From: an uncultured Candidatus Saccharibacteria bacterium
GTDB lineage: Bacteria > Patescibacteriota > Minisyncoccia > Phycocordibacterales > UBA3531
Length of the DNA: 46,610 nucleotides
Assembly (NCBI GenBank): GCA_964361405.1
Contig: CAYIAA010000005.1
Location: 1 to 46,610, forward strand
Direction of reading: 5' to 3'
Part shown: piece by piece, positions 1 through 46,610 of the stretch
How the letters are laid out: every line of letters begins with the position of its first letter
Numbering within the stretch: the stretch's first letter is position 1
The notes under the pieces: generated by a model
Databases searched by the model: none
What the model saw: only the letters and a program-made list of their open reading frames with translations
Told to the model about the DNA's origin: nothing
Position numbers and translations under genes: made by a program

Positions 1-1
1 C

Positions 2-2947
2 CTCGATCTCGCGCTCGAAGCCGGAGACAACTGCGTCGGCGCGAACGATTGCGCGGATGCAAATGTGGGTGGCAGGCAGAGGCGCATCCTGTTCCGTCGC
101 GGGGACACGTTCCGGCTGTCTGGCTTCGCAGAGATGAACCGTGGAGCGTCCACACCCGGCTTCATCGAGGCGTTCGGCAGTGGCGCGCGCCCGATCTTCA
201 ACCTGAACGGAGCACCACTCGAAGCCGGTGACCATTGGACGTACTTGGATATCCAGTTCACGAACTGCAATACCGGCTGTGTGTACGCGGATAACACGGA
301 CACGAATGACACCTGGGTGCGCGTGCGCATGTACAACCGAGGTTCGTCGTGTGTGGAAGAGACGCTGACCGACCCGACACTCATCGTCTCGACCTATCCT
401 GTACATCGCGCCTTTGTCGAAATGGAATGTGATGGAGACGACGCGACGGTCACGCGTGGATCGCTTGGCGTTTGGCCTGGGTCCGACTACTCGATGATCC
501 TCGGTGGGCACATCAGCCAGGATCCGAATCAGGTGAGCAGCGCCGGTGCGGCGGATCGCTTTTCGATTCGTTCTCACCACATGCAGTTCTACCTGATCTC
601 GCACGTCAACTTCATCGACACGCCGCCTGGGCGCGGGGCGCTAAGCCAGCTCCGCAGCGACGACAACTCCTGCTACGATGGTGGCTGCGAAGTGCCGCAG
701 TCGGACAACGCCTACATCCTGATCTCGGACAACTACCTCGAAGACAATGCGAGTGAATCGAACTTCGTCACGCGCGTTTGCCCGGACTCGGGCTGCAACT
801 GTCAAGGCTCCGCATGCTCTGGGTCGCTTCAGGGTAGCGTCGTGCCCGTCCACGACATGATCTTCGAACGGAACTTCCACGCTTCCCCGGACGGATCGGC
901 GAGTGCGAAGAATGGCATTTATCAGCTTTGGGGAAGTGACATCACGATCAGGAACAACGTCTACGACATGAACGGTGAGTTCTCCGGCGCGCTGATCTTC
1001 GCCTACGCGCTCGGCGACCCGAACAACGCCGGCGGCTCGGCCAGCGACGGCGACATCCACGTCTACAACAACACGCTTTACTTCAATCAGGCGATCGCGT
1101 CGAACCTGACCCTGGCTGGCGAGAGCACCGCCAGCGGAACCGGGTGTCCAATGGGCTGTCTTGCGCGGAATAATCTAGTCGTAGCACCGAATTGGTCAGG
1201 GGCTCTCGCCTACAGCTCGCGTATCACACAGTCGAATAACTTGAAGATTACAACCCCCAATCCATTCGCTGCCATAATTCCATCCCGGGGGATGACTGAT
1301 ATTGCAGACTTTAAACTCGCCGCCGGAAGCGCTCCGATCAATGCCGGATACAACTTTGTAGCATCATTAAATTTGAATGGGTGGGTATTTCGAGATGCTT
1401 TTTTGGGTTTGCGTACCGATGGTTTATGGGATATCGGCGCTCACGAAGTAGCTGCAGGCACCCCTCCCCCTCCTCCACCTCCTTCAGATACGACGCCTCC
1501 TTCTGTGAGCCTAACAAGCCCCACTTCCGGAGCAACATTTACGACAGGTCAAACAGTCTCACTCTCGGGAACTGCTTCAGACAGTTCAGGCATTGCTCGA
1601 GTTGAATTTCTGCTAAACGGAACGTTAATTAACACAGACACAACGAGTCCTTATACCGCTTCGTGGACTGCAATAGCAGGGAGTCATACGCTTAGTGCTC
1701 GTGCCGTTGATTCTAGTACTAATGCTAATTCAGCAACGAGTGCAACAGTATCGGTGACGGTGACGACACTACCACCAACAGGAGGACCCATACGCATCAA
1801 TAACACCCAATCAGTAGCACAATTCACCAGTCAAACTGGTTCAGACGGAAGCTTCGTCTCACTTCCCTACACCGTACCTGTGGATGGTATACTCATCGTC
1901 TCCGCAGGGTCACAGGGTGACCAGCTCCAGCAGCCTTCATCGGTCATTTTCAGAAGACAAAGTGGACAGATTGAAACCCTTAACACACCATCTCGTACAG
2001 TCGCATCAGTCACTGCGCCCGCGGCACCAGGTCAACAGTATTCATCTGCAATCGGGAACCATCTGTACTCTTTGCCTGTTGTTGCAGGCGATAGCGGAGT
2101 GATTGAAGTCAACTACACTGGTGGGCGCTGGGCAACAAGACGGAGCGGTATTATTGCATCGACCGTGAGCGGTGCCTCATCAGTGCAATCAGCCACTACA
2201 TTTTCTGTCAATAACACGCCAGCCATCAGTGGTTCAGTCACCGCTACATCGGATGCACTAGTTGTCAGTTCACTCACCAGTGATGGGTATACCAACCTCA
2301 CTGTTATGGGAACGGGTCATGTATTTGACGCACAACCGATGCAGGATATAAACGTATTCCATTCCACCCGTCTTGCATCAGGACATACATTTCTCACGAG
2401 CGGGTCTCAGTCTCTAGGGTATGTGAATACTTTCGGTAATTTCTATAATGCGGTACTCATCCTTGCGGTGTTTCAGTCCCCCACCAACCCCCCGGGCGGC
2501 CTCACCGGCGTCACCTTCTCACCGACACTTGAATCAGGTACATCTATAGGACGTTCATTTACTATCCAGATTTATTCTTCTGGTGGCACGACACCACTCC
2601 TCACCTTCACTGGAACGGCAAATAGTAGTGGACAAGTATCACTCCCCACTAATATGCTTTCATCAGGTTCTTATGATATCCGTGTTTCATCGCCGTATCA
2701 CCTTTCACGTAGATTTTCTGGACGAACACTTGCTTCAAATACTTCCGTATCCCTCGCTACTACATTGAGAGCAGGTGACTTGAATAATGACAATATCATT
2801 AATTCACTTGACTGGTCACTCATGAGTCCTGTGTGGTTTACCCCAGACAGTGCTAATTCCGGACGAGCGGATATCAACCAGAGTGGTTCGGTGACGTCCA
2901 TTGATTACTCATACCTCGCACGAAATTGGGGACAGGTGGGGGATTAG
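2..2947 (+). CDS. 5'-truncated large secreted surface protein: right-handed parallel beta-helix region, poly-Pro linker, Ig-like domain, C-terminal beta-sandwich plus dockerin-like tail
   Basis: Frame 2 is open from base 2, with no stop before the GTG at 65 used by the ORF track, so the gene runs off the window edge. It has beta-helix style repeats (IRNNVYDMNG, VYNNTLYFNQ, ARNNLVVAPN), a PPPPPPPSDTTPP linker and an Ig-like segment (VSLTSPTSGATFTTGQTVSLSGTASD...VEFLLNG). The tail GDLNNDNIINSLD...ADINQSGSVTSIDYSYLARNWG resembles a duplicated dockerin/EF-hand loop. Confidence 0.75.
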   Translation, partial: LDLALEAGDNCVGANDCADANVGGRQRRILFRRGDTFRLSGFAEMNRGASTPGFIEAFGSGARPIFNLNGAPLEAGDHWTYLDIQFTNCNTGCVYADNTDTNDTWVRVRMYNRGSSCVEETLTDPTLIVSTYPVHRAFVEMECDGDDATVTRGSLGVWPGSDYSMILGGHISQDPNQVSSAGAADRFSIRSHHMQFYLISHVNFIDTPPGRGALSQLRSDDNSCYDGGCEVPQSDNAYILISDNYLEDNASESNFVTRVCPDSGCNCQGSACSGSLQGSVVPVHDMIFERNFHASPDGSASAKNGIYQLWGSDITIRNNVYDMNGEFSGALIFAYALGDPNNAGGSASDGDIHVYNNTLYFNQAIASNLTLAGESTASGTGCPMGCLARNNLVVAPNWSGALAYSSRITQSNNLKITTPNPFAAIIPSRGMTDIADFKLAAGSAPINAGYNFVASLNLNGWVFRDAFLGLRTDGLWDIGAHEVAAGTPPPPPPPSDTTPPSVSLTSPTSGATFTTGQTVSLSGTASDSSGIARVEFLLNGTLINTDTTSPYTASWTAIAGSHTLSARAVDSSTNANSATSATVSVTVTTLPPTGGPIRINNTQSVAQFTSQTGSDGSFVSLPYTVPVDGILIVSAGSQGDQLQQPSSVIFRRQSGQIETLNTPSRTVASVTAPAAPGQQYSSAIGNHLYSLPVVAGDSGVIEVNYTGGRWATRRSGIIASTVSGASSVQSATTFSVNNTPAISGSVTATSDALVVSSLTSDGYTNLTVMGTGHVFDAQPMQDINVFHSTRLASGHTFLTSGSQSLGYVNTFGNFYNAVLILAVFQSPTNPPGGLTGVTFSPTLESGTSIGRSFTIQIYSSGGTTPLLTFTGTANSSGQVSLPTNMLSSGSYDIRVSSPYHLSRRFSGRTLASNTSVSLATTLRAGDLNNDNIINSLDWSLMSPVWFTPDSANSGRADINQSGSVTSIDYSYLARNWGQVGD

Positions 2948-2955
2948 AAACATAT

Positions 2956-5694
2956 ATGAGGTTTTTATTTTTATCATCAGTCATCGTTCTCCTAGTTTCC
3001 ATCGTTTCACTCGGGATTTTTGTTGCCCTTCAAGAAAATTCGGTTGCTCAAACAAGCGAGAACGTATATTTTGTGGCAAAGACTGGTAGCGACGCAAACT
3101 CCTGTGATAGTGCCCAGAGTGAAGCCACTCCGAAACTCACCATTGCCTCTGCCATAGCTTGTATCGGCTCCGCCGAGGGGGCTGGCGCCGGGAAAACCAT
3201 CCTTGTGAAGGCGGGCATTTATAATGAAGGGTCAGACGCCCACAGCGCCACCAGTCTCCCCGGGGGCACCTCCTGGTCGGCACCCTTCGTCCTCAAGGCC
3301 TACCCCGGTGACATTGTGATCTTGCGACCTAATCCTGGGGAAGCGCGGGTATTCACCATCGCAAAGGCTTCCAGCAAATACGCCATCATTGACGGCTTTG
3401 TCATGGATGCGGTGAATGTTCAATTTGACGCAGTCAAGATCACCTACATGGGTTCGGACCCTACCACTTCCGCGCACCACATCCGGATAGAGAATTCCGA
3501 AATCATGAACGCACCTGAGAAAGGCATTTTAATAACAACCGAAGCATCTGGAAATGAGCTCGTAAATAGTAAGGTCCATGACAACGGGAAGACAGATTTC
3601 CATCACGGTATCAATTTCTCGAGCGACGGTAACCTTATTACGGGTTCTGAGTTTTACAGGAACGCAGGGTCGGGAATCAACAAATATCCTCTGGGGAGTA
3701 ACAACATCATTCGCAACAACCGACTATATGACAACGCTCGGGTAGGATTACGGGGAGCGGGGATCGGACTGTATGGAGGAAGTGGCAACCTCGTGTATAA
3801 CAACCTGGTTTGGGGTAATCGGATCGGCATCGCTCTGCAGTATGGCGAATCTAATGACAAAATTTACAACAACACGATCTATGGAAATATCAACTATGGA
3901 ATTTATAATGGGGTGGACAGTACGAATGAAAGCATCAAAAATAATATCGTGTATCAAAATGGATCCGGTATCACCAATCTAGGTCCCAGAACTGCCTTCT
4001 CGAACAATCTCAGCACCGATCCTGGATTCGCCAACGCCGCAGCCAGGGTTTTTTACCTGCTCTCGGGTAGCCCGGCTATCGATGCGGGAGAGGACCTCTC
4101 CGCGGAGGGTGTGGCTACCGATTTTTCGGGCATTTCCCGCCCCCAAGGATTCACTTACGACATCGGTGCGTATGAATTTGTTCCCAGCCCCTCCACCCCA
4201 CTTCCTCCAAGCGGCCTCACCGGCGTCACCTTCTCTCCCATTCTTGAATCCGGCCCCTCGGTGGGCCACTCCTTCACGATCCAGATCTACTCACCGAGTG
4301 GTACCACGCCGCTTTTCTCTTTCACCGAGAGCATGGGTAGCGGGGGAAACCTGACGCTTCCCGCAACAAACACTTTCTCAACGGGATCCTACAACATCCG
4401 TGTGTCATCCCCACAGCACCTCTCGCGGCTATTTTCCGGGGTAACGCTTGCCGCAAACACAGCTGTTTCACTCTCGACCGCGCTCAAGGCAGGAAACTTA
4501 AACAATGACAACACGATCGACTCCCTCGACTGGTCACTTATGAATCCCGTATGGTTCACCCCAGACACCGGCAATACCGGACGTGCCGACGTGAATCGGA
4601 GCGGCTCGGTGACGTCTATCGACTTCTCCTTCCTTGCACGAAATTGGGGAGTGGTGGGGGATTTCGTCGTGCCGACTCCTGGTGGCAGTGCGCAGCATCT
4701 CACTTATGCCGCGGTGCCGGACCTCCAGAACTACTGCTCCTCGCAAGTGAATGTGGCCAGCCTGCCAGCGCTTGGGATCACGCATCTGCGCGCGATGGCG
4801 AACGATATCATCACGGTGCGCCCCGCGTTCGTCGTGCAAGTCGGCGACGTGACGGACTCGACGGGAGGATCTGATCAGAACGGAGTCGCGGCGGATGCAG
4901 ATGACCCCGACACGTTCGTGACGATGCCGAGTCGGTACTCCGAAGTCACTTGCGTCAAGGAAAACTTCTTCGATCTGCTCGACGCGGCGGGAATCCCGTG
5001 GATCGCCGTCTCCGGCAACCACGACAGTTACCGGGATTTCGAGCGCGGTTTCCCGCGCGCGACCTTCATGGCGAAGAGCTACGGGTTCGCGGCGCAGAAC
5101 GAGGTCGATCGCTGGCACACTGGGTGGAACGACACCGAAGAGCGCGCCGCACTCTTCTCGACGCCCATCGGCCCAATCTGCGTCGTTGGTGGCGACTACG
5201 CAATGGATCCTGCGGGCGGAACACTGGACGCGACGTTCGTCTCGACGAACATCGGTTGTGGCGGCTCGACTCCGACAATCCTCGTTCGCCACTATGGGAT
5301 CATGGATTCGGTCATGGGTGTGCGGAGTGCGGCGAACGCCGAGATTTTTATGGGCGTCTTCGGACACATAACGCCGCAACAGCCGGGCATCATGCAGTCG
5401 ATGACGATGATTAACCCGACGTCGGGCCAGATGGCCAACTTGTTCACGAATTCGCAGGAAGTGAGCCTTTCCTGCGGTGTGGCCGCGACCGACGGCACAT
5501 CAATGCACACCGGCGTTAGCTGGTGGACCGTCGTCGCTATCACGCCGAGCGCAAGCACAGTGGCGGTGCAGGCGCGCAATCCGCTTTTCAGCGGCGCGGC
5601 GACCGATCCAAGCTGCGGGAACACCTACCAGAACACGGTACTCACATTCTCGCCGAACCTCTGCACGCGCTTTCCAAGTATGACCGGCTGCTAA
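2956..5694 (+). CDS. Signal-anchored beta-helix surface protein with an internal dockerin-like module, fused in frame to a high-GC calcineurin-like metallophosphoesterase-like C-terminal domain
   Basis: The ATG at 2956 gives MRFLFLSSVIVLLVSIVSLGIFVALQ (signal or TM anchor); the ORF-track start at 2926 overlaps the upstream gene. PbH1-type repeats are present (NNRLYDN, LVYNNLVWGN, KIYNNTIYGN, NNIVYQN). A dockerin-like module ends in NWGVVGD at 4662. The frame then reads on into VQVGDVTD...SGNHDS...FGHITP, which are GDxxD/GNHD/GH phosphoesterase-type motifs. Confidence 0.7.
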   Translation: MRFLFLSSVIVLLVSIVSLGIFVALQENSVAQTSENVYFVAKTGSDANSCDSAQSEATPKLTIASAIACIGSAEGAGAGKTILVKAGIYNEGSDAHSATSLPGGTSWSAPFVLKAYPGDIVILRPNPGEARVFTIAKASSKYAIIDGFVMDAVNVQFDAVKITYMGSDPTTSAHHIRIENSEIMNAPEKGILITTEASGNELVNSKVHDNGKTDFHHGINFSSDGNLITGSEFYRNAGSGINKYPLGSNNIIRNNRLYDNARVGLRGAGIGLYGGSGNLVYNNLVWGNRIGIALQYGESNDKIYNNTIYGNINYGIYNGVDSTNESIKNNIVYQNGSGITNLGPRTAFSNNLSTDPGFANAAARVFYLLSGSPAIDAGEDLSAEGVATDFSGISRPQGFTYDIGAYEFVPSPSTPLPPSGLTGVTFSPILESGPSVGHSFTIQIYSPSGTTPLFSFTESMGSGGNLTLPATNTFSTGSYNIRVSSPQHLSRLFSGVTLAANTAVSLSTALKAGNLNNDNTIDSLDWSLMNPVWFTPDTGNTGRADVNRSGSVTSIDFSFLARNWGVVGDFVVPTPGGSAQHLTYAAVPDLQNYCSSQVNVASLPALGITHLRAMANDIITVRPAFVVQVGDVTDSTGGSDQNGVAADADDPDTFVTMPSRYSEVTCVKENFFDLLDAAGIPWIAVSGNHDSYRDFERGFPRATFMAKSYGFAAQNEVDRWHTGWNDTEERAALFSTPIGPICVVGGDYAMDPAGGTLDATFVSTNIGCGGSTPTILVRHYGIMDSVMGVRSAANAEIFMGVFGHITPQQPGIMQSMTMINPTSGQMANLFTNSQEVSLSCGVAATDGTSMHTGVSWWTVVAITPSASTVAVQARNPLFSGAATDPSCGNTYQNTVLTFSPNLCTRFPSMTGC

Positions 5695-5740
5695 GGAGAC
5701 TCTTATGTGAGCACGCGATTCGTACCACTCATCTCCATCG

Positions 5741-5869
5741 ATGCTCGCTTTCACGGTCGATGTCAGCTCGAACGCGAATGCCGGGCGCGCCGACGTGAAC
5801 CGAAGTGGCTCAGTGACGTCCATTGATTACTCATACCTCGCACGAAATTGGGGAGTGGTGGGGGATTAG
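5741..5869 (+). pseudogene. Orphan, frame-disrupted dockerin-like tail (3' gene remnant)
   Basis: Frame 2 reads MLAFTVDVSSNANAGRADVNRSGSVTSIDYSYLARNWGVVGD*. The last ~60 nt are nearly identical to the 3' end of the first gene (2888-2947), including GATTAGAAA. An in-frame stop lies upstream at 5708-5710, and the first dockerin loop is recognisable only in another frame (LISIDA). Confidence 0.6.
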
Positions 5870-6522
5870 AAAAGACCGGGCTGACTCTCTCCCATATTCT
5901 CTTTTTCTGGCGATTCTTCAATAAGGCTCCTCTCTTTAAGAAACTCTGCGTATCTCTCCCGCAGTGCCGGAAGGGTGCAGAAGCTTTTTTCGAGCTCTCC
6001 TTTCACTTCCGCGGAGCGTAGTGCGGCGGCGGGGTGGTAAAGTGGAATGACCACGAACTCTTTCCACCAGAACACCTTCCCTTGATCGCGGGAAATTTTC
6101 GCTGTCGGGAGAAAAAAGTTCATAGAGAATCTCCCAAGCGGAAGAATAAGTTTCGGATGAATGATTTCCACTTGTCTCAAGAGGTACGGGGCATAGAGGG
6201 TAATTTCTTCAGGGGTCGGGTCGCGGTTCTCCGGTGGGCGGCGTTTTACGATGTTTGTGATGTAGACGCCTTCCCGTTTCCACCCGATAGTTTTCAAGAG
6301 TTCGGTGAGGAGTTGTCCGGAGCGCCCGACGAAAGGCCGCTGTTCGATGTTTTCGTAGTAGCCCGGCGCTTCCCCGATAAAGAGCACCTCTCCGTCAGGA
6401 TTGCCTTCTCCAAAAACGAGATTTGATTCCTGGAGCGGAAGCGATATGTCTCCCCGAATCTCAAACTCGAGTTTCTCTAACGCTTCTCTTTTTGAACTAT
6501 ACTGGTGTGGCGGCATTGTCAT
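5866..6522 (-). CDS. Uracil-DNA glycosylase, family 4 type
   Basis: Motif GEAPGYYENIEQRPFVGRSGQLL and a C-terminal PLYHPAAALR. The start is placed at the internal Met (MTMPPHQ) because the longer ORF overlaps the divergent gene. Confidence 0.85.
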   Translation of the reverse strand: MTMPPHQYSSKREALEKLEFEIRGDISLPLQESNLVFGEGNPDGEVLFIGEAPGYYENIEQRPFVGRSGQLLTELLKTIGWKREGVYITNIVKRRPPENRDPTPEEITLYAPYLLRQVEIIHPKLILPLGRFSMNFFLPTAKISRDQGKVFWWKEFVVIPLYHPAAALRSAEVKGELEKSFCTLPALRERYAEFLKERSLIEESPEKENMGESQPGLF

Positions 6523-6528
6523 ACCGTG

Positions 6529-7407
6529 ATGGGTACATTTTATAGTACAACAAAACCACTCCACCCTAGCCTGTGGTATGTCATCGGCGCGCTTTTTTTC
6601 TTAGACGGCATTGTGTGGTATGCCCTCGCCGCGGAGACACCGCGTGAGACAGCGATCGTATCTTTTCTCGACGTTGGACAGGGGGATGCGATATTTATCG
6701 ATTCACCAAGCCATGGGCAAATTTTAATTGATGGAGGGAGTGGAAACGGCGCTGTGCTCTCTGCGCTTGGCGCCGTTATGCCATTTTATGATCGCTTTAT
6801 TGACGTGGTCATAGCGACTCACCCTGATGAAGATCATATCGGAGGACTTGTCGGAGTTTTACAGCATTACCGGGTCGGCGCCGTGCTACTCTCCGGTGGA
6901 ATTGCCAATACTGCTGCCGAGAGGGCTCTTGAGGAAGAAATTCTCTCGCATGGAGTGACAACGTTCACCGCTCGGCGGGGTATGAAGATTCTCCTTGATG
7001 AAAGTACATCGCTTGCCGTTTTATTTCCTGACCGTGATGTCTCGGCAATTCCCACAAATGAGGGGTCAATTATTGCCCGACTCGTCCACGGAGATATCTC
7101 CTATCTTTTCACTGCGGATGCGCCGCAGTCAGTTGAGCGATATCTTCTTACACTTGATGGCAAGGGTATACAAAGCGATGTCCTTAAGGTTGGGCACCAC
7201 GGCTCGCGAACCTCAACCGGTGAAGCGTTTCTCGGAGCCGTTAATCCAACCAATGCCGTAATCTCTGCGGGAAAAGATAATCGTTACGGTCATCCGCACG
7301 AAGAAGTGCTCGAGCGGCTTCTGCACTTTGGAGTGACTATTTTTAAAACCTACGAAGAGGGGACAATCGTATTTGAGAGTGATGGCGAGAGAGTACGGCT
7401 ACGTTAG
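6529..7407 (+). CDS. ComEC/Rec2-related metallo-beta-lactamase domain protein with one N-terminal TM segment
   Basis: Motifs FLDVGQGDAIFI, THPDEDHIGG, KVGHHGSRTS and NRYGHP, with an N-terminal hydrophobic stretch LWYVIGALFFLDGIVWYAL. The start is placed at the Met at 6529. Confidence 0.8.
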   Translation: MGTFYSTTKPLHPSLWYVIGALFFLDGIVWYALAAETPRETAIVSFLDVGQGDAIFIDSPSHGQILIDGGSGNGAVLSALGAVMPFYDRFIDVVIATHPDEDHIGGLVGVLQHYRVGAVLLSGGIANTAAERALEEEILSHGVTTFTARRGMKILLDESTSLAVLFPDRDVSAIPTNEGSIIARLVHGDISYLFTADAPQSVERYLLTLDGKGIQSDVLKVGHHGSRTSTGEAFLGAVNPTNAVISAGKDNRYGHPHEEVLERLLHFGVTIFKTYEEGTIVFESDGERVRLR

Positions 7408-7622
7408 CGCGCAAGTGAAGCAAAGGAGGTGCCGAGGTGGCGGTTCGCCTTAAGGCAACGCGTGCAGATGCGGATGCGCCGGCCATCCTCCATGCGCGCC
7501 CACTGGAGATTTAATTGCCTCCGCTTTGTTCCGGTAGGATTAAACTTGGTTGCGCGAATGCGGTTTGAATAGCCTCCGGCAAGGAGGCTTGTTCTTTTAC
7601 AGAGTGGGCACTCTTTTTTCAT
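7404..7622 (-). CDS. rpmB: 50S ribosomal protein L28
   Basis: From the internal Met the protein reads MKKECPLCKRTSLLAGGYSNRIRATKFNPTGTKRRQLNLQWARMEDGRRIRICTRCLKANRH. This fits the L28 pattern: a Cys pair, a basic core and an NLQ motif. The N-terminal 27 codons of the ORF-track model are rejected. Confidence 0.85.
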   Translation of the reverse strand: MKKECPLCKRTSLLAGGYSNRIRATKFNPTGTKRRQLNLQWARMEDGRRIRICTRCLKANRHLGTSFASLAR

Positions 7623-7697
7623 GGTCTTTTGATTTTTTTGCCGCTTTCTATAAAAAGATAAAAATAAGCCACCGTATGCTACCATAGATACGCTACG

Positions 7698-8336
7698 ATG
7701 CAAGAACTCCTCTTTTCAAGCGCCCAGATAGCGGTTCTTGTCATGTCCGTCGTAATCCACGAAGTGAGCCATGGGTACGCGGCGTACTTTCTTGGAGACT
7801 CTACTGCAAAATTTTCCGGCCGTCTCACGCTAAACCCCCTCAAACACCTCGATCCAGTCGGTTCCGTTCTTATTCCGGCATCGCTCATTCTTCTGAATGC
7901 TCCTATGCTAATCGGTTGGGCGCTTCCGGTTCCCTACAACCCCGCGAATCTTCGGGGCGGCAAATGGGGAAGTGCGTGGGTGGCATTCGCTGGCCCCCTC
8001 GCAAATATCGCGATTGCTCTCGGATTTGGTCTCGCACTCCGTGTGCTTGGGTTATCTTCGGCACTCGCGCCAGAGTCACTCATCATACTTGTCGCCATTG
8101 TCTATATAAACCTCGCACTTGCCGCCTTTAATCTGATCCCAATTCCCCCGCTTGACGGATCAAAAGTACTTTCGGCTTTTTTACCCGGGAGATTTTACCG
8201 CCTCGGAAGTGCCCTCGAGCGGCGAGCGGGCACGGCGGGATTCCTCATTCTCTTTGCACTTCTTCTTTATTTCTCTTCTTATTTTTTTGGATTCGTCGGT
8301 GACATCGCAGCGCTTTTGAGCGGTGTTCGGCTTTGA
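7698..8336 (+). CDS. Peptidase M50 (site-2 protease family) membrane metalloprotease
   Basis: HEVSHG (HExxH) lies in the first TM segment, with FNLIPIPPLDGSKV (NxxPxxxLDG) later. The protein is polytopic and hydrophobic. Confidence 0.85.
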   Translation: MQELLFSSAQIAVLVMSVVIHEVSHGYAAYFLGDSTAKFSGRLTLNPLKHLDPVGSVLIPASLILLNAPMLIGWALPVPYNPANLRGGKWGSAWVAFAGPLANIAIALGFGLALRVLGLSSALAPESLIILVAIVYINLALAAFNLIPIPPLDGSKVLSAFLPGRFYRLGSALERRAGTAGFLILFALLLYFSSYFFGFVGDIAALLSGVRL

Positions 8337-8365
8337 TTGTGAGAAGGCACTCTTCGATAAAACTC

Positions 8366-8394
8366 TTGCAAAGGGAGGGGGCACGTAGTAGAAT
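8366..8394 (+). promoter_or_regulatory. Sigma-70-like promoter of the rpsL operon (TTGCAA-N17-TAGAAT), giving a near-leaderless mRNA
   Basis: TTGCAA at 8366-8371 and TAGAAT at 8389-8394. The rpsL ATG at 8403 is only 8 nt downstream of the -10 box, and there is no SD. Confidence 0.5.
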
Positions 8395-8402
8395 CTAGCG
8401 CT

Positions 8403-8819
8403 ATGCCAACGATAAATCAGCTGACGCGCCGCGGGCGTTCAAAAGTGCGAAAGAAGACAAAGTCAATTGCTCTCTCTCGCGGTTTTAATGTGCTCAAGAA
8501 TGCGCCGGTTTTTTACAATGCTCCGTTCAAACGCGGCGTCTGCATCAAGGTTGGCACACAGACGCCGAAAAAACCAAATTCCGCACTGCGTAAAATTGCC
8601 CGTGTGCGGTTGACGAACGGTATGGAGGTGACGGCCTACATTCCCGGAGAAGGACACAATTTACAGGAGCACTCGGTGGTGCTTGTCCGTGGTGGGCGCG
8701 TAAAAGACCTTCCGGGCGTCCGGTATCACATCGTGAGGGGTGTTCTTGATACCGAGGGTGTAGGAAAACGAAGACAAGGACGAAGTCTTTATGGAGCGAA
8801 GCGTCCGAAAGCTGAGTAA
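8403..8819 (+). CDS. rpsL: 30S ribosomal protein S12
   Basis: [12 protein letters not shown]...[10 protein letters not shown]...[13 protein letters not shown], and first in the canonical str-operon order. Confidence 0.97.
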
Positions 8820-8821
8820 AT

Positions 8822-9292
8822 ATGCGACGGAAAATAAAAATCAGACATACAGCCGCGCCCGACTACCGCTACAGTTCGCCGACGGTTTCTAAGTTTATCA
8901 ACTACTGTATGCGGAAAGGAAAGAAAAATGCCGCGCGAAAAATTGTCTACGGCGTGCTCGATGATATTAAAACTCGCCAAAAAGAGGAAAATCCGCTTCT
9001 GGTCTTTGAGACGGCACTTAAGAATGCAACTCCGGTGATGGAGGTTCGTTCACGGCGGATTGGCGGGGCAACATACCAGGTTCCTCGCGAAGTAAGACCG
9101 GAGCGTCGGATGGCGCTTTCGATGCGATGGCTTGTGGAAGCCGCGCGGAGTAAAAAAGGGAAACCCATGCGGGAGCGTTTGCTTGAAGAAATTATCGCTG
9201 CAAGTAAGGGCGAGGGCGAGGCGGTGAAGCGACGGGAGAACACGCATAAAATGGCTGAGGCAAACCGCGCCTTCGCTCACTTCAGCTGGTAA
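8822..9292 (+). CDS. rpsG: 30S ribosomal protein S7
   Basis: It follows rpsL. Sequence features: RRIGGATYQVPREV and ANRAFAHFSW at the end. Confidence 0.97.
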   Translation: MRRKIKIRHTAAPDYRYSSPTVSKFINYCMRKGKKNAARKIVYGVLDDIKTRQKEENPLLVFETALKNATPVMEVRSRRIGGATYQVPREVRPERRMALSMRWLVEAARSKKGKPMRERLLEEIIAASKGEGEAVKRRENTHKMAEANRAFAHFSW

Positions 9293-9386
9293 CAGTAGCG
9301 GTATGGGGAGAGATTACCCGCCCGAGAGGGTGAGAAATACTTGGTACTCTACGCGGGCAATGACAGCTCGTTAGTTATTTTTATTT

Positions 9387-11534
9387 ATGGCCAGAGATTA
9401 TCCATTAGAGAGAGTTCGCAATATCGGCATTATCGCTCATATTGACGCCGGTAAAACGACGACGAGCGAGCGCGTTCTCTTTTATACTGGTGTTTCGCAT
9501 AAAATTGGAGAGGTGCATGAAGGCGAGGCGGTGATGGACTGGATGGAACAGGAACGCGAGCGCGGGATTACGATTACGAGTGCCGCAACGACTTGTTTTT
9601 GGACGCCGACGTATGCCGCGGGCGACGAAGGGAAAAAGCACCGCATCAATATTATTGACACGCCCGGACACGTTGATTTCACCGCAGAAGTTGAGCGCTC
9701 GCTCAAAGTCCTCGACGGCGGTGTTGTGGTTTTTGACGGAGTCGCTGGTGTTGAGCCGCAGTCGGAAACCGTGTGGCGCCAGGCGGACAAATATCTTGTG
9801 CCTCGGATTTGTTTTATCAATAAACTTGACCGCACTGGTGCAAGCTTTGAATTTTCCTACGGAACCATTATTGATCGTCTTACGAAAAAAGCGGTGAGAG
9901 TCCAGATTCCGATTGGAGCGGAGAGTGGATTTTCGGGTGTCGTTGACCTTCTTACCGAGAAAGCATATGGATTCAGCGGGGAGCATGGAGAGAATGTCGA
10001 TGAAATTCCAATTCCGGAAAATCTGATTGATGTCACGAAGCGTTTTCGCGATGCACTCGTCGAACGCATTGTGGAACATGATGAAACGGCGCTCCACGAA
10101 TACCTTGAAGGAAAGAAAATCCCGGTGGAAACACTCAAGAAAATTCTCCGGAAGGCTGTCATCGCGAACGATTTGGTTCCGGTATTTTGCGGTTCGGCGC
10201 TTAAGAATAAAGGCGTTCAGTTGGTTCTCGACGGTGTAATCGATTACCTCCCGTCGCCGATTGATATTCCACCTATCCGCGGGGCTGACCCAGAGACTGG
10301 GGAAGAGATTGTACGCGAGACTCGGGACGATGCCCCACTCGCGGCATTCGCTTTTAAACTTCAGACCGACCCATTCGTAGGGGCGCTGACATATTTCAGG
10401 GTTTATTCGGGTGTTCTCAAGGCAGGTTCCTATGTGTATAACTCGACGACGGGCGAGAAAGAGCGCGCTGGGAGAATCTTACGCATGCATGCGAACGAGC
10501 GGGAGGAAGTGAGCGAAGTGTATGCTGGAGAAATTGCGGCGCTTGTAGGGCTCAAAAATACGCATACCTCGGACACACTCTGTGACCCCGATCACCCAAT
10601 CGTGCTTGAAAAAATCGAATTTCCAGAACCGGTTGTTTCGATGCGCATCGAACCGAAGACAAGAGCCGATCAGGAAAAAATGGGTATCGCATTGCGCAAA
10701 CTCGCTGAAGCGGACCCGACGTTCCGTGTGTCCACCGATCAAGAAACACTCGAAACCATTATTTCCGGCATGGGTGAATTGCACCTCGAGATTATCGTTG
10801 ACCGAATGAAACGCGAATTTGGCGTTCTTGCAACATCTGGGAAACCCCAAGTCGCCTATAAAGAAACGATTACGGCCCCCGCCGAGGCAGAGGCGAAATA
10901 TATCAGGCAGACGGGTGGGCACGGACAGTACGGGCATGTGAAGATCAAGATAAAACCTCTCGAGCCCGAGGTTGAGGGGGCGAAGCAAAAGAAAGGGAAA
11001 GGAACAAAACGCGAGGTGGGCTATGAGTTTGTGAATAGTATCAAAGGAGGCGCAATTCCGCAGGAGTTTATCCCTGCGGTTGAGAAAGGGGTGCGTGAAG
11101 CGATGACAAAAGGCGTCCTTGCCGGGTTTTCACTGACCAATGTTTCCTGTGAGCTTTTCGACGGATCGTTCCATGACGTAGATTCGTCAGAAATCGCATT
11201 TAAGATTGCCGGGTCTATGGCACTTCAAGACGCGGCAAAGCGGGCGAAGCCGGTTATTTTGGAACCCATTATGCGGATTGAAATCGTGACGCCGGAGAAA
11301 TTTATGGGAGATATCACTGGGCACTTGAGTTCAAAGCGTGGACAGGTCGAAGGTATGCTCGAGCGCGGTAGTGCAAAGGTAATCCACGCCCATGTTCCGC
11401 TTTCGGAGATGTTCGGTTATGTGACGACACTTCGTTCAATGAGCGAGGGGCGGGCGTCGTTCACCATGGAATTTGACCGGTACGCCATCGTACCGAGGAA
11501 TGCAGCTGAGGAGATTATCGCTTCCCGGACCTAA
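9387..11534 (+). CDS. fusA: Elongation factor G
   Basis: [18 protein letters not shown] and NKLDR GTPase motifs, 715 aa, in str-operon position. Confidence 0.97.
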
Positions 11535-11618
11535 GAGACAATCCTCTCAGAAAATGACTAGTCTCATTGACTGGAAAATGACTTTCATATACACTCACCA
11601 AGTACGCTCGTAGGCTTT

Positions 11619-11647
11619 GCCTGCCAGCAGGCAGGCGTTTTTTTATT
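11619..11647 (+). terminator. Intrinsic terminator downstream of fusA
   Basis: GCCTGCC-AGCA-GGCAGGC hairpin (11619-11636) followed by GTTTTTTTATT. Confidence 0.7.
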
Positions 11648-11700
11648 AGCTTAGTGATGGCAGAGTGGGAATCTCCCACGTAAGCCAGGAGAGAAGAACC

Positions 11701-12891
11701 ATGGCAGAAGCATTTAACAGATCAAAGCCGCACATAAACGTCGGCACAATTGGACACGTTGACCACGGTAAGACGACACTCACCGCGGCAATTCTTCATG
11801 TGCTCAATTTGGCCGGTCAAAAAGTCAAACTCAGAAGCGTTGACCAGATTGACTCCGCTCCAGAAGAAAAGGCTCGCGGAATTACGATCGCTCTCTCACA
11901 CAATGAGTATGAAACTGCGGCGCGCCACTACGCGCACATTGACGCTCCGGGTCACGCTGACTACATCAAGAATATGATTACGGGCGCCGCCCAGATGGAC
12001 GGCGCAATTATCGTTGTTGCGGCGACGGATGGTGTTATGCCACAGACGCGTGAGCACATTCTCCTTGCGCGGCAAGTTGGAGTTCCCAAAATCATCGTAT
12101 TTTTGAACAAGGTAGACATGGTTCCCGAGAAAGATATGATTGATCTTGTTGAGGAAGAGGTGAGAGAACTCTTGAAGAAATATGAATACGATGAAAAAGC
12201 CCCTATCATAAGAGGTTCAGCGCTTAAAGCACTTGAGGCGAAGAGTATAGATGACGAGTGGGCAAAGAAAATTCTCGAACTCACGAAGGCGCTTGACGAA
12301 TATCTTCCCCAGCCAGTTCGCGAGGTTGATAAGCCCTTCCTTATGCCTATTGAAGACGTATTCTCGATTGAAGGACGCGGAACGGTGGTAACTGGTCGCG
12401 TTGAACGCGGCAAGGTGAAAGTTGGAGAGGAAGTCGAGCTTGTAGGACTTCGCCCGACCACAAAGACGACCGTGACTGGTATTGAAATGTTTAATAAAAC
12501 GCTTGATGAAGGTCTTGCCGGAGATAACGCCGGTGTTCTTCTCCGCGGAGTGAAAAAGGAAGACATTGACCGTGGACAAGTTATCGCGAAAATTGGTTCG
12601 GTTACTCCGCATACTGACTTCGAGGCCGAAGTCTACATTCTGAAGAAAGAGGAAGGCGGCAGACATACGCCGTTTTTCACCGGATATAAACCCCAGTTCT
12701 ACATTCGTACGACTGATGTCACCGGAGAGGTAACGCTCCCCGAAGGGATAGAGATGGTGATGCCAGGCGACACAATCAAGTTTAAAGTAAAACTTGTGGC
12801 GGCGGTCGCGCTTGAGGAAAAGCAACGGTTTGCAATCCGCGAAGGAGGTAAGACCGTTGGCGCGGGCGTGGTGACTAAGGTTGTAAGCTAA
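11701..12891 (+). CDS. tuf: Elongation factor Tu
   Basis: The ATG at 11701 is preceded by AGGAGAGAAGAACC. Sequence features: [18 protein letters not shown] and NKVD. Confidence 0.97.
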
Positions 12892-12968
12892 AGATTACAG
12901 CGGTGGCTACGGACGTCGAAAAAACTCCCAAGCGAGTCGCGAAAAAGAAGGCGGAGAAGGAGAAAGAA

Positions 12969-13277
12969 GTGATCCAAAAACTTCGGATTCGAATTTCCGC
13001 TTATGAGAACAAAATTCTCGACGCCTCGGCAAAACAGATTATGGATACGGCCGAGCGCTATGACGCTACGGTACGAGGTCCTGTGCCGCTTCCGACATCC
13101 ATCAAGAAGTACACGGTGAACCGAAGCTCCTTCGTGCACAAAGATGCGCGCGAGCAATTTGAGATGCGCATTCACAAACGACTTATTGATATCGAGAATC
13201 CCTCTCCAAAAATTATTGAGAGCCTCACGAGTCTCGATCTTCCTTCTGGTGTCAATATCGACGTCAAGATGATGTAG
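12969..13277 (+). CDS. rpsJ: 30S ribosomal protein S10
   Basis: The GTG at 12969 is preceded by AAGGAG (12957-12962) at 6-nt spacing. It gives the canonical-length protein MIQKLRIRISAYENKILD... The ORF-track start at 12903 would add a 22-aa Lys/Glu-rich extension. Confidence 0.88.
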   Translation: MIQKLRIRISAYENKILDASAKQIMDTAERYDATVRGPVPLPTSIKKYTVNRSSFVHKDAREQFEMRIHKRLIDIENPSPKIIESLTSLDLPSGVNIDVKMM

Positions 13278-13280
13278 TGC

Positions 13281-13301
13281 CCGCCGGCCTTGGGCCGGCG
13301 G
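13281..13301 (+). terminator. GC-rich hairpin after rpsJ (probable terminator)
   Basis: CCGCCGGCC-TTG-GGCCGGCGG, followed within 10 nt by a T-rich tract (TCTATCTTTCTTTTGCTTTCTTTTG). Confidence 0.5.
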
Positions 13302-13329
13302 CGAGAATCTATCTTTCTTTTGCTTTCTT

Positions 13330-13357
13330 TTGACAGTCTCGGGATTTCTGGTAGGAT
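13330..13357 (+). promoter_or_regulatory. Promoter of the rplC operon (TTGACA-N16-TAGGAT)
   Basis: TTGACA at 13330-13335 and TAGGAT at 13352-13357, lying between the rpsJ hairpin and rplC. Confidence 0.55.
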
Positions 13358-13363
13358 ACCGGT

Positions 13364-13381
13364 AATCCCGCTTGCGGGATT
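13364..13381 (+). promoter_or_regulatory. 5'-terminal leader hairpin AATCCCGCTTGCGGGATT, shared with the infC leader
   Basis: It starts 6 nt after the -10 box, is followed by TATATATG (the rplC start), and is identical to the minus-strand element at 30923-30940. Confidence 0.6.
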
Positions 13382-13386
13382 TATAT

Positions 13387-14010
13387 ATGAAATTCTTACT
13401 CGGAACAAAAGAGGGAATGAGCCAGGTGTTTGCTGAGGATGGGACGTGTTACCCCGTGACGGTGTTTACTGCGGGGCCATGCGTTGTAACGCAGATTAAA
13501 ACCGCCCCGAAAGAGGGATACACTGCGCTCCAATTTGGCTTTGGGTCAAAACGTGAGGTGCTCATACCAAAACCCGAGAAAGGGCACCTGAAAGAGCTCG
13601 GTGCCTTCAGGCACTTGCGTGAGGCGCATTTCACACCCGAAGAGGCGTTAAAATTTAAGATTGGAGACAAGGTCGATGTAACCCTTTTTTCCCCTGGGGA
13701 GCTTGTGCGACTGACAGGTGTCTCAAAGGGCAAGGGGTTTCAGGGTGTGGTAAAAAGGCACGGATTCTCCGGAGGTTCTCGAACTCATGGACAGAAACAT
13801 TCCGAACGCGAAGCTGGTGCTATCGGAGGTGGTGGACGCGGCGGAGGGCGCGTCATTAAGGGTATGCGTATGGCGGGAAGGATGGGAGGCGAAAGAATTA
13901 CCGCTAAAAATGTCGAAGTAATCAGGATTGACCCAGTACGCAATGAGCTCTTTATTCGAGGCGCTGCTCCTGGAAGGCGGGGGAGTTTAGTAATGATTAG
14001 TTCGCAGTAA
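13387..14010 (+). CDS. rplC: 50S ribosomal protein L3
   Basis: MKFLLGTKEGMSQVF...GVSKGKGFQGVVKRHGF, in S10-operon order. Confidence 0.95.
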   Translation: MKFLLGTKEGMSQVFAEDGTCYPVTVFTAGPCVVTQIKTAPKEGYTALQFGFGSKREVLIPKPEKGHLKELGAFRHLREAHFTPEEALKFKIGDKVDVTLFSPGELVRLTGVSKGKGFQGVVKRHGFSGGSRTHGQKHSEREAGAIGGGGRGGGRVIKGMRMAGRMGGERITAKNVEVIRIDPVRNELFIRGAAPGRRGSLVMISSQ

Positions 14011-14017
14011 AGAAAAT

Positions 14018-14680
14018 ATGGAAGCGCTCGTATACAGATCGAAAGACGCGAGTGAGATCGGGAAGGTGGAAATCCCCGAGCGGCTTTTTGGTGTCCGGTG
14101 GAATGCTAACCTCGTGCACCAGGTTGCGGAGTCTATGCGCTCAAACAAGCGTATGAACACGGCGAGTGTGAAAGATAGAGGAGAAGTTCGAGGTGGTGGT
14201 AAAAAGCCATGGCGTCAGAAGGGTACCGGAAAGGCTCGTCATGGATCCATTCGTTCTCCTCTTTGGGTGGGTGGTGGTGTAACCCACGGCCCGACGCCGG
14301 AGCGTGACTACAAGAAGAAAATCAACCGGAAAATGAAAACGCGCGCTCTTTTCACTGTACTCTCGCAGAAATTTCGTGACGGCGAGGTTATCTTGGTTGA
14401 TGAACTCCCCTTCTCCGCTCCAAAGACCCGCGAGGCTCGGATTATTCTCGAGCGCCTTTCCGGGATTCCCGGAGCGGAGAAGATGAAGTATCTACGCGGC
14501 AAACGAGTTCTCATCATTGTCCCTTCGCGCGATTTATTACTTGAGAGAAGTTTCAGAAATATCGGAAGTGCCAGGGTGGAAGAAGCTCGAAATGTGAGCC
14601 CGCTTGACCTTCTCACCTATCAATATGTGGTGGTCGTTCGTCCAAGCGAGAGCTTCGAAGTTATTGACGGACGTGCTTAG
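14018..14680 (+). CDS. rplD: 50S ribosomal protein L4
   Basis: GGGKKPWRQKGTGKARHGSIRSPLWVGGGVTHGP, after rplC. Confidence 0.95.
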   Translation: MEALVYRSKDASEIGKVEIPERLFGVRWNANLVHQVAESMRSNKRMNTASVKDRGEVRGGGKKPWRQKGTGKARHGSIRSPLWVGGGVTHGPTPERDYKKKINRKMKTRALFTVLSQKFRDGEVILVDELPFSAPKTREARIILERLSGIPGAEKMKYLRGKRVLIIVPSRDLLLERSFRNIGSARVEEARNVSPLDLLTYQYVVVVRPSESFEVIDGRA

Positions 14681-14689
14681 AGTATCGCC

Positions 14690-14989
14690 ATGACAGAAAA
14701 ATCACTCACAAGAAAAAATTCTCCCATACTTCGTCCGCACATGACGGAGAAGGGGACCTTGAACACTCGTGGCGGTGGGGGTGTGTATACATTTGTCGTT
14801 TCTTCTGATGCGGGAAAGATAGAGGTTCGGGAAGAAATAGAACATCGCTACGGAGTGAAGCCGCGGATGGTGCGTATCATTCGGGTAAAACCGAAGACTA
14901 TTTTCGCACGCGGTAGAGAAGGCAAGAAACCTGGATTTAAAAAAGCTGTTGTATATCTCCGTGCGGGAGATAAAATCGAGTACGCATAA
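14690..14989 (+). CDS. rplW: 50S ribosomal protein L23
   Basis: ILRPHMTEKG...YTFVV...KKAVVYL, positioned between L4 and L2. Confidence 0.92.
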   Translation: MTEKSLTRKNSPILRPHMTEKGTLNTRGGGGVYTFVVSSDAGKIEVREEIEHRYGVKPRMVRIIRVKPKTIFARGREGKKPGFKKAVVYLRAGDKIEYA

Positions 14990-14994
14990 TCATC

Positions 14995-15834
14995 ATGAAA
15001 AAGTACGCACCCAGGACTCCATCGCGACGCTCTATGACTGTGGTTACCTACCGTGGTGTTATCACACGTGGAGAGCCCCATAAGCCCCTAACCCGAGGGA
15101 GGAAGCGGGATGTGGGACGAAATGCCGCAGGAAGGATTACGACGAGGCATAAGGGCGGGGGGCATAAACGGCTTTACCGCGATATCGATTTTTTCTATGA
15201 CAAGAAAAATATACCGGCAAAGATCGAGAGCATTGAATACGACCCAAACCGCTCCGGTTTTATTGCACTTATCTGCTACGCAGACGGCGAGCGACGCTAT
15301 GTGCTCGCGCCGCGGAGTCTCAAGCTCGGCGACAAGGTGGAAACTCGGGAAAAGGGAGAAGTGCGTGTTGGAAACAGAATGGCTCTTTCGCATCTTCCCG
15401 TGGGGACCTTTGTTTATAATGTCGAACTTATGCCTGGCGGGGGCGCGAAATTTGTTCGCTCTGCCGGTTCTTACGCAGAAGTGCTTTCTACAGACGGTGG
15501 TTACACCACGCTCAAAATGCCATCCGGGGAGATTCGTCGAGTGAGCGAACGCTCGTACGCGTCCGTCGGGGCAGTTTCAAACGAAGAACATATGTTGGTT
15601 TCAATTGGCAAAGCGGGACGGAGTCGCTGGCTTGGTATTCGTCCGACAGTGCGTGGAACAGCCATGAACCCAGTTGATCACCCTCATGGCGGAGGTGAAG
15701 GACGTCAAGGAAGGGGCCGGCGCCGGAACGTAAGTGCGTGGGGGAAGATAACCGGCGGTGTTAGGACAAGACGCAAAAAGAAGCGCTCTAACTCGATGAT
15801 TGTGGCTCGGAGAGGTGGAGTGAAACGAAGATAA
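14995..15834 (+). CDS. rplB: 50S ribosomal protein L2
   Basis: GRNAAGRITTRHKGGGHKRLYR and MNPVDHPHGGGEGR. Confidence 0.97.
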   Translation: MKKYAPRTPSRRSMTVVTYRGVITRGEPHKPLTRGRKRDVGRNAAGRITTRHKGGGHKRLYRDIDFFYDKKNIPAKIESIEYDPNRSGFIALICYADGERRYVLAPRSLKLGDKVETREKGEVRVGNRMALSHLPVGTFVYNVELMPGGGAKFVRSAGSYAEVLSTDGGYTTLKMPSGEIRRVSERSYASVGAVSNEEHMLVSIGKAGRSRWLGIRPTVRGTAMNPVDHPHGGGEGRQGRGRRRNVSAWGKITGGVRTRRKKKRSNSMIVARRGGVKRR

Positions 15835-15885
15835 AGAAAGGTAAAAAAGCTTTCTTTATCAAACTATTCCACCGCTACGGACGGT

Positions 15886-15935
15886 TTGACATTTATAGGT
15901 CTCACCAGTAGGATGTGGACGAGTCAACGGACTCG
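15886..15935 (+). promoter_or_regulatory. Internal promoter (TTGACA-N17-TAGGAT) plus 5' hairpin in the 161-nt rplB-rpsS gap
   Basis: TTGACA at 15886-15891 and TAGGAT at 15909-15914, then the hairpin CGAGTC-AACG-GACTCG at 15920-15935. Confidence 0.5.
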
Positions 15936-15995
15936 CATCTTCAGCTTTTGGCTGGATGGCCTTGAGCTGATTTTTTTAACGGCAAACGCTATAGA

Positions 15996-16337
15996 ATGTC
16001 ACGATCCCTTAAAAAAGGACCCTATATTGACCCAAAGCTCCTGAAAAAGATTCAGGGTAAGCGGCCTGCGGACATAGGCGCCGTAAAGACATGGTCTCGC
16101 GCGAGTCAGATTGCACCGGAAATGGTTGGATTCACGTTCATGGTTCACAATGGTAAGGATTTTATCGAAGTGAAACCGACCGAGGAAATGGTGGGGCATA
16201 GACTCGGTGAGTTTTCGCTGACAAGGAAATTCGTCAGGCACGGAGGAAAGATTCAGAAGGCCATCGATCAGGCAAAGAAGGGAGCCGAAATCGGTGCGGC
16301 CCAGCAAGCGAAGGCGCAGACAGAAAAAAAGAAATAA
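15996..16337 (+). CDS. rpsS: 30S ribosomal protein S19 with a ~20-aa Ala/Lys/Gln-rich C-terminal extension
   Basis: [12 protein letters not shown]...FMVHNGKDF...[13 protein letters not shown], then [31 protein letters not shown]. Confidence 0.95.
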
Positions 16338-16346
16338 ACGAGGCTT

Positions 16347-16715
16347 ATGAAAGCAGTGCTTAAAAATTACGACCAAAGTCCCCGAAAAACGCGCCTCGTT
16401 GCGGACATGATTCGCGGGAAAAATCTCTACCGTGCTTTGGCAGAACTCCACCACCTTCCAAAGCGCGCGGGGGCGACTTTTGAGAAATTACTCCGGAGTG
16501 CCTACGCGAATGCAAAAGTGAAGGATTCAGGAGGAACTCTTTCTCTAGAAGGACTCTATGTGAAAGAGGTACGGGTGGAGAGTGGGGTAACGCTTAAGCG
16601 TTCCCAACCGCGTTCACGTGGAATGGCAAACCCAATCCGCCGACGTCGTTCTCATATTACTGTTACCTTGGACGAACAGAAACCACAAACGAAGACCCTC
16701 GAGAAGAGAAACTAA
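16347..16715 (+). CDS. rplV: 50S ribosomal protein L22
   Basis: SPRKTRLVADMIRGK, positioned after S19. Confidence 0.94.
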   Translation: MKAVLKNYDQSPRKTRLVADMIRGKNLYRALAELHHLPKRAGATFEKLLRSAYANAKVKDSGGTLSLEGLYVKEVRVESGVTLKRSQPRSRGMANPIRRRRSHITVTLDEQKPQTKTLEKRN

Positions 16716-16721
16716 ATTTAT

Positions 16722-17378
16722 ATGTCACACAGTGTTCATCCATACGCACACCGACTTGGTACTCTAAGGGACTGGAAATCCCGCTGGTTTGGTGACCGTC
16801 GTGGATACGTTGATTTTCTGAAGACCGACGTGCTCCTCCGCGAGTACTTGGAAAAAGAGCTGCGCGGACTTTACGTAGACTCTATTGAAATCGAGCGCGG
16901 ACAGACCGTGTACCGCCTCATCGTGAAAACATCGCGACCAGGGCTTCTCATTGGTAGAAGTGGAGAGGGGTCGCTGAAGTTGAGAAAAAATGTACTCACG
17001 TTTCTCAAACGGATTCGTGCATCAGTTCCGAAAGAACTGCGGATTGATATCGAGGAAGTGCGGGCACCGGAATCGCACGCCGCAATCGTGGCACAGATGG
17101 TCGCCGAGAGTTTGGAAAAGCGTATGCCGCACCGAAGAGTGATGAAACAGATGATCCAGAAAGTGGTGGCGAATAAGAACGTAAAAGGCGTTAAGATTGC
17201 ACTCTCGGGTCGGCTTGGAGGATCGGATATCGGACGGAAGGAATATCTGAAAGAAGGAAGAATTCCGCTTCAGACGCTTCGCGCCGACATTGACTTCGCG
17301 CGTGAGAAAGCACATCTCCCCTATGGCGATCTCGGTATTAAGGTTTGGATTTACCGAGGAGATATTTTTGATCGTTAA
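16722..17378 (+). CDS. rpsC: 30S ribosomal protein S3
   Basis: HPYAHRLG...W.SRWF, a KH-like core with RPGLLIGRSGEG, and GRLGGSDIGRKE. Confidence 0.96.
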   Translation: MSHSVHPYAHRLGTLRDWKSRWFGDRRGYVDFLKTDVLLREYLEKELRGLYVDSIEIERGQTVYRLIVKTSRPGLLIGRSGEGSLKLRKNVLTFLKRIRASVPKELRIDIEEVRAPESHAAIVAQMVAESLEKRMPHRRVMKQMIQKVVANKNVKGVKIALSGRLGGSDIGRKEYLKEGRIPLQTLRADIDFAREKAHLPYGDLGIKVWIYRGDIFDR

Positions 17379-17386
17379 TTACTACC

Positions 17387-17809
17387 ATGCTGTACCCAAA
17401 GAAAGTCAAATACCGAAAGTGGCAAACCGGACGTAGAAATCTGAAGCGTGTCCGCATTGAAACGCGCGGAGCGAAGCTCGCATTTGGTTCCCACGGCCTG
17501 AAGGCAAGCGCACATGGACGTATCACCGCCCAACAGCTTGAGGCGGCGAGAAAAACCATGTCTCGCTCCATTAAGAAGGTCGGGAAAATTTGGGTGCGCG
17601 TTTTTCCTGACCGCCCTTTTACACAGAAACCGGCTGAAGTGAAAATGGGAAAAGGAAAGGGTGATCTCGCGGGTTACTGCGTTGAGGTGAATCCTGGGCG
17701 CATTCTTTTTGAGATTGATGGCGTTCCGGGGTCCGAGGCCCGCGATGCACTGAGGAAGGCAGGGAGCAAGGTTTCAGTGAAAACAGTCGTTATTGAACGT
17801 TCACACTAG
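17387..17809 (+). CDS. rplP: 50S ribosomal protein L16
   Basis: MLYPKKVKYRKWQTGR...KMGKGKGD. Confidence 0.96.
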   Translation: MLYPKKVKYRKWQTGRRNLKRVRIETRGAKLAFGSHGLKASAHGRITAQQLEAARKTMSRSIKKVGKIWVRVFPDRPFTQKPAEVKMGKGKGDLAGYCVEVNPGRILFEIDGVPGSEARDALRKAGSKVSVKTVVIERSH

Positions 17810-17820
17810 GTAAAATCTCT

Positions 17821-18006
17821 ATGGAAACCTTTGAAAAACATTCAGGTGATGAACTTATGAAAGTGCTCGTGGAGAAACGGGAAGCTCTCCGTGCTTTTCG
17901 GTTTGGCGTTACCGGCGGCAAAACGAAAAATGTGAAGGAGGGCAGAACCATCCGAAGAACGATTGCCCGTATTTTGACAGAACTCGGGAGCCGGAAGGTA
18001 GAATAA
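17821..18006 (+). CDS. rpmC: 50S ribosomal protein L29
   Basis: 61 aa and helical, with LRAFRF, positioned between L16 and S17. Confidence 0.9.
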   Translation: METFEKHSGDELMKVLVEKREALRAFRFGVTGGKTKNVKEGRTIRRTIARILTELGSRKVE

Positions 18007-18010
18007 CATT

Positions 18011-18268
18011 ATGACTAAAAAGAAAACCGAAGACAAACAGATAAAACGCAAAACCCTCCGCGGGGTCGTGGTGAGCGCTCCCCAAGAGCGCACGCGTACG
18101 GTTTTGGTGAAAACGTTTAAACAAGAGAGACGATACGGAAAGTACGTTCTTCGAAGCAAGCGTTACTTAGTCCACGATGCCGTGAATAAAACCGTGATTG
18201 GTGATACGGTCATTATCCGTGAGTGCCGCCCGATTTCCAAACGGAAGCATTTCGAGGTAGTCTCTTAA
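18011..18268 (+). CDS. rpsQ: 30S ribosomal protein S17
   Basis: RKTLRGVVVSAPQERTRTVLVKTFKQERRYGKYV...VHD...GD.V.I.ECRPISKRK. Confidence 0.93.
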   Translation: MTKKKTEDKQIKRKTLRGVVVSAPQERTRTVLVKTFKQERRYGKYVLRSKRYLVHDAVNKTVIGDTVIIRECRPISKRKHFEVVS

Positions 18269-18270
18269 CC

Positions 18271-18639
18271 ATGCTCCACGAACGAACCATCGTTAAGATT
18301 GCTGACAATACGGGCGCTAAAATCGGCCGGATTTTCCGCGTTCTTGGAGGAACCCGGAAACGGTATGCGAGACTCGGCGATATCGTTGTTCTCTCGGTGC
18401 AAGTTGCCGAACCGCGGAAGATGATTAAGAAAAAAGAAATCCAGCGAGCTGTGGTTGTGCGTCAGTCCCAGCCTTACCGGAGGCGAGATGGATCATATAT
18501 CCGTTTCGACGAGAACGCAGTCGTGATTATTGACGAGAAAAAAGAACCGAAGGGTGGTCGTGTTTTCGGTCCCATCCCGCGGGAGATTGCCGAACGCGGT
18601 TTCCAGAAAATTGCTTCTCTTGCTCCTGAGGTTGTTTGA
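18271..18639 (+). CDS. rplN: 50S ribosomal protein L14
   Basis: The ATG at 18271 gives MLHERTIVKIADNTGAK; the upstream extension of the ORF-track model overlaps rpsQ. Confidence 0.96.
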   Translation: MLHERTIVKIADNTGAKIGRIFRVLGGTRKRYARLGDIVVLSVQVAEPRKMIKKKEIQRAVVVRQSQPYRRRDGSYIRFDENAVVIIDEKKEPKGGRVFGPIPREIAERGFQKIASLAPEVV

Positions 18640-18654
18640 TATCCGTAATCTATT

Positions 18655-18888
18655 ATGAAAACAAAAGTCAAAAAAGGTGATACTGTACGTGTTCTTTCGG
18701 GTTCTGGCAGAGGGTTAAGTGGTAAAGTGCTTGCCGTCTATCCTAAAGAGGAACGAGTTATCGTGGAGGGAGTGAATGTGGTAAAGCGCAGACGTCGGGC
18801 TCGCCGGGCGGGTGAAAAAGGACAAGTAGTCGAGGTGACAATACCCATTCATATATCAAATGTCCGCGCGCTTCGAAGTGAGGGCTAA
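18655..18888 (+). CDS. rplX: 50S ribosomal protein L24 (short form)
   Basis: KVKKGDTVRVLSGSGRG.SGKVL (KOW motif), positioned after L14. Confidence 0.9.
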   Translation: MKTKVKKGDTVRVLSGSGRGLSGKVLAVYPKEERVIVEGVNVVKRRRRARRAGEKGQVVEVTIPIHISNVRALRSEG

Positions 18889-19466
18889 TGGCATACAGAT
18901 ACGGAAATATGGAAACTTTCAAAGAAAAAATTAAAACATCAAAAGCTTTGATTCGAAGTGAACTCGGCATTTCGAACGATTTTGCCGTGCCGCGACTTCT
19001 GAAGGTTGTGGTGAGCTCCGGTACTGGATCAATCAAAGACGACCGCAAACGTACCCTTGTTTTCGATCGAATTTCCCGGATTACCGGGCAGCATGCGGCA
19101 GTGCGTGGAGCGAAGAAATCCATCGCGAGTTTCAAAGTGCGGGAAGGGGATCCAGTGGGGGTCATTGTCACTCTGCGCGGAGCGAAGATGTATGCATTTC
19201 TCGACAAGCTGATTACGATTGCACTCCCTCGCATGCGCGATTTCAGAGGGCTTGACCCCAAGTGCGTGAACACCTCGGGGGATATGACGATTGGGGTGAA
19301 AGAACATACTATTTTCCCGGAAACGGCAGACGAGGACCTTCGGGACGTTTTTGGACTCGCGATTACCGTAGTATCGACCGCGAAGACGAAGTTTGGGGCA
19401 CTTGCACTCTATCGTTCCCTCGGATTCCCGTTTCGCAGGGAAGAGTCCAAAAAGAGGCCCCATTGA
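18888..19466 (+). CDS. rplE: 50S ribosomal protein L5
   Basis: A TAATG overlap with rplX. Sequence features: PRLLKVVVSSGTG...FDRISRITGQ...RGAKMYAFLDKLI...LPRMRDFRG. Confidence 0.94.
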   Translation: MAYRYGNMETFKEKIKTSKALIRSELGISNDFAVPRLLKVVVSSGTGSIKDDRKRTLVFDRISRITGQHAAVRGAKKSIASFKVREGDPVGVIVTLRGAKMYAFLDKLITIALPRMRDFRGLDPKCVNTSGDMTIGVKEHTIFPETADEDLRDVFGLAITVVSTAKTKFGALALYRSLGFPFRREESKKRPH

Positions 19467-19527
19467 CAGCTTAATTCGGTGTGCTAGTATTTCCGAGCCG
19501 AGGAGGCAATATAAGTCTATATTCTAA

Positions 19528-19713
19528 ATGGCTAAAACGTCAGTAAAGGCGAGGGCGCGACGGACGCCGAAATTCTCCACACGCATTGTACGCAGGTGCT
19601 TTCGGTGTGGACGGAAACGCGGATTTATGCGCGATTTCGGCCTCTGCCGTATTTGTTTCCGTGAACTTGCGAACGAGGGGAAGGTCCCCGGTATTAAAAA
19701 ATCATCATGGTAG
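19528..19713 (+). CDS. rpsN: 30S ribosomal protein S14, zinc-binding type Z
   Basis: 61 aa with [23 protein letters not shown] (CxxC...CxxC). Confidence 0.93.
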
Positions 19714-20102
19714 GAGATCCTGTTTCCGACACGATTACGAGGTTACGGAACGCCACTCGGGCGGGGCGTTCAAGCACTCTTGTTCCGTACTCAAAACTTC
19801 GAGCCGAGATTCTCGCGGCACTTTTGCGCGAAGGGATTATTCTTTCATATGAATCCCGCGGAAAGAAGGTGAAGCGGCATCTTGTCGTAGAGCTCGATAT
19901 GAGAGCTCCACGACGGAGCGTTCTCGGCAGTATCTCATCTGTCTCGAAACCCTCGAGGCGAGTGTATCGGAGTGCGAAAGACCTCGGCACTCTCGCGCGG
20001 AGGCATTCTCTCACTCTTATCTCAACGACGAAAGGGCTTTTGAGTGCGCGTGATGCGGTGAAGGAAAATGTCGGTGGTGAGGTTTTGTGTATGATCCGTT
20101 AA
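19707..20102 (+). CDS. rpsH: 30S ribosomal protein S8
   Basis: [16 protein letters not shown], positioned after S14. Confidence 0.95.
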
Positions 20103-20115
20103 TTTTTTGATTACC

Positions 20116-20652
20116 ATGTCACGACTTGCTCGACAACCAATTACCCTTCCTCTCGGCACAAAAGCTACCTTTGCCGAAGGCACCCTTTCGATTGTAGGCC
20201 CGCGAGGAGCAGTCGCGAGAAAAATTTCTGATCTCGTGGAACTTGCGATAGAGGATTCTTTGATCAAAGTGCTGCCACGCGAAGGAGTTGGGGAGACACA
20301 CGTTTATACCGGAACATTCGCGTCGCACATCCGGAACATGATTAAGGGCGTGACCGACGGCTTTTCAAAAAAACTTCTGATTGAAGGTATTGGATACCGC
20401 GCAACCTTGAGTGGGGAGAACCTTGAACTTTCTGTTGGGCTCTCGCACCCGGTCCGACTTCTTGTCCCTGAAGGTGTTATGGTAACGGTTGAGAAGAATG
20501 TGGTGACGGTTTCAGGGAACGACAAAGAGCGCGTCGGCAAATTTACCGCTCTCATCCGCGAAGTAAAACCACCGGAACCCTATAAAGGGAAAGGGATTCG
20601 CTATGAAGGTGAGGTCGTACGACGGAAGCAAGGTAAAAAATCTGTTACCTAG
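20116..20652 (+). CDS. rplF: 50S ribosomal protein L6
   Basis: MSRLARQPITLP...GYRA...PEPYKGKGIRY. Confidence 0.95.
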   Translation: MSRLARQPITLPLGTKATFAEGTLSIVGPRGAVARKISDLVELAIEDSLIKVLPREGVGETHVYTGTFASHIRNMIKGVTDGFSKKLLIEGIGYRATLSGENLELSVGLSHPVRLLVPEGVMVTVEKNVVTVSGNDKERVGKFTALIREVKPPEPYKGKGIRYEGEVVRRKQGKKSVT

Positions 20653-20662
20653 ACTAAAGCAT

Positions 20663-21070
20663 ATGAGTACGACACGCGACAAAAGAGACCGCCGACATCG
20701 GAAAATCAGGTACCGAATCAACGGTACCAAAGATATCCCTCGTCTTGCTGTTTTTCGTTCGAATCGATATATCTATGCCCAGCTTGTCGATGATGTGAGC
20801 GGTAAAACACTTGCTTCAGCTGATTCACGCGCCCTGCCTGCCGGCAGGCAGGAAAAAAAGTTAGGACGAGGAGAGAAAGGAAGCGAGGAAAAAGAAAAAA
20901 GTAACGTGCGGAAGAAAGAACGTGAGGCGCATAGAGTTGGTACAGCGCTTGCCGAGCGCGCTCGGGAGAAGGGCATTACGAAAGCTCGTTTTGACCGCGC
21001 GGGATTCCGCTATGCGGGTCGGGTTCGGGCACTTGCTGAAGGGGGTCGGGAAGGAGGATTAGAGTTTTAA
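20663..21070 (+). CDS. rplR: 50S ribosomal protein L18 with an internal ~20-aa Lys/Glu-rich insertion
   Basis: The ATG at 20663 gives RLAVFRSNRYIYAQLVDD...FDRAGFRYAGRVRALAEGGREGGLEF. The insertion is ALPAGRQEKKLGRGEKGSEEKEKSNVRKKERE. Confidence 0.92.
   Translation: MSTTRDKRDRRHRKIRYRINGTKDIPRLAVFRSNRYIYAQLVDDVSGKTLASADSRALPAGRQEKKLGRGEKGSEEKEKSNVRKKEREAHRVGTALAERAREKGITKARFDRAGFRYAGRVRALAEGGREGGLEF
20833..20852. repeat. Perfect 20-nt palindrome CCTGCCTGCCGGCAGGCAGG inside rplR
   Basis: Read directly. It is a member of the GGCAGGCAGG hairpin family also seen at 11619-11636, 27092-27114 and 38335-38354. Confidence 0.9.
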
Positions 21071-21072
21071 TT

Positions 21073-21624
21073 ATGGAAATTACTACACCAGTTGAAAATG
21101 GAGCAGTTCTCGCTCCCGAAGAAGCATCGAAAAAACGAAAGCCTTTTTCTCGTGGCGCGCGTGTGCCGAGGCGTGATGAGTTTGAGCAGGTAGTTCTTAA
21201 TATTCGCCGAGTGACGCGTGTTGTGGCGGGAGGAAGACGTTTCAGTTTCTCTGCCGCAGTTGTGGTTGGCGACAGGAAAGGTCGCGTTGGTATCGGTGTC
21301 GGAAAAGGAGTAGATACAGCTCTTGCCATTCAAAAGGCGGTGCGTCTTGCAAAGCGTAACCTGATAACAATTCCGCTCACAAAATCCCACTCGATTAAGC
21401 GCGCAGAGGAAGCAAAATATTGCGCTTCACGAGTCATTGTGCGTCCGGTCCCCGGCCGAGGACTCGTCGCCGGGTCCGTGGTACGGAGCGTGCTCGACGT
21501 TGCGGGAGTACGGGATGTTAGTGCGAAAATTGTTTCAAGAAGTAAGAATAAAATAAATAATGCCCGTGCTGTCTACGAAGCACTCCGTATGCTTGGGGAA
21601 CACGAAGCTCTTGTCAGAGAGTAA
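21073..21624 (+). CDS. rpsE: 30S ribosomal protein S5
   Basis: RRVTRVVAGGRRFSFSAAVVVGDRKGRVGIGVGKG. Confidence 0.95.
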   Translation: MEITTPVENGAVLAPEEASKKRKPFSRGARVPRRDEFEQVVLNIRRVTRVVAGGRRFSFSAAVVVGDRKGRVGIGVGKGVDTALAIQKAVRLAKRNLITIPLTKSHSIKRAEEAKYCASRVIVRPVPGRGLVAGSVVRSVLDVAGVRDVSAKIVSRSKNKINNARAVYEALRMLGEHEALVRE

Positions 21625-21627
21625 TAT

Positions 21628-22092
21628 ATGCAGTTACATACTTTATCGAGAACAACCGAGCGGAGAAAAGGGAAACGCCTTGGCCGTGGGGGGAAGCGTG
21701 GAACGACTTCTGGTCGCGGCACAAAAGGGCAGAGGGCTCGTGCGGGCCACCGCATTAGACCGGCCCTCCGCGACATTATGAAACGGCTTCCGAAACAACG
21801 CGGGCGCTTTCAGGGTATTTCTGAAAAATCACATGTGGTGATGCTCTCGGACCTCGAAGAGCACTTCGAGTCGGGGGCAAAAATTACCCTACGAGCACTA
21901 CTCTCACGGAGACTTATCAAGGATTCTCGCGCTGGCGCGGAGATAAAAATTTTGGGCACTGGGAAGTTAACCAAAGCGTTCAACATTTTTGGTGTGAGTG
22001 CTTCCGTCGGTGCCTTGAAAAAAATCCACGATGCCGGAGGGAGTGTTCTCGGGAAGAAGGGTGCGAAAGAGAAATCAAAGAAAGCATCATAG
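21628..22092 (+). CDS. rplO: 50S ribosomal protein L15
   Basis: KRLGRGGKRGTTSGRGTKGQ. It starts 3 nt after the S5 stop, which leaves no room for an L30 gene. Confidence 0.93.
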   Translation: MQLHTLSRTTERRKGKRLGRGGKRGTTSGRGTKGQRARAGHRIRPALRDIMKRLPKQRGRFQGISEKSHVVMLSDLEEHFESGAKITLRALLSRRLIKDSRAGAEIKILGTGKLTKAFNIFGVSASVGALKKIHDAGGSVLGKKGAKEKSKKAS

Positions 22093-22131
22093 TTTCGTCG
22101 TTTAATTACCCGACCAAAGACATAAAGACAT

Positions 22132-23403
22132 ATGGAATCGTTCGGAAATAAAATTCGTCTCATCATAAGCGACTCGGATCTTCGAAAGAAGATTCTCTTT
22201 GTCGCTTTCGCGCTATTCGTGTTTCGGCTCGGCGCAAATATTCCGATTCCGGGAGTCAATCTCGAGCGTTTGGGGGATTTTTTTGAGGGAAGTCAGTTTT
22301 TGGGTCTTCTCAACATTTTTTCTGGCGGTGGGTTGGCAAATTTGTCCATTTTCATGTTGGGCGTTGCTCCGTATATCACCGCAACGATTATTTTACAGCT
22401 CCTCACTATGATTTTCCCTCGCTTGAAAGAGCTCTATCATGAAGAAGGTGAGGCAGGGAGAAGGAAGTTCGCCCAGTACTCAAGGCTTCTCGCGGTCCCG
22501 CTTGCAGTGATGCAAGGGTACGGTCTTTTGGCACTTCTCCGGAACTCCGGTGCGCTTCTTTCGTTTACTTTCTTTGATACCGTGGTCAATATCGTTGTCA
22601 TTGTCGCGGGGTCGGTTCTTCTCATGTGGCTCGGAGAGCTCATCTCGCGCTACGGCATCGGGAATGGTGTTTCCCTTATCATTTTTGCCGGTATCGTTGC
22701 CTCTCTCCCGACGGCACTCTCGCAAGTCTTTTTTACGTTCAGTCCCGCTCAAATCCCGACCTACCTTGCCTTCCTTGCGGCGGCGGCAGTGATTATCGCG
22801 GGCGTAGTTGTAATCAGTGAAGCTGAACGACCGATTCCGATTACCTATGCGAAGCGCGTCAGAGGGATGAAGCTCTACGGCGGGGTCTCGACCTACCTTC
22901 CACTCCGCGTGAACCAAGCAGGTGTGATCCCGATCATTTTCGCTCTTTCCATACTTCTCTTTCCCCAAATGATCGCGAATTTCCTCTCAACCTCCGAGAA
23001 TGCGGTTTTACTCGGTATTGCCAATGTACTTTCACAGGTGGTGAATAATATCTGGATTTACGGCTCCTTCTACTTTGTCTTGGTATTTCTCTTTACCTAC
23101 TTCTATACTGCGGTCACCTTCGACCCCGACGCGATTGCAACTAATCTCCAGAAAAGCGGTGCCTTTATCCCTGGCGTCCGCCCGGGGGTCCAGACTGCGG
23201 AGTATATCGGGAATATTCTCTATCGAATTACCCTTGTCGGAGCACTCTTTTTGGGCGGAATTGCGGTTATGCCGTTTTTGATGCAGGCTATTACAGAGAA
23301 CCCCGCTCTCGCTATCGGCGGCACAGGCCTCCTCATTGTGGTTTCCGTCGTCCTTGACCTCATCAAGAAAATTAATGCACAGCTTTCCATGCGGGAATAC
23401 TAA
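22132..23403 (+). CDS. secY: Preprotein translocase subunit SecY
   Basis: 423 aa and 10-TM like, with GIMPYI-type motif (GVAPYITATIILQLL) and LISRYGIGNGVSLIIF. Confidence 0.96.
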   Translation: MESFGNKIRLIISDSDLRKKILFVAFALFVFRLGANIPIPGVNLERLGDFFEGSQFLGLLNIFSGGGLANLSIFMLGVAPYITATIILQLLTMIFPRLKELYHEEGEAGRRKFAQYSRLLAVPLAVMQGYGLLALLRNSGALLSFTFFDTVVNIVVIVAGSVLLMWLGELISRYGIGNGVSLIIFAGIVASLPTALSQVFFTFSPAQIPTYLAFLAAAAVIIAGVVVISEAERPIPITYAKRVRGMKLYGGVSTYLPLRVNQAGVIPIIFALSILLFPQMIANFLSTSENAVLLGIANVLSQVVNNIWIYGSFYFVLVFLFTYFYTAVTFDPDAIATNLQKSGAFIPGVRPGVQTAEYIGNILYRITLVGALFLGGIAVMPFLMQAITENPALAIGGTGLLIVVSVVLDLIKKINAQLSMREY

Positions 23404-23446
23404 CCCCATGGTATGCTTCAACGTATAAAAGTAATGTAGCACCCCT

Positions 23447-23650
23447 ATGACAGACATAGAATTTACGAAGGAGCAAGATATTTCGACGGGTTCAACATAT
23501 CGAAGCGAAACGCAAAATCTTCCCCCTATCACCCGCGCGGTAATGAAAGTTTCGTTCGGACTTGTGAAAACGAAAGAGCAAGCGGATGTGGTGATGATTG
23601 TCATTTCCCTCGCCTGCCTTGTTTTAGCCGCCTATGTCTGGTTCCGGTAG
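23447..23650 (+). CDS. Hypothetical small C-terminally anchored membrane protein
   Basis: 67-aa ORF with one hydrophobic segment ([19 protein letters not shown]). It overlaps the next gene's start by 17 nt. No SD and no recognisable family. Confidence 0.35.
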
Positions 23651-24221
23651 AAAAAACGGTTTTACCTTAGTCGAGCTCCTCGTCGTCATTGCCATTGTCG
23701 GTCTCTTATCGAGTATCGTGCTCTCATCGCTCAACCAAGCGCGCGCGAGAGCTCGGGATGCAAGGCGTATTCAAGAGCTCGCACAGATTCATAATGCTCT
23801 CGCTCTTTATGCCGATGATAATGATGGACTCTACCCGGACCCAAATCCAACCAATGCCGCCAATACCCTCCAAATCACTGACAATGCTTCTAGTCTGAAT
23901 TTCGGCGGTAGCCTTTACGGTGCTTCTCGCTGGCCAGCGCTTACAAACTTGCTCGCTCCCTATATTAAGCTCCCCGTAGATCCGGTGAATAGCGGATCAT
24001 TTATTATATTCGGAACAGGGTATGGATACTACTATCATTACAATGCGGCAACTAACGCGTATGACCTTATTGCCGTTCTGGAAACTCCGTCGCATTCGCT
24101 GAGCTGCGGAGTGGTGCGCACCGCCGGACAACCCTACCTGAAGAAGGCCCGAGCGACCCCGGACAGTTCATGGTGCCCAACAGTTGGGGCCGCGGCGGAT
24201 AATATCTACGCGGTGAGATGA
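23634..24221 (+). CDS. Type IV pilin / pseudopilin-like protein (prepilin N-terminal motif)
   Basis: MSGSGRKNG|[21 protein letters not shown] is a class III signal with Glu at +5. The C-terminal Cys pair is [26 protein letters not shown]. Confidence 0.85.
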
Positions 24222-24243
24222 TCTTGCCCGCATAACAACGAAA

Positions 24244-24885
24244 ATGTACGGCCGGCGTGACGGTTTTGCTCTCCTTGAAGTCCTCGTTGTCGTTTCTATA
24301 ATCGCGCTTCTTGCAAGTGTCACACTAGCAAACGTCAGCTCCGCGCGCGCCAGGGCGCGCGACACAGTGCGGATTTCAGATTTGAAGCTGATTGGGGGAG
24401 CGCTTGATCTCTATCGGCAAGAGCACGGCTCATATCCGGATCCGTATACATCCATATGGAATAGGCCAGGAGAATACAATGGCTTTACCGACAGCGCTTT
24501 CAGCCTCCCCGGTGGTTATGGTATTTTCGGCTCTGCTCGCTGGCCAGCCCCGGGAGTGATGCCAGCCGCCACAACACTCACTAGCTTACTTGCCCCCTAT
24601 ATTAAACTCCCCGTAGACCCCCTCAACAGGCCGACCACGGGGAACACAACTCCTCTGACGGGCGCGATGTATGGATACTACTATCATTACCACGCGGCAA
24701 ACGACGAGTATGACCTCACTGCCGCCCTGGAAACTCCGTCGCACCCGGCTAGCTGCGGAGTGATGCGCGCGGCCGGGAAGCCTTACCTGAAGAAGGCCAG
24801 ATTGGTAGTGGGAGAATCATGGTGCCCGGAAACCGGATACGGATCGAGTATTACAACGGACGATAACATTTACGCCCTGCAATAA
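24244..24885 (+). CDS. Type IV pilin / pseudopilin-like protein, paralog of the preceding gene
   Basis: MYGRRDG|FALLEVLVVVSIIALLASVTL. It shares [19 protein letters not shown] and LETPSH..SCGV.R.AG.PYLKKAR...SWCP with the upstream paralog. Confidence 0.85.
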   Translation: MYGRRDGFALLEVLVVVSIIALLASVTLANVSSARARARDTVRISDLKLIGGALDLYRQEHGSYPDPYTSIWNRPGEYNGFTDSAFSLPGGYGIFGSARWPAPGVMPAATTLTSLLAPYIKLPVDPLNRPTTGNTTPLTGAMYGYYYHYHAANDEYDLTAALETPSHPASCGVMRAAGKPYLKKARLVVGESWCPETGYGSSITTDDNIYALQ

Positions 24886-24922
24886 TGACGCGCCCGCGCG
24901 GATATTCTGTGGTAAACAAGCA

Positions 24923-25513
24923 ATGAAAAAGGAAGTTTTCATTTTTCTCGGTCGTTCCGGCTCCGGGAAGGGTACGCAGTCAAGGCTCCTTATCGAACAC
25001 CTTGCAAAAACGGATGAAAGAAAAGTGCTGTACACAGAAACCGGAGCGGGTTTTCGAGAGTTTATCAAAACTGATTCATACTCAAGTACGCTCGCGGGGA
25101 AAATCATGGCGACTGGAGGTCGCCAGCCAGATTTTCTTGCGGTGCATATCTGGTCCCACTCTCTCATTCGGGACTTAGGGGATGGCATAAACACCCTTAT
25201 TATCGATGGCACCCCTCGGTCGCTCGACGAGGCGCGTATTTTGGAGACAGTTTTTCCTTTTTATGGTTTCTCTCCATCTGTCGTATACCTCTCGCTCTCG
25301 CGTGAGGTTGCGATAGAGCGGTTACTTGAGCGTGCGCGGGAGGATGATAAGAGACAAGCGGTCATAGAAGAACGGATGAACTGGTTTGACCATGATGTTA
25401 TGCCTGTCGTTGGCTATTACAGCTCAAATCAAGCTGTGCGTTTTATTGAAGTTGAAGCCGGGCATGACGCCGAAACCCTACACCGCAAAATTCTTTCGCT
25501 CCTTTCGCTATGA
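24923..25513 (+). CDS. adk: Adenylate kinase (short LID type)
   Basis: P-loop GRSGSGKGTQ and IIDGTPRS, in the conserved position before map. Confidence 0.88.
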   Translation: MKKEVFIFLGRSGSGKGTQSRLLIEHLAKTDERKVLYTETGAGFREFIKTDSYSSTLAGKIMATGGRQPDFLAVHIWSHSLIRDLGDGINTLIIDGTPRSLDEARILETVFPFYGFSPSVVYLSLSREVAIERLLERAREDDKRQAVIEERMNWFDHDVMPVVGYYSSNQAVRFIEVEAGHDAETLHRKILSLLSL

Positions 25514-26274
25514 TCGCCGCGACTGAGAACGAAAAAAGAATCCTCGAAGAGGCGGGCTGGCGGCTTGCCTGCATTATGCGGGAGATTGAGCACGCGGTTC
25601 GCCCCGGCATCGCAACAGGCGATCTGGAAGCGCTCGCGCGGCGACTCATTAAAGAAAACGGAGACACCCCCTCATTCTTGGGATATCAACCCACATGGGC
25701 AGAGAGCCCGTATCCCACAGCGCTGTGTGTATCGGTGAATGATGAAGTGGTTCACGGTATTCCCGGCGAGCGCATTCTATTGGAGGGAGATATCGTCGGT
25801 CTTGATCTTGGCGTCAGGCACGACGGGTTATTTGTCGATATGGCGGTGACAGTACCGGTTGGGGAAATCTCCCTTGAGGACGCGGCGCTTATTGAAGATA
25901 CCCGCGAGTCGCTCGCATGGGGAATACAGGCGGCTCGGGAGGGAGCTACGGTTGGCGATATTGGGCACGCGATTGAGAGCTATCTGAAACCCAAGGGCTA
26001 CGGCATCATACGGGATTTGGGCGGGCATGGCGTCGGTCGCGCGGCCCACGAAGAGCCTTTTATCCCGAATTTTGGAATTCCCGGGGAAGGTGTGCGTCTC
26101 ACGTCGGGTACGGTGATAGCAATTGAACCGATGGTAAGCCGTGGTGGTGAAATGGTAGTGACGGCACCCGACGGTTACACAGTAAAGACAAAAGATGGCT
26201 CGAGGAGCGCTCACTTTGAACACACGATTATGATTTCTCGCGATATGCCGATTATTTTGACGTCTCTTCGGTAA
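25510..26274 (+). CDS. map: Methionine aminopeptidase type I
   Basis: VVHGIPG, DIVGLDLG, GHGVGRAAHE, IEPM and FEHTI metal-ligand motifs. Confidence 0.95.
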   Translation: MIAATENEKRILEEAGWRLACIMREIEHAVRPGIATGDLEALARRLIKENGDTPSFLGYQPTWAESPYPTALCVSVNDEVVHGIPGERILLEGDIVGLDLGVRHDGLFVDMAVTVPVGEISLEDAALIEDTRESLAWGIQAAREGATVGDIGHAIESYLKPKGYGIIRDLGGHGVGRAAHEEPFIPNFGIPGEGVRLTSGTVIAIEPMVSRGGEMVVTAPDGYTVKTKDGSRSAHFEHTIMISRDMPIILTSLR

Positions 26275-26292
26275 TCACTTAGACTAGGACCA

Positions 26293-26781
26293 ATGATAAA
26301 AGACACTGGAAAGGAAGAGACTACGCTCGTTATCATGAAACCAGACGCGGTTCAGCGCAATCTCTTAGGGGAAATCATTCACCGTTTTGAACGTAAGGGC
26401 CTCAAAATTATGGGTCTCAAAATGATGCGTTTGAGTAGTGTCCTCCTTGATGAGCACTATGCGCTTCACAAAGATAAACCATTCTTCGAATCGCTCAGGC
26501 GCTATATGCAGTCAGCTCCAGTTGTTGTACTTGCACTCTCCGGCATTAATGCAATCGGCGCGGTGCGGCTCATCGTTGGTAGGACGAGGGGATATGAGGC
26601 TCTGGCCGGGAGTATCAGAGGGGATTTTTCGGTGAGTGGACAGACAAATATCGTACATGCTTCCGATTCTAAGGAAACGGCTCAAGATGAAATTAAAAGA
26701 TTTTTTTCTGACGATGAACTTTTTGATTATCAGCGGGTTGACCACCCATTTCTCTACGGAGAAGATGAGTGGGGTTCCTAG
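26293..26781 (+). CDS. ndk: Nucleoside diphosphate kinase
   Basis: TLVIMKPDAVQRNLLGEIIHRFERKGLKI...NIVHASDS. Confidence 0.95.
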   Translation: MIKDTGKEETTLVIMKPDAVQRNLLGEIIHRFERKGLKIMGLKMMRLSSVLLDEHYALHKDKPFFESLRRYMQSAPVVVLALSGINAIGAVRLIVGRTRGYEALAGSIRGDFSVSGQTNIVHASDSKETAQDEIKRFFSDDELFDYQRVDHPFLYGEDEWGS

Positions 26782-26784
26782 AGA

Positions 26785-26812
26785 GTGGATTACCTGTGGA
26801 TGAGAGGTGGAT
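26785..26812 (+). promoter_or_regulatory. Three direct GTGGAT repeats at 11-bp phasing upstream of the RNA-A promoter (candidate regulator site)
   Basis: GTGGAT occurs at 26785, 26796 and 26807, with a fourth copy at 27134-27139 upstream of the RNA-B promoter. Confidence 0.35.
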
Positions 26813-26852
26813 GATTCACCCTTTACCAGTGTATTTTGTCGCCTTAATTCTC

Positions 26853-26881
26853 TTGTGGTGTCCGAGAGAGACTTTTATACT
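26853..26881 (+). promoter_or_regulatory. Promoter of structured RNA copy A (TTGTGG-N17-TATACT)
   Basis: TTGTGG at 26853-26858 and TATACT at 26876-26881. The closing helix of the RNA begins 8 nt downstream. Confidence 0.5.
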
Positions 26882-26888
26882 GAAAATA

Positions 26889-27087
26889 GGGTTACTTGAA
26901 GTATTGCTCAGACGCCGTGGCATTACCTAGCCCAGATCTTTTTTCTCAATACGGGAGTTTCTGCTACATGCGCCGCCGTGGCGGTGCAGTGCGAACACCC
27001 ACCTAGCCATGAGCTAGGGCTAGTAGTATGCCGCTTCAAGTGACCCGATAAAAACCCGCACGAGCTTCCGCTCGGCGGATTTTTGTG
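26889..27087 (+). ncRNA. Unassigned structured RNA, copy A (with its own terminator)
   Basis: A 13-bp closing helix pairs 26889-26901 with 27034-27046. There is a CGTG-loop hairpin at 26969-26988 and a second hairpin at 27002-27018. The terminator is at 27056-27078 plus ATTTTTGTG. The helices are supported by compensatory differences relative to copy B. Confidence 0.6.
27056..27087 (+). terminator. Intrinsic terminator of RNA copy A
   Basis: CCGC(A)CGAGC-TTCC-GCTCGGCGG followed by ATTTTTGTG. Confidence 0.65.
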
Positions 27088-27091
27088 TCAT

Positions 27092-27114
27092 ACCTGCCTA
27101 CCGGCCAGGCAGGT
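27092..27114. repeat. GGCAGG-family palindromic hairpin ACCTGCCT-ACCGGCC-AGGCAGGT
   Basis: Read directly; it lies between the two RNA copies. Confidence 0.8.
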
Positions 27115-27179
27115 GTCTGCCACAGCAAACGCTGTGGATTATTTATGTGAAAAAGAGCTCTAGAGGAAATGAGTGTGAG

Positions 27180-27209
27180 TTGTCGGATACAGTCGAGAAG
27201 AACTATACT
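27180..27209 (+). promoter_or_regulatory. Promoter of structured RNA copy B (TTGTCG-N18-TATACT)
   Basis: TTGTCG at 27180-27185 and TATACT at 27204-27209. The closing helix begins 7 nt downstream. Confidence 0.5.
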
Positions 27210-27215
27210 CTAGAT

Positions 27216-27343
27216 AAGGTTATTTGAAGTATTGTCTAGATCAAGTCGTATTTTTCGGGAACTTTGTTTATTGAGTCACCGTGGTGATTCAATGCGAGCA
27301 CCCACCTGGCGAAGAGCTAGGGCAATACAGCTCAAATAACCTT
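27216..27343 (+). ncRNA. Unassigned structured RNA, copy B
   Basis: A 12-bp closing helix pairs 27216-27227 with 27332-27343. There is a CGTG-loop hairpin at 27270-27293 (10 bp) and a second hairpin at 27305-27321. It shares the blocks GAAGTATTG and GCGAGCACCCA with copy A. The 3' end is uncertain: only a weak hairpin plus GTTTTGTTTTT at 27355-27385. Confidence 0.55.
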
Positions 27344-27414
27344 ACCAGAATTCATCCCACCTCCAAGGGGTGAGTTTTGTTTTTAAGGGATGGGGAACTA
27401 TAATCGAGTCACTG

Positions 27415-27837
27415 ATGAACGAACGCATATTTCCGCTCTTTATTTTGGTCTTTATCACAATTCTTGGCGTCCTCAATACTGTGGCGATGTATGAGATGTG
27501 GTATGCCAAGATACCGAACCTTGATTCCGTGATGCATGTGGCAGGAGGGTTCTTTGTCGGTCTTTCAGCGCTCTATCTCTACTTCGTGAGCGGCTATGTA
27601 CGGGCACTCCACGAGCATGGCATTTTTGCTCTCGCTCTTTCTCTCCTTGCGGCGACGTTTGTGGGCGTACTCTGGGAGTTTTTTGAATATGGTATGGACC
27701 AGTACCGCCTTTCCGAAGGACTCCCCTCAATGTTCCAACCCGGAGTCGGGGATACGATGGCGGATTTTTCCTTTGACATGGTTGGCGGGGTTCTGGCTTG
27801 GTTTCTGTACTACGCATTATGGCGGCGAAAGAGCTAA
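27415..27837 (+). CDS. Hypothetical polytopic membrane protein
   Basis: About four hydrophobic segments, with acidic motifs WEFFEYGMD and GDTMADFSFDMVGG. The start is ambiguous: the ATG at 27415 is preferred, while the GTG at 27370 in the ORF track would overlap the RNA-B 3' region. Confidence 0.6.
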   Translation: MNERIFPLFILVFITILGVLNTVAMYEMWYAKIPNLDSVMHVAGGFFVGLSALYLYFVSGYVRALHEHGIFALALSLLAATFVGVLWEFFEYGMDQYRLSEGLPSMFQPGVGDTMADFSFDMVGGVLAWFLYYALWRRKS

Positions 27838-29186
27838 GTCTTGGTTTTTACGGCGGAGCGGGGCAGACTACCGGCTCCAATTTTCTTATCTCTGACGGCG
27901 AGAAGCGGATTTTAATAGATTGCGGCCTCACGCAAGGGTGCCGATTCTGCGAGGACGTAAATCGAGACCCTTTCCACTATGACCCAAAGGGTGTAGACGC
28001 TCTCCTTGTCACGCATGCGCATATTGATCATGTGGGGCGTATTCCTAAGCTTGTCCGCGACGGATTTCGCGGCACGATTTATTCTACGCCACCAACAAGA
28101 GAAATCGCGGAGCTCATGATGATGGACAGTCTCGGTGTGCTCGGGAAAGAGGCGAGAGGTGAGGGGAAACCTCTTATCTACGAAGAAGCAGACGTTCTAA
28201 AGGCAATGTCACTCTGGAAAGAAATTCCGTACCACGAAGCGTTCTCGATCGGAGAGTTCAGCATAGATATGAAAGACGCTGGGCATATTTTGGGTTCAAG
28301 TGTGTTCGTATGTACCTACGGCGGAAAGAAAATTGCTTTCACGGGGGATCTTGGTAATTCTCCCGCCCCGCTTCTCCGCGACACTGAAGCACTCACGGGA
28401 CTCGACTACCTCGTAATTGAATCAGTGTATGGCGACAGGGAGCATGAAGGTGTCAGTCGGCGGAAGGAAATGCTCGAAGGTATTATCGAGGATACTGTGC
28501 GGCGCGGCGGGACACTCATGATTCCTGCATTTTCCCTTGAACGCACGCAGGAGCTTCTCTATGAGATTAATTCCCTCGTCGAGGGTGGCAGAATCCCAAA
28601 GCTTCCTATCTATATTGACTCCCCGCTTGCGATTGATGTGACGAGAATCTACAAAAAGTACACGAATTATTTTAACAGTGATGCGCGCGGCATTATCAAA
28701 AGCGGCGATGATATTTTTAATTTTCCCGGGCTAGAGTTCACGTATACAACCGAAGAGTCAAAGGCAATCCGTAATGTGAAACCCCCAAAAATCGTGATTG
28801 CAGGTTCTGGAATGAGTAATGGCGGCCGCATTATCCACCACGAGAAACTCTACCTCCCCGACTCTTCGAGCACCCTCCTTATTATCGGCTACCAGGTTCC
28901 GGGGAGTTTGGGTAGGATGCTTCAGGATGGAGTGAAGAGTGTTCGGATTCTTGGGGAGGATGTGATGTCTCGAGCACGAATCGAGACAATCCGCGGCTAT
29001 TCCGCACACAAAGACTCATCCGGACTCCTCGATATTGTGGCGGGGAGTGCTGACACCTTAAAGCGAGTCTTTGTGGTTCTTGGAGAGCCGCGCTCATCAC
29101 TCTTTCTCGCCCAGAGGGTGAAAGATTACCTCGGTATTGAGGCAACAGTGCCGACTCTTGGGGCAGAATTCACGATTCCGGTATAA
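27819..29186 (+). CDS. Beta-CASP family MBL-fold RNA-metabolising hydrolase (RNase J / CPSF-like, short form)
   Basis: HAHIDHVGRIP (HxHxDH), GDLGN, a beta-CASP region, and YSAHKD near the C-terminus. It overlaps the upstream gene by 19 nt. Confidence 0.9.
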   Translation: MAAKELSLGFYGGAGQTTGSNFLISDGEKRILIDCGLTQGCRFCEDVNRDPFHYDPKGVDALLVTHAHIDHVGRIPKLVRDGFRGTIYSTPPTREIAELMMMDSLGVLGKEARGEGKPLIYEEADVLKAMSLWKEIPYHEAFSIGEFSIDMKDAGHILGSSVFVCTYGGKKIAFTGDLGNSPAPLLRDTEALTGLDYLVIESVYGDREHEGVSRRKEMLEGIIEDTVRRGGTLMIPAFSLERTQELLYEINSLVEGGRIPKLPIYIDSPLAIDVTRIYKKYTNYFNSDARGIIKSGDDIFNFPGLEFTYTTEESKAIRNVKPPKIVIAGSGMSNGGRIIHHEKLYLPDSSSTLLIIGYQVPGSLGRMLQDGVKSVRILGEDVMSRARIETIRGYSAHKDSSGLLDIVAGSADTLKRVFVVLGEPRSSLFLAQRVKDYLGIEATVPTLGAEFTIPV

Positions 29187-29196
29187 TGGTTTCACA

Positions 29197-29841
29197 GTGA
29201 CTGAAGACGAGAAACATCAGCATCAAAAAATAAAGATCGCCGTTTCTGGAGCGGCGGAGACCGAGCACTGCGGCGAAGAATCGCTTCAGATTGCGCGTGT
29301 GCTTGGGGAGGAAATCGTCGCGCAAGACGCAATCTTGGTAACGGGCGCGACGACAGGTATTCCACTCTGGAGCGCACGCGGTGCTAAGGAAAAAGGAGGT
29401 GTGGTAGTTGGACTTTCACCCGCGGCAGGTGAACGAGAGCACGTGGAAGTTTACAATCTCCCCCTCGAATACCTCGATCTCATTATCTATACGGGTTTTG
29501 GTTACTCGGGTAGAAACTTACTTTTAACGCGCTCCGCTGACGCAGTAATTATTTGTTGCGGAAGGATTGGAACGATCAATGAATTTACTGTTGCATTCGA
29601 AGACAAGAAACCGGTCGGGATTCTCGAAGGGGGATGGGCAACTGACGATGTCATACGAAATATCCTTAAGAACGCCCACCGACCGAATGAGAAGGTTATT
29701 TTTGACAAGGACCCGAAGGCACTCGTGAGGCGGATAGTTGAAATGGTGAAAAAGGAGAAAGTTGACCACTACCGCGTGTACGCGAATTCAGACCACTTCT
29801 ACGAGACCTGTACGGGTCCCGATTGCAAGCGCATTCTCTAG
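29197..29841 (+). CDS. TIGR00725 / LOG (SLOG-superfamily) Rossmann-fold protein of unknown function
   Basis: KIAVSGAAE...LVTGATTGIPLWSARGAKEKGGVVVGLSP...CCGRIGTINEF. The start is uncertain: the GTG at 29197 was chosen because the TTG at 29137 would overlap the upstream gene by 50 nt. Confidence 0.72.
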   Translation: MTEDEKHQHQKIKIAVSGAAETEHCGEESLQIARVLGEEIVAQDAILVTGATTGIPLWSARGAKEKGGVVVGLSPAAGEREHVEVYNLPLEYLDLIIYTGFGYSGRNLLLTRSADAVIICCGRIGTINEFTVAFEDKKPVGILEGGWATDDVIRNILKNAHRPNEKVIFDKDPKALVRRIVEMVKKEKVDHYRVYANSDHFYETCTGPDCKRIL

Positions 29842-30185
29842 AGAGCTACCTGTTTAAGTACCCGTTTGAACATTTCCGGGTGATGCTCGGCAAGCGTCGC
29901 AAGTATTTTCCGATCGAGTTTAATCTTCTTTTTAGTAAGAGCGCCAATTAATTTGCTGTACGAGGAACCTTCCGCACGGACTCCTGCGTTAATTTTCACA
30001 TTCCACCCCGCTCTCATGACGCGTTTCTTTTTTTTCCGGTCTCGAAAGGCATGGGTTCCTGCATGAAGGAGCGCCTCGCGCGCGAGGCGCTCCTTCGAGC
30101 CGCGGCCGAAGCGAAAGCCCTTGGCACGCTTCAATATACCCCGCCTCGTTTTCGCCCCAATTGTTCCTCGTTTTACTCTCGGCAT
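29838..30185 (-). CDS. rplT: 50S ribosomal protein L20
   Basis: MPRVKRGTIGAKTRRGILKRAKGFRFGR...AFRDRKKKKR. Confidence 0.96.
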   Translation of the reverse strand: MPRVKRGTIGAKTRRGILKRAKGFRFGRGSKERLAREALLHAGTHAFRDRKKKKRVMRAGWNVKINAGVRAEGSSYSKLIGALTKKKIKLDRKILATLAEHHPEMFKRVLKQVAL

Positions 30186-30195
30186 GATTTATAGT

Positions 30196-30393
30196 CTACA
30201 GAGTATTCGATCCGGCAGGCAGAAGGTTTGAAAGCGTCTTAAATCTAATCACGACATGTTTCTGCTTCCGACCTTGAAGTTGCTTTGAACGACGTTCCTT
30301 TGCATTAAAATGCCCTTGGCCGGCCTTCCGGCTTAATACCTTACCCCGTTTGGTTACCCGGAGCCGCTTTTGCATTGATTTGTTTGTTTTCAT
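30196..30393 (-). CDS. rpmI: 50S ribosomal protein L35
   Basis: MKTNKSMQKRLRVTKRGKVLSRKAGQGHFNAKE. Confidence 0.93.
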   Translation of the reverse strand: MKTNKSMQKRLRVTKRGKVLSRKAGQGHFNAKERRSKQLQGRKQKHVVIRFKTLSNLLPAGSNTL

Positions 30394-30907
30394 TGGTTTT
30401 TACGTTTCCGCGCTCGATGATAATGGTAAGCCCCTTCGGACTCTTGGTCGGCCCGTTGGCAATACTATAAGGTTCGGTGATTAAATGGAGAACCCGCTCA
30501 AGCCGTTCACGGAGAAACTTTTCGTCCAAATACTTTGCTCTTCCCCGGAGGAAGAGGTCAATCTTGACGCGATGGCCTTCTTTCAAAAACTCCGACGCCT
30601 TCTTCGATTTGAGCTCAAGGTCGTGCTCGCCGGTGGCAATTTTAACTTGAAGCGATTTCGTCTCGGTGCGATGGCCTTTTCCTTTATCCTTTTTCCGGAG
30701 CGAGTAGAGATATTTCCCGTACTCAATCACTTTCACGATTGGCGGGTTCGTCTTTGCCGAGATTTCCACGAGATCGCCTCCCGATTCATTGGCGAGCGCG
30801 AGCGCTCGCTCGAGTGGCATGACGCCGATATTTTTTCCCTCCGCGTCAATCACCCGCACTTCGCGGGCTGTAATCTGGTGGTTTATTCGTATTCGCCCGT
30901 GCTTCAA
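30341..30907 (-). CDS. infC: Translation initiation factor IF-3
   Basis: RINHQITAREVRVIDAEGKNIGV...ALALA...DLVEIS...NPPIVKVIEYGKY...KEGHRVKI. The apparent start codon is TTG, and the 3' end overlaps rpmI by 53 nt. Confidence 0.92.
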   Translation of the reverse strand: MKHGRIRINHQITAREVRVIDAEGKNIGVMPLERALALANESGGDLVEISAKTNPPIVKVIEYGKYLYSLRKKDKGKGHRTETKSLQVKIATGEHDLELKSKKASEFLKEGHRVKIDLFLRGRAKYLDEKFLRERLERVLHLITEPYSIANGPTKSPKGLTIIIERGNVKTNENKQINAKAAPGNQTG

Positions 30908-30922
30908 TGCGTCAGTCTATAA

Positions 30923-30940
30923 AATCCCGCAAGCGGGATT
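30923..30940 (-). promoter_or_regulatory. 5'-terminal leader hairpin AATCCCGCTTGCGGGATT of the infC operon
   Basis: On the minus strand it is identical to 13364-13381 and is followed by TTATAG. It lies 6 nt after the -10 box. Confidence 0.6.
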
Positions 30941-30946
30941 GCCAGT

Positions 30947-30975
30947 ATCTTAGCCCGTCGAGTGAAATTCGTCAA
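30947..30975 (-). promoter_or_regulatory. Promoter of infC-rpmI-rplT (TTGACG-N17-TAAGAT)
   Basis: Minus-strand TTGACG at 30975-30970 and TAAGAT at 30952-30947. Confidence 0.55.
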
Positions 30976-30997
30976 CCGGGCCAGTTAGTTCAGTCGG

Positions 30998-31162
30998 CTA
31001 ACGTTGTACTGCATACTTCGCGATTTCTGGATTTGAGGTTGTATGTGTCCGGCACCAAGTCTCGCATTCGCTCGCTCGGGTAGCGTCAGAGTAGGCAAGT
31101 CCGCATTCGCCGCAGATAGAGAGGTCGCTCCTGCTTTTACTCAATTCGTCGGCTAGTGTCAT
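30998..31162 (-). CDS. Candidate 54-aa Cys-rich (zinc-ribbon-like) protein, below the ORF-track length cutoff
   Basis: My manual translation gives MTLADELSKSRSDLSICGECGLAYSDATRASECETWCRTHTTSNPEIAKYAVQR*, with a CxxC...CxxxC pattern. There is no SD and no family assignment. Confidence 0.3.
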   Translation of the reverse strand: MTLADELSKSRSDLSICGECGLAYSDATRASECETWCRTHTTSNPEIAKYAVQR

Positions 31163-31235
31163 GGAAATAGTGTAGCACGAGTGTTTTTCTGATGAGGATA
31201 GAAAGATTTTATTCCCGATGGCGGTTCCACTACTC

Positions 31236-31748
31236 TTACAGAAGTTCTTCGAGCACCCCGTCTTTACTGAAACGATCGGAGTATGCTTTGCCTGTATTTT
31301 TATTTATTTCAAGTGTGAAAAGGCGGGGTGAAGTTTCCGGGTCGCCGCCGCACTCGGGTGTATGGTTTTCCCGAACCTCAACTGTGAGCGTTTGCGTATC
31401 GTTTCCCCATATGGAGACGGTGGTGCATTCGCGCTTTCGCGACGAGAGCTTGAATTTTTCAATCGTCTGGTGAATGAGTATCATTTCCTCTGCCGTCGGC
31501 TCGGGTACGACAGAGATATGGGGCGGTGTTTTCGTTTCATCAATTTGTTTCGTGCCAGGGATGTCGCTTGTTTCTGGCAACGGTGTTTTTTTTGAGTCAG
31601 AGAGAGGAGGGATACCACCTTCCTCATGAGTCGTCTCCTTGCGGTCGTATTTTGCCCCCGGTGCATATGCTGACATGAGAAGTGCGGCACTGACGCCGAC
31701 GAGAATCCCGATGCCTGCCCCGATTGCGAATGTCGTCCGTGTTGTCAT
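31236..31748 (-). CDS. Hypothetical N-terminally anchored extracytoplasmic protein
   Basis: TM segment FAIGAGIGILVGVSAALLMSAY, a Pro/Thr/Glu-rich linker and a C-terminal domain with two Cys. No recognisable family. Confidence 0.6.
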   Translation of the reverse strand: MTTRTTFAIGAGIGILVGVSAALLMSAYAPGAKYDRKETTHEEGGIPPLSDSKKTPLPETSDIPGTKQIDETKTPPHISVVPEPTAEEMILIHQTIEKFKLSSRKRECTTVSIWGNDTQTLTVEVRENHTPECGGDPETSPRLFTLEINKNTGKAYSDRFSKDGVLEELL

Positions 31749-31875
31749 GACGAATCAATTGTAGAGTGAATGTGGCGCTGGCACAACTAGGTGTCAAGAG
31801 ATATGAAAACACCGCACATGCAAGGTGCAGGTACGGCGTTTCTGGGGGAGGGAAAGTCGCTACGATCTGATGTTG

Positions 31876-32070
31876 TCAACCCTTTTTTTCTAGGAGCGAC
31901 GGTATGAACAAGCTCCACGACAGCCCCGCCGACCACGCAAGAATGGATGCGAGAGCTGGGTGTAAGCCGATCCCTGACCCCAAGGCATAGGAGTGTGCCA
32001 TCACAGCACCGAGGAACGCCGCAGTGTGTAGGCTGACGATCACGAAAAGTCGTGAGATGATGCGACCCAT
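31876..32070 (-). CDS. Hypothetical 64-aa two-TM membrane protein
   Basis: This has the strongest translation signal in the window: AAGGAG at 32081-32076, 5 nt before the ATG. A TTGACT-N17-TATTAT promoter sits at 32139-32111. Confidence 0.65.
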   Translation of the reverse strand: MGRIISRLFVIVSLHTAAFLGAVMAHSYALGSGIGLHPALASILAWSAGLSWSLFIPSLLEKKG

Positions 32071-32110
32071 GAATTCTCCTTATATATATCTTGAATGAAC
32101 CACTAATTTA

Positions 32111-32139
32111 ATAATATCACAAGAACATAATAAAGTCAA
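32111..32139 (-). promoter_or_regulatory. Promoter TTGACT-N17-TATTAT for the 64-aa membrane protein gene
   Basis: Read on the minus strand, immediately downstream of the minus-strand terminator at 32152-32191. Confidence 0.5.
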
Positions 32140-32151
32140 GTATTGTTTTCC

Positions 32152-32191
32152 GCGAAAATAAAGGAGCCCCGCCGAGAAAACGGGGCTCCTT
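32152..32191 (-). terminator. Minus-strand intrinsic terminator
   Basis: An 11-bp stem AAGGAGCCCCG/CGGGGCTCCTT (32161-32191). On the minus strand it is followed by TATTTTCGCG. Confidence 0.6.
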
Positions 32192-32210
32192 CGAACGAGG
32201 CGAGTGATCA

Positions 32211-32501
32211 ATGCGGACGCGGTTCTGGAAGCTAGATGAAGTGGAACGCGGGAAGCGAGAGATTTTCCACTTTCTCCGTGCCGTATCCGAACATGTTGGC
32301 CATCAAGAGGGAGAATTCCAGAAAATCGTTTTCGTCCTTGATGAACGCCGCGACCCACTTGTTGTCGGTTCCGCGGCGTATGCTGGTGCAGTCGCGGTCA
32401 TCCTTTTTGAAGAGCACGGCTCGCGCATTCTCGTCCCACAGTATGTAGCCACCTCTCCGAACTGGAGGAGCTTCGATCAGTTTTGTTCCGTGAAGTGTTG
32501 A
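32211..32501 (+). CDS. Hypothetical protein, plus-strand member of a fully overlapping antisense ORF pair
   Basis: ATG start with GAGG 9 nt upstream, Leu codons mostly CTT/CTC as in tuf, and a plus-strand terminator at 32526-32553. It cannot be distinguished with confidence from the minus-strand ORF. Confidence 0.35.
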   Translation: MRTRFWKLDEVERGKREIFHFLRAVSEHVGHQEGEFQKIVFVLDERRDPLVVGSAAYAGAVAVILFEEHGSRILVPQYVATSPNWRSFDQFCSVKC

Positions 32502-32528
32502 CAAATCGCGCCTCTCTCGGGAACTCAA
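32232..32528 (-). CDS. Hypothetical protein, minus-strand member of the overlapping ORF pair
   Basis: Same orientation as its neighbours. It has a minus-strand promoter (TTGACG-N17-TAGGGT, 32590-32562) and a downstream minus-strand terminator. However, the only start is a TTG buried in a hairpin, and there is no ATG. Confidence 0.3.
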   Translation of the reverse strand: MSSRERRDLSTLHGTKLIEAPPVRRGGYILWDENARAVLFKKDDRDCTSIRRGTDNKWVAAFIKDENDFLEFSLLMANMFGYGTEKVENLSLPAFHFI

Positions 32529-32553
32529 GACGGGGAATTCCGTCTTGTTTTTT
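32526..32553 (+). terminator. Plus-strand intrinsic terminator (or 5' hairpin of the minus-strand transcript)
   Basis: CAAGACGG-GGAATT-CCGTCTTG followed by TTTTTT. Confidence 0.5.
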
Positions 32554-32596
32554 CCATCATTACCCTACTGCACGAATAGAGTGCCGTCAATGAATG

Positions 32597-32614
32597 TGGA
32601 GATGGCGGGAATCG
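32597..32614 (-). repeat. 18-nt direct duplicate of the tmRNA 3' end (att-like)
   Basis: TGGAGATGGCGGGAATCG is identical to 32789-32806. A further inverted 13-nt copy, TTCGATTCCCGCC, lies at 32722-32734. Confidence 0.85.
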
Positions 32615-32749
32615 GTCACGAATCACTAAGCCCTTTCTTCGCACTTCGCGCTCGAAAGGTCTAAGTGTTCGCGACCCCACCTCGGCGCTTTATCCTGCTT
32701 TGGCAGGCGCGCCTCCGGCCTTCGATTCCCGCCAGCAAATTTCCTAGAA

Positions 32750-32780
32750 TAAAAAATAACCGGCACAAGGCCGGCTATTT
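32750..32780 (-). terminator. Terminator of ssrA
   Basis: The minus strand reads TAGCCGGCCTTGTGCCGGTTATTTTTTATTC. Confidence 0.6.
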
Positions 32781-32788
32781 TTTATCTA

Positions 32789-33174
32789 TGGAGATGGCGG
32801 GAATCGAACCCGCGTCCAGTAAGGAAACAAACGCAGATCTACGAGCGTAGCGCGTTTTTGTGTTTTAAGCCGAAGCGTTATGAAGCGCGCAAAATGCGAA
32901 TCAGCCGAGTCTCATTGTTTCTGGTAAGCCAGGAGACACCGGTTCACCATACTCTCACTGTTATGACGCCTCGATGCGCCCCCGGAGAGTCGGGGCACGG
33001 AGACGGCATCCGAAACGCTTACGCGATTGCGAATGCTGGGGCAAAGGGGGACAAAACCCTCTTTGCTACCTTTGATACGTTTGCACGTATATGTTTCTAG
33101 CGTTTTTAACGAGCTAGCTAGAATCCTCGACCCGCGTGCGAAAGAATCGCTCACTGTCAAAGCCGATCATCCCC
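32789..33174 (-). ncRNA. ssrA: tmRNA (SsrA)
   Basis: The 5' end reads GGGGATGATCGGCTTTGACAG. The 3' end, GGACGCGGGTTCGATTCCCGCCATCTCCA, forms an acceptor stem with a G3:U pair. CCA is not encoded. The predicted tag ORF at 33084-33019 starts at GCA and gives ANVSKVAKRVLSPFAPAFAIA*. The gene sits directly downstream of smpB. Confidence 0.9.
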
Positions 33175-33183
33175 CTCTGTATG

Positions 33184-33633
33184 TCAACGATCTCGTTTGA
33201 GTTCTCGTTCAATGTGCAATTTCGCTTCGCGTTTTTTTATTGATTCACGTTTGTCGTGCGTTTTCTTTCCGCGTGCAACACCAATCGAGAGTTTAATCGT
33301 TCGTCCTTTAGTATACATCGAAATTGGGATGATTGTCAAACCTTTTTTCGACTCAAATCCTGCGAGTCGGGCGATTTCTGCCTTTGTGAGAAGGAGACGC
33401 CGTGCTCGGCGTGGGTCATAATCTTCCACCGCATTTCCGGGCTGGTACGGTGGAATCTCGGCGCCGAGGAGAAATGCTTCACCTCCGCGCGCGCCGACAA
33501 AGGCCCCGACCAGAGAGCCGCGTTTCGACTTGAGTGATTTCACTTCAGAGCCTATGAGTTCGACCCCAGCCTCAAAACGCTCGAGGATTTCGAAATTAAG
33601 GTGCGCTTTTTTATTCTCGATTAGTGTCGGCAT
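33184..33633 (-). CDS. smpB: SsrA-binding protein SmpB
   Basis: IENKKAHLNFEI...GSEVKSLK...PYQPGN...DPRRARRLLL...GLTIIPISMY. Confidence 0.95.
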   Translation of the reverse strand: MPTLIENKKAHLNFEILERFEAGVELIGSEVKSLKSKRGSLVGAFVGARGGEAFLLGAEIPPYQPGNAVEDYDPRRARRLLLTKAEIARLAGFESKKGLTIIPISMYTKGRTIKLSIGVARGKKTHDKRESIKKREAKLHIERELKRDR

Positions 33634-33704
33634 TGCCTCATTCTAGGGACGCGAACACTTCCATGCAATAGATAGGTGGCGGCTTTCCGATTTCATGCGG
33701 ATGT

Positions 33705-33710
33705 GTATAC
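33705..33710 (+). promoter_or_regulatory. TATACT -10 box 6 nt upstream of the ftsH ATG (leaderless geometry)
   Basis: TATACT-ACGCAC-ATG, with no SD possible. Confidence 0.4.
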
Positions 33711-33717
33711 TACGCAC

Positions 33718-35640
33718 ATGGATGTGAAACCATTCAAGAAAAAGCGCAATCAAAACGATCGCAGGCAGTTCGTGAACCACATCGGGACAGCGCTTCTGGT
33801 GTTTGTCCTTATCGCCCTTGCATATAGCTCGCTCCAATCTATCGCCCCCGGCGAGGAGGTGAAGGAGGTATCGCTTTCTGAACTTGCAACCTCGATTGAG
33901 ACGGGCAAGGTAAGGGAGATTATTGTCGAGGGAAATTCGATTTCGATTGAGCTTTCCGATGGAATGAAGCAAACGTCGCGAAAAGGCTCCGAAGTGGACA
34001 TTACGGAGTCGCTCGTCAATCTGGGAGTTTCTTCGGAGAAACTCCGTGCGATTTCAATCAGGGCGCAGAGTCCGTCGGGCTTTGTGACGTGGATTATTCC
34101 GATCCTCTCCATCTTTGCTCCAATTATTTTTATCCTTTTTCTCTTTTGGATACTCTCAAAGCAGGTCAAGGGCTCGGCGATGCAGGCTTTTACCTTTGGT
34201 CAGTCAAAGGCACGTATTATTAATCCCTCGGATTCTCATCAGCGGGTGACGTTTCGGGATGTTGCAGGATCAAAAGAAGCCAAGGAGGAGTTGCAGGAAA
34301 TCGTTGATTTCCTGAAAAATCCGAAGAAATTTATTGAGATTGGCGCGCGAATCCCGAAGGGCGTGCTCCTCATGGGCGCGCCCGGAACGGGGAAAACGCT
34401 TCTTGCACGCGCGGTTGCGGGCGAGGCGAACGTGCCATTCTTCTATCTTTCCGGTTCGGAGTTCGTGGAGATGTTTGTGGGCGTCGGGGCTTCGCGCGTG
34501 CGTGATCTTTTCAAAATGGCAAAGAAAGCCGCTCCGGCAATCATATTCATTGACGAGATAGATGCCGTTGGGCGTCATCGCGGATCCGGAATGGGAGGCG
34601 GGCATGACGAACGTGAGCAGACCTTAAACCAAATCTTAGTTGAAATGGACGGTTTTGAGCCCAATCAAAAGGTAATCGTGATGGCGGCGACGAATCGTCC
34701 CGACGTGCTTGATACAGCACTTCTTCGTCCTGGCCGTTTCGACAGGAGAGTGGTAATTGACCTCCCAGATATTAGAGAACGGGAGGAAATTCTAAAAATT
34801 CACTCGGAGAAAAAAGTTCTCGGGGAAGATGTTAATTTACATGTAATAGCAGAGCGGACGCCGGGATTCTCTGGCGCGGACCTTGCGAACTTAATAAACG
34901 AAGGAGCAATACTTGCAGCTCGGGAAAACCGTAAGCAGGTGGCGCAATTTGATTTTATCAGAAGTGTAGAGAAGGTCATGATGGGTCCCGAACGAAAGTC
35001 AAGAATTATAACTCAGGAAGAGAAAAAAATAACTGCATTCCATGAAGCGGGGCATGCGCTCATAGCGTCAATACTCCCGCACTCTGATCCAGTACATAAA
35101 GTGACGATTATTTCACGCGGAATGGCGGGCGGATATACTCTTAAACTCCCGCTCGAGGAAAGGCGGCTTCATTCACGCAAACAATTTTTAGATGATATTG
35201 CAGTTGCCTTGGGGGGCTATGCAGCGGAAGATATAGTATTTAACGATATTACAACGGGTGGTTCAAATGATATTGCTGTAGCTACAGCGCTTGCGCGCGA
35301 CATGGTAACGAAATATGGAATGTCTGATGCTATAGGTCCGATAGCATTTGAAGAAGGCGGAACGCCTATTTATACAGGAGGCAGAATTGTTTCAGGCGAA
35401 AATGCATACTCGGAAGAAGTGTCTTCGCGAATAGACCGAGAGGTTTCCGACATTATGACCACGGCGCTTAAGCGCGCTCGCGAGGTAATAGAAAAGCATC
35501 GAAAAGTGCTTGATCATATTGCTGGAGAACTCGAGCGTGTTGAGACGATTGAACGTGAAGCGTTCGAAAAACTCCTTGTCGTAAACGGTATCAAGCCAAA
35601 GCGAAAAAACGAAGGCGAGGGGATTGTCGTTCAAGACTAA
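33718..35640 (+). CDS. ftsH: ATP-dependent zinc metalloprotease FtsH
   Basis: [28 protein letters not shown] and HEAGHAL. The start is placed at the Met at 33718 (MDVKPFKKK). Confidence 0.96.
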
Positions 35641-35657
35641 ACTTCCTAAAAGTTTAA

Positions 35658-35690
35658 CCCCCACTTGGAAGCTTCGCTTCCAAGTGGGGG
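35658..35690 (+). terminator. Long hairpin after ftsH containing the 23-nt palindrome ACTTGGAAGCTTCGCTTCCAAGT
   Basis: CCCCCACTTGGAAGC-TTC-GCTTCCAAGTGGGGG. The downstream T tract is weak (TTGTGAG). The core is repeated at 38205-38227. Confidence 0.5.
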
Positions 35691-35819
35691 TTGTGAGACG
35701 CTCTCGCGTCCATCCGCGCGAGGGCGAGATGTGATCACCTCCTTTTCTAAACTGTCTTTATTATCCCAAGCCCAATAGCTCTGTCAATCAACCAAAGTGA
35801 ACGTATGCGCTTAAACGTG

Positions 35820-35891
35820 TGCGCGTGCTAGGACTTGAACCTAGAACCGGTCGTGTATAAGACGACTGCTCTACCATTGAGCTACACGCGC
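35820..35891 (-). tRNA. tRNA-Ile with anticodon UAU
   Basis: The minus strand reads GCGCGTG-TA-GCTC-AATGGTA-GAGC-A-GTCGT-CTTATAC-ACGAC-CGGTT-CTAGG-TTCAAGT-CCTAG-CACGCGC-A. This is a clean cloverleaf with anticodon TAT at 35859-35857. CCA is not encoded. Confidence 0.85.
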
Positions 35892-35906
35892 ATATTTCAT
35901 CTCTCC

Positions 35907-35948
35907 CTCAGGTATAAGACAAGTGTTCTACCGTTTGGTTACGTATCC
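35907..35948 (-). pseudogene. Degenerate 5'-half copy of the tRNA-Ile(UAU) gene
   Basis: The minus strand reads GGATACGTAACCAAACGGTAGAACACTTGTCTTATACCTGAG. It keeps the D-loop GGTAGA and the identical anticodon loop CTTATAC, but the stems do not pair and there is no T arm. Confidence 0.4.
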
Positions 35949-35992
35949 GTGTAAAGAATCATATACCCGCCTTGTATGTCGGGCAAACGTAG

Positions 35993-38164
35993 TTATTCAA
36001 AGTGAATATCGGTGTGTTCCGATGCAATACGTTTCTCTATGAGAGGGTGCTTGGCAAGTTCTGGGTCGCTCTCGAGAAGCATCTCGGCTTCCCGCCGACC
36101 CGCTTCGACCATTTTTAAGTTTTTGAGCGCTTCCATTCCTACATCGGAGACTCCCCACTGCATAGCGCCGGAGAGTGATCCCTCGCCGCGGAGCTTGAGG
36201 TCATACTCGGCAAGTTCGAAGCCGTTCTTCGCACTCTCGAGTGCTTTGAGTCGTTCAAGGGATTTACCTCCCCTTGTATCGGTAAAAATGAAACAATATG
36301 ACTGCTTGTCGCTCCGAATGACTCTCCCGCGGAGTTGGTGAAGCTGGGCCAAGCCAAAGCGTTCGGCGCCTTCGATAAGAACAATGGTTGCGTTCGGAAT
36401 ATTGACTCCCACTTCGACGACGGACGTTGCGACGAGAATCTGGATGGTGCCAGACTCGAAATCTTTCATCACGCGCTCCTTTTCTCCCGCGGAGAGTTTT
36501 CCGTGGAGGAGTCCTACGGAAAACTCGGGAAATATGTCGCGTTTGAGACGTACTGCTTCCTCTTTCGCGCTCGTCACTTCTAGTGCGAGTTCCTTTTTTG
36601 GGTCAGGAGCATCGATTCGAGGGCAAATGACGAACGCTTGTCTCCCGTTTTGTATTTCTTCTCGCATTTTCCGGTACGCATCGCCGCGACGCTCCGGCGG
36701 GACGATTTTCGTTATCGGACGCTTGCGTCCCGGAGGCATTTCATCAATCACGGAGAGATCAAGGTCTCCATAGACGGTGAGTGCGAGTGTCCGTGGGATT
36801 GGTGTTGCCGTCATCGAGAGGAGGTGGGGAACCAGGGCGTCTTGTGCCCGGTGTTTCCTGGCGAGTTTCGCCCTTTGTTGGACACCGAAGCGATGCTGTT
36901 CGTCGATGATGACCAAGGCGAGATTTTTGAATTGCACGCGCTCGCCGAGTAGGGCATGTGTACCGACTACAATTGGCACTTCTCCGTTCGCGACCCACTT
37001 CAGGAGTTGGGCGCGCGAGACTTTTGTATGTCCTGAAGGATCGATTTTGGAGGGGAATTTCCTTGCCTCGCTTCCGGTGATAAGGCCGATATTCACTCCC
37101 GTATGCGCGAAATTTTTAATAAACGACTCGAAGTGCTGGCGGGCGAGAATTTCCGTAGGAACCATGTATGCAACTTCGAGGTTTCCGAAGTTTTGCGTGC
37201 CCGGCCGCGTAGTGATGACGGAGTACGCCGCCGCCGCGGCGACGGCTGTTTTTCCCGACCCCACATCGCCTTCGAGAAGACGTGACATTGGCCGATTGCG
37301 GCCGAGATCTTCCACAATACTCTTGAGCGCTGCCGCTTGGGCCTTGGTCATCGAGAAGGGCAGTCCTTTGAGAAAGCCTTCCATATCGTTATGTCGAGTT
37401 TCGATTTTCCACGACGGATTGGATTGGTATTCGAACTTTGTCTTTTGTCGGGCGACTTGGATTAGGAAAACTTCCTCGAATGAAAATCGTTTGCGGGCCG
37501 CGGCCGCGTCGGTTGGTTTTTTAGGGAGATGAATCCAGATAAGAGCGGTTCGGAGGGAGGGGAGACTGTAGCGACTCCGGATATCTTCGGGAATCGGATC
37601 TTCAAGTGAATCAAGCGTACCTTCCTCAAGCACACGTCTGACTGCATGGTGGAGCCAGCGCGAGGATACACCGCGTGATTCCGAGTACACACCAATGAGA
37701 GATGACTCTCCTTGTTCATTCGCCGTGTCGAAAAGATTTTTTCTCGGCGCATCTTCTTTGCGTACCCGCTCAAGGGTCGGGTTTGCGAGATAGAGACCTC
37801 GCTTACCCTTGGTTACTTTCCCGTATGCGCGGACAAATGAACCGCTGGTGAAGGTTTTTGCGATATACGCCTGATGAAACCATACGAGCCGGACTGATCC
37901 GGTTTCATCAACCAGGGTGCCCTCCGCTAAGGGGATTTTTCTCCGATACGCTTTTGTAATCCCAAGTTTTCCCAGAATTCCGTAGAGCTCAACCGTTTCT
38001 CCCGCTCCGAGCTCGGAAACGGTTACTATTTTCCCCGGTTTTTCATAGCGAGTCGGGAAGTGGTAGAGGAGGTCCCGCACGCTTATAAGCCCAAGCTTAG
38101 TGAGCGCTCGTTCATGTGTAGCGTTCAAGCGAAAGTGACTGCCAAGTGCATCACGAGAGTGCAT
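35993..38164 (-). CDS. recG: ATP-dependent DNA helicase RecG
   Basis: An N-terminal wedge/OB region, GDVGSGKT, DEQHRFGV and QLHQLRGRV. Confidence 0.95.
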   Translation of the reverse strand: MHSRDALGSHFRLNATHERALTKLGLISVRDLLYHFPTRYEKPGKIVTVSELGAGETVELYGILGKLGITKAYRRKIPLAEGTLVDETGSVRLVWFHQAYIAKTFTSGSFVRAYGKVTKGKRGLYLANPTLERVRKEDAPRKNLFDTANEQGESSLIGVYSESRGVSSRWLHHAVRRVLEEGTLDSLEDPIPEDIRSRYSLPSLRTALIWIHLPKKPTDAAAARKRFSFEEVFLIQVARQKTKFEYQSNPSWKIETRHNDMEGFLKGLPFSMTKAQAAALKSIVEDLGRNRPMSRLLEGDVGSGKTAVAAAAAYSVITTRPGTQNFGNLEVAYMVPTEILARQHFESFIKNFAHTGVNIGLITGSEARKFPSKIDPSGHTKVSRAQLLKWVANGEVPIVVGTHALLGERVQFKNLALVIIDEQHRFGVQQRAKLARKHRAQDALVPHLLSMTATPIPRTLALTVYGDLDLSVIDEMPPGRKRPITKIVPPERRGDAYRKMREEIQNGRQAFVICPRIDAPDPKKELALEVTSAKEEAVRLKRDIFPEFSVGLLHGKLSAGEKERVMKDFESGTIQILVATSVVEVGVNIPNATIVLIEGAERFGLAQLHQLRGRVIRSDKQSYCFIFTDTRGGKSLERLKALESAKNGFELAEYDLKLRGEGSLSGAMQWGVSDVGMEALKNLKMVEAGRREAEMLLESDPELAKHPLIEKRIASEHTDIHFE

Positions 38165-38204
38165 CTATGTATGATAACGCAACGGAGGGTGTTTGGAAGT
38201 CTAG

Positions 38205-38227
38205 ACTTGGAAGCTTCGCTTCCAAGT
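38205..38227. repeat. Second copy of the 23-nt palindrome ACTTGGAAGCTTCGCTTCCAAGT
   Basis: Identical to 35663-35685; it lies in the recG upstream intergenic region. Confidence 0.9.
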
Positions 38228-38334
38228 ACGAAAATTAAGGTGAAATACTTGCTGGAAATACTTCCTTCGGGCTATATAGAACATTATGGTCACCCACTAA
38301 AAAGAAGAGTTATAAGCACACGAGGCTTGCCTAC

Positions 38335-38354
38335 CTTGCCTACCGGCAGGCAGG
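38335..38354. repeat. GGCAGGCAGG-family hairpin overlapping the stop of the hydrolase-SOD gene, preceded by the tandem repeat TTGCCTACC x2
   Basis: Read directly: GCTTGCCTACCTTGCCTACCGGCAGGCAGG. Confidence 0.75.
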
Positions 38355-39725
38355 CCGGACACGCAGACGCGACTCTATGACGTCCCAGCGGAGATTTTCA
38401 AAAAATGCGGAAACATAGTCCTTTTTTTGCGCGGGAAGGTAGTCAAAGAGATAGGCGTGTTCCCAGAGGTCGAGAGCGAGGATAACATCGGCGCCCGCAA
38501 GGTGTCCGATTTCGTGGTCGCTCACCCAGATATTGAAAAGCGCTCCCGCGCGGGCGTCTCGAGCAAGTACTACCCAGCCGATACCTCGCATTGCGGCAAG
38601 CGCGCGGAACTCGGTAAGCCATCCATCGAAGCTCCCAAATCGCTCGCCGAGCATTTCAGCAAGTCTTCCACCAGTTTTCAGACCCTCTCCGCCAAGGGCT
38701 TCAAAATAGTATTCATGCATCCGCATACCGTTCCATTCAAAAGCGAAGCGGCGGGTCAGTTCGGAGAGATCGAGCGCATGTTGTTCAGAATCTTTTTTGT
38801 ATTCCTCAATTTTTTCGCGAAGCACGTTCACATTTTTAACATAGCCCGCGTAGAGTTTCAAATGCTCGACGATGAGCTTTTCGGAAAGCCCCGAAAGCGA
38901 GGGGAGTTTGAAATCCTGTACTTGGTATTGCATAGATGTGCTTATCGATGGTGTGAGTATAGCGGGTTTATTTTGAAAAAGCATGAGCCCATCCCCTTCC
39001 ACATCGTGGAAGGGGATGGGCTCTGTATCGCCGCCGTCATCCTCTTTGATGAGGGTAGCGATGAGTCGCCAGACATCCCGGTCGGAGAAAAGGTCGACGT
39101 GACCGAGTCTCTTTTTAGGAAAGACCTGCGCGAGTCTCACATGGCGAACATTTCCCTTCCGAAGAGAGCAACGCTCTGGAGGTGCAATACCGTCGCTTCG
39201 CCTTGGCACCACGGCTGTGATGCGGTGAGGAAGCAGTTCGATCCGTTCCCGCATCTGGAAGAAAAGTTCCCGTGAAATACCTGTCGTTTTCTCGACTGCG
39301 TAGGCGAGAGATCTCTGCGGTGTGCCGAAAAGCGGGGTTCCCACGATGATGGGGTTCACCATCCTTTCCTGCAGTTCCGTTGCGAGCATGAGGAGAACGA
39401 TTGCGCCCCCGAGTGAGAATCCAATGGGTTGAATCAATTCCCCCGAATGAAACGACCTCTCAATCTGCGCTCGGATCATGGCAATCGTTGTTCGGTAGGG
39501 TCGCATGTGCCAGCCGATGTCCGCGTGATAGGCACGAATACCTTCTCCCTCAAAATACTGTCGCAGACGGTAGAGTCCGTTTGCGTGCCCGCAGAAGCCG
39601 GGGATGAGGAGAACCGGGTGTCTATGGAGATGTTTGCTCTCAAACACCTGTCGAGGGATCATCTGCTCTGCGACAAGTCCGAGAAACGGCCGAACTTCCG
39701 AGAGAAGTCCTGGACGAGTAGCCAT
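38340..39725 (-). CDS. Fusion protein: N-terminal alpha/beta-hydrolase (lipase/esterase-like) plus C-terminal Fe/Mn superoxide dismutase-like domain
   Basis: N-terminal half: PVLLIPGF, a GFSLGG nucleophile elbow, and later SDG and GHVD. C-terminal half aligns with Fe/Mn SOD: LPSL...VEH, NGMRMHEYYF, DLWEHAYLFDY and NLRWDVIESR. All four canonical metal-ligand positions (H, H, D, H) are present. Confidence 0.85.
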   Translation of the reverse strand: MATRPGLLSEVRPFLGLVAEQMIPRQVFESKHLHRHPVLLIPGFCGHANGLYRLRQYFEGEGIRAYHADIGWHMRPYRTTIAMIRAQIERSFHSGELIQPIGFSLGGAIVLLMLATELQERMVNPIIVGTPLFGTPQRSLAYAVEKTTGISRELFFQMRERIELLPHRITAVVPRRSDGIAPPERCSLRKGNVRHVRLAQVFPKKRLGHVDLFSDRDVWRLIATLIKEDDGGDTEPIPFHDVEGDGLMLFQNKPAILTPSISTSMQYQVQDFKLPSLSGLSEKLIVEHLKLYAGYVKNVNVLREKIEEYKKDSEQHALDLSELTRRFAFEWNGMRMHEYYFEALGGEGLKTGGRLAEMLGERFGSFDGWLTEFRALAAMRGIGWVVLARDARAGALFNIWVSDHEIGHLAGADVILALDLWEHAYLFDYLPAQKKDYVSAFFENLRWDVIESRLRVRPACR

Positions 39726-39829
39726 TTTTTGGTCTCCCTTTATTGTCTGGTAGAGCGAACTTCTACTCTCTACGCTAGTTTAACCAAGAGGTGCCGTCAA
39801 TCTCACTTATGCACCTCTCGCGACTTATG

Positions 39830-40036
39830 CTAAGACGCTTTGTATCCAAGCTCGGCGATATTTTTCTTGATAGCGTCGAGCGAGGTTTTTCCCGGATCGA
39901 ATTCGAACGTGCCTTTTTTGCCGTTGTAGTCTACGAAAACGCTTGAAACCCCGTCCATCTGCGACGTGAGCATCTGTATCCCCGTCGCGCATGCTCCACA
40001 ATGCATTCCCTCGATGTGCAGTTCTACTTTCTCCAT
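39830..40036 (-). CDS. copZ: Copper chaperone CopZ-like heavy-metal-associated domain protein
   Basis: 68 aa with GMHCGACA (MxCxxC). Confidence 0.9.
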   Translation of the reverse strand: MEKVELHIEGMHCGACATGIQMLTSQMDGVSSVFVDYNGKKGTFEFDPGKTSLDAIKKNIAELGYKAS

Positions 40037-40054
40037 AGTGTTACTGTTATTTTA

Positions 40055-40402
40055 TTACGCTTTAGTGTACACGGATTCAATTTTTTTTGCCAAAATAAAA
40101 TCATTCTCCGATAACCCTCCAATCGCGTGCGTCCATAGTTCGACGACCACCTTTCCCCACGAGAGCGCAAGGTTTGGGTGGTGTCCTTCGCTCTCCGCGA
40201 TCTCCCCGATCTGGTTTACGAAGGAGAGTCCGGTAGCAAAATCCAGGAATATGAATTGCCGCAGAAGTTTTTTTCCGTCCCCGCTATCCTCGGTAACCTT
40301 CCACGCGGGGTCAATCTCTCGCGCGAGTTCTAGAATCGCGTCTGTGCCAAGTGGTGGCATCCCCGCCTCGCACGGCACGCACTTTTTTTCTTCAAGACTC
40401 AA
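40055..40402 (-). CDS. Pterin-4-alpha-carbinolamine dehydratase (PCD/DCoH) family protein
   Basis: CVPCEAGMPPL, FxxAxxFxNxIGEIAExEGHHP and WTHAIGGLSENDFILA. Confidence 0.85.
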   Translation of the reverse strand: MSLEEKKCVPCEAGMPPLGTDAILELAREIDPAWKVTEDSGDGKKLLRQFIFLDFATGLSFVNQIGEIAESEGHHPNLALSWGKVVVELWTHAIGGLSENDFILAKKIESVYTKA

Positions 40403-40409
40403 GAAAATA

Positions 40410-42911
40410 TTACTCTTTTGCCGCAGTCCGCTCGATCGGCGGCGTGTAGCGCTTGAGGAGAAGAGAGTTTAATACGACGGAGACGGAGCTGAATGCCATT
40501 GCGAACCCGGCAATCTCGGGACGGAGTGTTGCTTGTGAGAAATTATAGAAGATTCTTCCCGCGCCTCCGAGTGCGCCCCGCAGGGAAACGACCCACTCTG
40601 CCGGGACTCCGAGGGAGCTTTGTGTGACGAGAAGGTGGATGCCGCCAGCGATGGGGATCGCGACGACATTATAGACGAATGCCCAAAAGAGATTCTGCCA
40701 GACTTTTTTGATGGTTTTTCCGGAGAGCTGGATCGCGGTCACGACGTCACGGAGGTCGTCTTTCACGAGAATGACTTCTCCGGTTTCAATGGCGACATCG
40801 GTGCCGGAACCGATGGCAATACCAAGATCCGCCTGCGCCAAGGCCGGGGCGTCGTTGATGCCATCACCAACCATGGCGACTTTTTTCCCTTCTGACTGCA
40901 GTTTCTTGATCGCTGTTGCCTTGTCTTCCGGAAGCACTTGAGCCATGACGCGATCGATGCCGACTTCGTAGGCGATGGCATCGGCGGTTTTCTGGTTGTC
41001 GCCAGTGATCATGATGATTTCTTTACCCATTTTTTTAAGCGCCATGATTGCATCTTTTGCAAATGGTTTGATATCGTCGCGCATTGCAATGAGGGCGGTC
41101 AGCCGTTTCTTTACAGCCAGGAAGACCACGGTCTTTGCTTCACCCTGCAGGCGCTCCAGTGTACTCTGGTGTGCATTTGTATCAATGTTGAGACTTTTCA
41201 TGAACGCTTCGTTCCCGATGTGAACCTCTTCTCCTTCAACTACGGCGCGTACCCCGAAACCTGGTACTGCTTGAAACTCTTTTGGGGTGTGCACTTCGCC
41301 CTGGGCTTTCTGCTTTCTCACAATGGCATGTGCAAGTGGGTGCTCCGACCCATGCTCGGCAACAGCCGCGAGATAGGTAGCGTGCCCTTCATGCATCGCA
41401 TCGGAAACCATAAGGAAATCAGTGACAGTCGGTTCTCCCAAAGTGATAGTTCCGGTTTTGTCGAAGACAATTGATCCCACGCGGTACGCTTTCTCGAGCG
41501 CATCACCGCCCTTTAGGATAATGCCGAACTTTGTGGCGCGACCTATCCCGACGATGAGTGCGGTTGGTGTCGCAAGCCCCATAGCGCACGGGCATGAAAT
41601 CACCAGGACTGCGATCATGCGCATGAGCCCGGTGCGGAAGGGAAGTGCGCCGATGAATACCCACCCGGCGAATACGAAAATAGCGAGCACAATAACAGCA
41701 GGCACAAAATACTCACTGATTTTATCTACCAGATTTTGTATCGGAGCCTGTGAGGCTTGGGCTTCTTCCACCATCCGTACGATTTGGTTGAGCAAAGTGT
41801 CTTTCCCGACTTTTCCGGCGCGGAATTTGATGAGACCTTCTTGGTTGATCGTGGCACCGATCACCTCGTCGCCAATTTTCTTTTTCACGGGATACGATTC
41901 ACCGGTTACCACTTTCTCGTCCACATGTCCTTCTCCCTCGATGATTGTCCCGTCAACGGGGAATTTCTCGCCGGGGCGGACCACGATAATGTCGCCAACC
42001 CTAAGCGCGTCGATGGGTACCGTTTCTTCTCTCCCGTCGCGGAGGACGTGCGCTTCTTTCGCTTCGAGTTTCAGGAGTTCTTTGATCGCGGCGGATGCAC
42101 GTCCTTTCGCGACTGCCTCAAAGTAACGGCCGAGGAGAATGAATGAAAGGAGAGCGGCTGAACTTTCCCAGAACGGATGGTCAATGTTAAAGAAGAGAAA
42201 ACCGATTGCCGAATAAAAGTAAGCAGCCGAGGTGCCGAGAGCTACCAAAACATCCATATTTGCGGCTCCGACGCGGATTGCGGTGAAGGCGTTCCGGTAG
42301 AATGTCCACCCGATGACGAACTGTATTGGGGTCGAAAGAATCCAGTAAATGTAGTTGAGGTCGATCCTGAAAGGAGGATTTGAAACGTCCATGAATAGGG
42401 AAAGAGCTACTTTCAACGGTTGGGCTACGGTCCAGAAAAAGTACCTGGTGGCGTATGCACCCTGGGAGACGAAGTCTGTTCCCGAAAAAGTCGGCGCCGC
42501 GGCATTTACGAAGTCGAAAAACTCATGCACATGCGTGACATTAAACATGTGGATGAGCATGTAGTAGAGAATGATAGGCGCGGAGAGAACGAAGGATGCG
42601 ATGACCCTCCGCCGAGCGAGCATAATTTGCCGAACCTCTTTGCCTTCTTCCTCTTCTATGGTTGTTGACGCTTCATCGGGACGCACGAGATCATAGCCCA
42701 ATTTATTGATGAGTGCGTCTATCTTTGCGAGGGAGGTTTTTGACTCATCGAAATCAACTATTGTACGCTCTGCCCCGTAGCTCGTCTTGATCGCGGTGAC
42801 GCCCGGTTCCTGCCCCACTAGCTTGTCGATTAAGGTGGAACACGATGCACAGTGCATTCCTTTTACCTTGAGTGTGTAGTGTGCCACGGTGGTTTTAGTG
42901 TATGCCGACAA
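40410..42911 (-). CDS. copA: Copper-translocating P1B-type ATPase
   Basis: N-terminal HMA domain GMHCASCS, CPC motif SCPCAMGLATP, DKTGTIT, MITGDN and GDGINDAP. Confidence 0.95.
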   Translation of the reverse strand: MSAYTKTTVAHYTLKVKGMHCASCSTLIDKLVGQEPGVTAIKTSYGAERTIVDFDESKTSLAKIDALINKLGYDLVRPDEASTTIEEEEGKEVRQIMLARRRVIASFVLSAPIILYYMLIHMFNVTHVHEFFDFVNAAAPTFSGTDFVSQGAYATRYFFWTVAQPLKVALSLFMDVSNPPFRIDLNYIYWILSTPIQFVIGWTFYRNAFTAIRVGAANMDVLVALGTSAAYFYSAIGFLFFNIDHPFWESSAALLSFILLGRYFEAVAKGRASAAIKELLKLEAKEAHVLRDGREETVPIDALRVGDIIVVRPGEKFPVDGTIIEGEGHVDEKVVTGESYPVKKKIGDEVIGATINQEGLIKFRAGKVGKDTLLNQIVRMVEEAQASQAPIQNLVDKISEYFVPAVIVLAIFVFAGWVFIGALPFRTGLMRMIAVLVISCPCAMGLATPTALIVGIGRATKFGIILKGGDALEKAYRVGSIVFDKTGTITLGEPTVTDFLMVSDAMHEGHATYLAAVAEHGSEHPLAHAIVRKQKAQGEVHTPKEFQAVPGFGVRAVVEGEEVHIGNEAFMKSLNIDTNAHQSTLERLQGEAKTVVFLAVKKRLTALIAMRDDIKPFAKDAIMALKKMGKEIIMITGDNQKTADAIAYEVGIDRVMAQVLPEDKATAIKKLQSEGKKVAMVGDGINDAPALAQADLGIAIGSGTDVAIETGEVILVKDDLRDVVTAIQLSGKTIKKVWQNLFWAFVYNVVAIPIAGGIHLLVTQSSLGVPAEWVVSLRGALGGAGRIFYNFSQATLRPEIAGFAMAFSSVSVVLNSLLLKRYTPPIERTAAKE

Positions 42912-43329
42912 GCTGGTTTACCTTGATCGTGCCGATCATATCGAAGTGGTCGCGGTGTTCTCCGTCAATATCTCCCTCCCCGCAGGGGACCGAGCAATAA
43001 TACTGAAAATCTCCCGGTCTTGTTGCCACGAATTCAACCGTGACAGTGCTTTTTGCTGGCATGCGCTGGGAGATGCCGTAGGCATCGATCGCAAAACCAT
43101 GGTCATAATCGTCTTCGTTCACAACTGTGGCAATAATCCGGTCCCCTTGATTAATCACGATATCTTCCGGCTTAAAACGCCATTCATTTTTTTTGGCGAT
43201 GATTGTAACCTCGACAACTTTTCCCGTTTCAACGGGCTTCGACGATTCGGGGATGAGGAATAGCCGGTAACCGACACCGGCGAGGACAACTGTTATCCCC
43301 ACGATCAACAGAAGGATGAACTTATTCAT
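42895..43329 (-). CDS. Membrane-anchored cupredoxin, COX2/CuA-like with a variant metal-site spacing
   Basis: N-terminal TM segment, then DHGFAIDAYG...PGDFQYYCSVPCGEGDIDGEHRDHFDM, i.e. H...C-x3-C-x11-H-x2-M. Confidence 0.72.
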   Translation of the reverse strand: MNKFILLLIVGITVVLAGVGYRLFLIPESSKPVETGKVVEVTIIAKKNEWRFKPEDIVINQGDRIIATVVNEDDYDHGFAIDAYGISQRMPAKSTVTVEFVATRPGDFQYYCSVPCGEGDIDGEHRDHFDMIGTIKVNQLVGIH

Positions 43330-43332
43330 TGT

Positions 43333-44706
43333 TTATCTACGATTCAGGTACCGGTTGACTCCATAAGAGAGGAGCGCGATTAAAACGAGCGAAATCCCCG
43401 CGAGAATCCATCGTATATTCAAGACAATGCCGGCCATGGTGGTTGGTTCATCAACATGTGTCGGATCTAGAGGGTCCGTACGCGCAAATACCACGGCGGC
43501 AGCTTGTAGAGAGGGGTCTGCGGCCGTTTCTTCAAGCGTTCCGACGGGTTGGTATCCTTTGTATTGAAAAAGCATTGTCATACCTGCCGCCGCATGGTGG
43601 ATATGGTGGCAGTGAAGCGCCCACGGTCCCGGATTATTTGCATTAATGGCGATATCAAGTGTTTCGCCGGGGTTTATGGTAATCGTGTTTCGTTCCTCCC
43701 GGGCAGATTTAGAGAGAGAGAACCCATCTCGTGCGACGACGGTGAAGCTGTGCCCATGGAGATGCATGGGGTGTGAAGCGGCGGAGCCGGCATTAATGAA
43801 GCGAATGAGGATGCGTTCTCCCTGATTTACCGCGAGCGCTGGGATGTGGGGGAAGATTCTTCCGTTAATGGTGAAGGTATTGAAGTCTGGAACGGTATCC
43901 ATCATACCTGCCTGGCCGGCGCCGTGCATATGCCCCGCGGCGGTATTGATGCCGCCCATCATGATTTCCCACTCATCGAGAACAAGCGTGTAGTCCCGAT
44001 CGTAACTCTCCGCACTTTTTTTATCTTCTTTAGAAGTTTTTGCCTCAACAATGAATGCACCCGAGAGACCCATGTCGAGTTGCTGTGCCGATGTCATGTG
44101 GTCTGCCCCATGTGTGTGATAGAAACGCGTGCCAGCCGGCACTGCGTCAAACTCGTAGGTGAACTCCTCGCCGGGCCCGATGGCATCTTGTGTTATTCCT
44201 GGTACGCCGTCCTCTTGCCATGGAACATCAAGTCCGTGCCAGTGTACCGAGGTCGGTACCGGTAAATTGTTTTTGACAATGATTCGGATTTTGTCTCCTT
44301 CGGTGACGCGGATTTCCGGACCCGGAATTTGCCCGTTATATCCCCAGACGTGAACATATTGTCCTGGAGCATATTCCCATCGGAATTCCTCCGCTTCGAG
44401 ACGGAATTCCTTAACGCCGTTTACGAGCGTGGGAGAGAGGGTGGCGCGCGATGCGGGAGTTTGGATCGGAAGGCGCGCGATTTCCGCCGCGCTCGGAAGT
44501 TCGCCCATCATGGCGTCGCTCGTATCGGTGTGCATGTCATCCATACCATCCATGTGCGAATCTGTTTCTGTCAGTGCCTTAAATCGCGTCGGCAGGTAAT
44601 AGACGAAGGTAATGATGAGAAGCAGGGAAAATGCGATTAGAAATCGCAATTGCCAGTTCGGATTTGAACTTGAATTAGGGATTCCAAGAGAGCTTTCGTT
44701 CGTCAT
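43333..44706 (-). CDS. Multicopper oxidase (small, probably two-domain) with TM segments at both ends and a Met/His/Asp-rich N-terminal tract
   Basis: Copper motifs VHWHG, FYHTHG, HPMHLHGH and HCHHIHHAAAGM. N-terminal TM segment FLIAFSLLLIITFVYYL, followed by DSHMDGMDDMHTDTSDAMMG. C-terminal TM segment WILAGISLVLIALLSYGV. Confidence 0.86.
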   Translation of the reverse strand: MTNESSLGIPNSSSNPNWQLRFLIAFSLLLIITFVYYLPTRFKALTETDSHMDGMDDMHTDTSDAMMGELPSAAEIARLPIQTPASRATLSPTLVNGVKEFRLEAEEFRWEYAPGQYVHVWGYNGQIPGPEIRVTEGDKIRIIVKNNLPVPTSVHWHGLDVPWQEDGVPGITQDAIGPGEEFTYEFDAVPAGTRFYHTHGADHMTSAQQLDMGLSGAFIVEAKTSKEDKKSAESYDRDYTLVLDEWEIMMGGINTAAGHMHGAGQAGMMDTVPDFNTFTINGRIFPHIPALAVNQGERILIRFINAGSAASHPMHLHGHSFTVVARDGFSLSKSAREERNTITINPGETLDIAINANNPGPWALHCHHIHHAAAGMTMLFQYKGYQPVGTLEETAADPSLQAAAVVFARTDPLDPTHVDEPTTMAGIVLNIRWILAGISLVLIALLSYGVNRYLNRR

Positions 44707-45764
44707 ATTTTGATTTGTTTTTTCGCTCTAGTTTGTGATTGAGTACTCGCGGCTCGTTTCTTCATTTTGAAATAATACCACCAGAGCGGAATGAGCCAAA
44801 GGGAAACAAGCACCCAATTACCTAGTTCAAGCGGGAGTCCGAAGAGCCCTGTACCCGTTTCGAGTCCGTGCGCATGCGTAACCGTGCTCTCTAGCTTGCC
44901 CGCGATGAGTCCGGTAAACAGTTTCTCCTGCGTAATCTCTTCAAAGAGCGTGTGTTGGCCGGAATTCACCCACCAGTCATGCGTGAAGAGGCCTAAGACG
45001 AGAATAAATGCGGCAACAAAAACCATTCCCCATCCCGTTGCGCGCTCCACCTTGTCTTTCCTCGCGACGAGCCACGAGAGAGCGTTCACACCCAGGACGG
45101 CGAGGACTGCAAGGAGAATGAGCGGAAGAATTCTTCCCACGGCGTGTGTGAAAAAGAGGAGCCAGCCGTAGAACACGTCGCCTTCGGCCGCGATACGGGT
45201 GAGTATCACGGGAGTTGCCGGGTGAGGACAGCCGACACCGATGTTGCCGAGAAAAAGTCCCAAAAGCACGGCTTTTACATAGTCGCTCTGTTTTTGGATG
45301 AATGCAGGTGCCGCACCCGTGTATGACGGCATACGGACATTGATGAGGCCAAGTTCTCCGAGTGCGAAAAGATAGGCAAAGGCGCCGGCGATGAAGTAGA
45401 GCCAGTTTTTCACCGTCTCAAGCGGGGCGCCGAGGGAACCGATGGCATATTTCCCAAGGAGTGCGGCGGCAACGCCATAGAGAGAGAGAGTAAACGCGAC
45501 ACCGATACCGAATGAAAGCGCGATGGAGAGTCCTTTACCTAGCCCTTTTCCCATTGAGAGTGGAACAATAACAAAGGCGAGCGGGAGTGTGCAGGGAAGG
45601 ACAATCATCGTAAGTCCCGTTGCAAAGGAGAAAAGATACCATCCGAAGCCGACAGGAGTTTCGGGCCCGAGGAAAATAAACCAGCTAATCCCAAGAGCGA
45701 TAACTATTGCGATGGCAATCGCTACAACCACCACAACCTTCTTCATATCTTTCCTCGTTTCCAT
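44703..45764 (-). CDS. CcdA/DsbD-family polytopic membrane protein (transmembrane thiol-disulfide electron transfer)
   Basis: Multi-TM protein with two membrane-embedded Cys-Pro motifs (LPCTLPL and GVGCPHP). An ATGA overlap with the oxidase gene. The family assignment rests on motifs only. Confidence 0.55.
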   Translation of the reverse strand: METRKDMKKVVVVVAIAIAIVIALGISWFIFLGPETPVGFGWYLFSFATGLTMIVLPCTLPLAFVIVPLSMGKGLGKGLSIALSFGIGVAFTLSLYGVAAALLGKYAIGSLGAPLETVKNWLYFIAGAFAYLFALGELGLINVRMPSYTGAAPAFIQKQSDYVKAVLLGLFLGNIGVGCPHPATPVILTRIAAEGDVFYGWLLFFTHAVGRILPLILLAVLAVLGVNALSWLVARKDKVERATGWGMVFVAAFILVLGLFTHDWWVNSGQHTLFEEITQEKLFTGLIAGKLESTVTHAHGLETGTGLFGLPLELGNWVLVSLWLIPLWWYYFKMKKRAASTQSQTRAKKQIKI

Positions 45765-45780
45765 TTAGTTTGGCGAATTT

Positions 45781-46179
45781 TTACTTTCTGTACGCGATTG
45801 CGGTGAGTGCGAGACCTGCACCCAAAAGCCCTAAGTCTCTGAAGGTGTAATAATCTATGCCCGTAAGCACCAAAATGAAGAACATTTCAACAGTGATAAA
45901 TGCCGCGAGAGGCTGAAGAATTTTTTTCGGCAGGAACCAGGTGAGAAGAAGTACCGCGAGAATAAGCTCTCCGACACCTTGTACTTTGAGAAAAGTATTT
46001 ACCCCGATAGTTTCATTGACAAATGTTGAGAAAAAATCTGGCAGATTCACAAGGGCTTGATTAATGGCCCAGTGCCATGCTGTTGGGTTTTTTACGAGAT
46101 CGATGCCGGAGAAAATGTAGGTTGCCGCAAGTCCTACGCGAAGAGGAGCTTCCGGCTTCATGTGTGATATGAGTCTCAT
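45781..46179 (-). CDS. DoxX-like small membrane protein
   Basis: 132 aa and 4-TM like (RVGLAATYIFSGIDL..., GELILAVLLLTWF). The assignment is tentative. Confidence 0.45.
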   Translation of the reverse strand: MRLISHMKPEAPLRVGLAATYIFSGIDLVKNPTAWHWAINQALVNLPDFFSTFVNETIGVNTFLKVQGVGELILAVLLLTWFLPKKILQPLAAFITVEMFFILVLTGIDYYTFRDLGLLGAGLALTAIAYRK

Positions 46180-46188
46180 GGGATTAAA

Positions 46189-46455
46189 TTATGGGTTAGT
46201 AAGGCGCTTGAGCTCTTCGACGAATTTATCCTTATCGAATCCTCCGGTGGCCCAGAGTTCGCCGTTAATAATAATTCCCGGGGATGCGAAGATCATGTGT
46301 TTCCCTGCAAGTGCTTGTCCTTCGGGAGTAGTGACGGAGATGTCGCGGACGGTGACACTCGGCCATTTCATTTTTTCTGTTTCCCAGAATTCCATGAAGC
46401 GTCGGCAGTGTGCACATCCGGGAGACGTGACGACGTCAACTCGGATTTGATTCAT
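46189..46455 (-). CDS. Thioredoxin-fold protein (glutaredoxin-like, CxxC)
   Basis: 88 aa with VVTSPGCAHCRRF, then SPGIIINGEL. Confidence 0.8.
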   Translation of the reverse strand: MNQIRVDVVTSPGCAHCRRFMEFWETEKMKWPSVTVRDISVTTPEGQALAGKHMIFASPGIIINGELWATGGFDKDKFVEELKRLTNP

Positions 46456-46461
46456 ACATAC

Positions 46462-46467
46462 AGTATA
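46462..46467 (-). promoter_or_regulatory. TATACT -10 box 6 nt upstream of the Trx-like ATG (leaderless geometry; probable start of the copper/thiol operon)
   Basis: The minus strand reads TATACT-GTATGT-ATG. Confidence 0.4.
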
Positions 46468-46507
46468 TACAATTGCACAGTAGCGTGCATTTACTTGTCC
46501 CCACGCA

Positions 46508-46530
46508 AAACCCCGACATTGTCGGGGTTT
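46508..46530 (-). terminator. Hairpin terminator of the upstream partial gene
   Basis: AAACCCCGAC-ATT-GTCGGGGTTT. On the minus strand it is followed by TGCG after the U-rich stem end. Confidence 0.5.
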
Positions 46531-46561
46531 CTTGTACTGATGAACCGAGTGGCAGTTTCGC

Positions 46562-46610
46562 TTACTCTACGATCATCTCATCGACGAGAACGATGTTCCC
46601 GCAGGCAACG
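46562..46610 (-). CDS. 3' end of an unidentified gene running off the window
   Basis: The minus frame reads ...VACGNIVLVDEMIVE*. It is too short to assign. Confidence 0.3.
   Translation of the reverse strand, partial: VACGNIVLVDEMIVE

What the first reader, a model, noticed from the sequence alone, without database searches (positions are those of the whole stretch)
4575..5869. Stop-codon loss fuses a surface protein to a foreign high-GC phosphoesterase block, leaving an orphan dockerin tail
Genes 1 and 2 share a C-terminal module that ends in ...NWG[QV]VGD.

**Junction.** In gene 1 and in the remnant at 5741-5869 this is followed by TAG AAA. In gene 2, similarity to both tails ends at the first base of that stop codon (GAT TTC GTC at 4660-4668). 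The frame then continues for 343 codons.

**Composition.** Hand counts give 38/60 GC at 4801-4860 and 39/60 at 5761-5820, against 19/60 at 3841-3900.

**Content of the high-GC block.** It encodes GDxxD/GNHD/GH phosphoesterase-type motifs. It ends in a stop at 5694, followed by a frame-broken dockerin-like sequence. The last ~60 nt of that sequence are almost identical to the gene 1 tail.

**Interpretation.** This looks like recombination at the conserved dockerin-coding 3' end, swapping in a cargo domain from a higher-GC donor that itself carried a dockerin tail.
Basis: partly seen in the sequence, partly recalled or inferred. Interest (0 to 1): 0.65.

Follow-up and report, generated by a model that had tools for sequence, protein, structure and literature searches.

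The report
Phage-type phosphoesterase fused onto dockerin protein
A surface-protein gene of an ultra-small groundwater bacterium has no stop codon after its dockerin and reads straight into a foreign, phage-associated phosphoesterase gene that has lost its own export signal; this is a real but fairly ordinary case of domain capture in a highly variable surface-protein locus.

Summary
The sequence facts hold. Gene 2 (2956-5694, 912 aa) has no stop after ...NWGVVGD and runs 343 more codons (4663-5691). That block is compositionally foreign: GC3 0.78 against 0.45-0.57 in housekeeping genes.

The block is a complete mature copy of a small, uncharacterised family with a metallophosphoesterase fold. 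Every close relative is a stand-alone, roughly 330-400 aa secreted protein with its own signal peptide. Several are encoded in phage genomes of high-GC hosts. None carries a dockerin.

The junction lies inside a single assembly-graph unitig in four public groundwater runs from two studies, at the same depth as the flanking genome. It is therefore not a chimera with another organism.

The orphan tail (5774-5869) is only the second half of a dockerin, not a frame-broken whole one. It looks resident rather than donor-derived. In a sibling genome (L016), and in a co-occurring variant, a dockerin-ended gene abuts the same UDG gene directly, with no gene 2, no phosphoesterase and no orphan.

One link is not proven by the graph. 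A 262-465 nt stretch near-identical to a second locus lies just upstream of the junction. So the N-terminal partner (beta-helix head) rests on the original assemblies and on analogy with L016.

Interest is modest.

The parts
65..2947 (+). Gene 1. Its 5' end runs off the window and off the source contig. It encodes an unknown high-GC3 head, a Big_7 Ig domain, a roughly 240-aa middle domain, a roughly 95-aa module and a type I dockerin ending NWGQVGD, followed by TAG.
   Evidence: ORF and translation. Pfam Big_7 at 479-545 and Dockerin_1 at 903-953. The orthologous gene in sibling L016 abuts UDG directly.
2956..5694 (+). Gene 2, the fused ORF, as called in the public assemblies (912 aa, P0015). 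The mechanical ORF starts at TTG 2926.
   Evidence: The same 912-aa product is called on 3 assembled contigs.
2956..4197 (+). Gene 2 head. It consists of a hydrophobic N-terminal export signal or anchor (MRFLFLSSVIVLLVSIVSLGIFVALQ), a right-handed beta-helix (NosD / choice-of-anchor Q type) and a Pro-rich linker.
   Evidence: Pfam Beta_helix and NosD. NCBIfam choice_anch_Q and para_beta_helix. The signal peptide is read from the sequence and was not predicted by a tool.
4198..4662 (+). Gene 2 tail: linker LPPSG, the shared module, and a complete dockerin (Pfam hit at nt 4498-4641) ending NWGVVGD. It is about 72% identical in DNA to the gene 1 tail. It is also near-identical to the tail of a second locus that lies outside the window.
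   Evidence: Repeat families D1, D2 and D4. Pfam. 4382-4643 is at 2x depth, with two entries and two exits in the assembly graph.
4660..4668 (+). Fusion junction GAT|TTC GTC. Similarity to the other tails ends after the T at 4663, where they read TAG.
   Evidence: The junction lies inside one 1229-nt unitig (4614-5842) in runs X1-X3 and inside 338-599-nt unitigs in X4 and X5.
4663..5694 (+). Foreign block of 343 codons plus TAA. It is the complete mature part of a secreted protein with a metallophosphoesterase fold and lacks that family's signal peptide. The motifs are PDLQ (the family's variant of DxH), GDVTD, GNHD, RH and GH, with 8 conserved Cys.
   Evidence: Homologues. Pfam Metallophos at 22.5 bits against a cut-off of 21.5. 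AF2 model and Foldseek hits to Lmo2642, Rv0805, GpdQ and Mre11. Composition.
5695..5773 (+). 79-nt spacer of unknown origin. It begins with GGAG and ATG/GTG, as if it were the start of a downstream gene in the donor.
   Evidence: No significant similarity to gene 1, gene 2 or the DNA downstream of a homologue.
5774..5869 (+). Orphan half-dockerin (second Ca-binding loop through NWGVVGD, then TAG). It has no credible start or upstream half. It is a mosaic of resident tails.
   Evidence: Pfam matches Dockerin_1 profile positions 27-54 only.
5866..6522 (-). Convergent uracil-DNA glycosylase gene. Its stop codon overlaps the orphan tail's TAG by 4 nt. It marks the boundary of the variable locus and is the anchor for synteny with the sibling genome.
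   Evidence: Pfam UDG on the called gene. Synteny with L016.

Best explanation
**What it is.** This is a real in-frame gene fusion in the chromosome of an ultra-small groundwater bacterium. The genome looks like a member of the Candidate Phyla Radiation (CPR, also called Patescibacteria). The locus is a hypervariable stretch of modular, dockerin-ended surface-protein genes that sits against a UDG gene and the ribosomal-protein operon.

**What happened.** A roughly 1.1-kb foreign fragment (4664-5773) came from a high-GC source and belongs to a family often carried by phages. It holds the whole mature part of a secreted, Cys-rich, metallophosphoesterase-fold protein, its native stop, and 79 nt of downstream DNA. 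It was joined to the last sense codon of the resident beta-helix/dockerin gene. The resident stop, the donor start codon and the donor signal peptide were all lost.

**How it works (inferred).** The captured enzyme no longer has an export signal of its own. It is now exported and displayed as the C-terminal domain of gene 2, using gene 2's N-terminal signal or anchor, with the dockerin now internal. The product would be a two-enzyme surface protein: a beta-helix carbohydrate-active or carbohydrate-binding head plus a phosphodiesterase. It would probably act on envelope or extracellular polymers of a host or neighbouring cell.

**The orphan tail.** The orphan half-dockerin at 5774-5869 is the leftover 3' end of the resident dockerin-ended gene that originally abutted UDG, as it still does in sibling genomes. 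It has since been partly homogenised by gene conversion with the other tails.

**Shown:**
- the junction
- the foreign composition
- family membership and the missing signal peptide
- the fold
- the sibling arrangement

**Inferred:**
- the direction and order of the events
- export through the fusion
- enzymatic activity and substrate
For: **Junction and frame.**

**Not a cross-organism chimera.**
- One unitig spans 4614-5842 in X1-X3.
- Its depth (20.7 / 14.7 / 12.8) tracks the flanking genome (22-25 / 15-16 / 11-15). X4 and X5, from a second study, behave the same way, with no variant letters.
- The same 912-aa product is called on 3 assembled contigs.

**Foreign origin.**
- GC3 is 0.776 against 0.45-0.57 for housekeeping genes.
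- Tetranucleotide distance is 0.538 against a native maximum of 0.367.

**Family.**
- There are 14 close homologues, the best at 68% identity and E = 2.6e-157.
- Most of the full-length ones (11 of the 14) are 356-382 aa with an N-terminal signal peptide or lipobox.
- The window block aligns from about 10 residues before the first conserved motif through to the family's native C-terminus.
- There are only 26 representatives at E <= 1e-30 among 1.84 billion proteins. Those examined carry no dockerin.

**Phage link.**
- P0006 lies beside an SU10-type portal and major capsid gene and an intein-bearing gene. The same phage is present in IMG/VR.
- P0001 lies beside an endolysin and a protein with weak tail-fibre matches, in DNA of 68% GC.

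**Fold.** The AF2 model has pTM 0.85. Foldseek gives probability 1.0 to the metallophosphoesterases Lmo2642, Rv0805, GpdQ and Mre11.

**Resident origin of the orphan.**
- It is identical over 42 nt to the gene 1 tail, and its last 31 nt equal the gene 2 tail.
- Its 5' GCGAATGC matches only the sibling's tail.
- In sibling L016 (80-88% nt identity in housekeeping genes) a gene 1-like gene ends GAG TAG G TTAGAAGAG directly against UDG.
- The same TAGGTTAGAAGAG exit exists as an alternative unitig in the Hainich runs.
Against: **Linkage of the beta-helix head to the block.**
- The unitig graph does not prove it. 4382-4643 is at 2x depth, with two entries (the gene 2 body, or a Big_7-type gene) and two exits (the block, or a stop plus a UDG-like end).
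- Only the original assemblies and analogy with L016 support the pairing seen in the window.
- No raw reads were available. Low-coverage runs were too patchy to decide.

**Polarity of events.**
- It is not established. The sibling arrangement could also arise by deletion between the tail repeats.
- There is no sharp GC3 step at the junction.

**Function.**
- The Pfam Metallophos score is marginal: 22.5 bits alone and 20.2 bits in the full protein, against a cut-off of 21.5.
- The family lacks the canonical His of motif I (Gln instead) and the second His of motif V, so catalytic activity is uncertain.
- No expression data were examined.

**Host taxon.** It was not identified directly. The only support is the sample name (0.1 um fraction) and the absence of an L30 gene between S5 and L15.
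Confidence: 0.62

Rival explanations
1. Repeat-induced mispairing in the assembly. The dockerin-phosphoesterase fusion is real, but its true N-terminal partner is the Big_7-type (gene 1-like) paralogue or sibling gene seen as 'entry B'. On this reading the beta-helix gene 2 actually ends with a normal stop against a second UDG-like gene, and the window is a chimera of two loci or strains joined within 4199-4663.
For: - The graph has two entries and two exits around a 2x-depth 262-nt unitig. All four arms are at about 1x in X1-X5.
- The shared stretch (up to 465 nt) is longer than any k-mer and comparable to a typical short-insert size.
- The source contig ends inside gene 1, and another branch exists at window position 55.
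Against: - Three assembled contigs give the identical 912-aa product.
- In sibling L016 the Big_7-type gene is the one that ends with the TAG-G-TTAGAAGAG / UDG signature of the alternative exit. That leaves the beta-helix body for the phosphoesterase exit.
Confidence: 0.2
2. Homologous recombination at the conserved dockerin 3' end swapped in a cargo gene from a donor whose phosphoesterase was itself followed by a dockerin tail. The orphan is that donor tail.
For: - The insert is bracketed by tail sequences 1204 nt apart.
- The orphan's GC3 (0.667) is higher than that of the gene 1 tail.
- The tails clearly exchange sequence with each other.
Against: - No family member examined carries a dockerin. 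The block ends at the family's native C-terminus and stop.
- The orphan is out of frame, lies behind a 79-nt unrelated spacer, and is only half a dockerin.
- Its sequence is a mosaic of resident tails and the sibling tail. It sits exactly where the resident tail meets UDG in L016.
- There is no homology at the left junction on the donor side.
Confidence: 0.08
3. A recent, neutral or decaying accident. The fragment landed in frame by chance, and the C-terminal block is non-functional baggage, or even disrupts dockerin function, and is on its way to loss.
For: - Only this lineage has it. The siblings lack it.
- The locus is littered with debris: the orphan half-dockerin and the 79-nt spacer.
- The family lacks two canonical metal-ligand histidines.
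- No expression data were examined.
Against: - The 343 codons are open, while the other frames of the same stretch are broken into ORFs of 154 aa or less.
- The block has the family residue at all 40 columns invariant across the 13-sequence alignment (which includes the block) and keeps the conserved cysteines.
- The truncation removes almost exactly the signal peptide and nothing of the mature domain.
- The sequence is identical in runs from two studies.
Confidence: 0.1

Closest known systems
Cellulosome-type modular enzymes with type I dockerins (Clostridia; Pfam PF00404)
   Same: It has a duplicated Ca-binding loop-helix dockerin of about 55 aa at the end of a secreted multi-module enzyme. 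It scores above the Pfam cut-off. The head is a carbohydrate-active-type beta-helix.
   Different: - The dockerin here is internal and is followed by a phosphoesterase.
- The host looks like a CPR bacterium, not a cellulolytic Firmicute.
- No cohesin partner was looked for or found.
- The dockerin-coding 3' end is conserved at DNA level among paralogues and siblings, and appears to act as a recombination substrate.
Calcineurin-like metallophosphoesterases of the GpdQ / Rv0805 / Lmo2642 type (Pfam PF00149)
   Same: It has the fold (Foldseek probability 1.0, TM 0.4-0.5), the GDxxD, GNHD and GH motifs, and a marginal Pfam hit.
   Different: - Identity to solved structures is only 10-14%, and a profile search of PDB sequences found nothing.
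- Motif I reads D-x-Q, not D-x-H. Motif V lacks the second His.
- The family is secreted, has about 8 conserved cysteines, and has an extra C-terminal beta region.
The stand-alone secreted family represented by P0001-P0013, partly encoded in SU10-like and other phages of high-GC hosts
   Same: It is 45-68% identical over the whole mature protein, with the same C-terminus and all conserved residues.
   Different: - Family members carry their own signal peptide or lipobox and are separate genes.
- The window copy has lost that signal and is fused behind a dockerin.
- No member has a named function in Pfam, PHROGs or NCBIfam.
'Choice-of-anchor' surface proteins (NCBIfam NF041518 and relatives): one head with interchangeable C-terminal anchors
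   Same: The gene 2 head carries a choice-of-anchor Q domain. Its nearest head homologues end in other tails that look like T9SS sorting domains by eye (not tested), and they sit in tandem arrays.
   Different: Here the interchangeable tail is a dockerin module shared at near-DNA identity between loci, and a further enzyme has been added behind it.

Membership tests
Type I dockerin (PF00404) | Profile match above the curated cut-off | tested here: met
   Gene 1 scores 35.9 bits, gene 2 32.5 bits and the orphan 24.5 bits (profile positions 27-54 only), against a cut-off of 22.9.
Type I dockerin (PF00404) | Two tandem Ca-binding loops (D/N-x-D/N-x-D/N... followed by a helix) | tested here: met
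   Read from the sequence. Gene 2 has NLNNDNTIDSLD and DVNRSGSVTSID. The orphan has only the second loop.
Type I dockerin (PF00404) | A cognate cohesin-bearing partner | not tested
   Only 46.6 kb of the genome is in hand, and no cohesin search was run.
Calcineurin-like metallophosphoesterase (PF00149) | Profile match above the curated cut-off | tested here: inconclusive
   The block alone scores 22.5 bits and the block within the full protein 20.2 bits, against a cut-off of 21.5. Several family members pass and others show no precomputed hit.
Calcineurin-like metallophosphoesterase (PF00149) | The five-motif metal site DxH / GDxxD / GNH[DE] / H / GHxH | tested here: inconclusive
   GDVTD, GNHD, RH and GH are present and invariant. 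Motif I is D-L-Q (Gln is nearly invariant in the family) and motif V is GH-I-T. Two canonical histidines are missing.
Calcineurin-like metallophosphoesterase (PF00149) | Beta-alpha-beta-alpha-beta sandwich fold | tested here: met
   The AF2 model has pLDDT 77 and pTM 0.85. The top 50 Foldseek PDB hits are almost all metallophosphoesterases, with probability 1.0 and E down to 8.5e-9.
Calcineurin-like metallophosphoesterase (PF00149) | Phosphoester hydrolase activity | not testable with these tools
   This needs a biochemical assay.
Stand-alone secreted phosphoesterase-like family (P0001-P0013) | Full-length similarity of the mature protein, including the conserved Cys and the C-terminal C.RFP..GC | tested here: met
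   68% identity and E = 2.6e-157 to P0001. All 40 invariant columns are shared.
Stand-alone secreted phosphoesterase-like family (P0001-P0013) | Own N-terminal signal peptide or lipobox, and a separate gene | tested here: not met
   The window copy starts about 10 residues before the first conserved motif, directly behind the dockerin. No hydrophobic N-terminus is present.
Assembly chimera (artefact) | The junction is unsupported by independent data, or the two sides differ in depth | tested here: not met
   The junction lies inside single unitigs in runs from two studies (4614-5842 in X1-X3; 4614-4951 in X4; 4614-5212 in X5). Depths on the two sides match. The upstream repeat leaves the identity of the N-terminal partner open.

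The most novel reading that the evidence does not exclude
The conserved module-plus-dockerin 3' end may be more than a shared domain. It could work as a portable recombination cassette exchanged among co-occurring ultra-small bacteria. A 262-465 nt stretch is near-identical between two loci whose adjacent UDG gene ends have clearly diverged. Such a cassette would let these cells swap enzyme heads onto a common anchor and capture phage genes, here a secreted phosphoesterase, for surface display. That would amount to a natural domain-shuffling and surface-variation system in episymbionts.
Probability: 0.2. Interest if true: 0.6.

Novelty: new member of a known kind. Interest (0 to 1): 0.33.

Why it matters
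**What it illustrates.** CPR/Patescibacteria are thought to live attached to other cells. In the one genetically tractable member, envelope proteins with dockerin, fn3 and lectin-like domains are essential (PMC10633639).

This locus gives a concrete, datable example of how such surface proteins are built:
- heads, middle domains and tails differ between close siblings at one chromosomal site;
- a phage-family enzyme was captured by losing its own signal peptide and borrowing that of the resident protein.

It also flags a small, unnamed family of secreted phosphoesterase-fold proteins carried by phages of high-GC bacteria. Its function is unknown. It may be an envelope phosphodiester depolymerase, but that is conjecture.

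**Limits.** None of this overturns anything. Gene fusion after horizontal transfer, internal dockerins and mosaic surface-protein loci are all known.

Tried and rejected
1. **Exact look-up of the 922-aa mechanical ORF.** It is not on record. The called gene starts at ATG 2956 and is P0015.
2. **Homology search with the 155-aa tail module.** This was meant to find the second locus.
3. **UDG protein against species-representative genomes.** No relative was found.
4. **The tail DNA pattern in genome and metagenome collections.** It matched only unrelated MOSC-domain genes that happen to encode NWGLVGD.
5. **The alternative-exit sequence in the window.** It is absent.
6. **Laying runs on the UDG region at 80% likeness.** The result was swamped by unrelated UDG genes. 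A second UDG-like contig at 6016-6048 has a depth ratio of 0.42-1.33 to the window genome and cannot be tied to the alternative exit.
8. **Raw-read or long-read runs to test linkage.** None are available.
9. **Low-coverage runs X6-X8.** At first they seemed to separate the gene 2 body from the block. A 12-kb view showed only patchy 1-3x coverage everywhere, and the block is present in X8. The chimera hint was therefore dropped as unsupported.
10. **A 'frame-broken first dockerin half' in 5695-5773.** There is no similarity above shuffles.
11. **Similarity of the 79-nt spacer to the genes downstream of homologues.** None was found.
12. **PDB sequence profile, PHROGs and NCBIfam for the block.** No hits.
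13. **Promoter- or terminator-like sites in 4500-6100.** None.
14. **The G-rich GGTGGGGGAT as a dispersed motif.** It is not enriched outside the tails.


Full report
**1. Observation**

The window opens with two same-strand genes. Gene 1 runs from before position 65 to 2947. Gene 2 is a mechanical ORF at 2926-5694 and is called from ATG 2956 as a 912-aa product.

Both genes carry a shared C-terminal module and a type I dockerin (Pfam 35.9 and 32.5 bits against a cut-off of 22.9). The DNA repeats are 286 nt and 122 nt long at about 72% identity.

The string CGAAATTGGGGANNGGTGGGGGATT occurs three times: at 2921-2945, 4639-4663 and 5843-5867. None is expected by chance. After the first and third copies comes TAGAAA. 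After the second comes TCGTCG, so the frame stays open for 343 codons up to TAA 5692-5694.

One descriptive detail fails. What follows the stop is not a frame-broken dockerin.
- Similarity to the tails begins only at 5774, giving 96 nt, which is the second Ca-loop half.
- The 79 nt at 5695-5773 match nothing I could test.

**2. Is the block foreign?**

Yes. The evidence is compositional.
- The window is 51% GC, and ten housekeeping genes have GC3 of 0.45-0.57.
- The block has 61.8% GC and GC3 of 0.776.
- Its tetranucleotide distance from the rest of the window is 0.538. Seventy-eight native chunks of the same size give 0.294 +/- 0.028, with a maximum of 0.367.

The step at 4662 is not sharp. 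Gene 2's own tail already has GC3 of 0.60-0.78. The head of gene 1 is just as aberrant (GC3 0.755, distance 0.54). The whole locus is a compositional mosaic, not one clean island.

**3. What is the block?**

A search of 5.8 billion proteins found 14 relatives, the best at 68% identity and E = 2.6e-157.
- Most of the full-length relatives (11 of the 14) are stand-alone proteins of 356-382 aa.
- They have an N-terminal signal peptide, and some have an L-P-A-C lipobox.
- They share a common C-terminus...C.RFP..GC.

The window block aligns from about ten residues before the first conserved motif (AAVPDLQNYCS) through to that native C-terminus and stop. It has the family residue at all 40 columns that are invariant across the 13-sequence alignment (which includes the block itself), and it keeps the conserved cysteines. 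What it lacks is the start codon and the signal peptide.

An exhaustive profile search of 1.84 billion representatives found only 26 at E <= 1e-30.
- Most are 330-400 aa.
- A few carry C-terminal TSP_3 or fn3 modules, and one has an N-terminal extension.
- Those examined carry no dockerin.

The fold evidence is as follows.
- Pfam gives a marginal Metallophos hit: 22.5 bits alone and 20.2 bits in context, against a cut-off of 21.5.
- An AlphaFold2 model (pLDDT 77, pTM 0.85) matches metallophosphoesterases at Foldseek probability 1.0. The hits are Lmo2642, Rv0805, GpdQ and Mre11, with TM 0.4-0.5 and 10-14% identity.
- GDxxD, GNHD, an RH and a GH are invariant. The family has Gln where motif I has His, and it lacks the second His of motif V. 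The fold is shown; the activity is inferred.
- PDB sequence, PHROGs and NCBIfam searches gave nothing.

**4. Where does the family live?**

- P0006 lies a few genes from an SU10-type portal and major capsid protein and an intein-bearing gene. The same phage is in IMG/VR.
- P0001 lies next to a Peptidase_M15_4 endolysin and a protein with weak tail-fibre matches, among many small ORFs, in DNA of 68% GC.
- One homologue sits in a context that looks chromosomal.

A phage, or a phage-infected high-GC bacterium, is therefore a plausible source. The direct donor is unknown.

**5. Is it an assembly artefact?**

Eight public groundwater runs from two studies hold the region.

In Logan's k = 31 unitigs, one 1229-nt unitig covers 4614-5842 in X1, X2 and X3. 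It spans the junction, the block, its stop, the spacer and the start of the orphan.
- Its depth is 20.7 / 14.7 / 12.8.
- The neighbouring genome is at 22-25 / 15-16 / 11-15.

X4 and X5 behave the same way, with no variant letters. No unitig joins 4663 to 5867. A chimera between this genome and a high-GC organism is therefore excluded.

Two repeats interrupt the graph.

(a) A 42-nt stretch is identical between the gene 1 tail and the orphan (2891-2932 = 5813-5854). It is shorter than a read and is resolved in the deposited assemblies.

(b) The second repeat is more serious. 4382-4643 is a 2x-depth unitig with two entries and two exits.
- One entry is the gene 2 body. The other reads ...SAAVAVTVTALPPSGLTGVTFSP, which is the end of a Big_7 domain running straight into the module.
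- One exit is the block. The other is ...GAT TAG G TTAGAAGAGACCCTGACG.
- Read on the other strand, that second exit ends ...RKDRQGLF*. The window's UDG ends ...MGESQPGLF*.

So a second dockerin-tail/UDG-like locus exists, either in a co-occurring sibling or elsewhere in the same genome. It is near-identical to gene 2 over up to 465 nt. Unitigs cannot say which entry goes with which exit.

Two things favour the pairing seen in the window.
- Three assembled contigs give the same 912-aa product.
- The sibling comparison in section 6 does too.

Raw reads were not available. Low-coverage runs were too patchy to help.

**6. Sibling genome**

Through an EF-G cluster mate I obtained L016, a 16.9-kb contig from another sample. 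It has the same gene order: UDG, Lactamase_B, M50, S12, S7, EF-G, EF-Tu and onwards. Nucleotide identity in those genes is 80-88%.

In L016 a gene 1-like gene directly abuts UDG.
- Its domain order is head, an extra domain, Big_7 ending ...VSVTVTNLPVSGLSGVTFSP, module, and dockerin ending NWGQIGE*.
- The junction reads GAG TAG G TTAGAAGAGGCC.
- This is the same TAG-G-TTAGAAGAG signature as the alternative exit in the Hainich runs.

Two siblings therefore lack gene 2, the phosphoesterase and the orphan tail. In both, the Big_7-type gene is the one that meets the UDG-like end. That supports the window's pairing.

The gene 1 middle domain (aa 572-811) is also absent from both. This confirms that modules come and go at this site.

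**7. The orphan tail**

It is a mosaic.
- Its first bases (GCGAATGC) match only the L016 tail.
- Positions 5813-5854 are identical to gene 1.
- The last 31 nt are identical to gene 2.
- It ends TAGAAA, overlapping the UDG stop, as a resident tail should.

It sits behind the block's own stop and an unrelated spacer, and no relative of the block examined has a dockerin. It is therefore most simply the remains of a resident dockerin-ended gene next to UDG, later homogenised by gene conversion.

Two histories fit equally well.
- A 1.1-kb foreign fragment replaced everything between gene 2's stop and the middle of a third gene's dockerin.
- The fragment inserted at gene 2's stop with a roughly 96-nt duplication of the tail.

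I cannot choose between them. Nor can I exclude that the sibling arrangement arose by deletion between tail repeats.

**8. How it most likely works**

Gene 2 begins with a hydrophobic export signal or anchor (read from the sequence). It carries a beta-helix of the NosD / choice-of-anchor Q type.

Every relative of the captured enzyme is secreted, and the family has about eight conserved cysteines. A cytoplasmic copy without a signal peptide would probably misfold.

Fusion behind a secreted protein restores export. The truncation removes almost exactly the signal peptide and nothing else. This is the main argument that the fusion is functional rather than debris.

The predicted product is a surface protein with two catalytic or binding heads and an internal dockerin. 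A role in attacking or binding phosphodiester-containing envelope polymers or nucleic acids of a host cell is conjecture.

**9. Host**

I could not name the organism. The evidence is consistent with a CPR/Patescibacteria genome but does not prove it.
- The sample label is Hain_H51_01um.
- The gene set fits.
- S5 is directly followed by L15 with no L30 gene. From general knowledge, this absence is typical of CPR.

**10. Verdict**

The cargo is foreign, it is joined at the conserved tail, and the tails recombine.
- It is wrong on the origin of the orphan tail.

This is a new architecture built from known kinds of parts by a known kind of process. It is a useful illustration of surface-protein modularity and phage-gene capture in ultra-small bacteria, but it is not a new type of system.

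Noticed in passing
window 65-1264 (gene 1 head): The first 400 or so codons of gene 1 are as compositionally aberrant as the phosphoesterase block (GC3 0.755, locally up to 0.95; tetranucleotide distance 0.54 against a native maximum of 0.367). They have no Pfam or NCBIfam match. The orthologous head in sibling L016 also has a high-GC3 stretch, so this is probably an older acquisition.
   Followed up: partly
window ~1780-2495 (gene 1 aa 572-811): Gene 1 has a roughly 240-aa middle domain bracketed by ...TLPPTGG and ...NPPGG. This domain is absent from the sibling gene in L016 and from the alternative 'entry B' gene, where Big_7 runs straight into the module. It looks like another module insertion flanked by short Pro-Gly linkers. 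GC3 here is only 0.2-0.5.
   Followed up: partly
outside the window; joins at window 4199 and leaves at 4663 (runs X1-X5, X8): A second locus shares up to 465 nt near-identically with gene 2's tail. It enters from a Big_7-type gene and ends GAT TAG G TTAGAAGAGACCCTGACG, whose reverse strand reads like a diverged UDG C-terminus (...RKDRQGLF*). Near-identity of the tail beside a diverged neighbouring gene suggests recent exchange of the tail cassette between loci or lineages. I could not retrieve the contig.
   Followed up: partly
L016:3-2724 (ENA ERZ27254763, k141_1230092): This is a sibling genome with the same UDG-to-ribosomal-operon synteny at 80-88% nt identity. It has a single gene 1-like dockerin gene against UDG and carries an extra roughly 90-aa domain that the window's gene 1 lacks.
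   Followed up: yes
L002:5083-8552; L014:2537-4561; L015: In phage contexts the phosphoesterase-like gene is always preceded by a roughly 164-aa Cys-rich protein with a signal peptide and followed by further signal-peptide proteins. This cluster sits near the endolysin, or upstream of the terminase-like, portal and capsid genes. It is a conserved cluster of secreted phage proteins of unknown role.
   Followed up: partly
window 5866-5869: The convergent UDG gene's TAA and the orphan tail's TAG overlap by 4 nt. In L016 and in the alternative exit the two stops are instead separated by one base (TAG G TTA).
   Followed up: yes
window 21073-22092: Ribosomal protein S5 is followed 3 nt later by L15, with no L30 gene between them. 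This fits a CPR/Patescibacteria genome.
   Followed up: partly
window 35819-35891 and 32789-33174: There is a tRNA-Ile with anticodon TAT, an uncommon way to read AUA in bacteria. There is also a tmRNA with the tag ANVSKVAKRVLSPFAPAFAIA.
   Followed up: no
window 4569: A C>T variant is carried by unitigs in X5 and the low-coverage X6 and X8, runs from both studies, but not in X1-X3. It is the only polymorphism seen in the tail and block region.
   Followed up: no
window 24020-24152 and 24669-24801: A 133-nt direct repeat at 83% identity, with copies 649 nt apart. It is unrelated to the finding.
   Followed up: no
window 2935-2958: The purine-rich end of the dockerin tail (GGTGGGGGATTAG) lies 12 nt upstream of gene 2's ATG, so it may double as that gene's ribosome-binding site. 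The same string lies 8 nt upstream of an in-frame GTG (4669) at the start of the phosphoesterase block. An internal start there would give a product with no signal peptide.
   Followed up: no
P0004 / L013:8001-9533: The 510-aa homologue has a low-complexity Arg/Pro-rich C-terminal part. This looks like a frameshifted read-through in a long-read assembly rather than a real extension.
   Followed up: no

Follow-up and report, generated by a model that had tools for sequence, protein, structure and literature searches.

6S RNA (ssrS; Rfam family RF00013) has been described as present in nearly all bacteria, and several Firmicutes carry two 6S paralogues (PMC8414754). In free 6S-1 RNA of B. subtilis a hairpin of 5–7 bp is already formed in the 3' part of the central bubble, and a 6S-1 that was cut down to the bubble and two short arms completes the 6S cycle in vitro: this mini 6S-1 binds sigma-A RNA polymerase, templates a product RNA (pRNA) and gets released (PMC8876501). 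The Ms1 RNA of Actinobacteria reportedly came from synteny-guided searches (PMC9130861). A full-text literature search returned no paper that names 6S RNA together with CPR, Patescibacteria, Saccharibacteria or Parcubacteria, and no prior description of a CPR 6S RNA or of an ndk-linked RNA motif was found.

The window, i.e. the whole 46.6-kb stretch of DNA that was analysed, contains downstream of ndk two paralogous, strongly folded RNAs at 26889-27046 (copy A) and 27216-27343 (copy B), each with its own promoter-like site and its own terminator. They are very probably tandem 6S (ssrS) paralogues in a CPR bacterium of Hainich groundwater, for which binding to the RNA polymerase holoenzyme is the predicted function, and most likely represent a compact Patescibacteria (CPR) form of 6S RNA that the Rfam cut-off misses. 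Neighbouring genes in the window were taken from the gene call and Pfam families. The features of the locus are the following.

26853-26881, plus strand: promoter of copy A, with -35-like TTGTGG (26853-26858), a 17-nt spacer and -10 TATACT (26876-26881)
26889-27046, plus strand: probable 6S RNA copy A, 158 nt, from fold, R2 model and conservation in L202/L203
26889-26902/27033-27046: outer closing helix of copy A, GGGTTACTTGAAGT pairing with GCTTCAAGTGACCC
26919-26923/27028-27032 and 26927-26932/27018-27023: inner closing helices of copy A
26933-26952: 5' strand of the central bubble of copy A
26953-26960/26993-27000: upstream stem of copy A, GGG-A-GUUU/GAAC-A-CCC
26969-26988: terminal hairpin of copy A, with CGUG loop
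27002-27018: 3'-bubble hairpin of copy A
27055-27087, plus strand: intrinsic terminator of copy A, stem CCGCACGAGC/GCTCGGCGG, then TTTTTGTG
27180-27209, plus strand: promoter of copy B, with -35-like TTGTCG (27180-27185), an 18-nt spacer and -10 TATACT (27204-27209)
27216-27343, plus strand: probable 6S RNA copy B, 128 nt, the canonical form for the group
27216-27227/27332-27343: closing helix P1 of copy B, AAGGTTATTTGA pairing with TCAAATAACCTT
27229-27235/27322-27328: helix P2 of copy B
27236-27256: 5' strand of the central bubble of copy B
27257-27264/27296-27303: upstream stem of copy B, GGG-A-ACUU/GAGC-A-CCC
27270-27293: terminal hairpin of copy B, with CGUG loop
27305-27321: 3'-bubble hairpin of copy B
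27346-27385, plus strand: terminator-like hairpin and T-run 3' of copy B, from a terminator scan

The initial annotation had presented the two elements as paralogous, stand-alone structured RNA genes with their own promoters and terminators and with helices kept by compensatory changes, and this picture holds; everything that it described was recovered at its position when checked in the sequence. Both promoters are present with the hexamers and spacers that it had given, and their CTTGT and TATACT words are conserved in relatives. The predicted +1 lies at 26888/26889 for copy A, the P1 helix of which runs from 26889, and at about 27216, the start of P1, for copy B; the proposed coincidence of +1 with the first base of the closing helix is supported for both. 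A consensus promoter scan flagged only the promoter of copy B (9 of 12 matches), the -35 of copy A being weak. The terminator of copy A, with scan matches at 27061-27074 and 27067-27079, is conserved in L202/L203, while the scan behind copy B found a stem of 13 pairs (27346-27379) followed by TTTTT, in a region that is 86–90% conserved in these relatives; the T-tail and the promoter of the following DUF2238 gene (TATAAT 27399-27404, ATG 27415) overlap. Each copy is, judging from these signals, a separate transcription unit: transcription is predicted to start with the closing helix, and an intrinsic terminator comes immediately 3' of it. DnaA-box-like words in the spacer (TGTGGATGA, TGTGGATTA) were discarded, their count in the window being at chance level (7 versus 6.5 expected).

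Both copies fold far better than shuffled sequences, with minimum free energies (MFE) of -66.9 kcal/mol for copy A (z -4.9) and -46.0 kcal/mol for copy B (z -5.6) that none of 200 shuffles equalled in either case, and the MFE folds of the two copies and of five relatives agree on a closing stem, a central bubble and an upstream/terminal stem-loop. The window contains the block TGCGARCACCCACCTRGC twice, where 0.1 occurrences are expected. The compensatory changes that had been claimed between the copies are real: the closing helix stays paired through double substitutions (G:C to A:U, C:G to U:A, U.G to U:A), and the hairpin with the CGTG loop (26969-26988 and 27270-27293) differs at three of eight aligned pairs, each time with pairing kept (C-G to A-U, C-G to U-A, G-C to A-U).

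Much of the argument depends on relatives of these RNAs. Five homologues downstream of ndk were found in CPR genomes by eye and with a single-sequence model, and a pattern scan of metagenomes gave at least 119 loci. The covariance model was seeded from one sequence with a hand-drawn structure and rebuilt from its own matches, because in MAFFT alignments of two to five copies neither the GGGAG block nor P2 came out in register. The R1 model (E up to 1) matches 75 of the 100 first-listed metagenome loci and gives copy B 59.3 bits; R2 adds some 25 loci, and about 100 family members were found in Patescibacteria genomes and metagenomes. The R2 model, built from relatives, recovers copy B with 73.7 bits (E 1.1e-16) and copy A with 54.9 bits (E 1.8e-11, over 26914-27037), and in a search of the whole 46.6-kb window it found nothing beyond these two. 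The signal is strand-specific, with 74–79 bits on the plus strand versus 13–16 bits on the reverse, where copy B scores 13 bits. A search for divergent copies in L003, L008 and L011 by R2 with filters off found none.

All helices of the family show strong covariation above the shuffled background. In alignments that were fitted to the model, and hence favour its structure, 93.3% of cells are paired, versus 63.5% in shuffles and 38–49% with slid partners, and cells changed on both sides number 833, a value reached in none of 500 shuffles, versus 252 in shuffles; this backs P1, P2, P3, P3a and P4. RNAalifold independently returned P1, P3, the terminal hairpin P3a and the 3'-bubble hairpin P4, with compensatory change in 24 of 32 pairs. 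The metagenome search pattern fixes GGGAG, CACCCACCTRG and CYRGG, and conservation of these letters in the metagenome set is circular because members were chosen by the same pattern; independent evidence for letter conservation comes only from nine RNAs downstream of ndk (protein-anchored genome loci) and the window copies. Of the relatives found through ndk, none of which was picked by RNA pattern, all but one have the conserved block. In P4 (CCURGN-loop-NCYRGG) the two pairs that the pattern leaves unfixed covary, one being AU in 35, GC in 30 and GU in 7 members and the other AU in 21, UA in 19 and CG in 10.

A 5' word next to P2 (CUAG, CUG or CCGG) is a possible competitor for the 3' strand of P4. 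Exact 4-mer complements of that strand occur in 15 of 69 members versus 9.2 in permutations, which is suggestive only of such competition, and the signal is not relied on since it is confounded by relatedness.

The link with 6S RNA runs through the family model R2, because the window copies alone are not significant against RF00013. Scans for 6S of the whole window (at gathering cut-offs) and of a 701-nt stretch (E up to 10) gave no match, copy B alone gave none at E up to 10, and copy A alone gave a local match of 14.3 bits (E 0.57) at 26924-27025. The weak matches to SorY, Leu_leader, Bp2_287 and ncr1175 in the window scans reflect only the terminator hairpin. The claim that the RNAs are outside every family does not stand, since relatives give significant sub-threshold matches to RF00013. 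A cmscan of the window alone would have misled, as identification required the intermediate step through relatives. In 18 of 40 loci (5 of 20 in one set and 13 of 20 in another) RF00013 matches the family, with position and strand those of the RNA; all but two of the matches cover the full model (1–187), with top scores in the latter set of 42.6, 41.1, 40.9, 36.8, 36.1 and 32.2 bits. At eight loci E is below 0.01 (3.2e-5, 7.5e-5, 8.1e-5, 7.8e-4, 1.2e-3, 9.9e-3, 1.4e-4 in L090, and 4.2e-3). The gathering cut-off of 46.4 bits is reached by none of 55 loci and by neither window copy, the best score being 42.6. R2 did not detect E. coli ssrS (3–5 bits), a result of little weight given how distant 6S RNA of the E. 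coli type is.

The conserved letters also speak for 6S RNA. Contrary to the earlier remark that the conserved blocks are unlike those of 6S, the Rfam 6S consensus (...auaauaGGGagcccucuuU...CUUG...agagggcaCCCACCUgg...) contains GCGA[AG]CACCCA-CCT[AG]G and its partner GGGAG. It shares with the family the invariant blocks GGG-a-gccc and gggc-a-CCCACCUgg, including the A/A mismatch inside the helix, and it has an A/U-rich 5' bubble ending in ...auaauaGGGag and a terminal hairpin capped by CUUG. The matching blocks are GGGAGTTT...GAACACCCACCTAG in copy A and GGGAACTT...GAGCACCCACCTGG in copy B, and in a plain sequence alignment of copy A with the consensus UUUUU-U-AAUA-GGGAG, CACCCACCU and AGGGCU line up. 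In the RF00013 alignment P1/P2 fall on the closing stem, P3/P3a on the upstream stem and the linker on the 5' bubble. Each copy has the 6S layout: P1/P2 as a long closing stem, some 20 nt of A/U-rich sequence as the 5' strand of the central bubble, an upstream stem GGG-A-NNNN/NNNN-A-CCC with a hairpin that carries a CUUG- or CGUG-type loop, and a 3' bubble consisting of an A and a hairpin of 5–6 bp (CCURG...CYRGG). Copies A and B are homologous to Rfam 6S RNA by way of a large CPR family. Other identities were discarded: SRP RNA (no GNRA-capped domain IV, no AGCA motif, no Rfam match), 5S rRNA (wrong helix order, no Rfam match), and Y RNA, RNase P RNA, retron msr/msd and the omega RNAs of IscB/TnpB (wrong shape, no Rfam match); in the tested loci 6S was the only Rfam family to match the CPR RNAs.

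It is useful to set these RNAs against the described systems. Like 6S-1-type 6S of B. subtilis, the CPR RNA has a closing stem, a large central bubble and an upstream stem-loop. Its bubble is bordered by GGG-a-NNNN/NNNN-a-CCCACCUgg and has a 5' strand rich in A/U, its terminal loop is of the CUUG type, and its 3'-bubble hairpin of 5–6 bp resembles that of free 6S-1. It is also a stand-alone gene with conserved local synteny, as has been reported for the 6S gene of lactic acid bacteria (PMC8414754). It differs in that both arms are shortened, the fold being about 122–130 nt (158 in copy A) versus about 200 nt in 6S-1, in that the transcript appears to end at an intrinsic terminator directly 3' of the closing stem, and in that scores remain under the Rfam gathering cut-off and RNA polymerase binding and pRNA synthesis are predictions here. 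Published 6S RNAs are about 150–200 nt long, and a 6S-homologous fold of only about 122–130 nt in typical members counts against 6S. Nevertheless, a natural 6S of about 125 nt is mechanistically plausible because mini 6S-1 still works in vitro; the latter is engineered and binds about 10-fold more weakly, whereas the CPR RNAs are natural and conserved across the whole radiation. Ms1 is likewise a 6S-like rod and bubble that standard 6S models miss, but it is larger than the CPR RNAs and binds the RNA polymerase core instead of the holoenzyme (PMC9130861).

The genes around the RNA vary. Of 70 members, 34 have ndk on the upstream side, and 30 of 78 have a gene for a beta-CASP RNase on the downstream side. 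Immediately behind the RNA comes a tRNA gene in 19 of 97 members and an unrelated gene in many others, and at three loci an RNase P RNA gene is found 0.5–1.7 kb away. In loci L006, L081, L091, L109 and L141 a terminator lies between the RNA and the beta-CASP gene. In 51 of 104 members the RNA start is preceded by a -10-like hexamer that ends 5–8 nt away (mode 6–7 nt), and at least 66 of 106 have a hairpin and then a T-run 3' of the RNA, the terminator stem being provided in some lineages by an additional outermost helix. The -10 box at a fixed distance, the terminator directly 3' and the variable neighbours indicate an independent gene rather than part of an mRNA, and with such neighbours a housekeeping stable RNA fits better than a leader.

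A first alternative, which we consider unlikely, is that the family is a CPR-specific stable small RNA that resembles 6S in its rod, bubble, hairpin and a few blocks without being a functional 6S RNA, for example one that serves the downstream-encoded beta-CASP RNase as partner, decoy or substrate. The frequent synteny with that beta-CASP/RMMBL gene would fit this, as would the RF00013 scores, which all stay under the curated cut-off, and the invariant CACCCACCURG, which is unusually strong for 6S, an RNA described as conserved mainly in shape. On the other hand, these blocks, with the A/A mismatch included, coincide with the upper-case letters of the RF00013 consensus, which mark its most conserved positions, the RF00013 matches reach E values down to 3e-5 and always fall on the RNA, and some 60% of the members with enough flank have no beta-CASP gene within 3 kb. 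In B. subtilis both 6S-1 and 6S-2 are processed by RNase J1, likewise of the beta-CASP type (PMC10578484), which also counts for this alternative; a link between RNA and RNase is therefore plausible under either reading. A variant in which the RNA descends from 6S and has a role beyond or instead of RNA polymerase sequestration, e.g. with the downstream beta-CASP RNase, copies A and B being specialised, is also improbable.

It is very unlikely that the elements form a tandem cis-acting leader (a riboswitch or protein-binding attenuator) that controls the downstream DUF2238 and beta-CASP RNase operon by way of the terminator. Tandem riboswitches with their own terminators are known, and in the five loci listed above the RNA and the beta-CASP gene share a strand and are 60–100 nt apart, the RNA lying upstream. 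A leader would not be expected to have such inconsistent downstream genes, tRNA genes among them, and copy A precedes another promoter and copy B instead of a coding gene. In the window, a conserved TATAAT of its own precedes the ATG of the downstream gene by 10 nt. The closing helix of 12–14 bp and the 7-bp P2 also speak against a leader, as no alternative antiterminator pairing was seen in the folds, and so does the match of the family to RF00013. Finally, a miniature inverted-repeat mobile element (MITE), whose terminal inverted repeats at the DNA level would pass for a closing helix, is hardly credible: the ends of these elements of about 130–160 bp do carry inverted repeats of 12–14 bp and the two copies are adjacent, but there are just two copies in 46.6 kb, their position is syntenic across lineages with ndk only 30–70% identical, conservation is strand-specific and includes G.U pairs, covariation reaches the internal helices, and promoter and terminator lie at fixed distances from the ends.

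Returning to the 6S assignment, the pair itself deserves attention. The B. subtilis genome, like those of some other Firmicutes, also has two diverged copies, 6S-1 and 6S-2 (PMC8414754; PMC3923129). Like the Bacillus RNAs, the window copies diverge from each other in two respects, namely their 5' bubble strands and how stable their closing stems are. In Bacillus the two genes occupy separate loci, whereas the window copies are adjacent, head to tail, about 170 nt apart and behind near-identical promoters. Among about 110 loci, such a head-to-tail pair was seen only in the window, in L202 and in L203-L205, the latter two being related lineages (ndk 84–85% identical) in which both copies have been retained. 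There the RNAs are 88–95% identical (copy A 88–93%, with 44 of 44 and 42 of 44 pairs kept; copy B 93–95%) versus 54–63% for the spacer between them, nearly all stem substitutions keep pairing, and CTTGT and TATACT are conserved in both promoters in L202 and L203 and in that of copy A in L206 too. This pattern of substitution indicates that both paralogues are under selection.

By analogy with the established 6S mechanism, the RNA would mimic an open promoter and fill the active-site cleft of the housekeeping sigma-70/sigma-A holoenzyme, and this occupation would damp transcription as growth slows. When NTPs return, the polymerase would copy the 5' bubble strand into a short pRNA that unzips the inner closing stem, upon which the RNA would refold around the 3'-bubble hairpin and the polymerase would be released. 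The two copies would template different pRNAs because their 5' bubble strands and closing stems differ, and they may differ in timing or affinity, like 6S-1 and 6S-2 of Bacillus.

No CPR locus among the 55 tested scores above the Rfam cut-off, so that annotation of these genes is probably missing from thousands of CPR genomes. Knowledge of how 6S RNA works is unchanged by these findings; what recognition of the family as 6S would provide is a global transcription regulator for a radiation of which gene regulation is largely unexplored. The typical fold of about 125 nt would rank among the shortest natural 6S folds and would be a natural counterpart of the engineered mini-6S RNAs, and the CPR sequences are seeds that could extend RF00013. 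The tandem pair, with its independent promoters and kept across related species, would offer a simple system for studying why bacteria hold two 6S RNAs.

The 634-nt gap between ndk and a gene for a DUF2238 membrane protein contains two related structured RNAs, copies A and B, at the coordinates that the initial annotation gave for them. The features of the locus are listed here in window coordinates.

26293-26781, ndk, the upstream gene
26889-27046, copy A, structured RNA between ndk and the DUF2238 gene
27216-27343, copy B, structured RNA between ndk and the DUF2238 gene
27415 (ATG), DUF2238 membrane protein gene, the next gene, overlapping the beta-CASP/RMMBL RNase gene
27798-29186, beta-CASP/RMMBL RNase gene, also matching the Anti-Pycsar Apyc1 family (Pfam)

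Folding z-scores are -4.9 (copy A) and -5.6 (copy B), and in neither case was any of 200 shuffles equally stable. The block TGCGARCACCCACCTRGC, common to both copies, occurs twice in the window, both times here, as compared to 0.1 occurrences expected. Upstream of each copy stand TTGTNG and TATACT, separated by 17 or 18 nt; the closing helix begins 7 nt after TATACT, and a terminator-like hairpin follows the copy. The compensatory changes described earlier proved correct base by base: between the copies the closing helix changes by G:C to A:U, C:G to U:A and U.G to U:A, and in the hairpin with a CGUG loop three of eight pairs differ, all three in a compensatory manner.

The same gap holds further elements. 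A perfect TATAAT (27399-27404), kept in the related loci L202 and L203, lies 10 nt before the DUF2238 start codon, and the promoter it belongs to overlaps the T-tail of the terminator behind copy B; an mRNA starting from this promoter would be near-leaderless. Between the two RNA genes, the hairpin CCACAGC-AAAC-GCTGTGG followed by ATTATTT (27120-27146) is conserved in L202 and L203, from which a neighbouring 8-bp hairpin (27093-27115) is deleted. The DnaA-box-like words TGTGGATTA, TGTGGATGA and GGTGGATGA occur in the hairpin at 27120-27146 and in the stretch right after ndk (26795-26814); across the whole window such words are at chance level (7 against 6.5 expected).

Loci obtained by way of the ndk protein place the window in the Parcubacteria/Paceibacteria part of the CPR. 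Just 3' of ndk the same RNA was found by motif search and inspection in four homologous loci (L004, L006, L009, L010), by the first covariance-model search in L001, and by a second model (R2), rebuilt from the matches of the first, in L002, L005 and L007; none of the non-CPR ndk loci matched. In the common plan, a few bases separate a -10 box from P1, a long closing helix, after which come a second closing helix P2, an A/U-rich linker, and the stem P3 (GGG-A-NNNN/NNNN-A-CCC) with P3a as its inner hairpin. Next are one A, the short hairpin P4 (CCURG...CYRGG), the P2 and P1 return strands, and a terminator. A search pattern that combines the invariant blocks matches at least 119 metagenome loci, and 75 of the first 100 listed also match the model built from one sequence with a hand-drawn structure. 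Among the matches listed, R2 confirms about 25 further loci, and some 20 pattern matches lacking model support are probably due to chance. GGGAG, CACCCACCTRG and CYRGG were fixed in the pattern, so that only in the ndk-anchored loci does their conservation count as independent evidence.

In a 75-sequence alignment, which was fitted to the model, standard pairs occupy 93.3% of cells, as compared to 63.5% after shuffling and 38–49% when partners are slid by 1–3 columns. Both sides have changed in 833 cells of this alignment, against 252 after shuffling (500 shuffles, none reaching 833), and every helix includes double-change pairs. RNAalifold, given no structure, recovers P1, P3, P3a and P4.

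Because this architecture pointed to 6S RNA (ssrS; RF00013), members were scanned with Rfam at relaxed thresholds. RF00013 matched the position and strand of the RNA in 5 of 20 loci of one set and 13 of 20 of another, covering the full model in all but two cases, with best scores of 42.6, 41.1 and 40.9 bits and E-values down to 3.2e-5; no other Rfam family recurred on the RNA in these scans. The RF00013 consensus reads ...gAaaauuuuuauaauaGGGagcccucuuU ... GCCcggCUUGuAccgGG ... agagggcaCCCACCUggaAcagCaGG..., and the invariant blocks of the family are its most conserved letters, including the unpaired a/a within the GGG/CCC helix; its CUUG cap is also found on P3a of most members. The alignment places P1/P2 on the 6S closing stem, the linker on the 5' central bubble, P3/P3a on the upstream stem and the CCURG stretch on the 3' bubble, where P4 corresponds to the 5–7 bp hairpin that free Bacillus subtilis 6S-1 forms in its own 3' bubble (PMC8876501). 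When the sequence of copy A is simply aligned with the consensus, UUUUU-U-AAUA-GGGAG, CACCCACCU and AGGGCU line up. The gathering score (46.4 bits) was reached in none of 55 member loci, and the window copies alone gave a 14.3-bit local match on copy A and otherwise no match. A direct cmscan, the check originally proposed, would thus have wrongly suggested a new RNA: the window indeed has no 6S match above the cut-off, but its relatives match RF00013. The reading as two independent structured RNA genes stands, whereas the claim that they fit no known family is contradicted. The most likely identity of copies A and B is a tandem pair of paralogous 6S RNAs, belonging to a compact 6S lineage that spans the CPR and scores below the Rfam cut-off.

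Among the matches listed, 51 of 104 members have a -10-like hexamer that ends 5–8 nt upstream of the RNA; a hairpin with a T-run follows the RNA in at least 66 of 106, and in some lineages the terminator is an extra outermost helix plus T-run. Neighbour counts cover pattern-derived members with enough flanking sequence: among the matches listed, ndk is upstream in 34/70, a beta-CASP RNase gene is downstream in 30/78 (e.g. L001, L006, L081, L091, L109, L141), and the next gene, with the 6S gene directly upstream, is a tRNA (Thr, Pro or Tyr) in 19/97. Such a context would be expected of a housekeeping gene for a stable RNA whose synteny holds within lineages, a situation already described for 6S in lactic acid bacteria (PMC8414754), and not of a leader tied to one operon.

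The linkage to the beta-CASP RNase gene may be functional, and a 6S-shaped RNA with another role, perhaps tied to this enzyme, is an unlikely but conceivable explanation. According to PMC10578484, 6S RNAs in Bacillus are matured and degraded by RNase J1, an enzyme of this fold, so the synteny could reflect processing instead of a new function. That the RNAs are cis-regulatory leaders is still less probable, given that the closing helix is very long, that the genes downstream vary and that the downstream gene has a separate promoter. A mobile inverted-repeat element is scarcely credible, as scores are strand-specific, synteny is fixed and internal helices covary.

Other RNA genes were seen as well. 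An RNase P RNA gene shares the locus, 0.5–1.7 kb away, in L119 (1558-1975), L134 (841-1178) and L182 (2863-3202); some CPR lineages thus have small stable-RNA gene clusters of 6S with tRNA or RNase P RNA genes. The 16S rRNA gene at L093:7533-10626 spans 3.1 kb as compared to a 1533-position model, implying large insertions, which have been reported in CPR rRNA genes. The window itself carries two more.

32786-33174, minus strand, tmRNA gene (133.5 bits), 2.6 kb from the tRNA-Ile gene
35819-35891, minus strand, tRNA-Ile, anticodon UAU (tat)

In most bacteria AUA is read by a lysidine-modified CAU tRNA, not by a UAU tRNA.

Among the matches listed, two copies occur only in the window, whose region is identical in two assembly records (ENA ERZ1292623, Logan ERR3858114), and in close relatives. 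L202 and L203-L205 (ndk 84–85% identical) keep both in the same order, and L206-L208 (86%) have a single B-type RNA behind an A-type promoter region; aligned with window 26782-27420, L206:981-1385 (likewise L207 and L208) joins the copy A promoter region to the copy B RNA body. This state could reflect deletion by recombination between tandem copies, or precede the duplication. Compared with L202/L203, the RNAs are 88–95% identical and the spacer between them 54–63%; 41–44 of 42–44 standard pairs are kept, stem substitutions being mostly G.U transitions or double changes. Selection has thus kept both paralogues. The canonical form is copy B (R2, 73.7 bits), although in the window it has a derived GGGAA, creating an A.C mismatch, where its orthologues have GGGAG; in copy A (54.9 bits) the closing stem is remodelled and a further outer helix is present.

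While fold and conservation, promoter and terminator layout, and family-level homology to RF00013 are established here, the mechanism is inferred from the known 6S cycle, as outlined in PMC8876501 and PMC4793215. The RNA would mimic an open promoter and occupy the housekeeping holoenzyme of RNA polymerase. Once NTPs were available again, the enzyme would transcribe the 5' bubble strand, and on into the inner closing stem, to give a short pRNA, after which the RNA would refold and be released. The short arms of the CPR RNAs are compatible with 6S function: an engineered 6S-1 cut to the bubble and two short arms can still go through the whole cycle in vitro (PMC8876501). Since copies A and B differ in bubble template and closing-stem stability, they would make different pRNAs; their functional specialisation is speculation. 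The finding is of moderate value to annotation, to the question of how small a 6S RNA can be and to the biology of 6S paralogues.

Follow-up and report, generated by a model that had tools for sequence, protein, structure and literature searches.

A copper export and thiol-disulfide transporter gene cluster conserved across Patescibacteria, and its proposed role as a cell-envelope copper-handling cassette

In an uncultured Candidatus Saccharibacteria bacterium (GCA_964361405.1, contig CAYIAA010000005.1), the genes for a thioredoxin (Trx)-like protein, a DoxX-like protein, a CcdA-like transporter, a variable outer copper domain, a cupredoxin, CopA and CopZ form a core that, as judged from sequence, is conserved across Patescibacteria and probably represents a self-contained cell-envelope copper-handling cassette working as proposed below. 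The window, i.e. the whole stretch of DNA analysed, is 46,610 nt long and carries the cluster at 38340-46467. An ORF check of the window placed all nine ORFs on the minus strand, with the positions and the tight or overlapping junctions described in an earlier sequence-only reading of this DNA. From the Trx gene to the last, 461-aa ORF the intergenic distances are 9, 16, -4 (ATGA), 3, -17, 7, 18 and 104 nt, the eight genes from Trx to CopZ being spaced by 18 nt or less; a further 175 nt separate the 461-aa ORF from recG. The motif TATACT-N6-ATG noticed earlier is indeed present: the hexamer (46462..46467, minus strand), separated by 6 nt from the Trx ATG downstream, could serve as the -10 box of a leaderless transcript, and a hairpin with T-run belonging to the upstream gene (46511-46527, tail to 46503) comes before it. 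A consensus promoter scan missed this hexamer and gave no signal above chance (10 found vs 6.6 +/- 2.6 expected). A single operon driven by the candidate TATACT promoter is plausible.

The conservation survey covered 80 species-representative loci retrieved through the CcdA-like protein. Trx was found in 70 of them, the cupredoxin in 63, CopA in 57, DoxX in 53 and CopZ in 47; in the 37 loci with enough flanking sequence the corresponding numbers were 35, 34, 32, 24 and 29. Since DoxX was undetected in about one third of the well-flanked loci, it is non-obligatory. No other gene family was recurrent in the surveyed loci (maximum, 6 loci), and no CueR/CsoR/CopY-type regulator recurred there. Given that the core is conserved in 80 other genomes, the clustering is far beyond chance, and the cassette is typical of Parcubacteria-type Patescibacteria. 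The idea that Trx, DoxX and CcdA belong functionally with the copper genes is borne out by the fusions described below and by the co-occurrence of these three with CopA, CopZ, cupredoxin and oxidase in most of the 80 loci. The same comparison detached the remaining members of the originally proposed neighbourhood: the superoxide dismutase (SOD)-like and hydrolase-like genes were found in none of the 80 representative loci, and the gene for pterin-4a-carbinolamine dehydratase (PCD) in one.

The Trx-like protein (46189..46455; 88 aa, CAHC motif) matches Thioredoxin_3 above the gathering score (E 7.6e-6) and the MJ0307-type thioredoxin (E 1e-6), and no TM segment was found in it. Its homologues, which adjoin CcdA and carry CxxC in the cases examined, together with these features lead us to propose a small cytoplasmic thioredoxin-fold protein acting as electron donor to CcdA. 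The DoxX-like protein (45781..46179; 132 aa, four TM segments, no Cys) gave no direct Pfam or NCBIfam match even at E<=10, and the earlier DoxX call stands only through a family profile, which retrieves 189 proteins, Pfam DoxX appearing in 74 and MauE in 46 of 117 profile matches. Its AF2 model (pLDDT 78) has NACHO/TMEM35A as the best PDB fold match (probability 0.99, TM 0.63, E 0.24). By this profile search, on which the assignment rests, the protein is a divergent, remote member of the DoxX/MauE superfamily. DoxX and CcdA are fused in 3 of the 80 loci; such fusions were seen in P0054, P0069 and L079-L081, with triple fusions to a His-rich domain in L079-L081 and P0054. The CcdA call was upheld by profile search: the thiol-disulfide transporter (44703..45764; 353 aa) matches DsbD_TM above the gathering score (E 1.3e-9) and has an additional TM helix at each terminus and a conserved His-rich outer loop. 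Across 76 sequences C58 and C179 are conserved in every case, and the outer-loop residues H207, H262, H271, H297 and H299 in at least 96%.

The CcdA stop codon overlaps the start codon of the next gene (ATGA, 44703-44706), which encodes a two-domain multicopper oxidase (MCO; 43333..44706; 457 aa; Cu-oxidase_3 E 3e-39, Cu-oxidase_2 E 2e-32) which among PDB entries is matched best by 3g5w (E 1e-46) and 2zwn, likewise two-domain MCOs. Its hydrophobic segments, residues 20-38 and 427-445, agree with the earlier description of a doubly anchored protein. It has the motifs HWHG155, YHTH196, HPMHLH312 and HCHHIHHAAAGM365, a single Cys, and a Met/His-rich linker of the kind typical of cuprous oxidases (PMC11494321). 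About 11 loci encode CcdA and MCO in a single uninterrupted ORF whose MCO match is substantial; in four more fusions that match is partial. A true MCO is nevertheless encoded in only 13 of the 80 loci; 46 have a Cys-free His-rich domain devoid of oxidase motifs, and one or the other occurs in 59. The N-terminal TM/linker regions of the window MCO and of the His-rich-domain proteins are homologous, so the outer domain looks like an exchangeable slot on a fixed scaffold; often it is just a short anchored His/Met-rich peptide (e.g. in L018 and the L050/L064-type proteins). The CuA-like cupredoxin (42895..43329; 144 aa) matches Cupredoxin_1 (E 2.9e-8) and the NosZ CuA-domain region (E 1.8e-11), and among PDB entries nitrosocyanin (E 6e-9), CuA domains and NosZ. 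Its motif is H77-x34-C112-x3-C116-x11-H128-x2-M131, in which the His/Cys/Cys/His set is invariant among relatives. The spacing of CuA sites, C-x3-C-x3-H-x2-Q, is matched exactly in some relatives; in the window protein the ligand loop is longer by an insertion of 8 residues. Many relatives have Gln for the axial Met, an exchange no less compatible with a redox centre than with a Cu(I) chaperone. An N-terminal hydrophobic segment and a weak charge bias predict a membrane-anchored, outside location and, as DoxX lacks Cys and the MCO contains a single one, the cupredoxin would hold the only exported Cys pair of the cassette.

CopA, a Cu(I)-exporting P1B-1 ATPase (40410..42911; 833 aa from TTG; TIGR01525 E 1.6e-193, TIGR01511 E 4.7e-180), has the motifs CASC21 (HMA), CPC440, DKTGT484, YN747 and MAFSS805, and an outer-loop insertion of about 28 aa relative to A. 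fulgidus CopA. The 17-nt overlap with the cupredoxin gene reported earlier (42895-42911) holds for the TTG start; an alternative in-frame GTG at 42887, eight codons downstream, would turn it into a 7-nt gap. CopZ (39830..40036; 68 aa, CGAC motif) is a Cu(I) chaperone matching HMA (E 5.7e-13) and CopZ models (E 1e-12). Between them lies PCD (40055..40402; 115 aa; Pterin_4a E 1e-27) with a complete catalytic motif, E-x3-HHP-x5-W-x9-H-x8-D. Profile searches thus support the earlier Trx, MCO, cupredoxin, CopA, PCD and CopZ calls. Elsewhere PCD is found in this position only in L003/L004 and L029, and a copper or SOD gene lies near it in 4 of 80 PCD homologue loci; it is a lineage-specific neighbour within the window's putative operon, outside the conserved cassette.

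The reading that we favour is as follows. Judging from family knowledge and the motifs present, cytoplasmic CopZ would hand Cu(I) to CopA for export. Outside, the anchored cupredoxin with its CuA-type His/Cys/Cys/His/Met site may receive or buffer copper, and the tethered two-domain MCO, by analogy with CueO-type cuprous oxidases, would oxidise Cu(I) to Cu(II) with O2, its place being taken in most relatives by the non-oxidase His-rich domain. Electrons would pass from the cytoplasmic Trx-like CxxC through the two membrane cysteines of CcdA and keep the cupredoxin C-x3-C reduced; such a relay would also oppose copper-catalysed thiol oxidation. DoxX, in view of its fusion to CcdA, may assist the CcdA unit as an additional membrane subunit. 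The relay is proposed because of synteny, the fusions and the TlpA/CoxB and Scs/DsbD precedents. Against it counts that the cassette encodes no exported Trx-fold partner, whereas canonical CcdA pathways (ResA, TlpA, CcmG) employ one, and we know of no precedent for direct transfer from CcdA to a cupredoxin. DsbD/ScsB pathways with a link to copper are established (PMC10907172, PMC3322552), and in N. viennensis a DsbD-family gene and MCOs respond jointly to copper (PMC7785015).

The cassette is a variant of known copper-tolerance systems. With CopA/CopZ plus cuprous oxidase (Cue-type) systems it has in common the P1B-1 ATPase (CPC/YN/MxxSS motifs), the chaperone of HMA type and a multicopper oxidase outside the cytoplasm that bears a Met/His-rich segment; here, however, the oxidase is two-domain, TM-anchored at both ends, translationally coupled or fused to the CcdA-like protein and in most relatives substituted by the His-rich domain, and the loci have no recurring regulator of the above types. 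As in Scs/DsbD copper tolerance (PMC10907172, PMC3322552), a DsbD-family transporter is tied genetically to copper stress and cytoplasmic thioredoxin reducing power is delivered to the envelope. The differences are that the cassette has neither an ScsC/ScsD-type exported partner nor a periplasmic DsbD alpha or gamma domain, that it encodes the cytoplasmic Trx and physically joins the unit to CopA/CopZ, and that it adds the DoxX/MauE-like subunit and the conserved outer His cluster. The anchored cupredoxin resembles CupA of Streptococcus pneumoniae (PMC5646241) in being a membrane-bound cupredoxin-fold copper protein whose gene lies immediately upstream of copA, but no CupA structure was among its PDB matches at E<=0.01, its ligand set is CuA-like (2 His, 2 Cys, Met/Gln) and, while CupA faces the cytoplasm, the link to CcdA favours a position outside. 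A two-domain copper protein with a cupredoxin in Parcubacteria lacking a respiratory chain recalls the 'nirK plus cupredoxin' of Danczak et al. 2017 (PMC5581439). NirK identity is ruled out for the window protein by its four MCO motifs and by its type-1 Cys in the C-terminal domain, which make it an oxidase.

Detoxification and cuproprotein supply would look the same in sequence, which counts against our preferred explanation. It is possible, though unlikely, that CopA/CopZ, Trx/CcdA and the cupredoxin serve to supply copper to the outer oxidase or His-rich domain, which would then really act on a substrate other than Cu(I), e.g. Fe(II), phenols or a host-derived compound. In cytochrome oxidase subunit II, the two CuA cysteines are reduced by TlpA and Sco with electrons coming via CcdA/DsbD, and this reduction prior to metallation is an established assembly step, which speaks for copper supply. 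The cassette likewise has an anchored-cupredoxin C-x3-C site that needs reduction before copper binding, but its cupredoxin, with the ligand-loop insertion, stands alone beside CopA, with no oxidase subunit I, Sco or PCuAC. Retention of the cassette in the very small genomes of many lineages and the need of R. capsulatus MCO maturation for the CopA pathway (PMC8456105) point the same way. The variable, often short His/Met-rich outer peptide, however, is better suited to binding copper than to one particular enzymatic task, and the MCO linker is of a kind typical of cuprous oxidases.

A transmembrane electron conduit, from thioredoxin through CcdA to the Cys pair or CuA centre of the cupredoxin and thence, perhaps also by way of copper in the CcdA His-loop, to the MCO with reduction of O2 to water, seems to us rather improbable. 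The invariant CuA ligands with their exact spacing in some relatives, the Met/Gln variation typical of tuned redox centres, the His cluster at the CcdA outer face, and the CcdA-MCO fusions and ATGA coupling would all suit it, and earlier authors suggested a cupredoxin-based electron path for the Parcubacterial 'nirK' (PMC5581439). Yet most loci carry the Cys-free domain in place of a real MCO, CcdA works by exchanging thiols and disulfides with protein cysteines in two-electron steps, and CopA has the architecture of the detoxification type: its N-terminus carries an HMA domain and it has a cognate CopZ. To our knowledge, hand-off from CcdA to copper centres is without precedent.

The 461-aa ORF (38340-39725) combines two parts. 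The putative hydrolase-like part (38934..39725, GFSLG motif) gave only sub-threshold alpha/beta-hydrolase matches (Abhydrolase_1 E 0.019), no PDB or NCBIfam match and an AF2 pLDDT of 30; one borderline hydrophobic stretch around GFSLG is read as buried core. The SOD-like part (38340..38933; 197 aa from an internal ATG at 38933) is a divergent Fe/Mn-type protein matching Sod_Fe_C (E 1.9e-20), Sod_Fe_N below the gathering score (E 1.3e-4) and PDB SODs (down to E 2e-27). The hydrolase-SOD fusion claimed earlier is in frame in the window, but in the close relatives L003/L004 the hydrolase is a separate 286-aa ORF. Between the two parts lies a terminator-like hairpin (38985..39023, minus strand; perfect 18 bp, then a U-run; fold z-score -7.8), several paired positions of which differ in L003/L004 with complementarity still perfect. 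A comparable 17-bp hairpin follows another gene at 35656-35692. All SOD-like homologues share the MxYxxxxF-LPxL start region; the protein, which has no signal peptide or TM segment, is cytoplasmic, and it probably has a start of its own for expression. The sequence-only reading had proposed one envelope module in which the oxidation of Cu(I) is joined to the removal of O2 and superoxide and to thiol repair, with DoxX and SOD cooperating as in M. tuberculosis. Copper and superoxide stress are physiologically linked, the SOD-like gene stays adjacent in the closest relatives (L003, L004 and L087), and the DoxX-SodA-SseA complex is documented (PMC6930017), likewise with a DoxX-superfamily protein and an Fe/Mn-type SOD in one genome stretch. 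It is a poor model here: no rhodanese or other sulfurtransferase is encoded, and DoxX tracks and is fused to CcdA, never to SOD. With SOD homologues at ~43-52% identity adjoining ribosomal, peptidase or response-regulator genes, and with the 104-nt gap, the covarying hairpin, the missing export signal and the absence from the surveyed loci, that module is very improbable and appears largely refuted already by co-occurrence, and its superoxide-removal limb falls away; the hydrolase-like and SOD-like genes are lineage-specific neighbours outside the cassette.

No prior description of this cassette was found in the searchable literature. Beside the envelope copper handling that we favour, the electron conduit, if true, would make it a respiratory-chain-independent O2-consuming or redox-balancing device, in which CopA and CopZ would mainly metallate the conduit.

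The minus strand of the window carries nine ORFs in tandem at 38340-46455, spaced in order by 9, 16, -4 (ATGA), 3, -17, 7, 18 and 104 nt, and recG stands 175 nt beyond the last of them. Profile searches upheld most of the gene assignments of the sequence-only reading, namely thioredoxin-like (Trx), CcdA, multicopper oxidase (MCO), cupredoxin, P1B ATPase, pterin-4a-carbinolamine dehydratase (PCD), HMA chaperone and SOD, the last through the C-terminal domain of Fe/Mn-SODs. The 17-nt overlap of the cupredoxin and CopA genes requires TTG as the CopA start; with an alternative GTG start 8 codons downstream, the protein would begin as HMA domains typically do and the genes would be 7 nt apart. The hexamer TATACT at 46462-46467 is followed after six nucleotides by the ATG of the first gene and is preceded by the upstream gene's hairpin with a T-run (46511-46527). 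Since the scan for promoter and terminator consensus stayed at chance level overall, the TATACT promoter is to be taken as a reading and not as a result. The Rfam search gave no match within the cluster; just downstream of the recG region the minus strand carries a full-length tmRNA gene (32786-33174, 133 bits) and a tRNA gene (35820-35891).

The conservation of the cluster was surveyed by scanning an alignment of the CcdA-like protein against one genome per species, which yielded 80 loci, the ORFs of which were then searched with the window proteins; a subset of 37 loci was well flanked. Nearly all of the loci come from metagenome-assembled genomes of Parcubacteria-type Patescibacteria, the exceptions being one Binatia bin, one Verrucomicrobiia bin and three archaea. 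The gene order that recurs is Trx, DoxX, CcdA, an outer domain, cupredoxin, CopA and CopZ. The Trx-like gene is present in 70 of the 80 loci (35 of the 37 well-flanked ones), the cupredoxin in 63 (34), CopA in 57 (32), the DoxX-like gene in 53 (24) and CopZ in 47 (29); the outer domain is a His-rich domain in 46 loci (22) and a genuine MCO in 13 (6). PCD was found in a single locus, which is well flanked, and neither SOD nor the hydrolase in any locus of either set. No further recurrent gene was seen in the loci and, as no other gene family reaches more than 6 of them, there is no conserved regulator either. In one relative, the Trx-like and DoxX-like genes are separated by an inserted gene (L001:3327-3662) whose product bears the domain of 23S rRNA intervening-sequence proteins. 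The archaeal loci (L082-L084; Hydrothermarchaeales and Aenigmatarchaeota) carry a reduced set of CcdA-like, Trx-like, CopZ and CopA genes, with two cupredoxins in addition in L084, so the association of the thiol relay with copper export reaches beyond Patescibacteria.

The small thioredoxin-fold protein, which has a CAHC motif, is cytoplasmic and encoded next to the CcdA-like gene. It is the sole Trx-fold protein of the cluster, and neither a signal peptide nor a TM segment was detected in it. The CcdA-like protein (DsbD_TM, 38.1 bits; cut-off 27.1) consists of the membrane domain only. It has exactly two cysteines, C58 (LPCTLP) and C179 (GVGCPHP), one in each inverted repeat, and both are conserved in 100% of 76 sequences. 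Among the genes of the cluster there is none for an exported Trx-fold acceptor. The cassette differs from the Scs system, in which the ScsB-type DsbD has a periplasmic domain and is accompanied by the exported Trx-fold proteins ScsC and ScsD. Five histidines of the CcdA-like protein are each at least 96% conserved in the same 76 sequences: H207 in a TM helix, and H262, H271, H297 and H299 in the extended loop that connects the last two TM helices (residues 262-299). The charge distribution predicts that this loop faces outside, where its His cluster may be a copper-binding site. Canonical CcdA is not known to have such a cluster.

The assignment of the 132-aa protein to the DoxX family, proposed in the sequence-only reading, could be sustained through an intermediate profile, there being no direct match to a family HMM. 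The protein itself matched nothing in Pfam or NCBIfam even at E<=10 and has just six close homologues. A search of 1.84 billion representative proteins with the profile built from these six retrieved 189 proteins at E<=1e-3, and among the 117 of them that were aligned the Pfam matches were DoxX (PF07681) in 74, MauE (PF07291) in 46 and DoxD in 8. The 117-sequence profile searched against PDB sequences returned only noise, mainly 14-3-3 proteins. The AF2 model (pLDDT 78) found NACHO/TMEM35A as its top Foldseek match in the PDB (prob 0.99 and TM 0.63, but E 0.24). NACHO is presumably a DoxX-family protein; our literature search found no paper stating this membership. Through the profile intermediates, the 132-aa protein can be placed as a divergent member of the DoxX/MauE superfamily. 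It contains no cysteines.

The position downstream of the CcdA-like gene is variable in the cassette. In the window it is taken by an MCO of two cupredoxin domains only (Cu-oxidase_3 and Cu-oxidase_2), the closest PDB matches of which are the two-domain MCOs 3g5w (E 1e-46) and 2zwn (E 4e-44). All four copper motifs are present, HWHG155, YHTH196, HPMHLH312 and HCHHIHHAAAGM365 (types HxH, HxH, HxxHxH and HCHxxxHxxxxM), the fourth being HCHHIHHAAAGM. Hydrophobic segments occur at residues 20-38 and 427-445. The possibility that this protein is a NirK was rejected: the NirK model scored 80 bits against a cut-off of 296 and the four MCO motifs are in place. A NirK has no trinuclear-cluster motifs and carries its type-1 Cys-His pair N-terminally, and the protein is not one because its only cysteine sits in the C-terminal domain, within the HCH motif.

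Most relatives have in place of the MCO a His-rich domain of ~400 aa (L001:5232-6488 and equivalents, 46 loci), which is free of cysteines, has a His/Met-rich linker and bears two MHxxxxxxDLxxFxHxHP repeats. No Pfam, NCBIfam or significant PDB match to it was obtained. The idea that it is a degenerate cupredoxin pair was not supported, the profile search against the PDB giving only a weak match to a CuA domain (E 0.19); in hhalign with the cassette cupredoxin the TM helix alone was aligned (prob 0.5), and no relation between the two was detected. The homology of the first ~60 residues of the MCO, comprising a TM helix and a Met/His-rich linker, to the same region of the His-rich-domain proteins suggests that the outer domain fills a swappable slot between two TM anchors. 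In some loci nothing more than a small anchored His-rich or Met-rich protein, for example MKMDDMMSAMMG...HDMMHIMMGRM, occupies the variable slot or the adjoining position (L050:2390-2779, L064:9696-10190 and L018:11043-11462). In ~11 loci with substantial MCO matches, CcdA runs into the MCO in an uninterrupted ORF, and in 4 more the MCO matches are only partial; DoxX, CcdA and the His-rich domain make up a single protein in L079-L081 and in P0054, and in P0069 DoxX is fused to CcdA.

The profile searches placed the cupredoxin nearest to nitrosocyanin and the NosZ CuA region. Its invariant pattern is DHG...x34...CSVPCGEG...H-x2-(M/Q). Compared with the CuA pattern H-x34-C-x3-C-x3-H-x2-M, the H-x34-C-x3-C part is exact in the window and x11 precedes H-x2-M, which corresponds to an eight-residue insertion in the ligand loop; the cupredoxins of some relatives have the exact x3 spacing of CuA and Q instead of M. 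CopA (TIGR01511, 600 bits against a cut-off of 397) carries the motifs CASC21, CPC440, DKTGT484, YN747 and MAFSS805. Relative to A. fulgidus CopA it has a ~28-residue outer-loop insertion, HLLVTQSSLGVPAEWVVSLRGALGGAGR (residues ~759-786, in the region 40410-40640), which lies between the YN and MxxSS helices and is common to ~42 of 50 cassette CopAs; the length of this insertion did not correlate with that of the cupredoxin ligand loop. CopZ is a single HMA domain (E 5.7e-13) with CGAC13.

The PCD gene (40055-40402), placed between copA and copZ, encodes a protein with a Pterin_4a score of 96.4 bits (cut-off 26) and with the full catalytic motif [DE]-x3-HHP-x5-[YW]-x9-H-x8-D starting at residue 70. 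The same slot is occupied by PCD in the distant locus L029 (L029:13346-13684), and it is only in L029 and the close relatives of the window that PCD stands there, the gene otherwise being elsewhere in the genome. As a cassette component PCD was rejected, since only 4 of 80 loci of PCD homologues were near any copper or SOD gene. Single PCD homologues were noted immediately after a cupredoxin (L090:1296-1983) and ahead of a canonical SOD (L151:1366-2515), and the bacterial PCD has a CVPC motif at its N-terminus.

At the other end of the cluster, the close relatives L003, L004 and L087 have the order copZ, hydrolase-like gene, SOD and recG, with the hydrolase-like gene (286 aa) and SOD as separate overlapping ORFs. 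In the window, 4 nt of indels at 38934-38965 join the two parts in one frame of 461 aa. The hydrolase-like part contains GFSLG and matches the Pfam alpha/beta hydrolase at E 0.019, below the cut-off; it has no PDB or NCBIfam match, and its AF2 model has a pLDDT of 30.6. The start region common to all SOD homologues corresponds to an internal ATG at 38933. Within the 461-aa ORF, at the hydrolase/SOD boundary, the minus strand forms a perfect hairpin of 18 bp with a loop of 3 nt, followed by a U-run (38985-39023; fold z-score -7.8). Several positions of its arms are changed in L003 and L004 in a compensatory manner with complementarity remaining complete, and the arm is not repeated elsewhere in the window. 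Were this hairpin to act as a terminator, the hydrolase transcript would lack a stop codon. A perfect 17-bp hairpin of the same style, also with a 3-nt loop, follows an ORF ending at 35640 (35656-35692), and this resemblance suggests that perfect hairpins are the usual terminator form of the genome.

The SOD-like protein (38340-38933) scored 73.3 with Sod_Fe_C (cut-off 20.9) and 22.8 with Sod_Fe_N (cut-off 27). Of the metal ligands, the second His (MRMH), the Asp and the last His (DLWEH) align, and retaining the first His requires that one residue be taken as deleted in the HxxxHH helix (HLK-LY). The divergent group to which the protein belongs has HLxLYxGYV against the canonical HxxxHHxxYV and is devoid of the second-sphere His residues. 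No TM segment or signal peptide was detected, and more distant members have unrelated gene neighbourhoods. The family resembles the SodFM4 type, a divergent type noted in CPR bacteria (PMC10172142).

For the conserved core, the best reading is a cassette for handling copper in the cell envelope. CopZ and CopA would export Cu(I), copper outside would be dealt with by the anchored CuA-like cupredoxin jointly with the oxidase or the His-rich domain, and the dedicated Trx-to-CcdA relay, with the DoxX-like protein as an accessory subunit, would provide reducing power. This relay most likely acts on the C-x3-C pair of the cupredoxin, because no other exported cysteine pair occurs in the cassette. 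Three precedents underlie this reading. One is that the cysteines of CuA are reduced before metallation. In addition, DsbD and Scs pathways are linked to copper (PMC10907172, PMC3322552), and an archaeon co-regulates a DsbD-family gene with MCOs (PMC7785015).

Less probable alternatives are a role of the cassette in cuproprotein supply and an electron conduit to O2. A far-reaching reading, which we consider quite improbable, is a minimal transmembrane redox machine passing thioredoxin electrons through CcdA/DoxX and the outer His cluster of CcdA to the CuA-like cupredoxin and on to O2 at the MCO; if this were true, Patescibacteria without a respiratory chain could remove O2 or dispose of reductant at their surface, and partnering a CcdA-type transporter would be the first role defined for the DoxX family. 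The SOD/DoxX module that the sequence-only reading had modelled on the M. tuberculosis DoxX-SodA-SseA complex (PMC6930017) is unsupported by co-occurrence, topology or operon structure, the likeness failing on the lack of a sulfurtransferase in the cluster and of SOD in all 80 related loci.

We rate the copper-handling cassette as a variation on a known kind, in which a DsbD-family reductant pathway is linked with a copper-tolerance operon. What is undescribed are the DoxX-CcdA and CcdA-MCO fusions, the His-cluster CcdA subfamily, the stand-alone CuA-like cupredoxin and the His-rich domain; our literature search found no paper joining DoxX, CcdA and copper, and none describing such a cassette in Patescibacteria. 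The fusions of DoxX to CcdA and of CcdA to the oxidase offer a concrete partner for the poorly understood DoxX/MauE family and point to a CcdA pathway that dispenses with the exported thioredoxin-like acceptor customary in such pathways. In addition, the cassette provides a route to re-examine copper proteins of Patescibacteria that were earlier read as a nitrite reductase and its electron carrier, such as the 'nirK' and cupredoxin of Parcubacteria described by Danczak et al. (PMC5581439). The tiny genomes of Patescibacteria retain this seven-gene cassette across many lineages, and the handling of copper at the cell surface is therefore important to these bacteria.
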